A stretch of 63,603 nt of DNA, counting the filler, from Reticulomyxa filosa (lineage: Eukaryota > Protista > Foraminifera): assembly GCA_000512085.1 (NCBI GenBank). It is 11 parts of 11 records of this genome, joined end to end, with 100 filler letters (N's around TTAATTAATTAA, not from the genome) between each part and the next. Parts side by side here need not be neighbours in the genome. Positions count along the whole stretch, not along the records: positions 18,027 to 24,463 come from ASPP01019500.1; 10 more parts are not named here. One strand, given 5' to 3'. Below, in pieces: positions 1-63,603 of the stretch (positions are counted from its first letter, which is position 1; each line of letters starts with the position of its first letter). The position numbers were made by a program, and so were the translations under genes. Under the pieces are notes generated by a model that saw nothing but the letters and a program-made list of their open reading frames with translations, searched no databases and was not told the DNA's origin.

Positions 1-78
1 AAAAAAAAAAAAAACTGTGAAAAAAAAAAAAAGTCTTGTGAATGTGCGACTATGCGAATGCACGGATAGTTTGATTGT

Positions 79-1872
79 GTGTGTATATGGGTGTGCATGA
101 TTGAACGGAAAACAACGATAAAAGCACCCTCGGAGGCTATGGAGCGCGTGGACAGTAAGAGTTTGAATGAGTCGAGCACAAAGACAGAGAAAAGCGAGGA
201 AACGAAAAGCAAAGCGAAAAAGGGAGAATCGAACGCAGAGACAACGGCAGCGATGGCGGCAGTGGCAGCAACAACGACAGCGGGAAATATGGAAGAAGAC
301 GCAGAAAATAAAAAACGACAAATGAAAGCACCTCGCACAATGAGTGCACCGGCAAAACCTCTTCCGGCACAACCAAAGGTAAGAGGAATTATTCGTAACG
401 AGCAAGTGTTGGTATCGAGAATCGGGCCGATGGAGGGGACAGAGATGAGTCATGACAGCACGACGTATACGAACACCACCTTGCCGACATCAGAGACGTG
501 GGATCGACCAAGTCGTTCAGTACAGCGTCTTTGCCATCTGATAAAGTCTTGTCGGAAGGCATACCATCGACGCTTACTTTTGCGACCGTGCTCGACTCGA
601 CACAGAACAAGGCGTCAGTCTCCGATGTTCCGAAAAAGCAACAAACCACGATTGTTTTTTTGCCAAAGCAAAAGGACAAAGAGAAAGAAAAAGAAGAAAA
701 AGAAATACAAACAAATGAACTTTCAAAGAAACAATTACGAAAACAGATTGTTGAACCACAAAGTGATGGACGCACTGTCAAAATCATCCGCTACTACGAA
801 ATGAATGAAAGTATATATCGCCAAAATGGTGTACATGAACTTAAGACTGTGTACACGACCGAAACCATTTGGAAAGAATACCCGGATGGAGTACCATCTG
901 ACTTGCATCAACGACTACTAAATAAGGTTTATTTTTTGCTTGTTTGTTTTAATGTACATTCAAAATAACAATTAATAATAATAATAATAATAATATTATA
1001 ATAATAATAAAGCGCATTAATCCATTGAGAGAACCCTCGGAGAGACAAACCGTTGTGATAGAAAATGAGGTTGTTCCCGTGGTCACTGAAGAGGAAATTG
1101 GAGAATTGGGAGACAATTTGCTGGATCAAATCAAGGAGTATCGCAAGATTATGTTACAGTCGCAACGGGCACCTGATCTAACGGACCATCATTCACAAAA
1201 CACGTCCCCCTCGAACAGTAACATTGCCGCCGTGACCAGCGACGAAACTATGCAACAGCAAGCTCACTCCGACCACAACGATATTAGTTCGGATGAGTTT
1301 CTGCACGCATCCAATACTAGACGTACCCGCTCTACCACCATCACCGTCACCGCAGAAATGCAAGACCAACTGCTACTCAAAAATATCAATGTCAAGGCTG
1401 TACAAAATTTGGAGCTTTTAGACATGATCACAAGGTTATACACATATACATATATGCATATATATGTATATATATATATATATAGCATGTTTATGTACAT
1501 TTTTTTAAAATTTTATTCATGACAATACTGGCTTTTGCGCTGTGTAACATGCAAAGGTATTCGCTATTGTCCAGTATTACTGTTGTCACTGCTGCCATAT
1601 GGGGCACTATTGCGATTGCAACTGTGTATTGCAGCACAATAGTGAGCATGGAGTCTTTATTTTTCACTGTTTCTGGATTTGATGCTGTTATCAATGTTTT
1701 TTGCATTTTTTTCATGTATGCCTTCGCCAAAAAGTGGTATCGCATGTTGTGCATGTGTGGACACACGTTTTATGAAAAACAATGTGTCAAGTATGCTGAA
1801 AAAGAAATATTGCAGAAACAAAAAGAAGAACTCAGACGAATTCAACAAAGTGATGAACGTAAAACCCATTAG
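79..1872 (+). CDS. Partial spliced gene: long low-complexity region followed by two C-terminal hydrophobic helices (7TM/GPCR-like C-terminus)
   Basis: ORF pieces 79-804, 498-968, 1025-1522 and 1519-1872 are separated by AT-rich GT..AG segments. The last piece reads RYSLLSSITVVTAAIWG...DAVINVFCIFFMYAFAKKWYRMLC, i.e. two TM helices and a Cys-containing tail. Exon boundaries are approximate. Confidence 0.4.
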
Positions 1873-3082
1873 GTGATTTATACAAGGTGTTATTAGCTCA
1901 TTTGTAAAAAGTGTTAATTTTTTTTCTAGTTGTTTTTCTCCCTCACTACTCAAAAGTAAATCTACGGTGTTTTTTCCACATTCCTCGAAGACAATTTCTG
2001 AGGAACTTAATCCTTTTTTGTTTCTTTTGTTTGTTTCTTTTGTTTTTATTCCTGTCCGGAAAGAACTCAAAAACTCACATTTCACAGAAAATTTTTTCGA
2101 AGTCAACAATCGTGATTTGTGAGTATTGTGATCTTGCAGATCGGAAGTTGTTAAGTCTGGACAAAATACTTTGAAACAAATAATTTGCTTAGTTCTCAAT
2201 GTCTGAGAAGGTCTTAAATCGAAAAATGCAAAAAAATAGCATTTTTCCTTTTGCTAACTAATTTCATAAATATATTAAATTCGAGCAATCTATAAAATAG
2301 TGGGGAAAAGGCGTGATTAGGTCAAAATAACAATATCCCAGGACATTTATTTGACAAGGAACTTCAAAATTAAAAAGGCTGATTTGTTAAAAACTGATTT
2401 TAGTTCATATATAACCGATTATTCATGATAAATAAACAATTTTTTTCATTATGGCTAATATTTTGGCCTGTTCAAAAACATGTAGGGCAAGTCCGTACTG
2501 TAGACGGTTGAACTCTGAAATCTTTGAGGAGCCCCCAGTGGACTAAACTTCTTCACCAACTTTCTTCACTTCTTGTTTTTGTTTTCTTTCTGTATTGTGT
2601 TATTATCTTTTATTCGTTAATTCCCTATTGTTTTATCGAAAGCAGTTTTCTTCGATTAGAAAACTTTTCGTGTTACTTTTAGTGCAGCTGACATCCCACA
2701 AACATATGATTACACTGCACGTTTGCATTACTGTTGAGAAAATAAGAAAAAATAGTTAATCAATTCGATGAAAGACTTATAATCCTTCTCAAAACATTTA
2801 AAATAAAAAATAAACGTGAAAAATTGTTTTGTTGGTTGTAGTTTCCAAATATGTTTTTAAAAATTAAATTTTTCACAATTAATAGTTTCTAAATTATACA
2901 ACACATGCACCAATAACACTTTATTCCTACTATTAATCCGACATTTTGAACAAAAATTAAGAGTCGTTGCTGTATTTTCACGTGAGAAAACATAAAAAAG
3001 AAAAGAGTTATTTAGTGAACAGTGAAACGAAAGGTAAAGTTTTTTTGGGAAATTGGAGTGATCATTCCCAGAAACAGAGAGT

Positions 3083-3691
3083 ATGTCAGAACAAGCGCTT
3101 AATTATGCATTAATAAAATTGGCCGATAAAAATTATGAAAAGCGTAAGCAAGGTGCCATAACCATTGAAAAATTTATCCGTGAAATATCAATCACGGAAG
3201 CTGGTATTCAGAACCAAAAGGATGTACAGTTGAAAAGTGACAACACGGATATAATGACATCAATGTCCAAAAGTATACTCCCACAAAGCAGCGGCCAACA
3301 AAAGATAATGCAGACAATAAACTTATTGATAAATTCATTCATCCGATCAAATGAAGTGAATCACAGGAAAGGTGGGCTAATAGCGCTCGCAGGCGTGGCC
3401 CTGGGATTAGGAAAAAACATTGCAATATATTTGGACGTATTGCTCCCGGCAGTGTATAGCTTGTCACAAGACCCCGATGTAAGAGTGCGTTATTATGTAT
3501 CCGAATCTTTATATAACATCATCAAAGTAGCCACTGATTCCATCCTCAAACATTTTGACTTTATTTTCCAAGGTTTTGTTGATTAAAAGGGAAAGAGAGG
3601 AAACACACAACAAATAGCCAAGTGATTTATGTTCTCCTACTCCTTAAAAAAAAAAAAATGCGATTATGCGAGATCTGAAATAAAAATAAAT

Positions 3692-3722
<31 letters not shown>

Positions 3723-6073
3723 GGGAGCATAAAAAGTGAACAAATATAGAATAGCTGTATGTCTTTTATATACACATATATAAAGGGGTGTGCACATTAC
3801 TTGAGGATCCAGACTCAAATGTGCGAGATGCAATACGCTTAGTGGATCGATTGATAAAAGAGATAGTAATGCGGAGTGACAAAGCGTTTGAATTAAACGC
3901 GTTTGTGCCACGTATGCGTGTGTACATGAATAAAAAAAATCCGAACGTACGTGAGCTGTTGATTCAATGGGTTGCATTACTGAGCAAAACTCCAGGGGTG
4001 GAAATGTTGAAATCGTTGCCTCACGTGTTGGATGGACTGTTTGAAATGGTCGAAGATGAGAAGGACAACATAACGAGACAAACCGAGTTATTATTGCACG
4101 AGTTTTTACGAGACATTGGCGAATCGATGCAAATGCAAATGCAGGTGGATTTAAACCCAATGATTGCTATTTTAGGGAAGCAATTGAAACCAGAAGAAGA
4201 AGACGAAGAAGAAGATGATGTTGATGATGATAACGATCGTGATGACCATGATCCTGGTCATGACCCTGACCATAGTCATGACCGTGACCGTGACCGGGAT
4301 CATGACAATGATCAAAAAGAGCCCAATCAATTGAAACAAACGAAACCATTACTCAATAATAAAAGACGACGTGCAATTGCGTTATCATGGCTCCACGAGT
4401 TCTTGAAGTTGGGAAAATTCCAATTGCGTGAACAGTTCCCTTCGATATTGGTTGTTTTATTGAAGTGCATTCAAGACGCCGACACAGCTATTGCCACGCA
4501 AGGATATCATGTCAACCAAGAGTTGTTTCAGCTTGTCAAAACCTCGTCTGCTACGCAGCAACCCTTGTCCGATCACACTGTTTAGAAATGCAACAACAAT
4601 ATATTTAAAAAGTCCTTTTTTTTTTTTTCCTTCCTTCTCCCCCTCCCCCTCCCTCCTTGTGTGTATATGTTATAGGGAAGGGTGGTATGCCATAATATAC
4701 ACACTACGTATATAAATGTATTGTCACATATGCACATAACACTTATCCGTTTGTGTATGTGTATTATGTAATTCTTCATTTGTTTTCAACACAAGGTTTA
4801 TAAATTACTGGACATTTTATCCGAAAATTTGGAGAGTGGCCATGTCAAAGCTAAATTGACAGCGCTGGACTGGATTTGCATGATGTTTGTGGAGTTACAA
4901 TTGAATTTGGACACGAGAGAAATTGAAGAGAACGTTGGTCTGTTTCCGGTGCTATTGAATCTGCTGTGCGATAGCGATGATCAAGTGTTGCAACAAACAT
5001 TGAGCGTACTTGCTCAGATATCGGCCAACGACAGATATTTCCATGTGATTTGTGTCAACTTGTTGATCGTGTTCAAGCAGCATACCGATCTGTTGGCCAG
5101 TCGTGGCAAACTGATTGTCGAAAAGCTGTGCGAATTGCTGGGATCAACCAAAGTTTATATGGCTCTGGTCGACAAACTCGTTTCCGAAAAGATTATTTAT
5201 GACGATTTGGAATTTTGTTCTTTGATTGTTCAATCTCTGAATTTAATTTTGCTAACTACCGATTCCAAAACTATGGATGAATTGAGATCCAATATTAAAA
5301 ATTGTCAATCCAATTCGGATTATTGGAAATTATTTGCTACTTTATTTCACGCTTGGTCATACAATCCTGTTGCGAGTCTGTCCTTGTGTTTGTTGGGAAA
5401 CGTTTATCCATTAGGTATGCTTGTTATACTCAAGTGACTGACAAAACAAGAAAATTATACTATTTTTGCATAAACATATACCATATATACATTATATGTA
5501 TGTATGCACCTATTCATCGCTATTAAAGGTGCACGGTTAGTACTGTATTTTGCGAACCTGGATATGACTATTGGATTTCTGATGCAACTCGACAAACTTA
5601 TATCTTTGATTGAATCTCCCACGTTTGTGCAGATGCGCTTACAATTACTAGAGGCTGACAAACATCCTTATTTGATCAAAATCTTTTATGGATTGTTGAT
5701 GGTATTGCCACAAAATCGCGCATTTAATAGCCTACGTGTACGATTGTATTCTGCTAGTTCGTTTGGCTTGTTAGACTGCGCTCTTGATGTTCTTGATATC
5801 AAAAAAGACTTGGCACTCCTTGAGAAGTCACAGTCCTCCAACTCAAAAACTGACGCACTTAAAATCAATCCTGATGCATTATTTACCCATTTCGTCAACA
5901 TTCAAGAGAAATTTAAACACAAACGATTAACTGAAATGGACAAAAGCTCTTTTTTAATGGATCGAAAAGATCAATTTTTGTCCAAAATTCCTACGCTTGA
6001 CATTGGCATTGGTTCCAACATCCAACTTAACAATACTGAAGTTGTTAATAAGCCAGAGCAGGTTAAAACCTAA
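3083..6073 (+). CDS. VAC14: Vac14 (PIKfyve/Fab1 complex HEAT-repeat scaffold), about 4 exons
   Basis: LADKNYEKRKQGA..IEK; NHRKGGLIALAGVALGLG; DPDVRVRYYVSESLYNIIKV; C-terminal QLDKLISLIESPTFVQMRLQLLE..HPYLIK..YGLLMVLPQ. First intron is 3573-3785 (GT..AG). Confidence 0.93.
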
Positions 6074-6905
6074 CCTAAAAGTAAAATAAGTACTGCCCCC
6101 TTTTTTCTGACAACAATACGAAGATATGTTAGATTCCTTTTTTTCAATATCCCCTGCCTGCAAACCAGCAAAAAGTAGACAAATAACAAAAAATCTAAGT
6201 TGCCCATTTTTTTAAGAATGATTGGCATGTTGCAGAACACATTTTTCATAACTTCGCCTTTGTGCAAGCAGCTTCCTTTTTTGTTGTTTTACCTGCTTTA
6301 TTAACTGTAACATACAAGTATATTACAATGCCCACTTTTATTTGCATTTAAATATCTTCACAATTTTGTCATAACGATTATTTAAAGTGTTTCATTTTGG
6401 ATTAAATATTATTATTTTGTAGAGTCTCTTTTTTAAAATCTAGTTTTTAGTTATTATTAAAACTTAAATTTTTTATTTATAAATATATTGCTCTGAATTA
6501 TCCTTTTTTAATGAAAATAATTATTGATGCCTGATCTGTAAACATATTATTTAGGTTATATATTTCACTTAGTATGAGAGTTACTCTTGCTGAATGGAAT
6601 GAAAATAAAGGCAAAGCTTTCATGCACAACAAGCAATTTTGGGTGAAGCTCAGTGAACCATTGGAAGATTTGGTTATATTCCCCAGCCGCAATTGGGAAA
6701 AAGAACAAAAAGTTAATAAAATAAAATAAAAAACAAACAACACAACAACGAAAAAAATAAACAGAAATTCTGGGACAAGAACAAACTGTTGTGCAAAAAA
6801 ACATATTTGCTGTTTTCAGAGTGAAAAAAATTGATTAGTTGCTTTGATTGCGTAGCGGACCATGCTGACAAAAATGGGGAAAAATTTTTTTTGTTGTTTT
6901 AGTGA

Positions 6906-8372
6906 TTATTTAAGGGATGAGTGTGAATATGGACAATCGTTTTCATTGAAACATCCTCCATGTTTATAATGATATGGACACAGTGTTGTATTTGCACTCT
7001 CAGTATTTGTTGAACCATGATTTTTTTGCTCATTGGCATTTTTTCTGTTTTTCATTTCCATGGGCATGGCCAAATTGCCCGCTCCCAGATTCATGTTGTC
7101 GTTTACCCCGCCCATGCGGTTTCTTAAACTATGCCCTTCCCAATAGTTGGGACGAAATTTTTTGTGTGGCGGATCGTACATACCCATATTCAAGTTTGCT
7201 TGTCCTCCCATTCCAATTCTGTCGTTGTTCATATGCAGGTGAGGGTTGTGCATTCCAACAGGCTCTTCAGTGTGAGTGGTGACGTCGTTGGCCAAATCTT
7301 GAAAGGTACGACGCCGTGGAAAGTTCTTGTTATTGGTGTGATCATTATTATTATTATTATAATAACCGTTGCTTTTGGGATCATTTCGATTGTTTTTTAT
7401 CCTATTTTTCCTCCCGTCCCATCTGTCTCTATCTCCATTGCCAATGCCAATGCCATTGCCATTTCCGTCTCTGTCTCTAAATCTCCCTTTGTCCCTGTCT
7501 CTGTCGTGCCCTCCATCTCTGAGTCTGTATGGTTTTTGTGGTGGTCTCTGTTGGTTCATCCGATTCCTGTCATCGCGACCTTGTATCCTGGTGTCAAATG
7601 CCTGCCAGCCAGGGTCACCACCATTGGGTGGATGATACAAGGGCATCGATGGTGGAGGCATGGACATGGGTGGCATTGGACGAACGGGGTGATCTCTTTG
7701 CCGATCATAAAAGGGCTGTTGTTCGAGCGGCGGTTCGCCAGGTGGAATGAATCCGTGGGAATAGAGGGACGGCGGAGGCATCGAGACGACTTGATGTGGA
7801 TGTCCCATTGGTGTCGTTGGGCCAGACGATGACGGCGATGGGAGCATTGACGGATATCCCGAATTGGAATGAAGGGGAGGAGGCGGAGGAGGTGGCGGTG
7901 GATACGAAGAGTTTGGCGCAAACTGTGATTGTGACAATGGAGGCATTGGCAAAGAGTGTGGATGTGAGTGTAATTGATGTGGATGTGAATGTGGATGCGA
8001 GTGTGAATGTGGATGTGGATGTGGATGTGAATGTGAATGTGGATGTAGTTGATGTGGGTGTTGGTGTACATGTGGATGCAGTTGTGGCTGTGACTGTAAA
8101 TGTGACTGAGGCTGCGGTTGTGTTTGCAGTTGCAGTTGCAGTTGCGGTTGCGATTGCGGTTGCGATTGCGGTTGTGTCAACATTAGTGACTGCGTTTGTG
8201 TCTGTGTTTGCGTTGATGTCTGCGGTTGTGGCTGTGAATGCAATGGCGAGAGCATGTGTGGATGAGAATAGGGTTGTGCTTGCATTACCAGCGGTGTCTG
8301 CACTTGTGGCGGAAACAATCCAGTCGAATCTGGAGGAAAAAAGCGTTCTGTAGAAATATTGTGCATTTCCAC
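6906..8372 (-). CDS. 3' part of a Pro/Gln/His-rich protein with a C-terminal CCCH zinc finger
   Basis: C-terminal CPYHYKHGGCFNENDCPYSH = C-x8-C-x5-C-x3-H; the rest is low complexity; the 5' end runs off the contig. Confidence 0.7.
   Translation of the reverse strand: MEMHNISTERFFPPDSTGLFPPQVQTPLVMQAQPYSHPHMLSPLHSQPQPQTSTQTQTQTQSLMLTQPQSQPQSQPQLQLQLQTQPQPQSHLQSQPQLHPHVHQHPHQLHPHSHSHPHPHPHSHSHPHSHPHQLHSHPHSLPMPPLSQSQFAPNSSYPPPPPPPPPLHSNSGYPSMLPSPSSSGPTTPMGHPHQVVSMPPPSLYSHGFIPPGEPPLEQQPFYDRQRDHPVRPMPPMSMPPPSMPLYHPPNGGDPGWQAFDTRIQGRDDRNRMNQQRPPQKPYRLRDGGHDRDRDKGRFRDRDGNGNGIGIGNGDRDRWDGRKNRIKNNRNDPKSNGYYNNNNNDHTNNKNFPRRRTFQDLANDVTTHTEEPVGMHNPHLHMNNDRIGMGGQANLNMGMYDPPHKKFRPNYWEGHSLRNRMGGVNDNMNLGAGNLAMPMEMKNRKNANEQKNHGSTNTESANTTLCPYHYKHGGCFNENDCPYSHSSLK
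7960..8235. repeat. Coding hexamer microsatellites (His-Pro/His-Ser and Gln-Pro/Gln-Ser repeats)
   Basis: Tandem gtggat/gtgaat and ttgcgg/ttgcag units. Confidence 0.8.
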
Positions 8373-8463
8373 TACGTCTTTGTTGTAATCGTTTGGCTAT
8401 ATTATGTGCAATTTTTGGAGGCGTTATGCACACACATAAAAATATATGTATGTATACATATAC

Positions 8464-8494
<31 letters not shown>

Positions 8495-8594
8495 NNNNNN
8501 NNNNNNNNNNNNNNNNNNNNNNNNNNNNNNNNNNNNNNTTAATTAATTAANNNNNNNNNNNNNNNNNNNNNNNNNNNNNNNNNNNNNNNNNNNN
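8495..8594. other. Artificial contig linker N44-TTAATTAATTAA-N44 (also at 17927, 24464, 26099, 33551, 34903, 37604, 47801, 52419, 54574)
   Basis: An identical 100-nt spacer with six-frame stop codons occurs ten times. Confidence 0.99.
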
Positions 8595-9416
8595 ATAATA
8601 ATAATAATAATAATAATAGAACATGCCAGAGTAATGCTTCTTTTCCTTCCAAGCTTCAATAACTTTTCGCACGTGTTGGACCTGTTGCGAATGTGGTCGC
8701 AAGAAAATGCACGTCTGTGCGTAGTGATGGGAGGTGAAAAAAGGATTATGCAAGGCCTTTGTGGTGGGGGTATGGTACGTGCCTCTTTGGAGGGACTGAG
8801 ACGCTTGGAGAGGGACGCCTTCCAATGAGGACAGCGAGTATGTGTTGGATTGAATGCTCTCGGGGACCGGGGTCAATATGGTTCCAAATCTGAGTTTGCT
8901 GTTGTGCATTGCTTCTCCTCGTGTCATGGGCGCGTCTTGTCCAAACACAGTGGGCTGAAATATCTTGGTCTTCTCCAACGAGGGCAGCGCAAAAGTAAAG
9001 TGGCTTTCGCTTTTCTGTTTGCCCTGATGGTCGCCATTGTTGTCGCCTTCTGCGTTCGCTGACAACGATCGTACCATGTGATGTGCAGGTGCAGAGCCGA
9101 GGCCGTTCAAATCGACAAAGCTTTCTTGAAATGAAAGGGACAGACGTCTCGACGCAACTGAGGTACTCACACAATTGTAATCCAAAATATTGTCATTGTT
9201 ATTACCGTTGTTATTACCGTTGTTGAAGTGCAATTCTCCGACTGTGTCCATATCCATGCCCATGCCCATGGCTTTGCTGTCCCTGCCCTGCTCAGATGAC
9301 CATGATCCAATAGACTGCTTTTCTGTCGAGTTTTGTTTCTTCATGTCATCTTCATGGACTACAATGTGATCGGACACTTTTTTTTTTTGGAGTAACATCA
9401 TTGTTACTGTCATTGC

Positions 9417-9450
<34 letters not shown>

Positions 9451-10306
9451 GTCAAAATTCGTCAACTCATTGCTGTTCCCGGAACGTGCGTTTGGTGAGG
9501 GTATTGCTGTTGACGATGTCGACACCGACATAGTGGATTCTGCCGTCGTTGCCTTGGCAAATGGACTGGAATACTGGCTATTGCCATTGTGCTCGGGTGT
9601 TCCGGTTGGCGAGGTCACGCTCGTGAGAATTGAAATGGGACCTTTCGAATCCAAGTCGCCAAAAGTGTCAATCTTTGCTTTCTTTGGTATGCCGTTGTTG
9701 AAGGCCACGACGGAGCCGCGTTGCACAATTCCACTACCCTCGCTTACGCCAGAGATAAGCATGCTTTCATTGTAATCCATTGTCGGCGGCGGCGGAAGTG
9801 AACAAGGAATATGTCCAAAACGAATGGTCAAACACTGATTTTCCAATTGGAAATAAGCCGGTTCTTGTAAAAAGTCCACTGGCACACAGAATATCACTAC
9901 ACGTCTGTTTTGTTTTGTTTGTTTTTTTTTGAAAAAAAAAAAAAAAAAAAGGGGTCCAAATTATTTATCACTCAAAAATATAAAAAGTGATATGTAAGTA
10001 TAACTTCAAGAAATGGGATTCCGCATCTTTTGGTTGATTGCAAAATTGGGATAAAAAAAACTCGTAAGAGATGTGCAAGTCTTCCCATCCCCAGTTATTT
10101 GTGTCTTTCAACAGGTATTCGTAAATCTCTTTCGCTTTGTCTAGCTGTTGAAACAATGCCAACTCATTTGCCATTTCCAGGAGTGTTCCAGGGCTCTTCG
10201 TTTTAAGTAGTTCTTCGTCTATCTTTTTTTCGCTCTTTTTTTCCTCCATTTTGTCTTTGTTTGTTATTTCATTATTTGTTTCCGTACCGTCATTTAGTTC
10301 TTTCAA
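8595..10306 (-). CDS. Spliced hypothetical protein, probably downstream exons of the PH-domain gene
   Basis: ORFs 9968-10306, 9352-9897 and 8547-9455 lie on the same strand, with poly-N tracts and a short TPR-like helix pair (ELALFQQLDKAKEIYEYLL). Confidence 0.45.
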
Positions 10307-10515
10307 CAGTTCTTGAATCCTTATCGCACTGGTCTTGTTTTTTTTTTTTTTTTTTTGGTGTATTCGAATTTACCAAGATGTAGCTTGTTATGTGAAGAGA
10401 GATTATTATCTCTATACCTCTTTTTAAAAAAAAAAAAAGGTCTATTTTTGATTTGGTTTTGTGTACATATACATATATTTCTTTTATGTGTAAGTAATCC
10501 CCCCTTTTTTTTTTT

Positions 10516-10851
10516 TTAAACTGTCAATCGAATGACTGTGTTGATCGCATTAAACCATTGAATACATTCTTGCTGATTTTTTACACTCAAATACAACGCA
10601 CGGTCTTTCGTAGTAATCATGAAACCAACTGCTTTTTTGCTGTGGCTTATCTCTGTCGTTTGCATATTTGTTATGTTTGCTACGTTCAATTCAGCCACTC
10701 CAGACGAATTTCTTTCATCTTCCGGGTGGTGCCATTGCAGTTTTCCATTTTTAAACAATATCAAAATTCGACTATTCCAACGGAACGGAAAACCACTGGT
10801 GCGTTTCATCACCAGTCCTCGCATTTGAATTTTGCCTTCCAGAGAGTCCAT
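10516..10851 (-). CDS. Pleckstrin homology (PH) domain exon
   Basis: GLVMKRTSGFPFRWNSRILIL..GKLQW...GFMITTKDRALYLS...ECIQWFNAI, with the conserved Trp in the terminal helix. Confidence 0.85.
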   Translation of the reverse strand: MDSLEGKIQMRGLVMKRTSGFPFRWNSRILILFKNGKLQWHHPEDERNSSGVAELNVANITNMQTTEISHSKKAVGFMITTKDRALYLSVKNQQECIQWFNAINTVIRLTV

Positions 10852-11308
10852 CAGTGACAGTGAACTAATCTAACAATAAAAAGTCCCAAAATCTGAGAAG
10901 ATTTGGTCTTTGTTTGAATTATACGAAAAAATTTTGCACCTTTTTTTTTTGTACCAAAGAAACTTCCTTCTCTTTGGTATTGTGTTTGCATCAACTTTTG
11001 AAATCTGTGTCTCCTGAGACAGACCTTTTTTTATTTTTTTTTACCTCAATGCGAATTTGTAGCATTGTAACTCTGTTAAGAATCATACATAGACTTCTTA
11101 AATGACAAAAAAAAAATAAAAAACAATTGACTGCAAGTAAAGCAAAAACAAACAACACTGCACGTTTAGGAGGATGAGACAAAAGAAAAAAGTATACCAA
11201 GCAAAAAATCAATGAATTGTCAAGATAGGATTCTCGGTCGGAATACAAGAAGCATTAGAATGGCAGTAATTATTTGTGTTTTGCGACTGAAACTGAACCG
11301 ACTCAGAG

Positions 11309-12104
11309 TCAAGTTTGATACGTAGAAGTAGATCTTTGTTGAACTTTGGACAAGTACTCTTTCAACTTGTTATTTTCGTCGCCCAGCTTTTTTCTATCTT
11401 CTTTTAACTTTGCGTTTTCCTGTAACACATTCTGCAAAGTGTGTTCCAATGATAGCAGTTTATTTTTTTCTTGGTTGAGTTGTGTGGACGAGTCTTGTTG
11501 TGAATTGTTTGAATGATGTGGGGACATATGTTTTCTTTGGTTATTGTCGTTTTGTTGATACTCGTTCCGGTCTTGTAATGATGAGTGCACTAGTCCCGTT
11601 TCCTGTGCTTTTTGTTTCAGCGTTGTTTGGTGTATTTCTTTTGTCATCAATAGCAGCAATAGCAATTCCATATTCGCAATCGCCCAAATCGAATCATGAT
11701 TATATCATTGAAGAAACAAACAAAAAAAAAGTTATATCCAGTGTTGTTGTTGTTGTTGTCGATTATCCAGGAAATAGAAAAAAAACAATGTGCAGACCTT
11801 TCAGCTGTTCAACAAGTTCTCTCAGATTTGCAATTTGCTTGTCTTTTTCCTGCAGTTGATGTTGTAAACTGAGAGCATCGAATTCACTCTTAGAAGGATT
11901 GGTATTGATATCAGCATTGGCATTGATATTGACATTAGCATTAGTGTTGACATTGACATTGGCATTGGCATTGGCCTTGTTGTGATTATTAACATTTGAG
12001 TTCTTTTTGCTTTTGACATAATCACTAGTTATAGGTTTGCATGTTTCCCAAAAAAACAAGCCCAGGGTTCTGTTAAGATACAGAGATAAACTAAAAAGAG
12101 GCAC
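11309..12104 (-). CDS. Spliced coiled-coil protein (partial)
   Basis: LQHQLQEKDKQIANLRELVEQLK and LEHTLQNVLQENAKLKEDRKKLGDENNKLKEYL heptads. Confidence 0.5.
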
Positions 12105-12870
12105 ATATGAGACCTGTATCCAGGATCAAAGTAGCTCAAAATCAATGGATTGTGAAGGGGGTTGAAATTAATCTTACTTCGGTCAATGTTTCCCGCTTGC
12201 TTCATTGGGTTGTTTTGTTTTGTTTTGTTTATTTTGATTGCCGTGTGAGTGTTATTATCACAGCAAGACGTCGTCAGATACAACACAACAAAAAGAGATA
12301 ACCAATTGATCTAAAAACTGCTGAATCACAAAGAGATCGGTCAGCGGAGCATTGGCAATGCCGGTGCCTAGCGAATGAAAGATTACTCGCTCATTGTTCT
12401 TTAACAACAAAGGATTGTTATTGTTTATTGTTTCCCGTTTGTTTGTTTAATATGTACTTGTTTTCGTTATTTTTTTTTTTTTTTTCTCTCTCTAACGAGT
12501 CATAACTTTTCCAAAAAATTTTCCCACATTGTCACCAATATCTTCTTCAGAGGGGGACGGGACTACCACTATAAACCTTTTTGCCAATTTTTATTTTGGG
12601 GAGGGGGGATAATTTTTGTGTGCTCGTTTATTGAGTCAGCTGTTTTCCCTTTTTTGATATCCATCACAAAAAAAAAAAAAAAAGGGGGCGGAAGGGGAAA
12701 AAAGCAGTTCATCAACAAACAGACCCCTTTTTGATGTCGTCTAGTAATCGTTTAAATGCTGCTTCCCATATATCTATTTTTGATCGGAGACCTCGTTTCT
12801 ATGTTCCATTAAAATAACAATAACGAAGCAATAATGATAATAATAACAGTTATAATAAGAAGATATGTGA

Positions 12871-13317
12871 TTAGTTTTGGTAATTGTTTGTTACATCAAA
12901 ACATACACACAAAAAAAAAAAAAAAAGAATTACCTGGCTCCAAACCGTAACAATACCGTAAGAAATCTTGCCCTCAAATTGTTGCTGCCCCGCTACTTTT
13001 GCTTGCCCTGATAGCCCTTTTCTTGGCTCAGCTGGTTTTCGAAGATAATCTTCCTCATTATCTCCGAATAAAAATTTAAACGGCGCGTTCTCATTTTTTA
13101 CTCGCAGAAAATCACTTTCCGTATAGTGGCTGACTTGATACACCACTTGACTTGTCGATTTTTCTTGATATAGTTTCGGTATGAATCTTGAGATTTGGTT
13201 TCCTTCTTTTCTTTGGTTTTGTGGCTCTGTTACAGATTCAATTAAACTTGTCAAATAATAATTAGCACACGAAAAAAAAATTAGACACAGACTTATAGGT
13301 GGCTTTAGCATTGACAT
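12871..13317 (-). CDS. Hypothetical protein
   Basis: 148-aa ORF only; no recognised motif. Confidence 0.25.
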   Translation of the reverse strand: MSMLKPPISLCLIFFSCANYYLTSLIESVTEPQNQRKEGNQISRFIPKLYQEKSTSQVVYQVSHYTESDFLRVKNENAPFKFLFGDNEEDYLRKPAEPRKGLSGQAKVAGQQQFEGKISYGIVTVWSQVILFFFFLCVCFDVTNNYQN

Positions 13318-13585
13318 TATAGGAATTATCTTGAGGGGTGTATATATGTATGGCTGTGCTTAAAAAAAGTCTCAGTATGAATGTTGATGTTCTGTAAGTT
13401 TTTTTAGCAGTTTATTTGTTGTGACAAGTTTTATTTGTATTTTTTCGCAAAGAATAAGACGTCATTGAATACATACCAATTTAATGACGTCTTGTTCTTA
13501 TTTTTATGATTTTCCTAGTTTTTCACCTGAACACGAAAAAGCAGTGTAAAAAATGAGCTATGAACTGATTTAAGGTTTGTGTGCG

Positions 13586-13931
13586 TTCATGAAAAACATT
13601 TCCGGAGACAAAAAAAGTCCAAAAGAACAAGGCGAGTTAGTTGGATACTTGAAAAAAATGGGATATACACCTGAAATGGTGTATAAATTCTAGAAAATGA
13701 CGATAACATTCATATTTTGCTCAATTCTTTACAATTGGAAGTATTTATGTTTTCTTCAAAACTGGGCTTTATGATGTTTATTTTAGCATCCCACATTTTC
13801 TACTAGCAAAAACACACCATTTTTTTCTTAAACCAAACAATTCTAAAATTACACAATCAAAGACAATATATTTTCAATTTTATTTTTAATTTTCGGGGTT
13901 CTTTGGCCATCGCTTACAAAGAAAAGTAAAG
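13586..13931 (+). repeat. 346-bp inverted duplicate of the cytochrome b5 reductase 3' end and 3' flank (partner at 15417-15762)
   Basis: Reverse complement of 15417-15762. The end-coordinate sums agree (29348), so there is no net indel. It encodes [34 protein letters not shown]. Confidence 0.93.
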
Positions 13932-14191
13932 ATTTTTTTTAACTTTTAGTTGTTAAAAGCATCAAACTCAATATTTGCTCGTAGGAAAAGGTTATTGTGA
14001 CTTTTAAAATACGAATTGAAAAAAAGTTTTCACTATTTGTTATCGTTTTTGAGCAATCAAGGAATCATAAAAACAAAAATCAAAAAGCACATCGAATTAG
14101 TCGTGACACGAACGAGAAAATAAGAAATTTTTGCATTTATTTAAAAGTAAAGAACAATCACGTGTTCATGGTTTTTTCAGAAGCACAACTA

Positions 14192-15115
14192 TTAAAATTT
14201 ATTTGTGGTCGAGCGAAGCCTGGCACGCTTGACACGGAGTTTATTCATCAAAGGCAATCTCCTCCGGTGGATGAAACTAGCTGATTTGTATTTGTATGAA
14301 GGATTAGGTCTTGCCTCATGTTGAAGTAAATCGGGATCGAATTGATGCGGGGGCGTATAAAAACACTTGGTTAATGCTCTTTGAATATCTTTCACATCAA
14401 CATAAGTGCTTTCCCGAATTTGACTATAATCCACTGCTTTCTTAAACACCTTTCTCACAAAATGTAAAGCTATTTCACTCAAAAGCTCTTGAGCTCCATT
14501 GTCTATATTATATGGAATATTTAGGGTCTGCAATAACTTTGGAATAGATTTACGTAGAATCAATTGTTGATTGTTCGGTGCGTCCTTGCATTTGCATGTA
14601 TTTGTCAAACATTTTTTTTTTGCAGAAACGCAGTTTTCGTTTTTTAAAAACAAATTTTGTGCTAATGAATGTTTCAAATAATTAGGAGCTGGTACTCTTG
14701 CATTGACTCTTTTTTTTTTTTTTTGCAAAACTTGAGAAATTAGCTCAGATGAATTTGGCGGGGTTTGGGCTGGATCTTGTTCCTCCTTTTCAGAAACATT
14801 TTTTTGTTGCACAACGTCAGGCGCTGGGAGCAGCAAGGACTGAAGACCTTTGCTTCTTATAAATACGTTTGTAGGTTGTTGTGATATGGAATTTGTGGTG
14901 CCATTTGCAAAAGAAACTGCCATTGGAATCTTTGGTGGCATCAAAACTGTTGGCATCATTCGGGTACGCATCAAATGCGGCGGAAGAGGGCGCAGTAAGT
15001 TCACTGGATTGAAAGGTAGAGAAGGCATTGACACTTGCACCCCCTGTGGATGTGGTTGAGTCAAAGGAGGGCCTGTCCTGTGAGTCGGAGGAAAAGAAGC
15101 ATGAGACAGCTCCAT
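14192..15115 (-). CDS. TAF12: TAF12-like histone-fold protein (TFIID/SAGA subunit)
   Basis: LILRKSIPKLLQTL..IDNGAQELLSEIALHFVRKVFKKAVDYSQIRESTYVDVKDIQRAL matches the TAF12 histone-fold pattern; Pro-rich N-terminus. Confidence 0.65.
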   Translation of the reverse strand: MELSHASFPPTHRTGPPLTQPHPQGVQVSMPSLPFNPVNLLRPLPPHLMRTRMMPTVLMPPKIPMAVSFANGTTNSISQQPTNVFIRSKGLQSLLLPAPDVVQQKNVSEKEEQDPAQTPPNSSELISQVLQKKKKRVNARVPAPNYLKHSLAQNLFLKNENCVSAKKKCLTNTCKCKDAPNNQQLILRKSIPKLLQTLNIPYNIDNGAQELLSEIALHFVRKVFKKAVDYSQIRESTYVDVKDIQRALTKCFYTPPHQFDPDLLQHEARPNPSYKYKSASFIHRRRLPLMNKLRVKRARLRSTTNKF

Positions 15116-15654
15116 TTTAATTATCTGAAGATATGATTTTCAGGATCGAATTCAAACATTCGCTGCGTTCAATATTTGGAACAAGTGACTCGTAATTTTA
15201 AAAATTAACTTTGTGCAGTTTGTCGTCTTAATTTATTTTAAATGTAATGTTAACAATTTTTTCGTACGAATTTGTAATTATTTAGGATAGTGTTTGACAA
15301 TTATTTCTTTTTATTTTGGTTTTTTTTAGAGTGCGTCCTTTTTGGATAAGGCTGGCAAACTCGTTTCGCAAGTTTAGCGCTATGCGCTTGCATTTTCTAA
15401 AAAAGCATTACCTATCCTTTACTTTTCTTTGTAAGCGATGGCCAAAGAACCCCGAAAATTAAAAATAAAATTGAAAATATATTGTCTTTGATTGTGTAAT
15501 TTTAGAATTGTTTGGTTTAAGAAAAAAATGGTGTGTTTTTGCTAGTAGAAAATGTGGGATGCTAAAATAAACATCATAAAGCCCAGTTTTGAAGAAAACA
15601 TAAATACTTCCAATTGTAAAGAATTGAGCAAAATATGAATGTTATCGTCATTTT

Positions 15655-16756
15655 CTAGAATTTATACACCATTTCAGGTGTATATCCCATTTTTTTCAAG
15701 TATCCAACTAACTCGCCTTGTTCTTTTGGACTTTTTTTGTCTCCGGAAATGTTTTTCATGAAACCAGGAGGGCCACAAACAAAAATTTTGGTATGTTTCC
15801 CGGGCGGAGGCATTGTCTTTTTAATCATATCTTCTGTGACAAAGCCTGTGAATCCACTCCATCCTCTATGGCTGGAGTCAACGGTATAGAACACGCGCAA
15901 GCGGTGAGGGTATTGTTCACTTAACGCGTCCAAGCGCTCTTTCAACACAATGTCCTTCACAAACAAAAAACAGATCATTTCATAAAACAGTTATCTTCAT
16001 TTTAAAAAAAAGAGATCCTTTTACCTGCTCGCTGACATTAGCAAATAACAAATTAATGACAGTGGTGTCGTTTTCCAAGGATAATATATGTTCAATGACC
16101 TGTAACATAGGAGTCAGCCCAGTACCGCCTGCAAGCAAGCCTAAGTACCTGTAAGTGTTTTGAATTAAAAATTCAATGTTTATTTTTTTTTTTAACAAGG
16201 GGATGAAAATAAAAAAAGGAACACCTCCCCCAATTTCTAATGTACCGAAACAACGTATAAATCACATAGCAATTGTTTTGTATGTGATGTTTTTTTTTCA
16301 ACTACTTAACTTACACATATTTTCTTGAATCTGTATTTTTGGCCAGGTTCCCATGCATTCTAATTCGTCACCGATTTTTAAGTCGTGAATGTGTCGGGAC
16401 ATTAAACCAGTGGGGTATCGCTTCACTAACAAGTGAAATTCTCCTGCTCCTGTCGCGGTCAAAGGGGTGTATGGTCTTGTCACGTCCTTCTTTTCCTTCT
16501 CATCATAAAACTTGGTTGTGATGCATGATGCCACAGGCAAACCCAATTTGGCGTTTTTGTCTTTGTCAGACAACTGAAACTTAAAAATTTTGCTATTGTG
16601 GTTCACGTCTTGGATTTCTTTTAATTTGAATTTGCGCCACTCTTTTTCTGAAAACGGATTGACACCTGCTCCTTTACTTTCAGCGGCAACACCACTGGTC
16701 AAATATGTGCCGCAGCCGGCAGCTGCTAAACCACCAACAAATAATCTGCTGAACAT
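15655..16756 (-). CDS. NADH-cytochrome b5 reductase (MCR1-like), 3 exons
   Basis: RPYTP (FAD), [24 protein letters not shown] (NADH), VCGPPGFM, C-terminal VYKF. Likely start is ATG at 16756 ([14 protein letters not shown]). Confidence 0.95.
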
Positions 16757-18026
16757 TGAAATAAAACTTAAAAAAAGACGCAAATGAAAAAAAATTTTGT
16801 ACCCCTTTGGCTTAGCTGCACGACAAAAGTGGCTGCATATACCACTGTTTAAGTTTGAAAAAACTTGACAAACCTTGCTCACTGAATGGTTTTTAAATAA
16901 TGTGGTACATTTTCATAATAAAAAATGAGTAAAGCTATTCAACATTTGAATTTAATCCACAAAGAAAGCAACTTCCTAACCACAAGAGGTTTTGTCTTTA
17001 ATTATCAATTTCAAAAATCTAAGAAACAAGCAAATGTTTACAAACTCAATTTCCCTGAAATATTGGAGTGAGCAAAAAATATTGATCTATACAGAAATTT
17101 TTTCCATTGAGCGAAAAATGTATATAAACCTCGTCGTTCCAAAATCTTTCATATATACTCAGCCATTAAGACAAGAATAATATTGAAATTTTAATTTTCT
17201 TAATTTAAAAGCAAAACTCAAAGAATAGAGGAACACGCAAAAAGAGAGTCTGTGTTTTAGGTAGCGTAAGGGAAAAAACTCCCATGTTGGTATTGAAGCA
17301 CATATCATTGCTAATAATCCTTACAAGTGAAGTTTTTCTTTTCTGTGATCTGCATATGTAACATTTGTCTCATCATTTGGATTGTAGTGAAAAACATGAA
17401 TAACTGGCAACGTTATAATGCGCAAAAAAAAAAACTTGTCGTGTTTGTGTGAAGGTATCCAATCGTCTGTAAGCCACAATTATCATTTATATGACAAATG
17501 TGGTATTGTTGATGGAGCGGAAGATGTGAGAAGAGTGTTGAAAGAGCAAGAAGGGACGATATTCGGAAGAGAAGAGGAAAGAGATATTGTATATTGGGAT
17601 TCAGAGAATGAATTTCCGTTGTTTGCGTTGAGAAAAGTAAGTATTTCAACTTTGGGTTTGGAAGAGTGGAAGGACGACAGTGACCACGAATATGAATATG
17701 AATATGAATATGAATACAAATACAAATATGTACGTGAATGGAACAGTTTGTTGTATTACGTGGCATTGAAGAGTCGCATTGACCTCTCTGTCAACAATCA
17801 TGTTGTGCGTTTATCGACAACATTTCGACAAAGTTCTTGTCAGTACAGTGGTGATGATGATGATGACACATCCCATTCCCTTCAATCTTTGTCAATCCAA
17901 TGGACGTCAAGTTTTTTTTTTTTTTTNNNNNNNNNNNNNNNNNNNNNNNNNNNNNNNNNNNNNNNNNNNNTTAATTAATTAANNNNNNNNNNNNNNNNNN
18001 NNNNNNNNNNNNNNNNNNNNNNNNNN

Positions 18027-18139
18027 CCTTATAAAAGCTTGGTCGAAATTCTCCATAAAAGATAGGTATAGACACACTAGGATATCCACACTCTCTGCCA
18101 TAAAACTGATTGTCATAAACCCTTAACTTGACGCGTATG
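18027..18139 (-). mobile_element. Probable IS4-family (IS231-like) element end at the contig edge
   Basis: The minus strand begins CATACGCGTCAAGTTAAG (18139-18122), resembling IS231-type terminal repeats as I recall them (CATGCCCATCAACTTAAG). An ORF start MENFDQAFIR runs off the contig. Confidence 0.45.
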
Positions 18140-18234
18140 CTTCAGAAAACACCCTCTTCGAAACTCATAACTTCAGCTCCCAATCATTGCATTTAAAGGA
18201 TATCTTTTATATCTAAGGTCAACGAAATTTATTT

Positions 18235-18311
18235 TTGGTTAACTTCCTGTGCAGCAGTTAACCAGCGTTGTGTTTAATTTGTCCTTCAAAGCTGCCTGTG
18301 CGGCAGTGAAC
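18235..18311 (-). CRISPR. Orphan mini-array / crRNA-like unit: repeat, 21-nt spacer, degenerate repeat
   Basis: 18311-18284 reads GTTCACTGCCGCACAGGCAGCTTTGAAG (27/28 to the main repeat). The spacer is GACAAATTAAACACAACGCTG (18283-18263). 18262-18235 reads GTTAACTGCTGCACAGGAAGTTAACCAA. Confidence 0.9.
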
Positions 18312-18504
18312 TTTTCCTTTACTTATTTAATTTAGCCTCAAAAACATAACATACCTTAATTTATTCGTAAGCGATTTAGCTTCATACAAGTATCTAATGC
18401 TCTGTTATGCAAAATCTCAGCTATTATTAACCCGAGTTGCGTTTAGGGAAAAATATGGGTTATTTAACTGCTTTTGCGGATCTGGCTAAATATATGTATA
18501 GTTA

Positions 18505-18534
18505 TTCTGTCGCAAATGCAATTTTGCGACAGAA
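18505..18534 (-). terminator. 12-bp hairpin directly after the BON gene (probable terminator)
   Basis: TTCTGTCGCAAA-tgcaat-TTTGCGACAGAA is a perfect inverted repeat 2 nt past the stop codon. There is no clean U-tract. Confidence 0.55.
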
Positions 18535-18536
18535 CC

Positions 18537-18917
18537 CTAATTTATAATCTTAAGATGCGATTCAACCTCCTTTACTCCCTCTACTCTCTTTGCAACTTCT
18601 ATCGCATGTAACTCTGTATCCTTATCAGACACCTCTCCTGTTAGACATACTTTTCCCTCTTCGCTCTTTATTGCAATATTGAAAGATTTGATCTTCTCAT
18701 CAAAGGTATATTTACTTTTGATCTCCGCAATTATTTTCTCATCTAAATCTTTCACCGCTTCGGCTACTTTTACTGTTATCTCGGGCTTTACTTCCTTCAC
18801 TCCTTCAACACTTTTCGCTAGCGCTATCGCTTTATCTTCTATAGAACTTGAACTAACTTCACCTCTTAATGTAACTACCCCATTTACTGTTTCTACATGC
18901 AAGCTATTACCCTTCAT
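18537..18917 (-). CDS. BON-domain protein (OsmY-like, two BON domains), 5'-truncated
   Basis: LHVETVNGVVTLRGEV...AKSVEGVKEV and IKSEEGKVCLTGEV...AKRVEGVKEVESHL; no signal peptide. Confidence 0.85.
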   Translation of the reverse strand: MKGNSLHVETVNGVVTLRGEVSSSSIEDKAIALAKSVEGVKEVKPEITVKVAEAVKDLDEKIIAEIKSKYTFDEKIKSFNIAIKSEEGKVCLTGEVSDKDTELHAIEVAKRVEGVKEVESHLKIIN

Positions 18918-18979
18918 CTCAGAATCCCGTATAAATTTGCTTTGGACTCCGCAGTAATTGTTATATCCTTCCTAATTTC

Positions 18980-19465
18980 TTATTTTGTTACTTCTATCTT
19001 CTTGATATGAGCTTGACTATTTGTGCTCTTTGGTATCTCTATGTCAAGAACTCCATTCTTGAATCGCGCAACTATTTTATCTGCTTCTATAGCTTCCGGC
19101 ATAGAAAATGACCGTTCAAACATCCCGTAACTCCTTTCCATTATATAATGTTTCCCTTCCTTCTCTTTTTTCTCTTTCTTCTTCTCTCCCTTAATCGTCA
19201 GTACGCCATTACCGATGCTCAACTCTATGTCCTTCTCTGATAGACCTGGCAACTCTGCACTTACCTTATACCTATCAGCTTCTTCCATTATATCCACATC
19301 TAGACAAAGCATTTGATTGTCTATTTCCTTACCAAATCCTTCGTATCCAAAATCTTTTAAACAATCATTAAATAATTTATCCATCTCATAATGCATACGA
19401 CCAAATGGACTTACATTCTTCACTTGCCCTCTTTTAAAATCCCATGGTGTTAAATTCCTTCTCAT
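18980..19465 (-). CDS. Hsp20/alpha-crystallin small heat-shock protein
   Basis: VDIMEEADRYKVSAELPG..DIELSI.NGVLTIKGEK..ERSYGMFERSF..ARFKNGVLDIEIPK..KKIEV; GGAGG RBS at 19475-19471 before ATG 19465. Confidence 0.95.
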   Translation of the reverse strand: MRRNLTPWDFKRGQVKNVSPFGRMHYEMDKLFNDCLKDFGYEGFGKEIDNQMLCLDVDIMEEADRYKVSAELPGLSEKDIELSIGNGVLTIKGEKKKEKKEKEGKHYIMERSYGMFERSFSMPEAIEADKIVARFKNGVLDIEIPKSTNSQAHIKKIEVTK

Positions 19466-19501
19466 ATTAACCTCCAATCAACAGTTATTTCTTATCTATT
19501 A

Positions 19502-19529
19502 ATTTAGGGTATATATCACTCCATTTCAA
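19502..19529 (-). promoter_or_regulatory. Putative sigma32 (RpoH) heat-shock promoter of hsp20
   Basis: TTGAAA-N14-CCCTAAAT upstream of hsp20, compared with the consensus TTGAAA-N13-15-CCCCATNT. Confidence 0.5.
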
Positions 19530-19699
19530 CCCTTAATACTCTCTCTTTTTCATCTTGCCTAATCTCCTGCCTATAATTATTAAAACATCGCTAAATAACT
19601 CTACAAAAATCTGTATTCCAATCCAGCCCTCACAATTTGATATCTGGACTTTTGCTCATATGAATAACTTGGTTGAAAATGTTAAATCACATTAGGGTT

Positions 19700-19721
19700 G
19701 TATTCCCCGCCGCTTGCGGCG
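19700..19721. repeat. GC-rich hairpin resembling an IS200/IS605 subterminal palindrome remnant
   Basis: TTCCCCGCCGCTTGCGGCG in an otherwise AT-rich intergenic region. Confidence 0.35.
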
Positions 19722-20090
19722 TAATATATTTGCATGAGCGAATATATACATAAGTCATAATGTAACGGTGCTAGTGTATCATCTAGTATTTCCAGCTAAG
19801 TATAGAAGAGCAGTATTTTTTGGATGCTCTTATATTAAGTGTAAAGGAAAAAGCGTCTTCTGCATTGTTCATTAGATATGCAGAGCTGATGAGAACAGTA
19901 GATGGCCTTTACAATATTTCACAAAAAAGTGCAGAAGAAGCCTATATATAGAAAAGTTACTTTGTAATAACCCCCGAAAATCAGACCAATAGTAGAGAGA
20001 CATTTTAGATAAAAGAAATATATAAAAAATGTCACAAAATAATTGGTAAAAAAATGACAAAGCAAAAAAGTTATACAAACGAATTTAAAT

Positions 20091-20762
20091 TCATTCTTTT
20101 ATACCACCAGCTGCATTAGCCAATTGATTTGAAAAAGGTAGTAAAAAATCTTCACATTCTTTTGAATTTTGAGGAAGTGATTTAATAATGACTTCTTTAA
20201 AAAATAAATTTGGTTTATTTACTACTCTAACAGGTTCATCATTAAGATGGTTAAAACGCAGATCTTCATTCTGCGATCTTAATACCATGCCATTCGTTCC
20301 AAGCATAGTTACAAATAACGTTATAGGGGCTTCTATACCTAAATTATAAAGGTTTTTTATATAAAGTTGTGTTGATTGTTTTATATTATCTTCAATGCAA
20401 GATGTCTCCATTCCAGAATCAATCGTTCTAACAGCTTCTACAATTCCAGAATTAAACACCGTAGTATAGCAATGCTCTGTCTGTGCTTGTTGATCATTAT
20501 TAGAAAAAAAAGAAATTTCCTCAATGTCTATTTTGTCATAAGTTGTATAATTCCTACCCATTGGAGTAAATTTTAGTTCCTTTTGCTTTATTTCATCGGG
20601 AGTCGTATATTGTTGAAATTCAAAGGCAGAATGTGGGATTAGATGCATAACAAGAAGCATATTACTTGATAAAGCTACAGGTGTAGCACCATTAATTATC
20701 TTTGAAATCCTTTCATTCCTAAACTTACTAGCATTAAATTCTGATAATTTATGCATGCCCAA
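20091..20762 (-). CDS. Protein resembling the C-terminal half of AlbA_2/Schlafen-domain proteins, N-terminal domain absent
   Basis: FRNERISKII.G.TPVAL....LVMHLIP.SAF...YTTVFNSGIVEAV...LGIEAPITLFVTMLG...QLANAAG, recalled from that family; needs HMM confirmation. Confidence 0.5.
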   Translation of the reverse strand: MGMHKLSEFNASKFRNERISKIINGATPVALSSNMLLVMHLIPHSAFEFQQYTTPDEIKQKELKFTPMGRNYTTYDKIDIEEISFFSNNDQQAQTEHCYTTVFNSGIVEAVRTIDSGMETSCIEDNIKQSTQLYIKNLYNLGIEAPITLFVTMLGTNGMVLRSQNEDLRFNHLNDEPVRVVNKPNLFFKEVIIKSLPQNSKECEDFLLPFSNQLANAAGGIKE

Positions 20763-21270
20763 ATAAATATGAAGATATGTATTCTATAGAGGAGATAAGA
20801 AAGTCACTATTCTGATCCATAGAGAAGTCTTCTTCTAAGTTAGACAGGGCTTTTTCTATTTTTTCTTCTGTTGGACGAGCATTTTTAGCTTTTAACTCTT
20901 CTTGGTGCAACTTTTGTCCTCTTTCTATTTCCCGCATCATAGCCTGTCTTTCTTCTGCAGTAAAGCTAGACACTACTTTTTCTTCTGTTGGACGAGCATT
21001 TTTAGCTTTTAACTCTTCTTGGTGCAACTTTTGTCCTCTTTCTATTGATCGCATCATAAAATCGTCTTCGGTCTCTGGGAATAGATAAAATTTGTCATTT
21101 CCTACTTCGTTTTCTTTTTTGGCGAATTTCCCTCTACTATAGAAAGCATCATCTAAGACATTCATATTTTCTTTCATAAGAGTTAATAGATCAGTAAATG
21201 CAACAGAAAGCACTGATTCTATTTTCTTAAATCCTTCAATATAATCTTCTTTAAATCCCATATAATACAC
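20749..21270 (-). CDS. Hypothetical protein with an internal duplication at a 39-aa period
   Basis: MMR(S/E)IERGQKLHQEELKAKNARPTEEK occurs twice; DNA copies at about 20860-20939 and 20977-21056 (117-bp period). Confidence 0.7.
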   Translation of the reverse strand: MYYMGFKEDYIEGFKKIESVLSVAFTDLLTLMKENMNVLDDAFYSRGKFAKKENEVGNDKFYLFPETEDDFMMRSIERGQKLHQEELKAKNARPTEEKVVSSFTAEERQAMMREIERGQKLHQEELKAKNARPTEEKIEKALSNLEEDFSMDQNSDFLISSIEYISSYLFGHA

Positions 21271-21307
21271 CTAATTTATGAACGATACTTTTATATGTAT
21301 AGTCTCT

Positions 21308-22645
21308 TTATGCATCTGGCAATGCTTTTGTAATGTTAGAGTTACCATAAAATGCTTGATTTAAAATATCTTGAGAATTTACTATATCATATTCATGATA
21401 TTCACTCATATCAACACGTTGACTATCTACTTGTGTATGCAATCCTGATATAAAACCTGTCTCATCAGATTTTTCTACTTTTATAATCGAAGCATTCAGT
21501 ATTCTTTCATTTATCAAATGATCACTAACGCCTTTCATAGGGAAGATATACTTACAATTTGTTGTTGAAAAAGATGCCTGATTTTCTAAATCATCACATT
21601 CTTTTTTCTTTGAATCATCATTAGCTTTCGCTGATGGGATTCTAATAAAGCAACTTGACCGCGCTATGTGCTTTTCAATAGCTAGGCCAAAGCACATGTT
21701 TTTGTATATATCAATTAAGTATGTTCCTATTAATTGAAATTGTTCATGGACTGCGCGCGTTGTGTTTTCTGTGTTTAAATCCTGCATATCACTTAATATT
21801 GTATTTAATATTTCTTGAGCAGATGTCATATTTTTTTTTGAGTTTTGTACTCCATCATTTGTTTCGTTTTTAGACCATAGTTTATCTAAACGAAATAATT
21901 TAGCTGCTCCGTAAACAACTTTCATTATTATATTAGGGTCAGTTGTTTCATTTTTTGAGGCTGTTTGATAAGTTTTTCTTTCATCCATAAATAATATTTG
22001 AGCATAGCTTTTGTGAAATTCTTTGATATGAGTTTGGTATTCTTCTAGCACTTTATGTTTGCGCAAAAATTCATTATACGTTTCAAATTCTTTTTTCAGG
22101 GATATAAAAGGCTCATCCTTCATTAATATTGCCAACTCTTTTAATCCTTCTACAGTATTCTCTTTTAAAGTCCCTTCATACTTTGTTTTAAGGTTACTTT
22201 TTATTAAGTTACCCTGATCAATAATATATCCATTCTTCCCTAGATTTTCATTAGCGGTTAAAAGTTTTTTTATTTTACTAATTTCATATAGCTCTTCTTC
22301 AGTAACCGATCCTTGGTTAAAATGATTGTATAAAGGTTTAACTCCATTATCCTGAAATTGAAGCTTTTCATTAATATCGACTAAGTAGTTTTCTATATTT
22401 TTCCAACTGCCGTCTTTTTGAGCAAGGGTGTCGTACTCTTTTGCTTTACCTTCTAATACACAACTGAAAAGATACTCTTTCCATTCTTTGTTTATCACGT
22501 CGTAATTGGCAGAAAACGCATCTGTGACTTGTTTATACTTCTCAATTAGTTCTAAAATCTTTTTAGAGTTTCTGACATTTTCAAAGGCTTGCTTATCATC
22601 TATTTCTGAAGCTTCCCATAGGTTTGTTCTTACATTTTCTGGCAT
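21308..22645 (-). CDS. Hypothetical helical protein, 445 aa
   Basis: Long intronless ORF with no recognisable motif. Confidence 0.7.
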   Translation of the reverse strand: MPENVRTNLWEASEIDDKQAFENVRNSKKILELIEKYKQVTDAFSANYDVINKEWKEYLFSCVLEGKAKEYDTLAQKDGSWKNIENYLVDINEKLQFQDNGVKPLYNHFNQGSVTEEELYEISKIKKLLTANENLGKNGYIIDQGNLIKSNLKTKYEGTLKENTVEGLKELAILMKDEPFISLKKEFETYNEFLRKHKVLEEYQTHIKEFHKSYAQILFMDERKTYQTASKNETTDPNIIMKVVYGAAKLFRLDKLWSKNETNDGVQNSKKNMTSAQEILNTILSDMQDLNTENTTRAVHEQFQLIGTYLIDIYKNMCFGLAIEKHIARSSCFIRIPSAKANDDSKKKECDDLENQASFSTTNCKYIFPMKGVSDHLINERILNASIIKVEKSDETGFISGLHTQVDSQRVDMSEYHEYDIVNSQDILNQAFYGNSNITKALPDA

Positions 22646-22879
22646 TATTATCTCACAATTTCTAATGACCGCAAAAGATAATGAAAGATAAATAGATTGG
22701 CAACAAATTTTTAGTCAGTATTTCTTTTATAAATTTATTCTGAGTTTTAATATTATAATTTTCTTCTCCTCTTTTATGAAGAAGATTTAAGAAAGATTTA
22801 AGGAGCTCTCTACATGTAAGGAAGTAAGGCGACTCCCGTAGTTGAAAGGTCACCTTTTCGTAGCTGAAAAGTGGCTTTC

Positions 22880-23114
22880 TTAGGAAGTGTAAGAAAAGGG
22901 TATTCCTAACCGAGTATAGACTAAGAATAGAAAGAGTGATATGCGGTTGTTGTAATTGATGATAAGTGTTTCTTTTAAAGCCTTATCAAGGAAGTAAGAA
23001 CCAATCAATATTTTTCTGTGAATATCAAGTTTTTCCTGTTGAGTTTTTTTAGAGACTACAGCTTTTAGGATTTTTGCATTAATGGTATTCTTTTTTGTTT
23101 GAGCTTCGTAAAAA
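22880..23114 (-). pseudogene. TraD/mobilisation accessory protein remnant interrupted by IS3
   Basis: The minus strand reads KNTINAKILKAVVSKKTQQEKLDIHRKILIGSYFLDKA, like plasmid TraD/Mob small proteins (..DTRRKILIG.Y.LD.A). The start is lost at the IS end. Confidence 0.55.
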
Positions 23115-23417
23115 TGTCCTTGCCCCGTAAAATTGATGCAGAACTTGGTTAGTAAAAATAAAGCAAAAGAGCTAGCCTGGAATCAATAGCAAATGGAGAA
23201 AGATCGTGGGAAAAAAGAACCACAATAGTGAAGAAATTATAAGAATACTACGGCAAGGAGAAGTCTTACTTGGCCAAGTAAAAAGATTGAAGAGATATGT
23301 AAGGAATTGCAAATATCAGATGCAACGTATTATAAGTGGCGTAAAGAATATGGAGGCATGCAAGTATCGCAAGCAAAGCGGTTAAAGGCACTTGAACTTG
23401 AGAATTCCCGTTTGAAG
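23115..23417 (+). mobile_element. Truncated IS3-family (IS407-like) element: left IR plus frameshifted orfA
   Basis: TGTCCTTGCCCCGTAAAATTG left end. GTG at 23206 gives MGKKNHNSEEIIRILRQGEVLLGQ, then a frameshift near 23280, then KKIEEICKELQISDATYYKWRKEYGGMQVSQAKRLKALELENSRLK. No orfB. Confidence 0.88.
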
Positions 23418-23454
23418 TTAACTGCCGTACTTAATTGATATTGATTCTTCTTCA

Positions 23455-23602
23455 CTTCAAAGCTGCCTGTGCGGCAGTTAACCTCTTTGTTTTTCGTATT
23501 CATTCAAAATGTGCCTTCAAAGCTGCCTGTGCGGCAGTTAACTATAATAACCTTTATAGCATCCAGCCATTTATCTTCAAAGCTGCCTGTGCGGCAGTTA
23601 AC
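23455..23602 (-). CRISPR. Type I-F CRISPR array: three identical 28-bp repeats, two complete 32-bp spacers, plus a third spacer slot at 23423-23454
   Basis: GTTAACTGCCGCACAGGCAGCTTTGAAG (minus strand) at 23575-23602, 23515-23542 and 23455-23482; 60-bp period; CTGCC/GGCAG Cas6f stem. Confidence 0.98.
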
Positions 23603-23733
23603 CCAAGCATTTAAAGCTAGCAAGGTATATATATAGCGGCATTTTAAGTAATTTACCATAAAAACCATTATTTTTAGATATGCAATAAAAAGCCTGATTC
23701 CAGAGGCTTTCAAAATTACTAAAAAAATTTTGG
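23603..23733 (-). promoter_or_regulatory. CRISPR leader
   Basis: AT-rich non-coding 131 bp between the cas6f stop and the first repeat. Confidence 0.8.
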
Positions 23734-24306
23734 TTAAAAAAATGGTACCGTTGCATTATAACTTAAACCAAAAGTATCAAATCTACCCTTATGTTCTATT
23801 TTTTCTTTTTTAATCTCTATATATCTTCTGTATTTTTGTCCAGTTGAATAACTATATAACTCTAAATATGCATTAGATAAACTTCCCATACACATTTTAA
23901 TTTTATATTTCTTTATACCATCCGTCTTGATGGAGTTCCTTTTTCTTAATCTTCTCAGTTTAGCATTGCTCATATTTTGTTGTACGCGTGATATAATTCT
24001 ATACTCTTTAATTACCGAAGGTATAGATAATATATTGCTCAAGATACAATTTTGCTTTAAATCTGCTACTAACTGTAATGCCACTGATAACTTCTTTAAG
24101 CTCTCTTCGCTTGAATGTATTCTTAAAATTCTTCCAAGAGATTGATATCCATCTTCATATTTTATATATTGCGGAAAATCTATCCCTATATCACTTGAAT
24201 TCATCTCATATAAAATCTTGTGCACTTCATTACAAATATTGTTGCGCAATATATTCAAGCTTACTGTATTATTTGGCTTAATTGTGAGATCAATGTAGTG
24301 CCCCAT
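23734..24306 (-). CDS. cas6f: CRISPR endoribonuclease Cas6f (Csy4)
   Basis: HYIDLTIKP..VHKIL..IGIDFPQY..LGRILRIH..AKLRRLRKR..S.STGQ..GRFDTFGLS..ATVPFF. Likely start is ATG 24306. Confidence 0.96.
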   Translation of the reverse strand: MGHYIDLTIKPNNTVSLNILRNNICNEVHKILYEMNSSDIGIDFPQYIKYEDGYQSLGRILRIHSSEESLKKLSVALQLVADLKQNCILSNILSIPSVIKEYRIISRVQQNMSNAKLRRLRKRNSIKTDGIKKYKIKMCMGSLSNAYLELYSYSTGQKYRRYIEIKKEKIEHKGRFDTFGLSYNATVPFF

Positions 24307-24313
24307 ACTTAAC

Positions 24314-24463
24314 TCAAAGTCTAATGCTGTTAACATAAGCTAACCCCTTTTTGCCCAAATAAAAACTTGAAACACCTGCATATTCCATCAGCTTATATAT
24401 CTCCTCAGCTTTGCCTCTATCAATATTTAAGCTTATTTTTAGTTCTCCACTAGCTTTCTTAAG
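24314..24463 (-). CDS. cas5fv: C-terminal 49 aa of a Cas5-family protein, probably Cas5fv (type I-F2)
   Basis: Translates as [49 protein letters not shown], with the Cas5 Gly-rich loop (YLGKKG), directly upstream of cas6f. Confidence 0.78.
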
Positions 24464-24985
24464 NNNNNNNNNNNNNNNNNNNNNNNNNNNNNNNNNNNNN
24501 NNNNNNNTTAATTAATTAANNNNNNNNNNNNNNNNNNNNNNNNNNNNNNNNNNNNNNNNNNNNAACTAAAGTTGGGAATTCTATATCTTGTCCAATTGAG
24601 TATTATTATTGTTATAATGGTTTCTGTTTTCTTGAATTTTGTTTCTTCGAAAATTTTCAAAAATGAATAAAATATTCAAATTTTTTAAACAATTAGGAAA
24701 GATTTAATAAAAAACCAAAATGATATTTAAAAAGTACACGATTTGTAGATATTTTTTAAAAAAAATTAGGTCTGAATGTTGTTTTTTCATGAAGAAAATC
24801 AATCATCTCTATAAGGTGCCGTTTTAGTATCAACTTTACTTTGCATTATACTGTAGTTTCAAAAATTTTTCGATGCAAGGAAAAAAGCTCAAAAGAATTA
24901 TCAAATCCAGAACTCCGTCTTTTTCAAATATCACAATAATCAGTATATATTAAATATATTTTATTTCAATACTTAGATCTTTATC

Positions 24986-25998
24986 TTAACAACTGTAGGC
25001 AACTAAAATTTTAGCTTCAAAGTTATTTTTAGAAAAAAACAGAAAATTGATTAGATTGAAGACAAATTCTTCAATATCATCATTTTTATCTTCTTCTTTT
25101 TTGTTGGAAAGTTTGTCGTTATTTCCTTGTAATGATTTGGTTAATCCATTATATTGTTTTTCTTTTTGAATGAAATTATTTTTGATAATTTCAATATCAG
25201 CATGAAGTTTGAGTAATTCTTGTTGCGATTCTTTTTGAATTGTTTTCATTTCTTGTTGAAGTTGTTCATTTTCTTTCTTCAATGTAATATTCTCATTCGT
25301 CAACTTTAAATTCTTTTCATTCAACTAAACTTGCAATTTCAATTGTTGATTCTCTTCCTATTCTACTTTTATTATGTCGTTTTATTTAAACATTTTACTT
25401 AAAAAAAAAAGTAAACTTGTAAAGTTTGAATAAATTTGACAGTCAAATCAAAATGTAATTTGGATTGTGAAGATAAATGATCACTTAATTTATGTTTGGG
25501 ACAACTGTGTTCACATCCAAATTGTTTATACCGACAATCTGATCTTTGTAAGGTACAGTCATTGTCTAAGTGATTGCTCAAATCTTTAATTTTTCCTTTG
25601 AAATCACATATTACCTTTTCATTTCTTTGTTGTCTTTCTTGCAAGTCCTGTTGGAATTGTAGTGGGCATATTATTTTCAAATTACCGATGAATCGCTTTG
25701 CCACACCACACCGAAAATATATGAAATTGTCATGAGGTTGAATTGGACATGAATTTGGATTGATTTTCAAAAATTGTTCCAAACAATTTTCATCAACAAC
25801 AGGAATTTCATCCATATCTTCGTGTTGTGGATTTCAATAGGTTAGTTTGCAATCTGTTTGCAAAAAAACAAGTAAATGGTTCAAATTGTTCTGGTTGATT
25901 AAATTGTAATATCCAATTTTTGTCGAGGCAGGACTGTCTAGCAGAACTGGGGTCATTCCAGTTGTTTCTTTTCTTTTTTCGTCTTCTAATCCATTCAT
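24986..25998 (-). pseudogene. TRAF-like zinc-finger / coiled-coil gene, disrupted
   Basis: SCLDKNWILQFNQ..FTC, VVDENCLEQFL..CPIQPH, ICPLQF, CDFKGKIKDL..HLDNDC, CRYKQFGCEHSC; frame breaks in the 5' part. Confidence 0.7.
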
Positions 25999-26198
25999 CT
26001 TTTTTCACAACTTTTTTTAGTTTCAAAAGCTTTTTAGCACTTTTCAAAGTTATTAATTTTGTAGAGTTTTTTGTTAAAGTATTTTCTGAAAAAGGAGANN
26101 NNNNNNNNNNNNNNNNNNNNNNNNNNNNNNNNNNNNNNNNNNTTAATTAATTAANNNNNNNNNNNNNNNNNNNNNNNNNNNNNNNNNNNNNNNNNNNN

Positions 26199-26676
26199 GA
26201 TTTGGTATGGCTCCATCTTTGATTGCAGAATACGTAATGACGTATACATACGGATTAAAATGTGTCCGCTTTTGGGCCGAATCTGATGGAGAAGAGGGTA
26301 AACTTTGGAGTGAAGATGATGGTCGATATGTGTATGAGGAAGGTTTTGAAATATTTGTTCGCAAAGGCACCAAAATGAATGTGCATGACCCTCCAAAGTT
26401 GCAATATTTCCAACCTCTTAATAAAGGTGACAAAGAAGTCACTATTGAGATCCATCAGAGCAACGAAGAAGACCCAAACGATGTACTGAAGACACTTTTT
26501 GTGCTCGGGCCACCTTTAAGCTACCAAATGATTGGTGGGAAGGGCCCGATGTCGAAACCAAAGAAATCCCAATTGCTTTCTTTTTCAACCGAGCTGAAAT
26601 TCAAGTTAAGGTTGAATTGGAAAATTATCCGGACAAAGAAAGATTTATTAAGATCGATTGGCTGAAGGGAATGTAA
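26199..26676 (+). CDS. C-terminal fragment of an HSPA12-like Hsp70 (frameshift near 26478)
   Basis: APSLIAEYVMTYTYGLK..FEIFVRKG..F.PL..VTIEIHQSNEEDP; parallels the C-terminus of the 48889-51396 gene. Confidence 0.6.
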
Positions 26677-27179
26677 ACTCGAATTCCAAACTTTCTTTTT
26701 TTTTTTTTAAGGCGTTTTGAGTTGATGTTTGATAAGAAACATTCGATCGCCTTTCAATTGGGTTGGCATTCTACGTTTCTTTTGCACAATGCGTGTTTGT
26801 GTGAGACATATGGAATCTTGTCCACATTTTTAAAAGCTGTTTACAACCCTTTTCAACCAAAAACAAGTAAATTTGAAGAAGTTTTTCATTAAAAAAAATG
26901 ACAAGGGATATCAATCCTTTCAAGGATGCTTTTTTATTCGCTAAAACACCAAAAAAAAAAAAAACAATGACCAATATTTTCAGCATAAAATAAATACGCT
27001 TTTTTTTTTTTTTGCTTGGCATATTTCTTTTATCGAGCGGACAGTTTTTGTTTTGTTTTCGGTAATCGTTCCACTCAGCAAAAATGTAAGTCCGGATAGA
27101 TACGTAAAAATTTAATACATTTGCACATTTGACAATATACGTATTTTCAAAGAATATTTTGATCAAAACGAGAAAAGCT

Positions 27180-30100
27180 GATGGGGCCATTTTGTTTTTA
27201 TGCCAGCAAAAATCGCACAGCTTTGATACGTTCAATAAACCAAACATTGCAAAGACTACTAACTCATAAAATTTCCAAACTTGAAATGCTTCGTTGGGGC
27301 TTACGGGTCGTTGGCACTCTTCGACTTTTCGCCCTGAAGTTCCACTTCAGAGTACTCTATTCCAATCTAAAAAAAGACTTAAGTCTCTCAAAGTAAGTGC
27401 AGAATGACCTATTCTTATAACAGACATATCCAAAGTTTAAAAGACAAGGGCTTTGTCAAGAAAAGTTCCGCTTGTGAAACTGAAATATACACTCGTTCAT
27501 GGAGCGAATACAGTGTGAAAGTGTTAAGTGTAAAAAATAGTATGTGATGTTTTGTTTTTTAACTTCTCTTTTTGTTTTTGGAGTGGCTCTTATTTTCATA
27601 TTCTTTGTTTAAAAATAATTGATAACATAAAGTATTTTGGAAGATAATTTTCTAAAGAGTTCACCTTTCATCATAATTAGTCCATCACAAATTCATTGGC
27701 GCTTAGATTCAAGAGGCAATGTGAACATTACAGATTTATGGGACAATGGCCGTATGCTCGTGGGGGATGTTGTGGAAAGAGTTTTAAATGATCTAAAATC
27801 AATGCCAAAAAAGGAGGTTAAATTATTTTTATTTGTTTATATGTTTAAAATGCATCATAGAAGCAAAAAATATGAAATACAATAAATATTCTTTGTTTCA
27901 TTTGATAGTCTGAAGTTACGATACGAAGTTCGTCAGCGATATCAGTGAGAGAGTTGAGCAAGCTTTTTTCAGATCCAAAAGTTGAGTATTGCTGCTTTTA
28001 AAATCTGGAGTCTCTTATTCAAATGACTAAAATAAAAACAGATGAGGTGGACGAAAAGTGACGATACAATAGAGCCAGCTTTTGTTCTCAAAGAAGGTTC
28101 ATATGAAAATTTTTTTCAAACGCGCCATGGATGCTTTAGTGTTTCGAACTATGATTTGTCCAAACGATTTGTGGATATTGAGGTATTTTATCCTTTTTTT
28201 AAGTTTTTTTATTTTTTGAAATACATTGACTCACTCCATTTCATCATTGCATTATTTCATCGTTAGACAAACGACTCTCCTGAAGTGTTGAAAAAGGTTA
28301 TTCGATCTTTGGTGTCGTATTACGTCAAATCGATGTCCTCTCAAGGAGTTTAGTTTATTTTAATTTTTTTAAAAAAGGGATATAATCATTTTGTGAAAAG
28401 TGGCATATAAAAAAAAAGTTGTCAATAGGAACATTAGTGTCTTACGAAGCTGAGGAAAGTGGATGGATTACAACCTCAAAGTATACAAAAACTGCTCGAA
28501 TAAGTAATTTCTTTGCAAACGGAGAAAAAGTTCAAGTGAGATTGAATGACTATTCCTGCCATCATCCGAGTGCTCTTACTGTTTCGTTTGTATCTCTTTT
28601 TTTTTTTCTTCTCTCTCTCAATTGGAAATGAAACGTGAGTGATAAACTGTATAGGTGGTTCCAGAGCATTTAACCTCTCTATTTTCTCAAGTTATTTTCG
28701 ACAATGATATCATTTTGTTATTGTGTTTGTAATGAACAAGATAAAACAACTGTGTGTATGTATTTTTGTGATATAGACGAAATTGAAAGAAAGCGAGTTA
28801 GTTGTCTAATATTAAAAAAAAAAAAAATAGAGCTTGAATTTTTTCTACGTACCTGCCACTCAAAATAATCTAAAAAAAAACAACAACAGAACTTTGAATA
28901 CTTTGCGCAGTACCATTCGGGAACGTGAGGATACCATTTCAAAGTTGGATATGCAAGTCAAAGACTATATGCAAAAGCTGAATGAGGCCAGCAGGTTTCT
29001 TATTTATCACACTCCAACACAAAAAAACCAACAAAAAAAAAAATACAAGTAGGTATGCACTACATTTTTGCAATGTTTGTGTGTGTGTGTGTGAATCTCA
29101 AACAAGCAAACTTGAAAAGTCGTCCCAACAAATCAAAACATTCGCAGAAGAAAATACAACGCACAAAAGCAAGATCAATTCATTGAGTACAGACAACTCG
29201 ACGATGTCTGATGAAATTGAACTTTGCAAATACGAAAACAATTCACTCAAAGAGTTTAGTATCTTAAGCAACACTCCATATTTTTTAATGAATCGGATAG
29301 AGGGAAACAAACACAAAAGCAGCTTACGCATATAAATATATGTACAAATAAATATATGATGTAATGAATACGTGATTAAAAATGGTACAACATATTGAAG
29401 AACAAATGCACAATTGTCGCAAGAGGTGAAACAATTGAGAGGAAGAATTCGTGAGTTGACAATTGGAGTTGGAATTGAAAGTGAATTTCCACCAGTGAAT
29501 AAGATAGTAGAAAATTATGAAGCGATAAGCAGTAATTATCGATTGAAATTAACGAGTGCAATAATAAAGCAATTAAAAAGTGATGAAAAGCTAACAAAGA
29601 AATTTGAAGTGACATTTTTGGCAAGATTTGCACATTGTGTGTCATTCACAATATTAAGATTATCTTATGAATTCATACAATCATATTGGAGTGATCAATT
29701 ATCACTTTTGCAAACTACATTTGGATTCAATAAAGAAACCGCACAAAGATATTTTCAAACAATATTCCAAGAACAATTCAATGCTTCTTTTATCAAATTG
29801 CATCTTCAAGGAAAAACATTTGTTCATTCTAATCTGAAACTACAACTCATCAAAGAACATTCGTCTTTTCGTTCAATTTATGAAACAATTCAAGAGAATG
29901 AAGGAGAAGAAAAAGATGGTGAAGAAGAAAATAAAACAAATGAAAATAAAGATAAACTAATTGAATCATGTTTACGAAGTATGTGGAGTTGTTTATTATC
30001 AAGACCTTCATTGAAACCTTATCCTTTATTTTTCACTTCCAATCCTCAACTGAATGACGAAATTCAGTCCAAACATACTAATATTAGTAAAGAGCGATTA

Positions 30101-31270
30101 GGAAAAGATAGAGACTGTGATCAGATTGGTTATATCACTTGGCCGACTTTGCTTCGATGTGACACCAATGAAGCGCTGAATGTTCCTATTTCTGCGTGCT
30201 ATGCTCGATTAGTCCAAACAGATGTAGTGCTTGGAGATGATGACAACAAAGAAAAGAATGACCGCAGAAGAAATGGGAACAAGAAAAACAGAGACCATAA
30301 AAGAGATAGCTATACAAATGGTGTCACTCATGAAGAAGGGCACAGTGATGAGGTAAGGAATCCCGGAGCTATTAATTCTGAAGGCACGAATGAAAGTAAT
30401 AATTTTGATTCTAATACCTTTGAACAGACGTACAGCAAGAATGATGTTGACATACTTTCTTTGGCTTCAGAAGTTTTTGCTCAAACATTTTCCAACGATT
30501 CAAAGATTGACAATAATATTGAAAAGGTTACATTTGCGCAACAAATAAATATTTATACATATGTACATATACATATATATATATATATATTTATTTATTG
30601 AATTATAAAATATGACTCCATTGTGAATAAATAGATGAGTGAAGAAAATGGAGTAGTGCTGTCAAATGGAAATGCTCACGAATCTGAGGGAAAGGAAGAC
30701 ACAAAAATTGACGAAGCACAGCAAACTGAAAAATCATCTTTATTGGATGATTGGATTAAAGAGTATGAGCAAATGCAAGATATAAGATTCTCAGTTTTGT
30801 TTTTTTTTAATAAGATTGATTGCTATGATCTTATTTTTTTTCTTGTTTTTTTTTTTGGGACAGTCATTTGAGCGCATTAAAAAAATATTGGTCTATCGCA
30901 TGCGTAATTGGGATACGGAGACTGCCATCGAATGGTCGAACCGCGTGGTATTTTATATTGCTGATTGCGCCTATCAAATTGCATCGAATAAAGAAATTGT
31001 TGATGAGAAATATGTGTCGACATATATTGTCGATTTATTCGTGGAAAAAAACGAAAGTGTTGCATCAACGCTACAAAAAATGGCAAAGTTTTGTAAAGAA
31101 ACAAAATTTTTCCTATTTCTGATAAGAATATTATTAACCAAAAACAATGTATAGTCATCCTTTCAAGAGGTAATCACTTCGTATGGATGTGCGCTGTATA
31201 AGTTATTCCAAAAAGGATTGCAAATCGAACCAGATTTGGTATTACGCCACAGAAATTTTTTCCCTGAAGA
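27180..31270 (+). CDS. Multi-exon coiled-coil protein with a possible Mieap-like C-terminal module
   Basis: Series of + strand exons. The large exon 29414-30601 contains CLRSMWSCLLSRPSL...IGYITWPTL. Boundaries are approximate. Confidence 0.45.
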
Positions 31271-32475
31271 TGAAAGTGATGTGAAGGTAATGGATTGAAA
31301 AAAAAGGAAAATCTAAAGGAAAGATAGTTTACTTTATTTGGTCTGGTGTTGGTGTGATTTCTAATCCCCCCTGTTAAACCTTTGTCCAATTCCATTGCTC
31401 ACTGTTCCTAATAGGAATTGTTTTTTTTTTTTTTTTTTGATTACTTCACAACGTTTTTCAAGTTTTCAGTTTACATTGGTTTTTACCTCAGCTAAGAAAA
31501 TTGGCTCTGTTTCTCGCACAGTGCAATTGAATGATCCTGTTAACACTTAGTAAAGACAAATAAGTATTCGACAATGTTGGCACGACTTTCATCGTGTTTT
31601 GCTTTCGCTAAAACCAAGCTTTTAAAGGATTGGAAATACAACTTGGACAAAAGTAAATGAAAAAAATAAACAAGGCCAAAAAAATCCAAAGTTGATTGAA
31701 CGTTGTCAAACATGTTAAAGGATGCTCTTCTCTTTAAATGTGTAAATTTGGTGCCCAATTCAACGTTTCTGTTTTGTGAAGCCGAACAGGACAGAAATTG
31801 CTCTATTATTTATATTTTATAAGTCGAAATGTTTAAGAAGTTTTGGCGTGACATCATTGTTTATTGCTTAATTAATGAAGGAACAAATCGAAAAGGGACA
31901 AAGTAGTCATGAAAAGACAAACTGTCTAATCTTTGTTTTTTTTAAGCCTTCTTTTATATATTCTATTTGTCTTCATTGAACATTTATATGAAAGCAAGCT
32001 GCCTTTTGATTACATTCACCAGCTTTTAAATCTCACTACGTTATTTTTGTTGGTGATGAGTGTTTGCATTAACATGCATTTCTTATTGTTAAGTCAAAAT
32101 GACTACACCTGTTCATGCAAAAAACGTAAAAGTTTTTGCTAACTTTTAATGGCTCAAATTTACAAGTGCAAGACTAAGAGACAAGAACATACAACGCCAA
32201 ACGAAAGAATAGAGGAGAAAAATGCAAGTCAAGTGCAAGTTAGGTGTTAAAATCATTTTTTGTTTGAATTTTTTCCCCTTTGTTGAACTCGCACTCTCGC
32301 ACAGGATAGTACTGGAGCCAGTGAAACAAACGCAAGCCAACTAAAAGAAAATAATCTTTGGGATAAAGTTTTTGTTCATTTTTAGATTAAATATATTTTT
32401 ACCGTTGTCGTATTATAATATGCGAAATTTTTTGTTTTGTTGTTGGAACAACAAAGTTTCGTTTTTATAAGCAGA

Positions 32476-33550
32476 ATGGCAGTACACAAAGAGAGCTTGT
32501 GTTTATTGAAAAAGAGGATCCATTTGTGGATGGTAAAGAAATTAAAGGTGGATTAATCGTGCAAACGATGAAAGGAAAATATTTATATATCACTCCTGAA
32601 GGCAAATCATTGACACAAATGGTTTTTCACATTTACTTTTGCACTCCGTTTTTTGAAAGATGTAAGAATTTTATATCTCTCTTACAACAAATGAAACATA
32701 CAGGTCCATGGCCCAACTGACGAAAACATGATTGCTCTTCATAATTTTTGCACGCAATATATGGTGCCTAGAACAGTTGCATACTTTTTTTTTCTCTATC
32801 TTTTTCTCCAATGCTTTTTAAAATGAAAATAAAAAAACATACACACAAATGCAAACCATGGAATGAACAAAAGTTGATGAAGGGTAAAAGGATGGTTACC
32901 CATGTTGACACTAATTGCAATTATTTTTAAAAAAAAAACAATCGACTACGCTTGCCTATGTAAAGGAATTGTCTGTAAGAGAAGGAAAGATTTACGCCTG
33001 GACAGATACTAACAAACGCGCGCTGATAGTAGAAAATGAATCAGAGGTATGTTGATACACGAGAAATATTTATATCTTTTTTTTTCCCTTCCCTCTTCCA
33101 AGAATAATATTAACTCAACAATATAAAATCAAACCAAAAAAAAAAGCATGAAAATGAACAGTGTTGGATTAATGCAGTTTCGACCAAAACAAAACAAAAG
33201 AAAACAAAATTTGACTTGAAAAAATGTTTGATGATTGTGATGGTTGTGCGTTATAACTACAGAGTCTGCCATTGGCTGATAAAAATCTCGAAATCAATAA
33301 TGAAATTGCAGATTTGAGCGAAAAATTAAACCAGGCCGAGGTGATAATTAAAAAAAACAACACTGAAATTGGCAATTTAGCAGCATCCAATAAAAGTGAG
33401 AAGGAAAAAAATGAACAACTAAAACAAGCAAATATTTGGGAAGAAAAATACAAAGAGGGAATAAAATATATTGAGTCTTTGGAAAAAGAGAACAACAAAC
33501 AGATACAGCAAATCAACGCCCACAAAGGGGAAATTGAACAACATCTCAGA
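32476..33550 (+). CDS. Partial spliced hypothetical coiled-coil protein
   Basis: Short exons, then a heptad-rich exon at 33272-33550 truncated by the contig end. Confidence 0.4.
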
Positions 33551-33650
33551 NNNNNNNNNNNNNNNNNNNNNNNNNNNNNNNNNNNNNNNNNNNNTTAATT
33601 AATTAANNNNNNNNNNNNNNNNNNNNNNNNNNNNNNNNNNNNNNNNNNNN

Positions 33651-33820
33651 GACCGGACGCGTCCGGGTGCAGCGTCAGCAACCAGGCAAACAGCGTCAGG
33701 CTGGCCGCCGCCGGCAGCAGCACCCACACCGACGCCCCCTGCTTCAGCCACAGCCACGGCAAATAGCAACCGATGATTTCGGCCAAGGCAGTCACGGACA
33801 AACAGGGCAAAGGTACGCAT
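33651..33820 (-). CDS. ynfA: YnfA (UPF0060) small membrane protein, partial, with a 1-nt frameshift
   Basis: [56 protein letters not shown]. Confidence 0.9.
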
Positions 33821-33984
33821 GGGGCTTGTGTTCCGGTGGTGCGGGAAGGTGGCGGAAAATGGCCGCGCCGTGTAGCGGCGGCGGCCTAGGACTGACTGAA
33901 AACCGGCATGCCATGCGGTTTTATTCAAGAACAGGTCGACACGCCTGAGTAAGCTGGCGTCTCTAATCACAGGGAACCACTACC

Positions 33985-34443
33985 ATGCGTATCGACTATT
34001 ATGCCTTTGCTGCACCGGCCATGAAGATCATGATGGCGCAAGAAAGCTACCTGCATGAACAGTTTGCACGGTCTGACACCTTGACGCTTGCAACCTGGGA
34101 GCTGGTCAAGCTGCGGGTTTCACAGATTAACCAGTGTGCTTTTTGCCTTGACCTGCACAGCAATGAGGCATTGGAGGGCGGAGAAAGTTACACGCGCATC
34201 ATAGGCTTGAGTGCTTGGCGCGATATGCCGATATACAGTTCCACTGAACGTGCAGCACTGAGCTGGGCCGAGTTAGTCACATCCGGTCAACGTATTGAGG
34301 ATCAGCACTTTGACGATGCGAAAGCAACGCTAGGCGAGCAGGCCGTGGTGGAGCTGACCATTGCGGTCAATGCCATTAATAGCTGGAATCGTTTGGTGAA
34401 GGCATTCAAACCCGAGGTAACCAGCCATAACAAACCGCGTTAA
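33985..34443 (+). CDS. Carboxymuconolactone decarboxylase / AhpD-like protein
   Basis: ELVKLRVSQINQCAFCLDLH (CxxC..H), ERAALSWAE, INSWNR. Confidence 0.92.
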   Translation: MRIDYYAFAAPAMKIMMAQESYLHEQFARSDTLTLATWELVKLRVSQINQCAFCLDLHSNEALEGGESYTRIIGLSAWRDMPIYSSTERAALSWAELVTSGQRIEDQHFDDAKATLGEQAVVELTIAVNAINSWNRLVKAFKPEVTSHNKPR

Positions 34444-34448
34444 ATCCA

Positions 34449-34902
34449 GTGCGTTCGACTTCAAGCTGCGCAAGCCTGACAAGCAGCTTGAAGCCGTGGT
34501 ACAGGCCGTATGGTCTGCTGCGGTATGCGCCGATCACCCCGGGCCGGTTATCAGACGCCTTTACTCTGATGCCAGCAGCGGTATTTTGTTTGCACTGGCC
34601 GGCAAGATCGAGATTAATGATATTGGCTTACCGCACGGGGTAATTCTGTGCCCGGTGGCTAAATCATCCGGCGAGGTGACGCTATACCCCGGTTCTCGCC
34701 TAGCTGGTATCCGCTTTCATCCGGCAACAGCGTATGGTGTTCTTGGCCAGCACTATGAAGACATGACGCGGCTTGCCCCTGCCGACGATCACCGTCATGC
34801 GCTGTATTCTCTCTACCAGCAACTGTCGGATTGTGACGATACGCACAGCCACCTTGAGCTACTCAGCCACTGGGCGGAGGTGCATCTTGTTTTACGGCAA
34901 CT
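34449..34902 (+). CDS. AraC-family regulator, N-terminal part (partial, frameshifted)
   Basis: LKP../VQAVWS..LYSDASSGILF..LAGIRFHP..GVLG is typical of the N-terminal domain of this AraC subgroup; the HTH would lie beyond the contig end. Confidence 0.7.
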
Positions 34903-36845
34903 NNNNNNNNNNNNNNNNNNNNNNNNNNNNNNNNNNNNNNNNNNNNTTAATTAATTAANNNNNNNNNNNNNNNNNNNNNNNNNNNNNNNNNNNNNNNNNN
35001 NNAAAAGTTTCGTTCAATGTCTTTTAAAGAGTTGAAAAGCATAATAATAAGACTATATCAAATATCAAAATAAATTGCAAAATATTTCAAGTGCTGTGTT
35101 TTTTGTGTAGAATCGAACAATTTTGCACGAAATATTATTTAAAACTTGAAATATTCAGTCTTTTCAAATAGTACAGCGATAGACTTAAGAAAAGTTTGTT
35201 AAAATTGGATAAATGAAAAAGGTATCAATAAATTTGAAATGCTGACAACAAAGTAAGGATAATTCTTTTAATTATAGATGCAATTTGAAAAGAATGAAAT
35301 CGTATTTTCAAAATAATTTATAAGTTCTTGTGGTTCTCAAAATTTGGTTATAACGAAATTATTATATAAAAAGCTCACTTACTGTATGCAATTCAATTCT
35401 TCTTGCGCTTTGATCAGTTCTTGTCTTGGATATAACAAAACAGTCTCATAATTCAATAATTGCAAATGCTAGTTATTTTTCAACTTTCGTATCAACATTT
35501 CTGCTTGATAATGTTTCTTTGAGTCATTATCACTAATGCAAGCAATCTATTCTTTGAATACACAATATTTGTGTCATTTGAATTCCATTGTGGAATCTTC
35601 AACAGTCATTACTTTTGACCATTGCTTTGTATCAAAGTCAGAAAATGAACAATGACAAGAAATGATGAAAACAAATAAACAAAATTATCATCCTGTTATT
35701 TTATAGAAATACAGGATTATCAATATTTATTTATTGATCAAACACAAATAAATTGTACTGCGTGAAACGGATTAACAAATAACAAATAATACATAGTCAA
35801 AAAATGAAATAAAATGTATTATTCAATATTGGATTCGAACTTTAAAGATAAAATTAGTATGGATTGATGATTTTAATAAAATTACAATACAATATAAAAT
35901 GAGCGAAACAGCCAAGCAATAACAAAAGGAAAAATTTCACAACTTAAAATTTAAACAGTTATCTTAAAAAACGAAAATGTTATAGTAAAAAAGGATATAA
36001 AATTTTGAAACAATTGGAAAGATTTTAAAAAATCAAGACTATATTAAAAAAACTACACAATTTGTATATATTTAAAAAAAAATTACGCACTTATAAAAGT
36101 CAAAAAAACTTTTTTTGAAAAAATCAGTATTTTTGTTTGTGTCGCTGCTACTTAAATTAATTCATTGTCTTTTTGCGCTGAAGCAACCTCAAATGGATCC
36201 TTTTTGGGGTTGCTGGAGACACTAAGGATGTTTTCTGGACATATTGTTCTCAATCCTTGCGCCAAACGTAGGCATTCCCTTTCCAATTAATATGAAATGT
36301 TGGTTTGTCTATTTGTTTGCCCAAATCGCATTTGCCTGGCCTTTTTTATATCATTCTATCTTCTCTAATCGTGGTTTTTCTTAATCGACCACTTACGTGC
36401 GTTCCTCGTGCTTTAATGCGTTGCAACGCGCTGAAATTTGTCGCTAGATGCCTACCCAGTCTCTGTGCAATTTGAAATTTTATGTTTACGCAGTTTTAAT
36501 GCTTCAAAGTCGAATATTTAAATTTTTACTCTTCAAGCTTAGCAAAGCAATATCAATTTAAAAACAAAACAAACACAGGCAAAGTTTATAAAAGTTGTGT
36601 TAAATTACATTTTTCGTTTCAACATCAAAGTTCCTTTTTGTTTTCAAACATTCTTCAAAAACTACAAAACACTATGTCAAAGTTTTTGTTGAAAATCTTT
36701 TTAAAAATCTTGTCTTCATCGAAAAAACAATTATATTTATTGTTAAAATCCTATTTCACGTTGCCAAAAATGTTTTAAAAACCCCTTTCATTACCCTCAA
36801 GAAAAAAGTTCAATCCATTTTACATCATCAAAAATAATCCTAAGC

Positions 36846-37603
36846 ATGACAACTCCTACCAATGAGAAGCAAACTTCTACACAAATAGTGTTGGTAAGAT
36901 TTATTACAAGCTTTCAGAAAGTTTGTTGTTTTTTTTTTATTGTTTTATTTATCGTATGTAATTTGTGATTTAAACAGTCTGAAGAAGAACAGATTCAAGT
37001 AATCGTACAACATTGGATTCGAACATTAAACATTAAATTAGGATGGATCAAAGATTTTGACAAACTCGTTGTCAATTATGTTAGTTCATCTATTCTTTCT
37101 TTTTTTTAAATACTAACCAAAATATTCAAATGTTTATTTAACACAGATATATACTGTCTTCATGTTTGACACATTTTGTTCATCATCCAAATTAATTAAT
37201 ACATTTACTGGACATACAAGTACTGTGTGGAGTATTGATTATTCAACACTTGATGATTGTCAATTCATTTGTTCTGGATCACAAGATAACACAGTTCGTG
37301 TATGGGATGTTGATAACAACAAGCAAATTCAATCATTCAGTGGACATTCAAGTAATGTGTTTTGTGTGAAATTTTCATCATATTATTATCATAATCATCG
37401 CCGACATGTCATTTGTTCTTCATCAAGTGACAAAACCATTCGTTTTTGGGATTTCAAACATAACAAGGTATTACAAATATTTAATGAACACACAAAGGGT
37501 GTTTATGGAATTGAATTTTCACCATTTAATGGTGGTAGATATTTATGTTCTGGATCTGATGACAATACGATTCGTTTATGGGATGTTGAAACATCAAAAT
37601 CAT
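36846..37603 (+). CDS. WD40-repeat protein, spliced, 3'-truncated
   Basis: GHTSTVWSIDYS..CSGSQDNTVRVWD repeats; N-terminal exon carries HWIRTLNIKLGWIKDFDKLVVNY. Confidence 0.92.
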
Positions 37604-37703
37604 NNNNNNNNNNNNNNNNNNNNNNNNNNNNNNNNNNNNNNNNNNNNTTAATTAATTAANNNNNNNNNNNNNNNNNNNNNNNNNNNNNNNNNNNNNNNNN
37701 NNN

Positions 37704-37726
<23 letters not shown>

Positions 37727-37736
<10 letters not shown>

Positions 37737-38376
37737 TAAAACCTGTAGATTCAACATATTTGGGTTTTGTCCAATCTGCCAATCGATTAGTGTTCCCCGA
37801 TGATGATAAATGCTTGTTGTCCGTGCAACTGACGTGAAGTTTGAATATTAATGTGTTGCTTGGGTCTTCCGCGCGACTCAGCGTTGAGAGTATTTTTGGA
37901 TGGATACGGATTGGAATTAGTCCTATTCGATGGGCTAATATTTCATCATGGATTACACTCGAGTTTTGTAAAAATGTCACTTCGTCAAATGCAATTGTTG
38001 GAATTTCACTTAGCATTATGCGTCGCAGTGCGTTGGCAAATGATGCGTCAATACCACTCACATCCACTATCATTCGGGATGGATATGGCGCACCTGCCTC
38101 TTTTTGAATTTTTTTTATATTCACGTGCATGTTCTTCAGGTGTTTTTTTAAATTAAAACTGTTGTTAATGCCTAAGCTTTTAAATGCATCAGGATGAATT
38201 ATGCCACTTGTCTTACAAACAACACAGCACATATGTGTTATACACAATTACTTAAACAGACATAAAACACTTTTCAACTTAACATGCAAAACCAAATCTT
38301 TATTGAGGAACACTTGATTTCGAATCGCTTCTAATTGTTCTGGAAGTGGTTTTGAGGAATCATCTTGATTGGCCAT
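37727..38376 (-). CDS. POLR1C: RNA polymerase I/III subunit AC40 (RPAC1), 5' part
   Basis: GIDASFANALRRIMLSEIPTIAFDEV..NSSVIHDEILAHRIGLIPI..NTLIFKLHVSC. Confidence 0.9.
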
Positions 38377-38836
38377 TTTATTGAGATAATGGATTCGAGG
38401 TCAGCCACACCAAAAAAAAAATTTTTTTTGAACTTAACAGCAGACAAAAATGAAGTTATATCCATATTGCAAAAGGCAAAACGATTTGAGGATTTTGTGT
38501 TATACTCTCTTTAACTTTTTTATTAATTACATCGTTTCTTGAAACTCGGAACAGGACGGACTATTTGTAAGTCTTTAAGCGTTAAATTTTATTTTTCACA
38601 ATACTAAAAAAATAATTTTTTAACGATCAACAAACAAAATAAAATTGATAAAACAAGAAAAGTTACAAAAAAAAGAGTTTTATTTTTTGTTTGCGTGTTG
38701 AATTTGCAAAACTTTTGTAATTGCTATCCATGAATCTTGACTCCATTTTAGACAGTTTGCCAATATACTTACTCTTTTTTTTTTTTACCTTTTTCCTTGA
38801 ACTACAACTCTCGCATGTCTTATGTTTGTGTGAACA

Positions 38837-39802
38837 AGTTGCGTTGGACGACTTGGAAGCGTCCTCTTGGCGAACGAGCAACATGGAAGAAATAAATGAT
38901 AAAAACAAAGAAAAAAGTTGGATTGAAGAAAAAATTGAAGGACATAATAAACACATAATTGAAGAAGAAAAAGTACCAAAAAATCAAGATGCATATGCAA
39001 TTGATGAAGCATTATCTACAGTAAATGCAAGCGTACAAGGAGCACAATCATGTGAAATAAGTAATCAAAAAAATAATGAAATGAATAAATTTTTCAAGAC
39101 CTTCTTTTCATCTGTCGAAACAAATACATTTGATGAAAAATATTCACAGACCCATTTTTTGGATATTGAATCTCTTAAAGAGTCAATACAAATTATTGCA
39201 TCCAAAGTTTTTTTTATTACTCTATTTTTTTTTTTAATATGTTATATTTATGATATTTTATATACAAAAAATAAAAGTATCCACAATGGTTAGAACAAAA
39301 TCAAATAAATTTTGAATCCAAACAATTGGAAAATTATCAAAATCAATGTGATTTATATTTACGTATTTATCAAAAATTAAAAAATATTGATACAATTAAT
39401 CAAAATAATTCTAATATTGATATTAGTGTCAATATTAATGAAATTAAGGAATTGTTAACAAAGATATGTACGTATGGAACTGTGCCAAATGAATTAATGG
39501 ATGGTATAATGCCTGATAATTTGCAATATTTTGCAAATATTATGCTACAATTACAAAAAGAATGGAAAATAAAAAATAGTAATCAACATTCAATAAATAC
39601 AAATAATATTAATATTTCATCTCATGAAAATTCAAATAATGATTCATCTATGAAATTTATTCTACAAATGATAAATCAATCGAGTATAAGTACTTTTGAG
39701 AGTCATCCAAATGTGCAAGATCACAGAGATATACCTAGTTTGACTCCTGATGAAATTAGACAAATGAAGGAATTAATGACAAGTGAATGTTTGATTATGT
39801 AA
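38837..39802 (+). CDS. Spliced hypothetical protein
   Basis: ORFs 38721-39293 and 39326-39802 separated by an AT-rich intron-like segment. Confidence 0.4.
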
Positions 39803-40924
39803 ATCAGACAAATCTTTAAATTAAATGCTAATCTTTAATAAATTCAAGTGTGGCCATATGTGTATGAGGTGTGGTTATAGAGTAGACATTGAAGAAGAGG
39901 AAAATTCTTTAATTTTTGTTATTTGTTTTCAATAAGTTGCTTTTTGAGCCAATGCCTTTTGTTTTTGTTGTTTTTTTGTGATACATAGTTAAAGTGAAAA
40001 TATAAAAATTTGTTTTTGTTCGTTTAAGAGAAAAAAATAGTGGAAGCTTTCCAAATTTTTATTAAATAGCTCATAAAAGTTCTCTCAAGATTTTTTGTTT
40101 TTAATTGAATCTTTTTGTTTTGCAATGGTAAATTCAAACAGAAAAATTGTAATTCTTTTTAAACTGGGATCCTGTCATTCTTCATTGGTATGGCATAAGT
40201 CTTGCAAACATCCAAATCAGTTCTTGTCACTATTGTCTTTTATTTAGAAAATCGTTCTTTTTTGGCAAAATAATGAATTTTGGATGTTAGAACTGAATAA
40301 TTCCTGGAATGTGTAAGAGAAGTACCATGAATAAACCATGGATACTTAACCAAAGGTAAACAATTATTAATGATCTGGTGATCTATTCATAGGAAACACT
40401 TTGGTTCAACTTCATTATTGAGCCAATTTATTTTACGAAAGTTCAAAAGCAGATCAATATTGTTGCTGGTAGTACAAAAAAATAGAAGATCTTAGTATAC
40501 GTTGAAGCCGTAAGTGTCGATATATTACGTACATACAAAGAGTTGTGCTAATGTAATGTTCACACTTTAAAGAATTAGTTTTTTTATGTAAAATAAACAA
40601 ATTATGCTGAAATTCGTAGAACGCGCTATGATGATTTTCTTATATTGTTGGAAAGAAAAGGCTGTTGTCTGGAATTAGTTTTCATAAAACAAACATTGAG
40701 GACTAGAATAAAAGCTTGGCTGCTTGCCCAACATAACTGAGCTAGTTTTCACTTGAGTAACATTTTTCCCACAATCTAGGAACTTGCTTCACCTCTTGGG
40801 AACATTTTTTATGTTAGAAAAACAAGTGGGAAGGGAAACATAAAAGTAGATTCGTCGGCACTTTTGTTGTTTGTCCGAAACAATCAAACCAATTCAATTT
40901 ATGTGAAAAAACTGCACAAACAAG

Positions 40925-43221
40925 TCAGCAGTTCTTGTTTAGTGTACATTCTGTACAAAACCAGTCGCCTGAAGGGCATTCGCTCAATCCGGCACAGTGC
41001 AAATGGCAAACATGGGAACACGATTCACAGCACACAAAATCTCCAACATCCTTGCATATGTAACAGACTTCTTCATGTCTATCAAAGAAAGCGGTTGGAT
41101 CGTAGGTTTTTTGTAACCATTCGGTGATCGTCAAAGCCGCGATATCGTTATCAAAGCTTGTAACGTCAAATATTCCTAAATTATTTTGCAAGTGACCCCA
41201 AGAAAATTTAATAATTACAAACGCCTCATCATTTTTTTTTTTTTTTAAGTAACAAACGTACATATCGTCAATGTGTTAAAATGAACTCACCTGAAGTAGC
41301 AATTAACTCCAAATGTAATCGTTCAACCATAGATTTGCAAGTGCTTGTTTCGTTGTAATAGTTACGGACTTGTAACACTTGTTCCATTTTGAGAATTAGC
41401 TCCTTCATAGTAAATTTTGTGGCGCCCAGCGCTTTAACAGCTTCTTGTAGCGGATTGCGTGTCTGACGAACGCGCATAACTACACGAGCCTCAGCCTGTG
41501 GTGCTGGTACAGTCCCATTGGCAAGTGCGGATAGAACTTGTGCTTCGGGTGTGTCAATGACATATTCCATTGGAATAACACGGTATGCAGGGCAGGCGGT
41601 ACCTGTGTTTAACACACGACGGCGTTTGAACTGTTTTTCAGGTATTTCATTGTTGCGTTCGTCGCCCTCGTTCATAGCACCAATGGTATTGGTTTCGTTC
41701 GTATCTACGTTGTCATGGTGTATTTGGTTGTAAGTTCGCTTTTTTGGTTTGGTTGAAGAAGACCGCAAGTGCTTTGAATTGGTTTGATGTTTTTGGTGCT
41801 TCTTTTTTTTCTTTCGTTTGTTTTCTGCAGATGAATCGTTGTCGTTACTTTCTTCATTTAATTCAATAACCATTTCCTCAAGATCACTCTCCACATCTTC
41901 ATCACTTTCCGTAAACGACTTCCACTCTGCTTCTTCGTCGCTATTCACTTTCATCGCGCATTCATCGTACACAATTTCTTCTTCTCGTTCAACCTCATCC
42001 GAGCTTTTTTCGTCGATTTGACAAGTTCCACTCACCATCATCTTCTTTTTTTTTTTTTTTGTTTAAAAAAAATTAGTACATATTGTTCTTTGTTCCGAGA
42101 CAATTCCCTTTTCTTTATTCTCTTTTCTCTCCTCTCTCTCTTCCTTTCTCTTTCGCAATAGTTTTAAGAAAAGAAAAAAAAAAAAAAAAACCAATGGGAA
42201 GAAGAAAAGGGGAGAAAAAAAAAGGAAAAAAAATTGATGTATACGTGTTTAAAATAAAATTTTGCAATAAAAATACCATCATCATCACTGTTGATTTCCT
42301 TCTTTGCACTGGTACTCGTCTTTCTCCTTTGGACAGGTTGTTTCTTGGACTTATTTTTTTTTTTTTTGCTTACAACTTCGGTCTTATGTTTGGACAAGGA
42401 TTTTCGTGATTTTCCTTTTGCCTTAGCCGAAACAGTACCTTTGTCACCATTGTTGCTGGCATTGGCATTATTATTGTTATTATTATTGTTATTATTATTG
42501 TTGTTATTATTGTTGTTATTATTGTTATTATTACTACTGTTATTATTATCATTATTATTATTATTATTATTATTGTTGTTGCTGTTGTTAACATTATTGC
42601 CATTGTTATTGTTAACGTTATTGTTGTCCATTTCAATGGTGGTATTTCTTTTGGACGGCTTCGACTTACTTTTTTCAGGTGTCGGCAACGGATGAGGTGG
42701 CAATGTTTTATCCACAGCTACGTTGGCGGTCAAAGCATTTGAGTCTCGGTTTTGTTCAACAGTATCTTTGTTTTTATTTTTCGGGGGTCTTCCTCTTCGT
42801 TTCTTTTCTTTAATGGCAGTAATGTTTGTCTCAGGATTTTGTTCGTTGGGTTTTTTTTCTTGATTGGTTGCGACAGTGCTTTCGCTGTCATTGGATAGGT
42901 ACTGTTGCGATTGTTTTTGTGATTGGCTCTGTGCCAGCAATTGTTGTTGGATTGTCGCAATCAGATTACGAAAGGGTGGTTGCGATATCATCAATGACTC
43001 CAAAAACTGTGCTGCCGATTGAGGATTACAAGTCACTGTTTCCAATCGTTTTACTTTTTTCAACCAGTCGTTAATTTGAGGATATCTCTGCAACAACGCG
43101 TTTAACACTAACACGGGATCTTGTGCCGGGGATTGAGCTGCTGCCACGTTGCTTGTATTGATTTGGACTTTTCGTTGGTACATATTATTATTGTTTGGAA
43201 TATTATTGTTATTGTTATTGC

Positions 43222-43253
<32 letters not shown>

Positions 43254-44079
43254 GTGTTATTTTCGGGTCTTGACTCGTTCACTGCTGCATTGTATTGCGA
43301 TACTGCGCTTGCGCCGACGTGACCATTTCCAGCCGCACCACGAGGTGTTGCAATAAAACTGCTCACTAGAGATCCAGATGAGGGTCCACTCGAGATATGA
43401 GGTCGAGATGGTTGCGACTGTTGTTGTTGTTGTTGTTGTTGCTGTTGTTGTTGTTGCTGTTGTTGTTGTTGCTGGTGTTGTTGATATTGTTGATGTTGTT
43501 GATGCTGTTGTTGTTGCTGTTGATGTTGTTGATGCTGTTGGTGTTGTTGCTGCTGTTGCTGCTGTTGCTGCTGTTGCTGCTGCTGTTGCTGTTGTTGTTG
43601 ACGGTAATATTGAATTGGTTGATAAATCGTTTGTTGTAGACCGTCAGCAGCTTTCTCCAAAGATCGTCCTCCATACATTGGCGATATTGTCTGCATCATT
43701 TGCGAACGCTGATTTGGATTTGAGCTATTATCCCCAGAACCCACTGACGTGATGCTGGAAATATTTAATGCTGGATTTGAAAGACTGTTGCTATAATGAG
43801 TTACGTTGTTTCCTGGATTCGTGGAGGCATTTGGTGAGGAAATATGCGCCTGCGAATAAATTACACCACCACTATTGGAATTTGGAACAACATTTGGAGT
43901 ATTTGGACTGGCGTTTGTCAACAAGGGCTGCGCTACCGTTGGCGCGCCCTGCGGCAACTGTTGTCTCTGCTGCAACGAGCGTTGATAAAGTTGACCAAAC
44001 AATTGTTGTATTGCAGAATCACTTAAGCCTTGGCTTTTTAATGTCTGATAATAATGCTGCAAAGTGTTGTTATCCATAT
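40925..44079 (-). CDS. Chromatin protein with poly-Q/poly-N tracts, AT-hook and C-terminal PHD finger
   Basis: KRRGRPPK (AT-hook); HEEVCYICKDVGDFVCCESCSHVCHLHCAGLSECPSGDWFCTEC (C4HC3 PHD); at least three exons. Confidence 0.85.
42468..42627. repeat. Poly-Asn trinucleotide tract
   Basis: (TTA/TTG)n on the + strand, in frame in the PHD gene. Confidence 0.9.
43418..43580. repeat. Poly-Gln(His) trinucleotide tract
   Basis: (TTG/CTG/ATG)n on the + strand. Confidence 0.9.
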
Positions 44080-44266
44080 CCTTCAAATATTCCACTATGA
44101 AAAAATAGGCTAAATTTGTATTCCTTTTTTTCTTCAACTTTTTTTCTTCCCGCAAAAAAGAGATAAGAGACACGTTTTTGCCGATATTGGAAAAGTCTTT
44201 TTGAAAATGGATACAAAATCTCTTAAACCAAGGAAAAGTATTTCAAAAACACACCAAAACAAACAT

Positions 44267-46209
44267 TCAAACAGTGCCGTCTCTCTTTCGTCGTTTTCTT
44301 CGACGTGACCTTCTAACACGATTTGACTTGCGAGTTGCAGGTTCAGTTCTGTTGTCAGGTTGATTGTCCGAATGTATTGTATTATGTAATTTTTGTATCG
44401 GCGATGGATCAGTTATTCTGTCATGATTTGTTTGTCTGTGATCCGAGAGAGTACTAAATTCTGTCAGAGGCACCTTTTGCTCACAGGACTGATTGTGAGG
44501 ATTCTCTGTGTTTTGTTCATACGGCGCGGTACCAGCCAGAAAAGGAGACATTGCGGCAAGTTTCTTCCCCACACTACGAATGGCAGGAGGAGTGACCAGA
44601 AGTATATCCTCTTCATTACTTGAGCTGAATTCTGATGGGAGTGATTCTTTTCGGTGCTGGTGCGCGTTTTGGTGTACAAAGTCATTGCTTTTATTCAGTT
44701 CAACGATTTGTTCCGTTTGGCTTTGTGCACTTATGGCTCGCTTTTAGTAAAGTGCGTCACATATAAAAAAAAAGAAAATTATATCAACAGTTTTTTTTTT
44801 TTTTTTAAGTTTTAATATAAATTTGTGTGAATATAACCATCATTTCGTTGGCTTGACGCTTGGATTTTTTCTCTTGCAAAACACGAGGATCAATCAATGG
44901 GTATTGCGACGAGTCAATAATCTTGGTTACTCGACCAACAGCAATAGCACCCATTGCCTTTCTCACAATGACTTTTTGCCCACATTGAACATGTTCGCAT
45001 TGATGCATAAAAGCAAATATAGCAATTCCAGTTTCACCACCACGCAATTTCGGACGTGGTTTTAGTTTCAAAATATGAGCGGCTTGTCGAATGCTTTCAA
45101 TATGCACAATAGGTTGAGAGTGCTTATGAATTTCGCAATTGTGCAATACGTCCAACTCCGCCTCAAAAGCGTAGCAAGCTTTGGGATGAAGCGATGAATC
45201 GAGCAAAACCATGCCTCTGCGTACTTGAAGTAGACTGCTCACTTCTGTGAGATGGAGAGTTGCCAACTGGCCAGCGTACGCAACCAATGAGTGGCGTCGC
45301 CGAACGTGAATTGATTGAACAGTAACAAGTTGAAAATCACCGCTGTCGAGCATGGGTCCCAATAAGAGTCGTTGGCCGGAGCGAATGACACCTTTGCGGA
45401 TTACTCCACCGACAATCACACCAACGCCGGCCACTTCGAGTATGTGATCGATTCCAAGTTCAGTGGGCTATAAGTTTGGGAGCATCAAACCGGCCATCAT
45501 GAGAATGTTCCCATTGTTTTATACGTTTTTTTTAAAAAAAAAAAAAAGTTAAAAGAGCTTAACCTGGTGAATAGAATCTTTCCAATTCTGTTCTTTTGAT
45601 AACGAAAATAAAAACGTTTTGAGCGAGGGCAGACCTATGTTATGAGGGAGGAAAAAAATAAATTGAAACCAATATCGTGTGTGAACCAGAAAAGACCATT
45701 GAAAGCGTTACACAATACACACATACCATCGCCGTTGACACAGCTGCACACAAACATGGGCACAATCTCATTGGCTTGCATGGCACGAGCTGCAGCACAA
45801 CTTTCATTGGGCGAGGTGACGTGCTGCGTTCGCATTCGACTGTTTGTTTCTTTCTTAACAATTTTGGACAATCGCGATAACAGCTCGGGAATACGATGTT
45901 GGTATTTGACATCATCGCATTTGGATAACACGACAAACATTGGAACGTCCAGCGATTTGCACAGTGCGAAATACCGACGATAGCTGGGCTCTGCTCGTTT
46001 GATGTTGTATGCAAACCCTACAGATGACACACTCAAAGGAGAGCCAAGAGTGGTCGCACTGCTAGCGTTGCGAAAAGAAGTGGGAAAAAGCAACGAATTG
46101 ATTTTGGCATTGGCATTGGCATTGGAAGGAATGTTGTCATCCATAGTTTTGAGGTCGTTTTTATCAATACTGTCGATTTCATTCAGCGATGCAAGTATCG
46201 TATTTGACA

Positions 46210-46240
<31 letters not shown>

Positions 46241-47760
46241 GTTATTATGATTGTGATCCGATGGAAACTCAAGCGACTGCTCTTGAAGCCCGAGTGTCAA
46301 CGACACGTCAACAACGTCTTGTGAAGATACCGATTCACAACGAAACGGAAGCGAAAGATCCTTTTCAGTTGATTTTTTTGGTACAGGATCTGATCCAGAA
46401 GAATCGAATGTGTAATCTTTGGCTGCATTTGAGTCAGGCAGGGCCTTAGTTTGTGCAAAGTCCTTTGAGGGCGACGCAGCACAGGCCTTGGGGTTGATCG
46501 AAGACGGTGATGATGACTGACGATGACAATGACGATGATGGAGTGTCTGAATCAAACGACATCATTCCAATGCCACCCAAACCCACTTTGGCATTTTCTT
46601 TTTCGTTTTGTTTTTTGTTGTCTTGTTTTTGTTTTTTTTCTTTTGGCCACGTTTGATTTGTTCTTCAATCGTATCTTTATCAAAATCGTTGGGAGAAATG
46701 ACGAGCATCACGTAGTCGGGTTTGTGCGAGGCCAGTCCAGACACTGCTGTTTTGTGATATTTTTCATGACCTGCCAAATCCACAAAGGTTATCACCTTCG
46801 TAGATGATTGCACAATTTCATGCCATTCACCAGGTATTAATGCGTCTTCATTTACTGTTGCTCCCTACATCACAAAGATAAGACAAGGAAAGGATTGATA
46901 TATGTCATTGGTATATTTCAATTTTTTTTTGGTAACATAACAAAAAAAAAAAAAAAAGGGGTCAAATGAATTTTTGTTGTTTTCGAAACTTTTTCATCAA
47001 ATCCAAGGACGTGATAGCTGATGGAACTCGTTCGGCCCTCAAATATTTCATGTAAATGACGAAACACATTTTTCCGTGCTGCACCTCGACCATCGTCTAA
47101 GTGTCCTCTCGTCAGGACACCAATCAGTGTTGATTTTCCGGCGCCTTCGTTGCCAGCAACACACAACTTTTTTTAAGTTCACCCCCCCCCAGCACCAAAA
47201 AAAAAAAATAATAATAAAAATTGGAGTCGTCAATAATAGTGCGAAAATCTCTAACGTAACAAATTATTATATAATTGGACATAATCAAATTGTTTTTTTT
47301 TTAAAAAAAAAAAAAATTCAACTCGAAGATCAAGCACTTTGTTTTCAAACTGGCCATTTGCCATCTGAACGAACAACTGGGCTGCTTTGCCACTGTTTCC
47401 CTCTCTTTTAGTTGCCACATAACTCTGCAAAATATCGTTTATACAACATAGACACGCCCTTACATATAAACACAAAGAGACACTTACAATTGTCGAATCT
47501 TCACAATCTTCACATCCGCGTGAATTTGCTTCGCCATCAAAAATATCGTTTTCACTGTTCCTATTAACTCTTCTTCGCTTAATCTGTTTTAAATATTCAC
47601 AAACTTTTTTTCTCTCACTGTTGTAAATTCAATCACACAAAACAGAACAAGATAATACACAGCCGCAAACCCGCTTAGAGTTCCATCATCTTCAACACCG
47701 ACTTCATAGTAACACTTGCCATTTCCAGAACGTAATCGGTAGTTCATTTGAGTTATCTTG
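44267..47760 (-). CDS. GTPBP1/GTPBP2-family translational GTPase, multi-exon, 5'-truncated
   Basis: [24 protein letters not shown]; [40 protein letters not shown]; [12 protein letters not shown]; [10 protein letters not shown] (domain II); FEAEL.VLH (domain III). Confidence 0.9.
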
Positions 47761-47900
47761 CAATTTTATTTTATTTTTTTTTTTTGGTACATTAAAAAAA
47801 NNNNNNNNNNNNNNNNNNNNNNNNNNNNNNNNNNNNNNNNNNNNTTAATTAATTAANNNNNNNNNNNNNNNNNNNNNNNNNNNNNNNNNNNNNNNNNNNN

Positions 47901-48171
47901 CTCTCCTCCTTTTTAATTGACTCCACCTTTTTTTTTTTTTGTGTTGAAATAACTTTGTTGACTTTTCTTGTTTTTTTGTACCAATTTTTTAAAGACAGCA
48001 AAGAGGAGAAATTGGTCAGATCAAATACTAACAACACTGCCAATGCTCCTTCGAAGAATGATGGCATCACAATCTCACAGTTTCTTCCACCAACGTCCCA
48101 GATTGACAGTATCACATCCACATTTTTTATATGAACCACCTTTTCCTTGTAATTCACTGACTACCCTTGTT

Positions 48172-48204
<33 letters not shown>

Positions 48205-48454
48205 TTGTCTTTGTTTGTGTGAGATTGGTTTGACTACTTCGCGTTCAACACAGAAATGAACACTTTTTTTTTTCTGTGCGTGGTTTTGGTTTGTCAAGTT
48301 GTACCAAGGTCGAAGCGCAGTCTCTCTCGTATTCGCCGGCAACATATCTCAACATCAATGTTGTTTTGCCAACATTACTCTCTCCCATGATACTGACCGG
48401 AATCGACACTTGGCTTTTTGGCTTTGTGGCTTTTGTATCTTTTGTCGGTTTCAT
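47901..48454 (-). CDS. Spg1/Tem1-like small GTPase, partial
   Basis: GESNVGKTTLMLRYVAGEYE..STL/VNYKEKVV..LSIWDVGG..MP..EGALAVLLVFDLT..SL.SLKNWY..RKVN. Confidence 0.8.
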
Positions 48455-48888
48455 CAGTAAGAATTTGAGCTAGCTTCCACGTTTTTCCAAAGGAACACTT
48501 TCCGTTTTAGTTTTTTTGCTTTGTCTGTGATTTTTGTGCATTGCATTCGAGCAAATGTTCGATTCTACGGTCAATTGTTTTTTGACAAAGTATACGAGTA
48601 GTCAAAGATAAATCATGCCAAGCTATTATTTGCTTATTTAAATAGTCCTTTTAAATGGACCAGAGTTTATGACTGTGAAAGTTAGTCACATTTAAACACA
48701 AGTTCCAGCACACATTTGAAAGATGAAAGACGTTAATGGGAAAAAAATATTCCAAGATTCTCTGCGTCAGTTTAAGAAAAATTAAAATACATTATTGAAA
48801 GTTACAACACTTGCAGATTTTTTTTAAACAAATTTCACTGGATTAATATTTAGTTGTTTTTTTTTTTTTATACAAGTGCGAATTAAAA

Positions 48889-51396
48889 TTAAGAAACGTA
48901 CTTAATCTGCACTTCTTTTTCAAAATACTCTTTTCCTTTGATAGCCATCGTCACTCGAATCATGGATTCACCAAAGTAAAAACGAACATATAGTTCGTCC
49001 TTAACATCATCAAAATCTGTTGGATATGCGACTTGAATTTCCCCTAAACATTTGCATCCTGTGATCACCCCTGGATCAATTTCCTCACTTCGATAGATCA
49101 AAATGTACGCATATTCGTCACTTTTACTTCGTTTGCTATAGCTCTCTCCAACCATCTGTACAATAATGAGAAAAAAAAAAAAAAAAAAAAAGAAATAAAA
49201 GTGGATTATAAACAACAAAATATGAAACTCGTAACTTGTCCCACGTCTACTTCTTCATCTCTTTTTACAAATGCACTGAAACAGCGATCAACATACTCCT
49301 TGTCATTGATATCATTAATATGCTTGTGTTCGTTGATATGATCTTCACTGATTCCGGGGTGGATTCGTGCTTTTTCAATTGGCATGCCACAATCAACTCC
49401 ATACGTGTATTTGACAATTCTGGAAGTGATGAAAGAAGGGATTCTTGCCAGTTGAGCAGCTCCTTCAATTACTGATAAAACGGATCTTTGCGGGATTACA
49501 AATTTGTACGTCGACTCATAGTGTTGTTTAAGTCTGTATTGCAAATAAGGAGATTGACTGAATCCACCCACCAAGCACATGTATTTCAATTTTCCATTCA
49601 ATATTCTTGTATTTTTTGTAGCATTTCATCCATCTGTTTGATAATGGGGTCAATTCTCAAATCAAATAATTTCATCCATAATTTACAAGAAAGTGATAAA
49701 TCTGCGCCATCGTACGAATGCCTTTTATATGTGTATACGTATATATGTATATACATATGTATGTGTATATGACACACATGTTAAAATAATTTATTTTTAA
49801 AAAAAAAAAATAGTATTTGAAACGAACCCTTTTTCCCCAAGATACTCCAATTTGGATATAACATCTTCCAAATCTCCATCAAAATTTTCTTGCATAAATT
49901 CATTAAATTCAAACGGGATTTCAATTCGATGGGCTCCGGTTGTCTTTTTATTTGAAAAAAATCTTTGTTTACTTTTTTCAATATTTGCCAACAATTGAAA
50001 ATATTGCTTGGGATGTATCACTTGGAATTTCTTCATCCTCTCTTCTCCAAATATTTGTTTAAAAAGTGCTTCAATATCACGGTCAACATAAGACCCTCCC
50101 CAAGGCCCTCCAAACGAAGCGATCATTTCTCGGACTTGAAATGGACCAGTAATTTCATGACACACCATATCGGCTGTCCCTGCTCCCAAGTCCATCATCA
50201 TATAACAATCCCCTGTTTGAAATTGAATTTCACTTTGGTTATCTCTCATTGCAAGCATCATACAAACACTTGCACATTCGGGCTCTAGTGCAATGATCAA
50301 TTGATTAGGGATGGAGGGACTCCATAAATTGGCTTGTTGAGCCCATTGTTTCATTAGTCCTTTTGCTTCTTCACTCCAAATTGCTGGCACTGTGATCACC
50401 CATTGGATTTTGGCTTCGTCCACAGCCAAGTTATTCTGCTCCAAATATTGCATTGCTTTGCGTTTGCAATATTTCAAAGCACCAACAAATACTGTCTCTG
50501 ATTTGACATTGACTTCATTCATGGATTGCAATTCTTGTTTAACAGTTGCTTGTTTGTTGGTTTCGTATTGACTCGCCAAATCTTTTATTATTATTAATTT
50601 TTTTATACGTTGTTTATTTCATGGCTGGCATTGTGATTGAACCAAAACAGATAAGAAAGGAATAAACACCAAAACTAACCATACAAACACATTTTGAATC
50701 GGTGAAATAGCAACCATTTGTTGGCGTCTTCGTTATTTGGAGACTGATATCTGTTATTATTTATTTTGAAGGGGGAGAATGGAGGAAAAGGGGGGGAAGG
50801 GGGGAAGGGGGGAAGGGATAAAAAAAAAAAAAATAGATGATAAAATAGCTTGTTTGATCATGTGTATTCATTTGAGTTTTAAACTTATTCCAAGCCTCAT
50901 TTCCAAAGGCAATGATATTATGATTTTCATCCAATAACAATGCTGTCTTTGTTTTTCCATTTAATTCTGTGCTGTCGGATACTCCACTACTATTCCAATC
51001 TGTTATGAGATGAACCCCTTTCGATTTTTTCATATTAATACCCATTGCTGTTCCTTCTGTTCCAAAATCAATTGCAATTATGCAATCGAAATTTTCCGTA
51101 TTTTTCCATGGAATGCTGGAGCTTTTTTTAATGAAAAACGGAGTCAGTACTAATTCAAGAGTGAGTGAATTAAATAGAAAAAACCTTAAAACTGGTCTGC
51201 GTTGAATTGGTTTTGGGGTTTGACAGTGAATGCATTTCAAATATTCTTGCGCGTTTTTCTTCTCACATCTTGTACAAAGCCATTCTCCTTTTGTGTGTGT
51301 TGTTTTGCTGGCTAATCCTTTATTAGCCACATCAAATGGGTATTTTTCACCTGTTGTATGTTCTTTTTGATCAACTTCTTTGTGATCCTGGGACAT
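48889..51396 (-). CDS. HSPA12-like Hsp70 with an N-terminal RanBP2-type zinc finger, multi-exon
   Basis: WLCTRCEKKN.....KCIHCQTPKP; IAIDFGT; QWVITVPAIW; IALEPECAS; MDLGAGTAD; GGPWGGSYVD; LVGGFSQSPYL; TSRIVKYTYG. Confidence 0.9.
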
Positions 51397-52068
51397 TTTT
51401 TATTTTCTGCCAGGGACTCAATGTAAATAACAAAATACGAACCAATCTGAACAAAAAACTCCTTTGAACGTCCTTGGTTAAGTTAATGTCGTAATAAACC
51501 GGAAGTATTCTCTTGCAAATTCTGTATTACTTTTTTTTGCTTATTGTTGACTACCTGAAATGGTAGTTACAATAAGATCAGTTTTTTCGCGCTGGCCTTC
51601 ATCTCAGCTAAATGTCTGTCTTTGCGCCTGCTGGATTTGGGTTGGACGAGTTTCTGGTCTTTTTTCCTTTCAAAAATCATTTTTTATTTTTTGTCATTGA
51701 TAAAAAAAACAATTGATAGACGTTTTGCTGATTTTTTAAAATTTTTTTTACAAAAATATGTTGGCAAAGTTAAAAAATATTTTTATTTGCTGATTTGTTA
51801 CTATTGATCTTTGATAAACAGCAGTGGACCAAATATACATAATTTTTTTTTGTGGCAAATCTTCAAGTCAAGATGATTTCGTCAAAAACTTTCAACTCAC
51901 GAAATCCTTCATAAAAAAAATCTAATCTTAAAAAAATAAAATATGCAACAAAGCGCACATTTTTTTTTTGGAATTAATCAACACAAATATCAAGAGATAA
52001 TCAAAATGATATTTAAAAAAAAAGATCAGCTGGCTTTAAACATAAAATCGAGTGGAACTTTTTTTTTC

Positions 52069-52237
52069 AGACGGGTTCAAATGTGAAAACTGCACATAAG
52101 GGTGTAATCAACGCTCATCATAGCGCCAGCATTGTCAAACTCGCCATAGTGATCAAGCATCTTTGTCCAAAGAATTTATAACTATCTTCGACGACTTGAT
52201 GTGCATGACAAACGAGGTCCAAGTCTTGTTTGCTGTC
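52069..52237 (-). pseudogene. PP1 serine/threonine phosphatase C-terminal fragment, degenerate
   Basis: [28 protein letters not shown], then a deletion/frameshift, then [23 protein letters not shown]. Confidence 0.8.
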
Positions 52238-53139
52238 ACAAAGGGGGGGAAGTAAAAAGTTGAAAAGTTCAAAGTTCAAAAAAATATACATATGTACATA
52301 TAATTATAATTTACCATAAAAACTTGATTTTCTCTCCATCCGACGACGTCTCTATCAGGCACTTTGGTGGAACGCTTGATCTTGCGTCAGGCAGTCCATG
52401 GACTGGACAGACCCCCCCNNNNNNNNNNNNNNNNNNNNNNNNNNNNNNNNNNNNNNNNNNNNTTAATTAATTAANNNNNNNNNNNNNNNNNNNNNNNNNN
52501 NNNNNNNNNNNNNNNNNNAAAAAAAATTATTGATTTGTTTTATTTTGCTTTGTTTTGAATTTTTTTTAGACAATCAGCTTACAACGATTAAAATGTGAAG
52601 TGGAAGAAGAGTTAAAGAAAAAAACAATAAGTATTAATATAAAAGTATTGTAGTGTTGTTCGAAAGGAGAGCAAGAAGACAATCTGAAAGTACGTGAAAC
52701 GAAGACCGGGAAACTTTTCACTTTAAAGTGTTGAATTAAGAAGACTTGTTTATATATCTTCATCATTTATTGCTTTTCAATGATCCAAACAAAATTTTGA
52801 GCAAAATGTTGTGAACAAACAACATTGCTGCATTGAACAATTTTGCTCCAATCCGTCAATAAAAAGTGTTCTTTTCAAAATTTTAGCAAATGTGCAAAGT
52901 GGCTCATTATTTTCTTAATAACAGAAATTAGAAGTTCAAACATCATCTTGGGAAAAATATTGAACGAAAGTTTTGTCTTATTTTTTTTTTAACTTGAACA
53001 CCATGTATACAGTTCTGTTTTTTTAATGAACAGTGGAACCAGAGGTTGTTGCAGCATATGCACGAACAGTAATAGTTTACTTTTATCGCTTGCGTTTACC
53101 AGTAAAACCAGTACTTTTGAAATACAAACGAAATAGAGA

Positions 53140-54195
53140 GAGAAAGAAATTTCCACTGTTTTAGAACATTGGCTTCGAGTATCTCTTATTCCAATGGGAT
53201 GGATCTATGATTTCAATAAAATTGTTGCACGATATGTTTCGTTTGTTTGACAAGATTATAGCCATCATCGTTTTTGAAAAAAAAGCAATAACATAAAAAC
53301 CATTAATAAATAGGCGAAATTTCATACACAGTTACCATTATTTTATAAAAGCGAAAGCGGAATTACTTGCGTAAAATTTTCAAGAGATGGGACAAAAATT
53401 GTGGCGGGTTTTAAAGATAATACCATTCGGGTGTTTGATGAGAAATTAAGGCTCATCAATGTATTAGAAGGAAATTCACATTTGGTGAATGATATACAAA
53501 TATCATCCGACAATAACACCATCTTATCGTGTTCAGATGACAAAACGATTCGACTTTGGGATGTGAATTCAGGAAAAGAAGTGAGGAAATTAGAAGGGCA
53601 TACAGATAGTATTCAAAGTGTTCAGTTTTCATTGGATGGAAATACTATATTGTCCAGCTCATGGGATGGAAGCATTCGATTGTGGGATGTAAGATCTGGA
53701 CAAGAGATCAAAAATTTGACGCTGCTCCCTTCTCGTGTATATGATGCACAATTTTCACATGATTGTCAAAAGATTGTGTCTTCATTGTCCAATGCAACAA
53801 TTGAAATATGGGACGTAACATCAGGAAAAAAAATAAAAGAATTCAAAGGACATTCAAATCAAGTTATTAGATCACAGTTTTCTCCAGATGGAAAATTTAT
53901 TGTTTCTTGTTCCTTTGATAAGACAGTTCGAATATGGAATGTAAGATCAGGAAGAGAAGTGATGAACTTTGAAAAGCATTCTGATTGGGTTGAAAATGTG
54001 AAATATTTTCCAGATGGTCAATATATTATTTCGTGCTCATGGGATAAAACACTTCGCGTATGGGATGTGGAGACAGGACAAGAAGTACAAATATTAGAAG
54101 GACATCCCACAGGCGTTACAGGTGTTGATATTTCATTAACGAATCAGCTTATTGTGTCATCTAGCGTTGATGGGACTATTCAATTGTGGCGATGA
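53140..54195 (+). CDS. WD40-repeat protein, spliced (start uncertain)
   Basis: About seven GH..WD repeats; upstream exon HWLRVSLIPMGWIYDFNKIVARY. Confidence 0.92.
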
Positions 54196-54701
54196 CAAAA
54201 TAACGCAACATGCATAAATTGAACCATCTTTTTTTTAAAAAAAGATTGCATTAACTATGAAATTCGCTTAGTTTTGTCAAATTGTTTGTATCTGGAATCG
54301 AACAATTTGACTAAATCTTTTTTTTTTTGCTTTGCAAGGCCTTGAAAAACCATCTGATATAGTCTTAAAAAAATAGTTGTAACCAAATAAGATGGCAAAC
54401 ACTCAGATTTCGTAATACACAAAAATTAAATATTGCGAATGCGTACATTAATATGATCCAACTTATTTGCACTGCAACATTCTTTTTTTGACTACTAAAT
54501 AAAAATGCTGTTACGCAAAAAAAATATGGTAAAAAAAAAAAAAAAGTACAAAGATAAATACATTTTCCGGAGTNNNNNNNNNNNNNNNNNNNNNNNNNNN
54601 NNNNNNNNNNNNNNNNNTTAATTAATTAANNNNNNNNNNNNNNNNNNNNNNNNNNNNNNNNNNNNNNNNNNNNAACAACAAAAAAGTATATTCAAAATGC
54701 A

Positions 54702-55465
54702 ATGACTGTCAAAGAGTCAAGCAACAATAACAACGGCGGCATCAACAACAACAACAACAACAGCAACAGCAATAGCAATAACAATAGCAATAGCAATGGC
54801 AGCACGAACAATATAAATACAAACAAAAATAACATGACAAATGCCATGAATCCGATCAATTCAATGAGTTCAATAAATGGCATTCCGAACCTGAACCACA
54901 TAACCAGTTTGCACAGTGTGAGCAGTGTGAATAGCATGAATAGCATTGACAGCATGGCGGATGCGAAGCCAATGGAAAATGAAAAGAACGACCACGATTC
55001 GATCGAACGAGCAAAAACGACAATGGAAAGGACAGTAACGATAACGTCGACGGCGTCACGGGGCTCCTTTTCGTCCATTTCCAGCCCACACTCGGATGTC
55101 GTGACACTGTCCCCCAATCCGAAATCCGATGATCCTCCTGACACGCACAAACATGCCGTGGGCCTTGCTTCCTCCGCTCCTACGCCGGCCAATGCACACA
55201 GTCCTCGAGACCGCGAGCCGCCTCCCTTGGAGTCTTCCCACTCCCAATCCGTACCCAAAACATGCTCCGCTCCTTCTATTCAAGACCTCAAAACTGGAGG
55301 CACTCCACCTCAAACTGACTCGCTTTTTCCTCACACCCCAACGCCATCACCAACACGGAGCCAAAGGCACAAGAGTCTGCGTCTGCACAGCCGGTGGTAC
55401 TACCATCAGCCAAAAATAATACTTCATCGTCATCTTCCTCTAATCTTGCATCCACGTCCAATGAG
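54702..55465 (+). CDS. Low-complexity Asn/Ser/Pro-rich ORF (partial)
   Basis: Open frame with protist-like composition; its 3' end runs into an opposite-strand Kelch-like remnant. Confidence 0.4.
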
Positions 55466-55467
55466 TT

Positions 55468-55745
55468 TCAGCTCTTTCTTTTCTTTTTTTTGCTCTTATT
55501 TTTTGTGTCGTTCATTTTCACCATATCTTGCACTTGTCCATTTTCTGATTTTGATACAAAGCAATGATATTGTATCCAAGCACCTCGTAAAATTTCATGT
55601 TTCATAAATTTAAATTTATTCAAATTATACACGCTAATATTGTTTTCATAATAAGTGATAAATAACAAATTATTTTTGCGTCCACCAATCACTGCACGCG
55701 CTCCTTGATAGTTGTCTTCATCTCTTATTATGTACGGCCTATAGT
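55468..55745 (-). pseudogene. Kelch-like family fragment
   Basis: NYQGARAVIGGRKNNLLFITYYENNISVYNLNKFKF..IQYHCFVSK, a GG-containing blade; no intact ends. Confidence 0.55.
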
Positions 55746-56397
55746 CACAAGAAAGGTGACAACAAAGTGGAACGTCCATAACCATCAACACAAAAAATTC
55801 ATCTGCAAGATGAAGATACAGATTCTGTGTAAATTGTGAAGCACAATTACTACACTTCGAGTGTTTTTTCACTTTTGATCATACAATTGAAAACATAGTA
55901 TCAATAAACAAAAAACAGCACCACTTGACACGCTAAATTGATTTGAATGAATTTTTTTTGAAATAAAAAAAAGAGAATCTATCCAATAAATTTTGAATAC
56001 ACGGTTTGAGCCTCTTAATCAACTTGAAATCGATTTATCTTCTTACTGAGATACCAGTTTTTTCCAAAAAAAAAAAAAGGTTTTTTTAAAGACAACAAAA
56101 CCATTATATCTTGTTATTATATGTCAATTCAGTTATGGGATATGAAATTAGGGATAAACACACAAAAATTGAAGAAAGGTCAGTGTGGTGTATCAGATGT
56201 ACACTCACCCAGGTGGCAGTAGAACAATTTTTTAGCACATTTGAAAGAAATCTTTTCTTGAAATTACAAACAATAAAGTAATAACAATTGAGTTTTCTTC
56301 ACATTAGGACAACGACTTGTTACTAGGTTTTTTAAAAAGTTTGAAAAGGTTTTCGAAGAAAGAATATTTCAGGAACACATTCTGCAAGTCTTGGAAG

Positions 56398-58911
56398 ATG
56401 TCGTTGAAAGCAACAGTATCCATCGAACCAAAAAAAAAAAATGTTGAATTAATCTTGTCGACATTGACAATGGAAAGTTTAACAGCGACTGTGCAAAAAC
56501 TTTGGTTTTCAATAAAAAGAAAAAACGCAAGTGATAGCGAAAGTGACAGTGACAGCGAAGATGACCAAGAACCAGAATTTGTTATTACAGATAAAAATAA
56601 TGTGAGAATTGAAAAAGATGAAGATGTTGAACGTGTGTATAAAAGCGCACCAGTACATTTTAATGCACGGTTAAAACCAAAAAAATACGTTAGAAAAGAT
56701 CAAATAAATGCTCAACAAAATCACATAATAATGAATCCATTGATATTGTTGGCTGGAACAATAAGACATGAAAAAAATGATAAAAAGTTAAACAGTGTGA
56801 AACACGATATGTTAAAACTCAAACAATTATTTAAAACAAGATTTAAGTATAAAGTAATGTCAACATATAATGATGACGATTGTGCAAGTGAATTATTGAC
56901 ATTGGATCGATTAAACCAAACTCTTAGTAATGCTTTACAAAAAGTCAAAACCGATGCAAAGTATGATGGTTTGATATTTATTTGGTGTGGTTATGGAAAT
57001 GATAAAACAGGTACATTGATAACTAGTGATGGTAAATATAAACATTGGAATGAAATTGCGAATGTATATGAAGATACCACTTTGAGATTTATAGCAAAAC
57101 CTAAAGTAATTATTCAAAATTGTATTGAATCAAAAACATCGTGTGAAATGAAAATTGATGAAAATCTTTCATGGAGTAGACTTGCGGGGTCAAATACGTT
57201 TTTTATTACCACAAATTTAATCAATGACGATCCCACTGGAAATACTGGCTCCATATTTACAAAACTATTTTATGAACAATTGAATGGAGATCACGATCAT
57301 CCAATTTCTCTCAATTCAATAATCGAAAATATGAATTACACAATTAAAGATAAATTTATGAATGAAAATGAACAACGATTGATCAAGACTTGTTCTCGTT
57401 GTAGCAAAGATATTTACATTGGAACTCATCAGCATTTTTTGTATGGTTATATTGAAAATACAGATCCAACTTGGATGGAGGCTATTAAAAAAGCTGAAGC
57501 AATGATGGAAGAAATGGAAAAACAAAAACAAAGTGGAATAATTGTGGTGGCAAGCAATTTAGATGAGGTGCTGGCACATTCTGATGGTTGCCATTGGAAC
57601 TTGGACGAAGATGTATCAATTGAGATGAAAGAAAAACAAAATCCAATGAAACAAAAACATTTTGTTGGTGCTTTTACCATTGCTCTGTTTCACTGCAATG
57701 GTGTTAAATTTGAAGATGTGGCCATTCATGGACGTGTATATGCTATTCGCTGCAGTATTGCATGCGAAGATGTTTATATTACCAATTATGTATTTCTCAA
57801 AATGTCAAATCTAATTGGTGAGAATGAAGACCTTGTTACTATCACTTTACCTGCTAATTTTAATCAGATATATGAAGCAGCAGTCACATCATATGATAAT
57901 GATTGTTATCAATTGTCAATAGGATATTCACTCTATGCAATCTTTTTAATGGAACAAAATCCGAGTATATATCCTAAACCAAACGACACCACACTTACCA
58001 CTTTGTATGGTAATTTAGGTTTTTCGTACAAGGAAATTGATAAATATGAAAAAGCGACTTATTATTTTGAAAAAGAATTGAATATTTATTCGACACAATC
58101 GGAAGTAGACAATGTTTATTTGAGCGACTGTTTCCATAATTTGGGATATATGTATTTCAAATTGGAACAGTACGATAAGTCTATCTATTATTTGGAAAAA
58201 TCATTATCTATTTGGCATGCTTCATTAGATATCAATAATGAAAGTGTTGGGCACTTGTACACTATCTTAGGTCTTAGCTATTATTTTAAAAATCAATTTG
58301 AAAAAGAAAGAGAGTGTCTGGAAAAATGTTTGGAGATCTACTTGAAAGTGTTGAGTAATGTGAGTTCAAGCGTCGCATTAGCGTATTATAATCTTGGTTG
58401 CGTATATCAGCGCCAAAAATTATATGACAAGGCATTAGAATTTCACGAAAAAGCATTAAATATAAGAATAAATTTATTGAGTGGTAAATATTCTGATGAT
58501 TCTGATGATTCTGATGTTCCTTATTGTCTTAACAATATCGGAAATTCGGAAAATGTTGACCTTTCTGGCTCTTTGGATGAAGACCTTGGCTGTTCTTATC
58601 ATTGTATTGGATTTGTCCTTCGGAAGAAAGGAGAATTTGAAAATGCAATATCTTATCATGAAAAAGGATTGAAAATTATTCGTAAATGTTTGAATTTACG
58701 TGATCCAGACGTTGAACTTGGTGATTCATATAAAAGCTTGGGTGTTGCTTATGAAAAAATTGGAAACAAAAGTAAAGCTATTGAAAATTACGAAAACGCT
58801 GTTTTCACTCTTCATGGAAAATTTGGAGCAAATCACAAAAAAACGTTGTCTGCAATTGCAAAGTTAAAAGAATACAAGAAATTTGATATCATTTCTTCTA
58901 TTTTTTTGTGA
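56398..58911 (+). CDS. Intronless protein: PB1-like N-terminus, caspase-like domain, TPR array
   Basis: NPLILLAG..LNSVKHDM.KLKQLF..YDGLIFIWCGYG..ITSDG..KPKVIIQNC; TPRs LYGNLGFSY, FHNLGYMY, AYYNLGCVY..YDKALEFHEKALNIR. Likely ATG at 56398. Confidence 0.85.
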   Translation: MSLKATVSIEPKKKNVELILSTLTMESLTATVQKLWFSIKRKNASDSESDSDSEDDQEPEFVITDKNNVRIEKDEDVERVYKSAPVHFNARLKPKKYVRKDQINAQQNHIIMNPLILLAGTIRHEKNDKKLNSVKHDMLKLKQLFKTRFKYKVMSTYNDDDCASELLTLDRLNQTLSNALQKVKTDAKYDGLIFIWCGYGNDKTGTLITSDGKYKHWNEIANVYEDTTLRFIAKPKVIIQNCIESKTSCEMKIDENLSWSRLAGSNTFFITTNLINDDPTGNTGSIFTKLFYEQLNGDHDHPISLNSIIENMNYTIKDKFMNENEQRLIKTCSRCSKDIYIGTHQHFLYGYIENTDPTWMEAIKKAEAMMEEMEKQKQSGIIVVASNLDEVLAHSDGCHWNLDEDVSIEMKEKQNPMKQKHFVGAFTIALFHCNGVKFEDVAIHGRVYAIRCSIACEDVYITNYVFLKMSNLIGENEDLVTITLPANFNQIYEAAVTSYDNDCYQLSIGYSLYAIFLMEQNPSIYPKPNDTTLTTLYGNLGFSYKEIDKYEKATYYFEKELNIYSTQSEVDNVYLSDCFHNLGYMYFKLEQYDKSIYYLEKSLSIWHASLDINNESVGHLYTILGLSYYFKNQFEKERECLEKCLEIYLKVLSNVSSSVALAYYNLGCVYQRQKLYDKALEFHEKALNIRINLLSGKYSDDSDDSDVPYCLNNIGNSENVDLSGSLDEDLGCSYHCIGFVLRKKGEFENAISYHEKGLKIIRKCLNLRDPDVELGDSYKSLGVAYEKIGNKSKAIENYENAVFTLHGKFGANHKKTLSAIAKLKEYKKFDIISSIFL

Positions 58912-59639
58912 AAATCTTCATTTACCAAAAAGGGTATTGCTATTTTTCATCTGTATTATTTGTTATTTTTGAGATAAATGATGATGATGTTGCTTGCTCT
59001 TATTACAAGTTAGCGCATTGCAAAGCAAGTAAATTTATTTGAGGATAGAAATTTTTACCAGTGTATATTCTTTGTACATGTGTTAAGGACATAAAATATT
59101 GTAACTCGCTCTTGTAATATTCCACATAATTTATTAGCAATGGGTAAAAATAGCCACTCATTTTCAATCTTTTTTGCAATTTAAACAAACTACTTAAATT
59201 TTTTCTTTGTGAGAAAAAGTCGTTCCATTTGTTCCAAAAATTTTGTTGATAGAATGCCTTTTTTGTGTTTTTGAAGAAAAGAGCTGAGATTGTACAAAAA
59301 AAGTCAAGATAAATCAACAAAATAGAGGTAATAATAGCAAATCGTTTCGACAATTCCCAAACGGATGCATCTTGTCGAGTAAATATTTTTGAAAGTGTCG
59401 ACATTTGTTTTTAATAGGATTACTTTTTTCAAAAATGTAACTCAAAATCAAATTCTTTTTAAACAGTTTGAAAATTAAAATAAGTAATAAATTACAAAGT
59501 AGAGAATTCATAACAAAGTTCAACAAAAAAAAGGTAAAACTAAGATTGCCAAAGGATCAATCATTGGCTGAAAAAAGATGAAAAAACTACAATTGATGGC
59601 TTCTCCGAACGTTTCAGAAATATATTTGTTTGTATTCAA

Positions 59640-60090
59640 TACACAAAGTGTTGAAAATTGGATTCGAACTTTGAATATTAAATTAGGATGAATGATTTCG
59701 ACAGACTAATTTGTAAATATGTTAGGCATTGGCTCTTATGTTTCATAAATTCAAGTGGAAAGGTATATTAGACATGACAATGAAATAAAGAGCATAAGAT
59801 TTTCACCAGACTGTCATGAGGATGTTTCATCTCCATTTGATCAAACAATTTGAATATGGAATATTGTATTGGGAAAGCAAATCCAAAAATTTGATGATAT
59901 TTTAATAACGTCAGCAAAATTTCCACCAGATGATAATACTGTTATTTCATCTCAAATGACAAAACAATTCGATTATGGGATGCAAAAACAGAGAGTTGAT
60001 GAAATTTGAGCGATGGAGATCCTATATTAGATGTAAACTTTTCTCCAGATGGAAATATATTGTATTGTGTTCATCTAATAACACTGGCAG
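59640..60090 (+). pseudogene. WD40 family pseudogene
   Basis: NWIRTLNIKLG* motif, then broken SIRFSPD / FDQTI*IWN / DKTIRLWD / FSPDGN segments with stops and frameshifts. Confidence 0.8.
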
Positions 60091-60401
60091 TTACTATTTG
60101 CAAGATTACTGGAGTTTTGTACTGAGCATTGCTCAAAAAAAAAACAACAGACAAAATTGAGTTTCGCAATATGTATAATAACAAAAACAAAACAGGCAAA
60201 ATTTAAAAAGAGAAATCACATTTTATTTACATTACAACAAATGAAATCTTTATTTTTTTTCTTTTGATATCATTACTTTAAATAACAAAATAAAAAGACT
60301 AAGTCGATATTGTGCTTAAGTCCTTTTAAAAAATGTAATTAGCTGAATTTTCTATCGGAAAAACAAAGAAAGAATTTTGTGTTGTGTTTCAATAAGTTTT
60401 G

Positions 60402-61582
60402 TCATCCCCATATCCGTATTGTTTTGTCAGCAGATGTTGATGCAATTGTATTACCATCTGGTGAAATATCGATACTTTTTATCCCTTTGTATGTCCTTCC
60501 AGTTTTTGTATTACATCTCCTGTTTTCACATCCCACAAACGAATTGTTTTATCATCTGAACAAGATACAATAGTTCGACTGTCTGGAAAATATTTCACCT
60601 CATTCACAAAGTGCGAATGTCCTTTCAATTCTTTTAATTCTTCACCTAATTTAACATCCCATATTCGAATTATTTTATTCCATGAGCAGGAAACAATATG
60701 TTGACCATCTGGAGAAAATTTTGCATGTTTTGGATAATTGAAATGTCCTTTTAATTGTTTCAATCTTTTACCAGACTCCACATCCCATAAACCAATTGTT
60801 TTATCGAAAGAAGATGATGCGACCATATGACCATCTGATGAAAATTGTACAGTTTGTATACCCCTTGAATGCCCTTCAATGTTGCGTATCTCTTTTTTGG
60901 AATGTATATCCCATAATCGTATTGTTTTATCATATGAACCTGATACAATATATTTATTATCTGGTGAAATATCCACACACCACACCGGCCCCGAATGTCC
61001 TCTCAATTTCATCACTTCTTTTCCTGATATTATATTCCATAAGCGAATTGTTCCATCTTGTGAGCACGACACAACACTATTTCCATCAGTCGAAAACTCT
61101 GCACGATTGATAGCATCTAAATGTCCTGTGAAAGTTTGTATTGTTTTTCCTGACGCAATATCCCATATTTTAAATGTTTTATCACCAGACACTGAAACAA
61201 TTTTGCGACCGTCTGCTGAAAATCTTACACTGGCTACTGCATCATGTGTTGGTAAAATTTTAAGCAATTGAAATAATCTTGTCTATATTTTTGAATCAAC
61301 TGCTTGTCAATTGCAAAAAAACATCTCACTAGACCCCTAAAATATAAAATAAAAACAAATAACATAACATATTTAGTAACAATTTTGTTAAAATCATGAA
61401 TCCATCCTAATTTAATATTTAACAATCGAATCCAATTGTGAATTATTATCACTATTTCTTTTTCTGACTGTTTATTTTTACTTTTTTAATCAACAAACTT
61501 AACAAAGATATACTTGTTAAATATGACGGAATCTTACCAATTGTGGTACCGTATTCTCATTTTTATTGATGTTAATATCCAT
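60402..61582 (-). CDS. WD40-repeat protein, spliced, with a 1-nt frameshift near 60483
   Basis: Seven WD repeats. The last repeat continues in another frame as IKSIDISPDGNTIASTSADKTIRIWG*. N-terminal exon HNWIRLLNIKLGWIHDFNKIVTKY. Confidence 0.88.
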
Positions 61583-62299
61583 TCCTTTGCTATGCTTGTA
61601 TTGTTCAAAAGAGAAGATTAATCAATCTAAGATTATTTGAAACGAACTTTTTGTGTCCCTTTCATAAAACTAATTGTGGAAATTAAGTTTGTTTTGATAA
61701 TTTGACAAAAATTAAGTATAGAAAATATATGTCATTTAAGTTCCAAATAAAATCGCTGCTATTTCGTTTGATATTTTTTAAAAGAAGGTAAGTTGAATCA
61801 ACAAAACATACAGCAGTGAAAGCAAATTGTCCCCTATTCACAAAGAGAGCTTTGAACGGAGGGATTTTTTTTTTTGCTTAATTTGTTTTACTGTTTTTGA
61901 GTGTTTTTTTACCAAACTTGCTTATTTGCCCGTTCTGAATACTAAGTAAGTTATTTCTTAATATCTTTCGGCCAAAGATGACATCTTCTTTATAATGGTC
62001 AAAAAAAGCTCACAGATTTCAAAATTGTTTGAAGGAGAGACTATGAACTTAAAATACAACTATCATTCAACTGGAAATTTATTCCGATTACGGATTCAAT
62101 ATGTCATTTAGTCAAAATAGAAATCAAATTATTGAAATATTTTTTAGTAACATTCAACACTAATGTTTGTCAACAAAAATGAATTTTTTGAAATTCCTTA
62201 TGAAAATGCACAAAACAGGTGTTGATTTTTTTGAAGAAATATTTTGTTCGTAATCCTTAACTTGTGTTGATTGTCAGAAGATCATGATATAATCACACA

Positions 62300-62440
62300 A
62301 ACTATATCCTTCCAATTTCTGTATCTTATAACCAGACTTTGTATCCTATAACCGAACTGTATTGTCACTTGAACACGATATAATTATTGGACCGTCTGGA
62401 AAATATTTTACTTCATTCATATCAGCTGAATGTCCTTTCG
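62300..62440 (-). pseudogene. Isolated WD40 repeat fragment
   Basis: KGHSADMNEVKYFPDGPIIISCSSDNTVRL*. Confidence 0.65.
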
Positions 62441-62621
62441 AAAGGATTAAACGAAGTAACAAGGGAAATTTATCAAGCTTAAAAAAATGTGCTAATCTTG
62501 AACATTCTTTGAGCAGTACATGTTATCAGTCAATAAAAAAAAAAGAAATTGAGTATCTTCATCTTTTTACGTACAAAAAAAGGGGTAAAATATGGAGTGA
62601 AAAAAAAAAATAAAAAAAATA

Positions 62622-63490
62622 ATGTTTCTATCAGAAGAAGAACAAGAAACCAGAGAAAAAAAGTTAATACTTGTGTCTCTTGACGAATGCTACAATAAAG
62701 ATTGGGTAACATTACTGAATAAGCAAGAGTTGTTGAAAAATTTCGAGTGTCTGTTATGTAAGCAAATTGCAAACAATGCAATGGAATTGACGTGTGACGA
62801 GCACGAAGAGCAGAAGGACGTATTATCGATAGGCGAGTCATGTTTGATGCAATGGTTAAAAGAGCAAAATAAGCAATGTCCTGTCGGGAAGCATGACAAG
62901 TGCAACTACGTAAAGGCCAAAGTAGTACGTCGGTGCGTGGACGAATTGACAGCAATCTGTCCTCGCGAGTTTGCACGTCAATTGGGCCAGAAGCAGGACC
63001 ACCAAATGAAAGAAGGGTATGCCACAACAGAGAAAAGCCCAGAGATGAAGCATTGCTGTACCTTTGAAGGAAAGATAAAAGAAATGAAAGAGCACTTGGA
63101 ACAATTCTGTCCATTGAAGCCTTTGGAATGCAAATTTAAGGCATTTGGATGCGATGAAGTCTTTTTCAGTTTCAATTTGGAACAGCACTTGCAGTCGCAA
63201 GTGCAGAAGCATTTGGATCTATTATGGGCTCACACTGGCATGATTCAGCAGAATCTCGATCAATGTCATCAAAAAGAAAAGGCTCAAACTGTAAAATTTT
63301 TTTTTACAATTTTTTTTTTGTATTCGTATTTGTATTTGTGACAAAAAAAAAAAAAAAAAAAAAAAAAAATTTAAAATGAAAGAAAATATTATGTTTGAAT
63401 TGGGTTTTCAATTGTGCACGATAGAATGAAATAGCGGCCTTGCAACTGAAAAATCGAAAGCAAGAAAAGGACATTGGAGCACTGAAAAAG
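62622..63490 (+). CDS. TRAF-like protein: variant RING, TRAF zinc finger, coiled coil (partial)
   Basis: FECLLCKQIANNAMELTCDEH..GESCL..CPVGKH; ICPREF; CTFEGKIKEMKEHLEQFCPL..CKFKAFGC..HL. Confidence 0.85.
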
Positions 63491-63570
63491 GAAAAAAAAA
63501 GACAAGCACAAAAATTAATAGTTATATAAATTAATGTGTTTGTTTACTTTTTTTTTTTATTTTTATTTTT

Positions 63571-63603
<33 letters not shown>

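What the first reader, a model, noticed from the sequence alone, without database searches (positions are those of the whole stretch)
18235..18311. Stand-alone short-spacer crRNA-like unit with a remodelled 3' repeat, 5.1 kb from a type I-F2 array
Seen: one intact repeat (Cas6f stem CTGCC/GGCAG and 8-nt handle CTTTGAAG; one base differs from the array repeat), then a spacer of only 21 nt against 32 in the array, then a second repeat whose changes look non-random. Its 3' end became GTTAACCA, which pairs with TGGTTAAC at the spacer/repeat junction. This gives a 9-bp stem (TGGTTAACT/AGTTAACCA), while the canonical Cas6f stem is weakened (CTGCT/GGAAG) and the next 5' handle is destroyed. It has the same orientation as the array, with five ORFs in between. 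Known: repeat-short spacer-degenerate repeat units act as CreA antitoxins or CreR autoregulators, solitary repeats can be RNA anti-CRISPRs (Racr), and type I Cascade backbone length scales with spacer length, with short guides favouring binding over cleavage. Inference: this is a dedicated non-interference guide (repression, addiction or decoy) for the minimal I-F2 Cascade. I do not know of a described I-F2 example. No PAM-flanked target is visible in the window, and the cas promoter is off-contig.
Basis: partly seen in the sequence, partly recalled or inferred. Interest (0 to 1): 0.85.

Follow-up and report, generated by a model that had tools for sequence, protein, structure and literature searches.

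The report
Stranded CRISPR fragment with short spacer
A real one-spacer CRISPR piece sits 5 kb from its parent array, beyond broken mobile elements, and is most likely a stranded leftover rather than a dedicated regulatory guide, because it lacks the nearby target and the layout of the likely self-regulating guides found in other CRISPR systems of the same compact type.

Summary
The unit is there as described: a near-perfect repeat, a 21-nt spacer and a damaged second repeat with a 9-bp stem, beside a confirmed type I-F2 locus on a 6.4-kb bacterial contig. A transposase (IS3-like) remnant cuts the main array inside its fourth repeat, an IS200 remnant lies between array and unit, and a second inverted-copy event sits at the array end, so the 'remodelled' 3' end can come from one template-switch mutation. 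A survey of 90 I-F2 loci found 8 mini-arrays that look like self-repressing (CreR) guides: 12-20-nt spacers, antisense just before cas7fv, a CC-PAM target within about 110 nt, a diverged first repeat and an intact second stem. The window's unit has none of these except the short spacer, and no target lies in the contig. Still, 21 nt is shorter than all 2,962 array spacers counted and close to the 20-nt guide class, so a guide acting on an off-contig target stays possible (about 0.3). No close relative, genome or reads were available. The best by-product is the I-F2 CreR-like class, which I found only as a one-line count in print.

The parts
18284..18311 (-). Repeat 1 of the stand-alone unit: intact Cas6f stem and 8-nt handle, 27/28 identical to the array repeat
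18263..18283 (-). 21-nt spacer; no CC-PAM target in the contig or window
18235..18262 (-). Repeat 2: Cas6f stem with a G.A mismatch and a U.G wobble, handle replaced
18236..18264 (-). Extended hairpin (9-bp outer stem); 3' arm is a reverse-complement copy of the canonical 5' arm at 11 of 12 nt
18163..18242 (-). 3' flank with a weak, post hoc resemblance to a collapsed copy of the array leader
18142..18168 (-). 8-codon ORF after a GGAG motif; continues in frame after its stop, probably a pseudogene start; no tandem proline codons or hairpin
18505..18534 (.). 12-bp inverted repeat after the BON gene, without a U tract; possible partial terminator between BON and the unit
18537..18917 (-). Two-BON-domain protein (OsmY-like)
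18980..19477 (-). Hsp20 small heat-shock protein
19679..19875 (+). IS200/IS605 tnpA remnant
   Evidence: PF01797, E 0.016, below cut-off; blastn E 1e-26 to an annotated tnpA
20091..20762 (-). 223-aa ORF, no family found
20749..21270 (-). 173-aa ORF with an internal 39-aa duplication, no family found
21308..22645 (-). 445-aa ORF, no family found
23176..23417 (+). Frameshifted transposase orfA remnant (IS3-like), cut off where it meets the array
   Evidence: E 9e-6 to an annotated IS3 transposase; PF01527, E 6.5e-14
23416..23422 (-). First 7 nt of the array's fourth repeat, at the canonical 32-nt distance, then cut by the transposase remnant
23423..23454 (-). Array spacer 3; its last 8 nt are an inverted copy (7/8) of repeat positions 7-14
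23455..23602 (-). Main type I-F2 array: three repeats, two 32-nt internal spacers
23603..23733 (-). Array leader
23734..24336 (-). cas6f (Csy4)
24314..24463 (-). 3' end of cas5fv, cut by the contig end

Best explanation
The unit is most likely an orphaned fragment of the neighbouring type I-F2 array, probably separated when mobile elements broke the array and then worn down, not a selected regulatory guide. Shown: a transposase remnant joins the array inside its fourth repeat, IS debris lies between array and unit, and repeat 1 carries the array's own rare handle at 27/28 identity. Inferred: the spacer lost 11 nt by deletion; the 3' end of repeat 2 was rewritten in one template-switch (fold-back) event that copied the 5' arm, and two later substitutions broke the Cas6f stem. 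If read-through from the hsp20-BON genes reaches it, Cas6f would cut repeat 1 and release a handle-bearing RNA with no known target; that would be a by-product.
For: IS3-like orfA remnant ends exactly in repeat 4, with a 2-nt overlap; IS200 remnant between array and unit. Same strand as the array; repeat 1 is 27/28 to the array repeat whereas the first repeats of the I-F2 CreR-like units are 19-20/28 in the 6 of 8 loci where an array was visible. No CC-PAM target: best seed run 2 nt within 300 nt (1525 of 2000 shuffles do as well), against 12-18 nt and 0 of 2000 for each of the eight comparators; none in the contig either. Repeat 2's 3' arm is the reverse complement of the canonical 5' arm at 11/12; the array's spacer 3 shows a second inverted copy (7/8), a level reached by 0 of 2,845 spacers of other arrays; template switching can create a perfect stem in one event (PMC8794818 abstract). 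Arrays split by insertions occur in other I-F2 loci (L006, with a Tn3-like element and a stranded repeat-spacer-decayed repeat; several arrays in pieces in L053, L055, L061, L064). Shortened spacers without a local target occur inside arrays (G442 20 nt twice; G346 28 nt; decayed G195 23 and 27 nt).
Against: Displaced or terminal units elsewhere keep their length: 0 of 29 recognisable decayed terminal units (74 array ends examined) have a spacer under 30 nt or an extended stem like this; the looser scan gave 27-28 nt at three array ends. 0 of 2,962 internal spacers in the fetched loci are under 30 nt. 21 nt is close to the natural short-guide lengths (20 nt in L167, L170 and phage locus L104; CracrIF2 21 nt). 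No remnant of a preceding repeat or target-site duplication was recognised upstream of repeat 1, and repeat 1 has the family-common base at position 4 while repeat 2 has the array's base, which does not fit simple trailer polarity. Three separate rare events are needed.
Confidence: 0.55

Rival explanations
1. A trans-acting crRNA-like regulator (CreR/CreA/Cracr type): Cas6f cuts repeat 1, Cas5fv and about four Cas7fv load on the 8-nt handle and short spacer, the long hairpin protects the 3' end, and the short Cascade binds a CC-flanked site in an off-contig promoter (cas7fv operon or a toxin) without cleavage.
For: Spacer length is outside the array distribution and matches known I-F1 guides: CreA1 20 nt, viral Cracr 17-21 nt. 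I-F2 Cascade assembles on 14- and 17-nt spacers and loses immunity at -6 and -18 nt. I-F2 loci carry such guides (8 of 90). Intact repeat 1 with a degraded repeat 2 is the layout reported for mini-arrays. The cas promoter lies off the contig, so an autoregulatory target cannot be excluded.
Against: All eight I-F2 comparators are antisense, 117-185 nt before cas7fv, with the target 66-112 nt away; the window covers 6.1 kb upstream and about 250 nt downstream of the spacer start with no target. All eight keep at least 4 of 5 stem pairs in repeat 2 (7 keep 5). No sigma-70-like promoter is called near the unit (a weak scan). No window-like unit (near-perfect first repeat, far from cas genes, no local target) was recognised in 100 distinct I-F2 genomes; G451 is the one unclear case.
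Confidence: 0.3
2. A decoy (Racr-like or sponge) RNA: transcribed with the stress genes hsp20 and BON, it would bind Cas6f at repeat 1 and tie up Cas5fv/Cas7fv on a target-less guide, damping the system.
For: Repeat 1 is a perfect Cas6f substrate; RacrIF1 works through an intact stem and non-targeting crRNAs also compete for Cas proteins (PMC10651486 passages). The unit lies 225 nt after BON on the same strand, among mobile-element debris.
Against: Racrs are solitary repeats with their own strong promoter in mobile elements; here there is a second repeat, no promoter call and a 12-bp hairpin between BON and the unit. No anti-CRISPR neighbour was recognised.
Confidence: 0.1
3. Assembly or amplification artefact: collapsed repeats or template-switch chimeras shortened the spacer and made the inverted copies.
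For: A noisy assembly gives many short spacers (G067, 11-28 nt). The contig is a bacterial piece among eukaryote-like contigs.
Against: The long ORFs of the contig are intact and the three array repeats are identical.
Confidence: 0.05

Closest known systems
Type I-F1 regulatory mini-arrays / CreR (Shmakov et al. 2023, 10.1101/2023.03.03.530964 = PMC10120712; Liu et al., 10.1101/2023.03.10.532045)
   Same: Good first repeat, short spacer, degraded second repeat.
   Different: Those lie between cas3 and the effector operon, antisense to cas3, with a CC-PAM target in the adjacent promoter; the unit is 5.4 kb downstream of cas6f, in the array's orientation, with no target in view.
P. aeruginosa CreA1/CreA2 (10.64898/2026.06.02.729485)
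   Same: 20-nt spacer class; first repeat keeps the handle, second loses it.
   Different: Both CreA repeats keep the Csy4 hairpin and a target plus creT toxin gene lie nearby; here the second stem is broken and neither target nor creT-like element was found.
Viral Cracr RNAs (10.1101/2024.10.29.618823)
   Same: 17-21-nt spacer, target in trans, mobile-element setting.
   Different: The unit sits next to its own cas genes and shares their array's rare handle; no acrIF24-like neighbour was recognised; the two phage mini-arrays fetched here (L104, L105) keep intact second stems and end in terminator-like hairpins.
RacrIF1 solitary repeat (PMC10651486)
   Same: An intact Cas6f stem outside an array.
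   Different: Racr is one repeat under its own promoter in a prophage; this is a two-repeat unit beside the host system.
Array trailers displaced by insertions (example found here: L006)
   Same: Repeat-spacer-decayed repeat stranded several kb from the array behind a mobile element.
   Different: L006 keeps a 32-nt spacer and has no extended stem.

Membership tests
Type I-F2 CRISPR-Cas locus | cas5fv directly before cas6f | tested here: met
Type I-F2 CRISPR-Cas locus | cas7fv, cas2-3, cas1 present; no cas8f | not testable with these tools
   contig ends inside cas5fv; no other cas gene in the window; no genome held
CreR/CreA crRNA-like regulator | First repeat with Cas6f stem and 8-nt handle | tested here: met
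CreR/CreA crRNA-like regulator | Spacer shorter than array spacers | tested here: met
   21 versus 32 nt
CreR/CreA crRNA-like regulator | Second repeat keeps the Cas6f hairpin | tested here: not met
   3 Watson-Crick pairs, 1 wobble, 1 central mismatch, base buried in a longer helix
CreR/CreA crRNA-like regulator | PAM-flanked seed match in a nearby promoter | tested here: not met
   none in the 6.4-kb contig
CreR/CreA crRNA-like regulator | PAM-flanked seed match elsewhere in the genome | not testable with these tools
   no genome held; cas promoter off-contig
CreR/CreA crRNA-like regulator | Conserved in related loci | tested here: inconclusive
   no close relative found: best Cas6f 46-48% identity, no hit for the 445-, 173-, 223-aa or BON ORFs in the fetched loci
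CreR/CreA crRNA-like regulator | Expressed, processed, represses without cleavage | not testable with these tools
   needs RNA data and experiments
CreTA | Adjacent creT toxin whose promoter is the target | tested here: not met
   one SD plus 8-codon ORF without tandem proline codons or hairpin; no target; only 208 nt are visible downstream
Racr | Solitary repeat with its own promoter in a mobile element | tested here: not met
   two repeats with a spacer; no promoter call
Displaced array fragment | Mobile-element break in the parent array | tested here: met
Displaced array fragment | Array-length (about 32 nt) spacer retained | tested here: not met
   21 nt; 0 of 29 decayed terminal units under 30 nt

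The most novel reading that the evidence does not exclude
A trans-acting short guide for the minimal I-F2 Cascade whose 3' end is capped by its own 9-bp hairpin instead of by Cas6f, giving a Cas5fv plus three-to-four Cas7fv complex that represses a distant promoter: an array fragment caught in the act of becoming a regulator by one fold-back mutation.
Probability: 0.12. Interest if true: 0.65.

Novelty: new member of a known kind. Interest (0 to 1): 0.33.

Why it matters
If it is a stranded fragment, it matters little: it shows how insertion, deletion and fold-back copying can make something that mimics a regulatory guide, a caution for scans that call such guides from shape alone. If it is a guide, it would extend RNA-guided self-regulation to the smallest type I system and show a Cas6f-independent 3' cap. 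The firmer gain is the by-product: eight I-F2 loci with 12-20-nt guides whose CC-PAM targets change in step with the spacers, which makes I-F2 autoregulation directly testable; in the papers searched I found it only as a table row (I-F2: 33 loci, fraction with a mini-array 0.04).

Tried and rejected
No whole genome is held and no sequencing run was listed (no RNA holder listed, which is no evidence either way). No close relative: protein search, plasmids, 80 of 283 genome loci, 17 distinct metagenome loci with the same handle, viral contigs. Exact spacer: 0 viral matches; CC plus seed with positions 6 and 12 free: 5 viral hits at 17-18 of 21, none complete, treated as chance; no CC plus 9-position seed match in 1.47 Mb of fetched loci. 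Array spacers against phages: one 21-nt hit at E 0.5, ignored. A leader upstream of the unit: not significant (270 of 1000 shuffles; 15 of 60 identities next to the repeat). A collapsed leader copy downstream: two colinear 10-mers in 5 of 3000 shuffles and 1-10 of 600 for the first 80 nt, but 14-178 of 600 for the whole flank; post hoc, kept as a weak hint. An 8-nt deletion inside repeat 2 explains positions 1-20 but leaves the following 7-nt complement to chance (about 9e-5). The unknown ORFs gave no family; the protein atlas did not answer. The primary paper on Csy4 stem requirements was not held, so the expectation that an extended, mismatched stem resists Cas6f is recalled knowledge. Earlier scan findings by sequence and place gave nothing. 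G067's short spacers were set aside as a noisy assembly; five pattern hits (G005, G416, G422, G449, G467) as chance; G464's unit was left out of the I-F2 count because its contig shows no Cas5fv/Cas7fv hit.

Full report
Observation. The window is eleven contigs joined by N-flanked linkers; the finding lies on a 6,437-bp bacterial contig (18027-24463) among eukaryote-like ones. On the minus strand there is a repeat at 18311-18284, a 21-nt spacer and a second repeat at 18262-18235. The first repeat is 27/28 identical to the three repeats of the array at 23602-23455 and scores above Rfam's CRISPR-DR4 cut-off; the second is not found by Rfam. The extended 9-bp stem is the predicted fold, and the Cas6f stem of repeat 2 has a central G.A mismatch and a U.G wobble. 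The locus is type I-F2: Cas6f preceded by the C-terminus of Cas5fv.

After spacer 3 the array has the first 7 nt of a fourth repeat at the canonical distance and is then cut by a frameshifted transposase orfA remnant on the opposite strand (PF01527, E 6.5e-14; blastn to an annotated IS3 transposase); the two overlap by 2 nt. An IS200/IS605 tnpA remnant lies at about 19679-19875. The genes between are hsp20, a BON protein and three ORFs without a family. So the array was broken by mobile DNA, and the unit lies on the far side of the debris, in the array's orientation, with the array's rare handle (only 17 distinct metagenome loci and no viral contig matched the repeat patterns with this handle).

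The 'remodelled' 3' end. The 12-nt 3' arm of repeat 2 is the reverse complement of the canonical 5' arm at 11 of 12 positions. One template-switch event can write such a stem (PMC8794818, abstract seen; quasipalindrome mutation papers seen as a search listing only), so seven coordinated changes need not mean seven selected changes. A second inverted copy lies at the array end: the last 8 nt of spacer 3 match the reverse complement of repeat positions 7-14 at 7/8, which 0 of 2,845 spacers from other arrays reach. Both events involve the self-complementary hexamer that starts this array's repeat. A weaker alternative, that the 3' flank is a collapsed copy of the leader, was significant only post hoc. 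From recalled knowledge of Csy4 (primary paper not held), a mismatched stem whose base is buried in a longer helix would be a poor substrate; RacrIF1 work confirms that stem changes abolish Cas6f use (PMC10651486 passages).

How unusual is 21 nt? In the loci fetched by then (80 of 283 genome loci, plasmid, viral and metagenome loci; mostly I-F2) 0 of 2,962 unique internal spacers were under 30 nt, and of 74 array ends 29 had a recognisable decayed terminal repeat, all at 30-35 nt and none with an extended stem; a looser scan gave 27-28 nt at three ends. A displaced trailer in L006 keeps 32 nt. So plain displacement does not explain the unit. A whole-genome pattern scan of 100 distinct I-F2 genomes, with a pattern the window's unit would match, did find shortened spacers inside arrays with no local target (G442 20 nt twice, G346 28 nt, decayed G195 23 and 27 nt) and a noisy array (G067). 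Deletion to this length is rare but happens.

What a real I-F2 regulatory guide looks like. Of 90 distinct loci with at least 200 nt visible before cas7fv, 70 have cas2-3 abutting it; 8 of the other 20 carry a mini-array (loci whose cas7fv start was not matched were not counted). All eight are antisense, 117-185 nt before cas7fv, with spacers of 12-20 nt and a CC-flanked match of 12-18 positions 66-112 nt away, each specific to its own locus and reached by 0 of 2000 shuffles. Their first repeats are 19-20/28 to the array in the six loci where an array was visible, and their second repeats keep the stem (5/5 pairs in seven, 4/5 in one). Four were found by repeat shape before any target search (L013, L062, L077, L170), four through the target match, and some are close kin, so they are not eight independent tests. 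The window's unit shares only the short spacer: best CC-anchored run 2 nt nearby, none in the contig or window, none in 1.47 Mb of related loci, chance-level viral matches, and no promoter call near it.

Literature. Short-spacer guides are established for I-F1: regulatory mini-arrays (10.1101/2023.03.03.530964 and PMC10120712, passages and Table 1; two held supplement files searched), CreA1/CreA2 with 20 and 26 nt (10.64898/2026.06.02.729485, parts 1-2 of 6 read), viral Cracr with 17-21 nt (10.1101/2024.10.29.618823, passages), CreR (10.1101/2023.03.10.532045, passages) and CRISIS (10.1101/2024.12.27.630466, passages). I-F2 Cascade assembles on 14- and 17-nt spacers and loses immunity at -6 and -18 nt (PMC4937334, passages). 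For I-F2 guides I found only the table row of 33 loci with a mini-array fraction of 0.04; unseen supplementary tables may hold more. Earlier scan notes describe I-F examples with local targets and one stranded, unconvincing I-G case; they were not tested and are not used as support.

Verdict. Shown: the unit, the I-F2 locus, the mobile-element break, the missing local target, and a distinct class of I-F2 CreR-like guides that the unit does not resemble. Inferred: the unit is a stranded, worn array fragment (0.55); a trans-acting guide with an off-contig target (0.30), a decoy (0.10) or an artefact (0.05) remain. No close relative, genome or read set could be used, so conservation and expression are open. 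Even if functional it would be a new member of a known kind. Interest 0.33, part of it owed to the I-F2 CreR-like class found on the way.

Noticed in passing
L013/L171 (Psychrobacter sp.), L019 (Moraxella canis), L062, L077 (Methylococcales MAGs), L167-L170 (G079, G036, G096, G260): Eight type I-F2 loci carry a two-repeat mini-array antisense 117-185 nt before cas7fv, spacers 12, 13, 14, 14, 14, 14, 20, 20 nt, each matching its own CC-PAM site (runs of 12-18, 0 of 2000 shuffles; off-diagonal at most 8). L168 and L169 differ at one spacer position and their targets differ in step. Four were found by repeat shape first, four by the target match. CreR-like autoregulation in I-F2.
   Followed up: yes
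window 23416-23430: The end of spacer 3 plus the start of repeat 4 would have formed a near-perfect 22-nt palindrome; the array is cut one base past its central hexamer. 0 of 2,845 other spacers end in such an inverted copy.
   Followed up: partly
L006 14632-18704: I-F2 array split by an integrase plus Tn3-like transposase, leaving a repeat, a 32-nt spacer and a decayed repeat 4 kb away.
   Followed up: partly
L104 about 2996-3075 (+) and L105 about 2950-3050 (-): Phage-borne type I-F mini-arrays with 20-nt and 14-nt spacers followed by terminator-like hairpins; Cracr-like. Targets not sought.
   Followed up: no
L173 1573 (-) (G464) and L172 219 (+) (G451): Stand-alone units with 26-nt spacers; G464 has a CC-PAM target (run 15) 292 nt away on a cas6f contig without Cas5fv/Cas7fv hits; G451 has no cas gene on its 3.5-kb contig and only a partial site with a seed mismatch.
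   Followed up: partly
L035 5043 (-): Stand-alone repeat with a 32-nt spacer antisense between cas2-3 and cas7fv; no target found.
   Followed up: no
L165 (G442): A 20-nt spacer present twice in tandem inside an ordinary array.
   Followed up: no
window 22880-23182 (-): Open frame without a start that recalls a plasmid mobilisation accessory protein (recalled resemblance; only phrog_461 at E 0.0024).
   Followed up: no
window 19679-19818: The IS200 remnant's closest plasmid matches include Candidatus Megaera polyxenophila (about 79% identity), a hint that the host may be a protist-associated bacterium.
   Followed up: no
window as a whole: Eleven contigs joined by N-flanked linkers; those tested around the bacterial contig look eukaryotic (WD40, TPR, TRAF zinc finger, TFIID subunit), and 33651-34902 (56% GC, CMD-family gene) may be a second bacterial piece.
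   Followed up: partly
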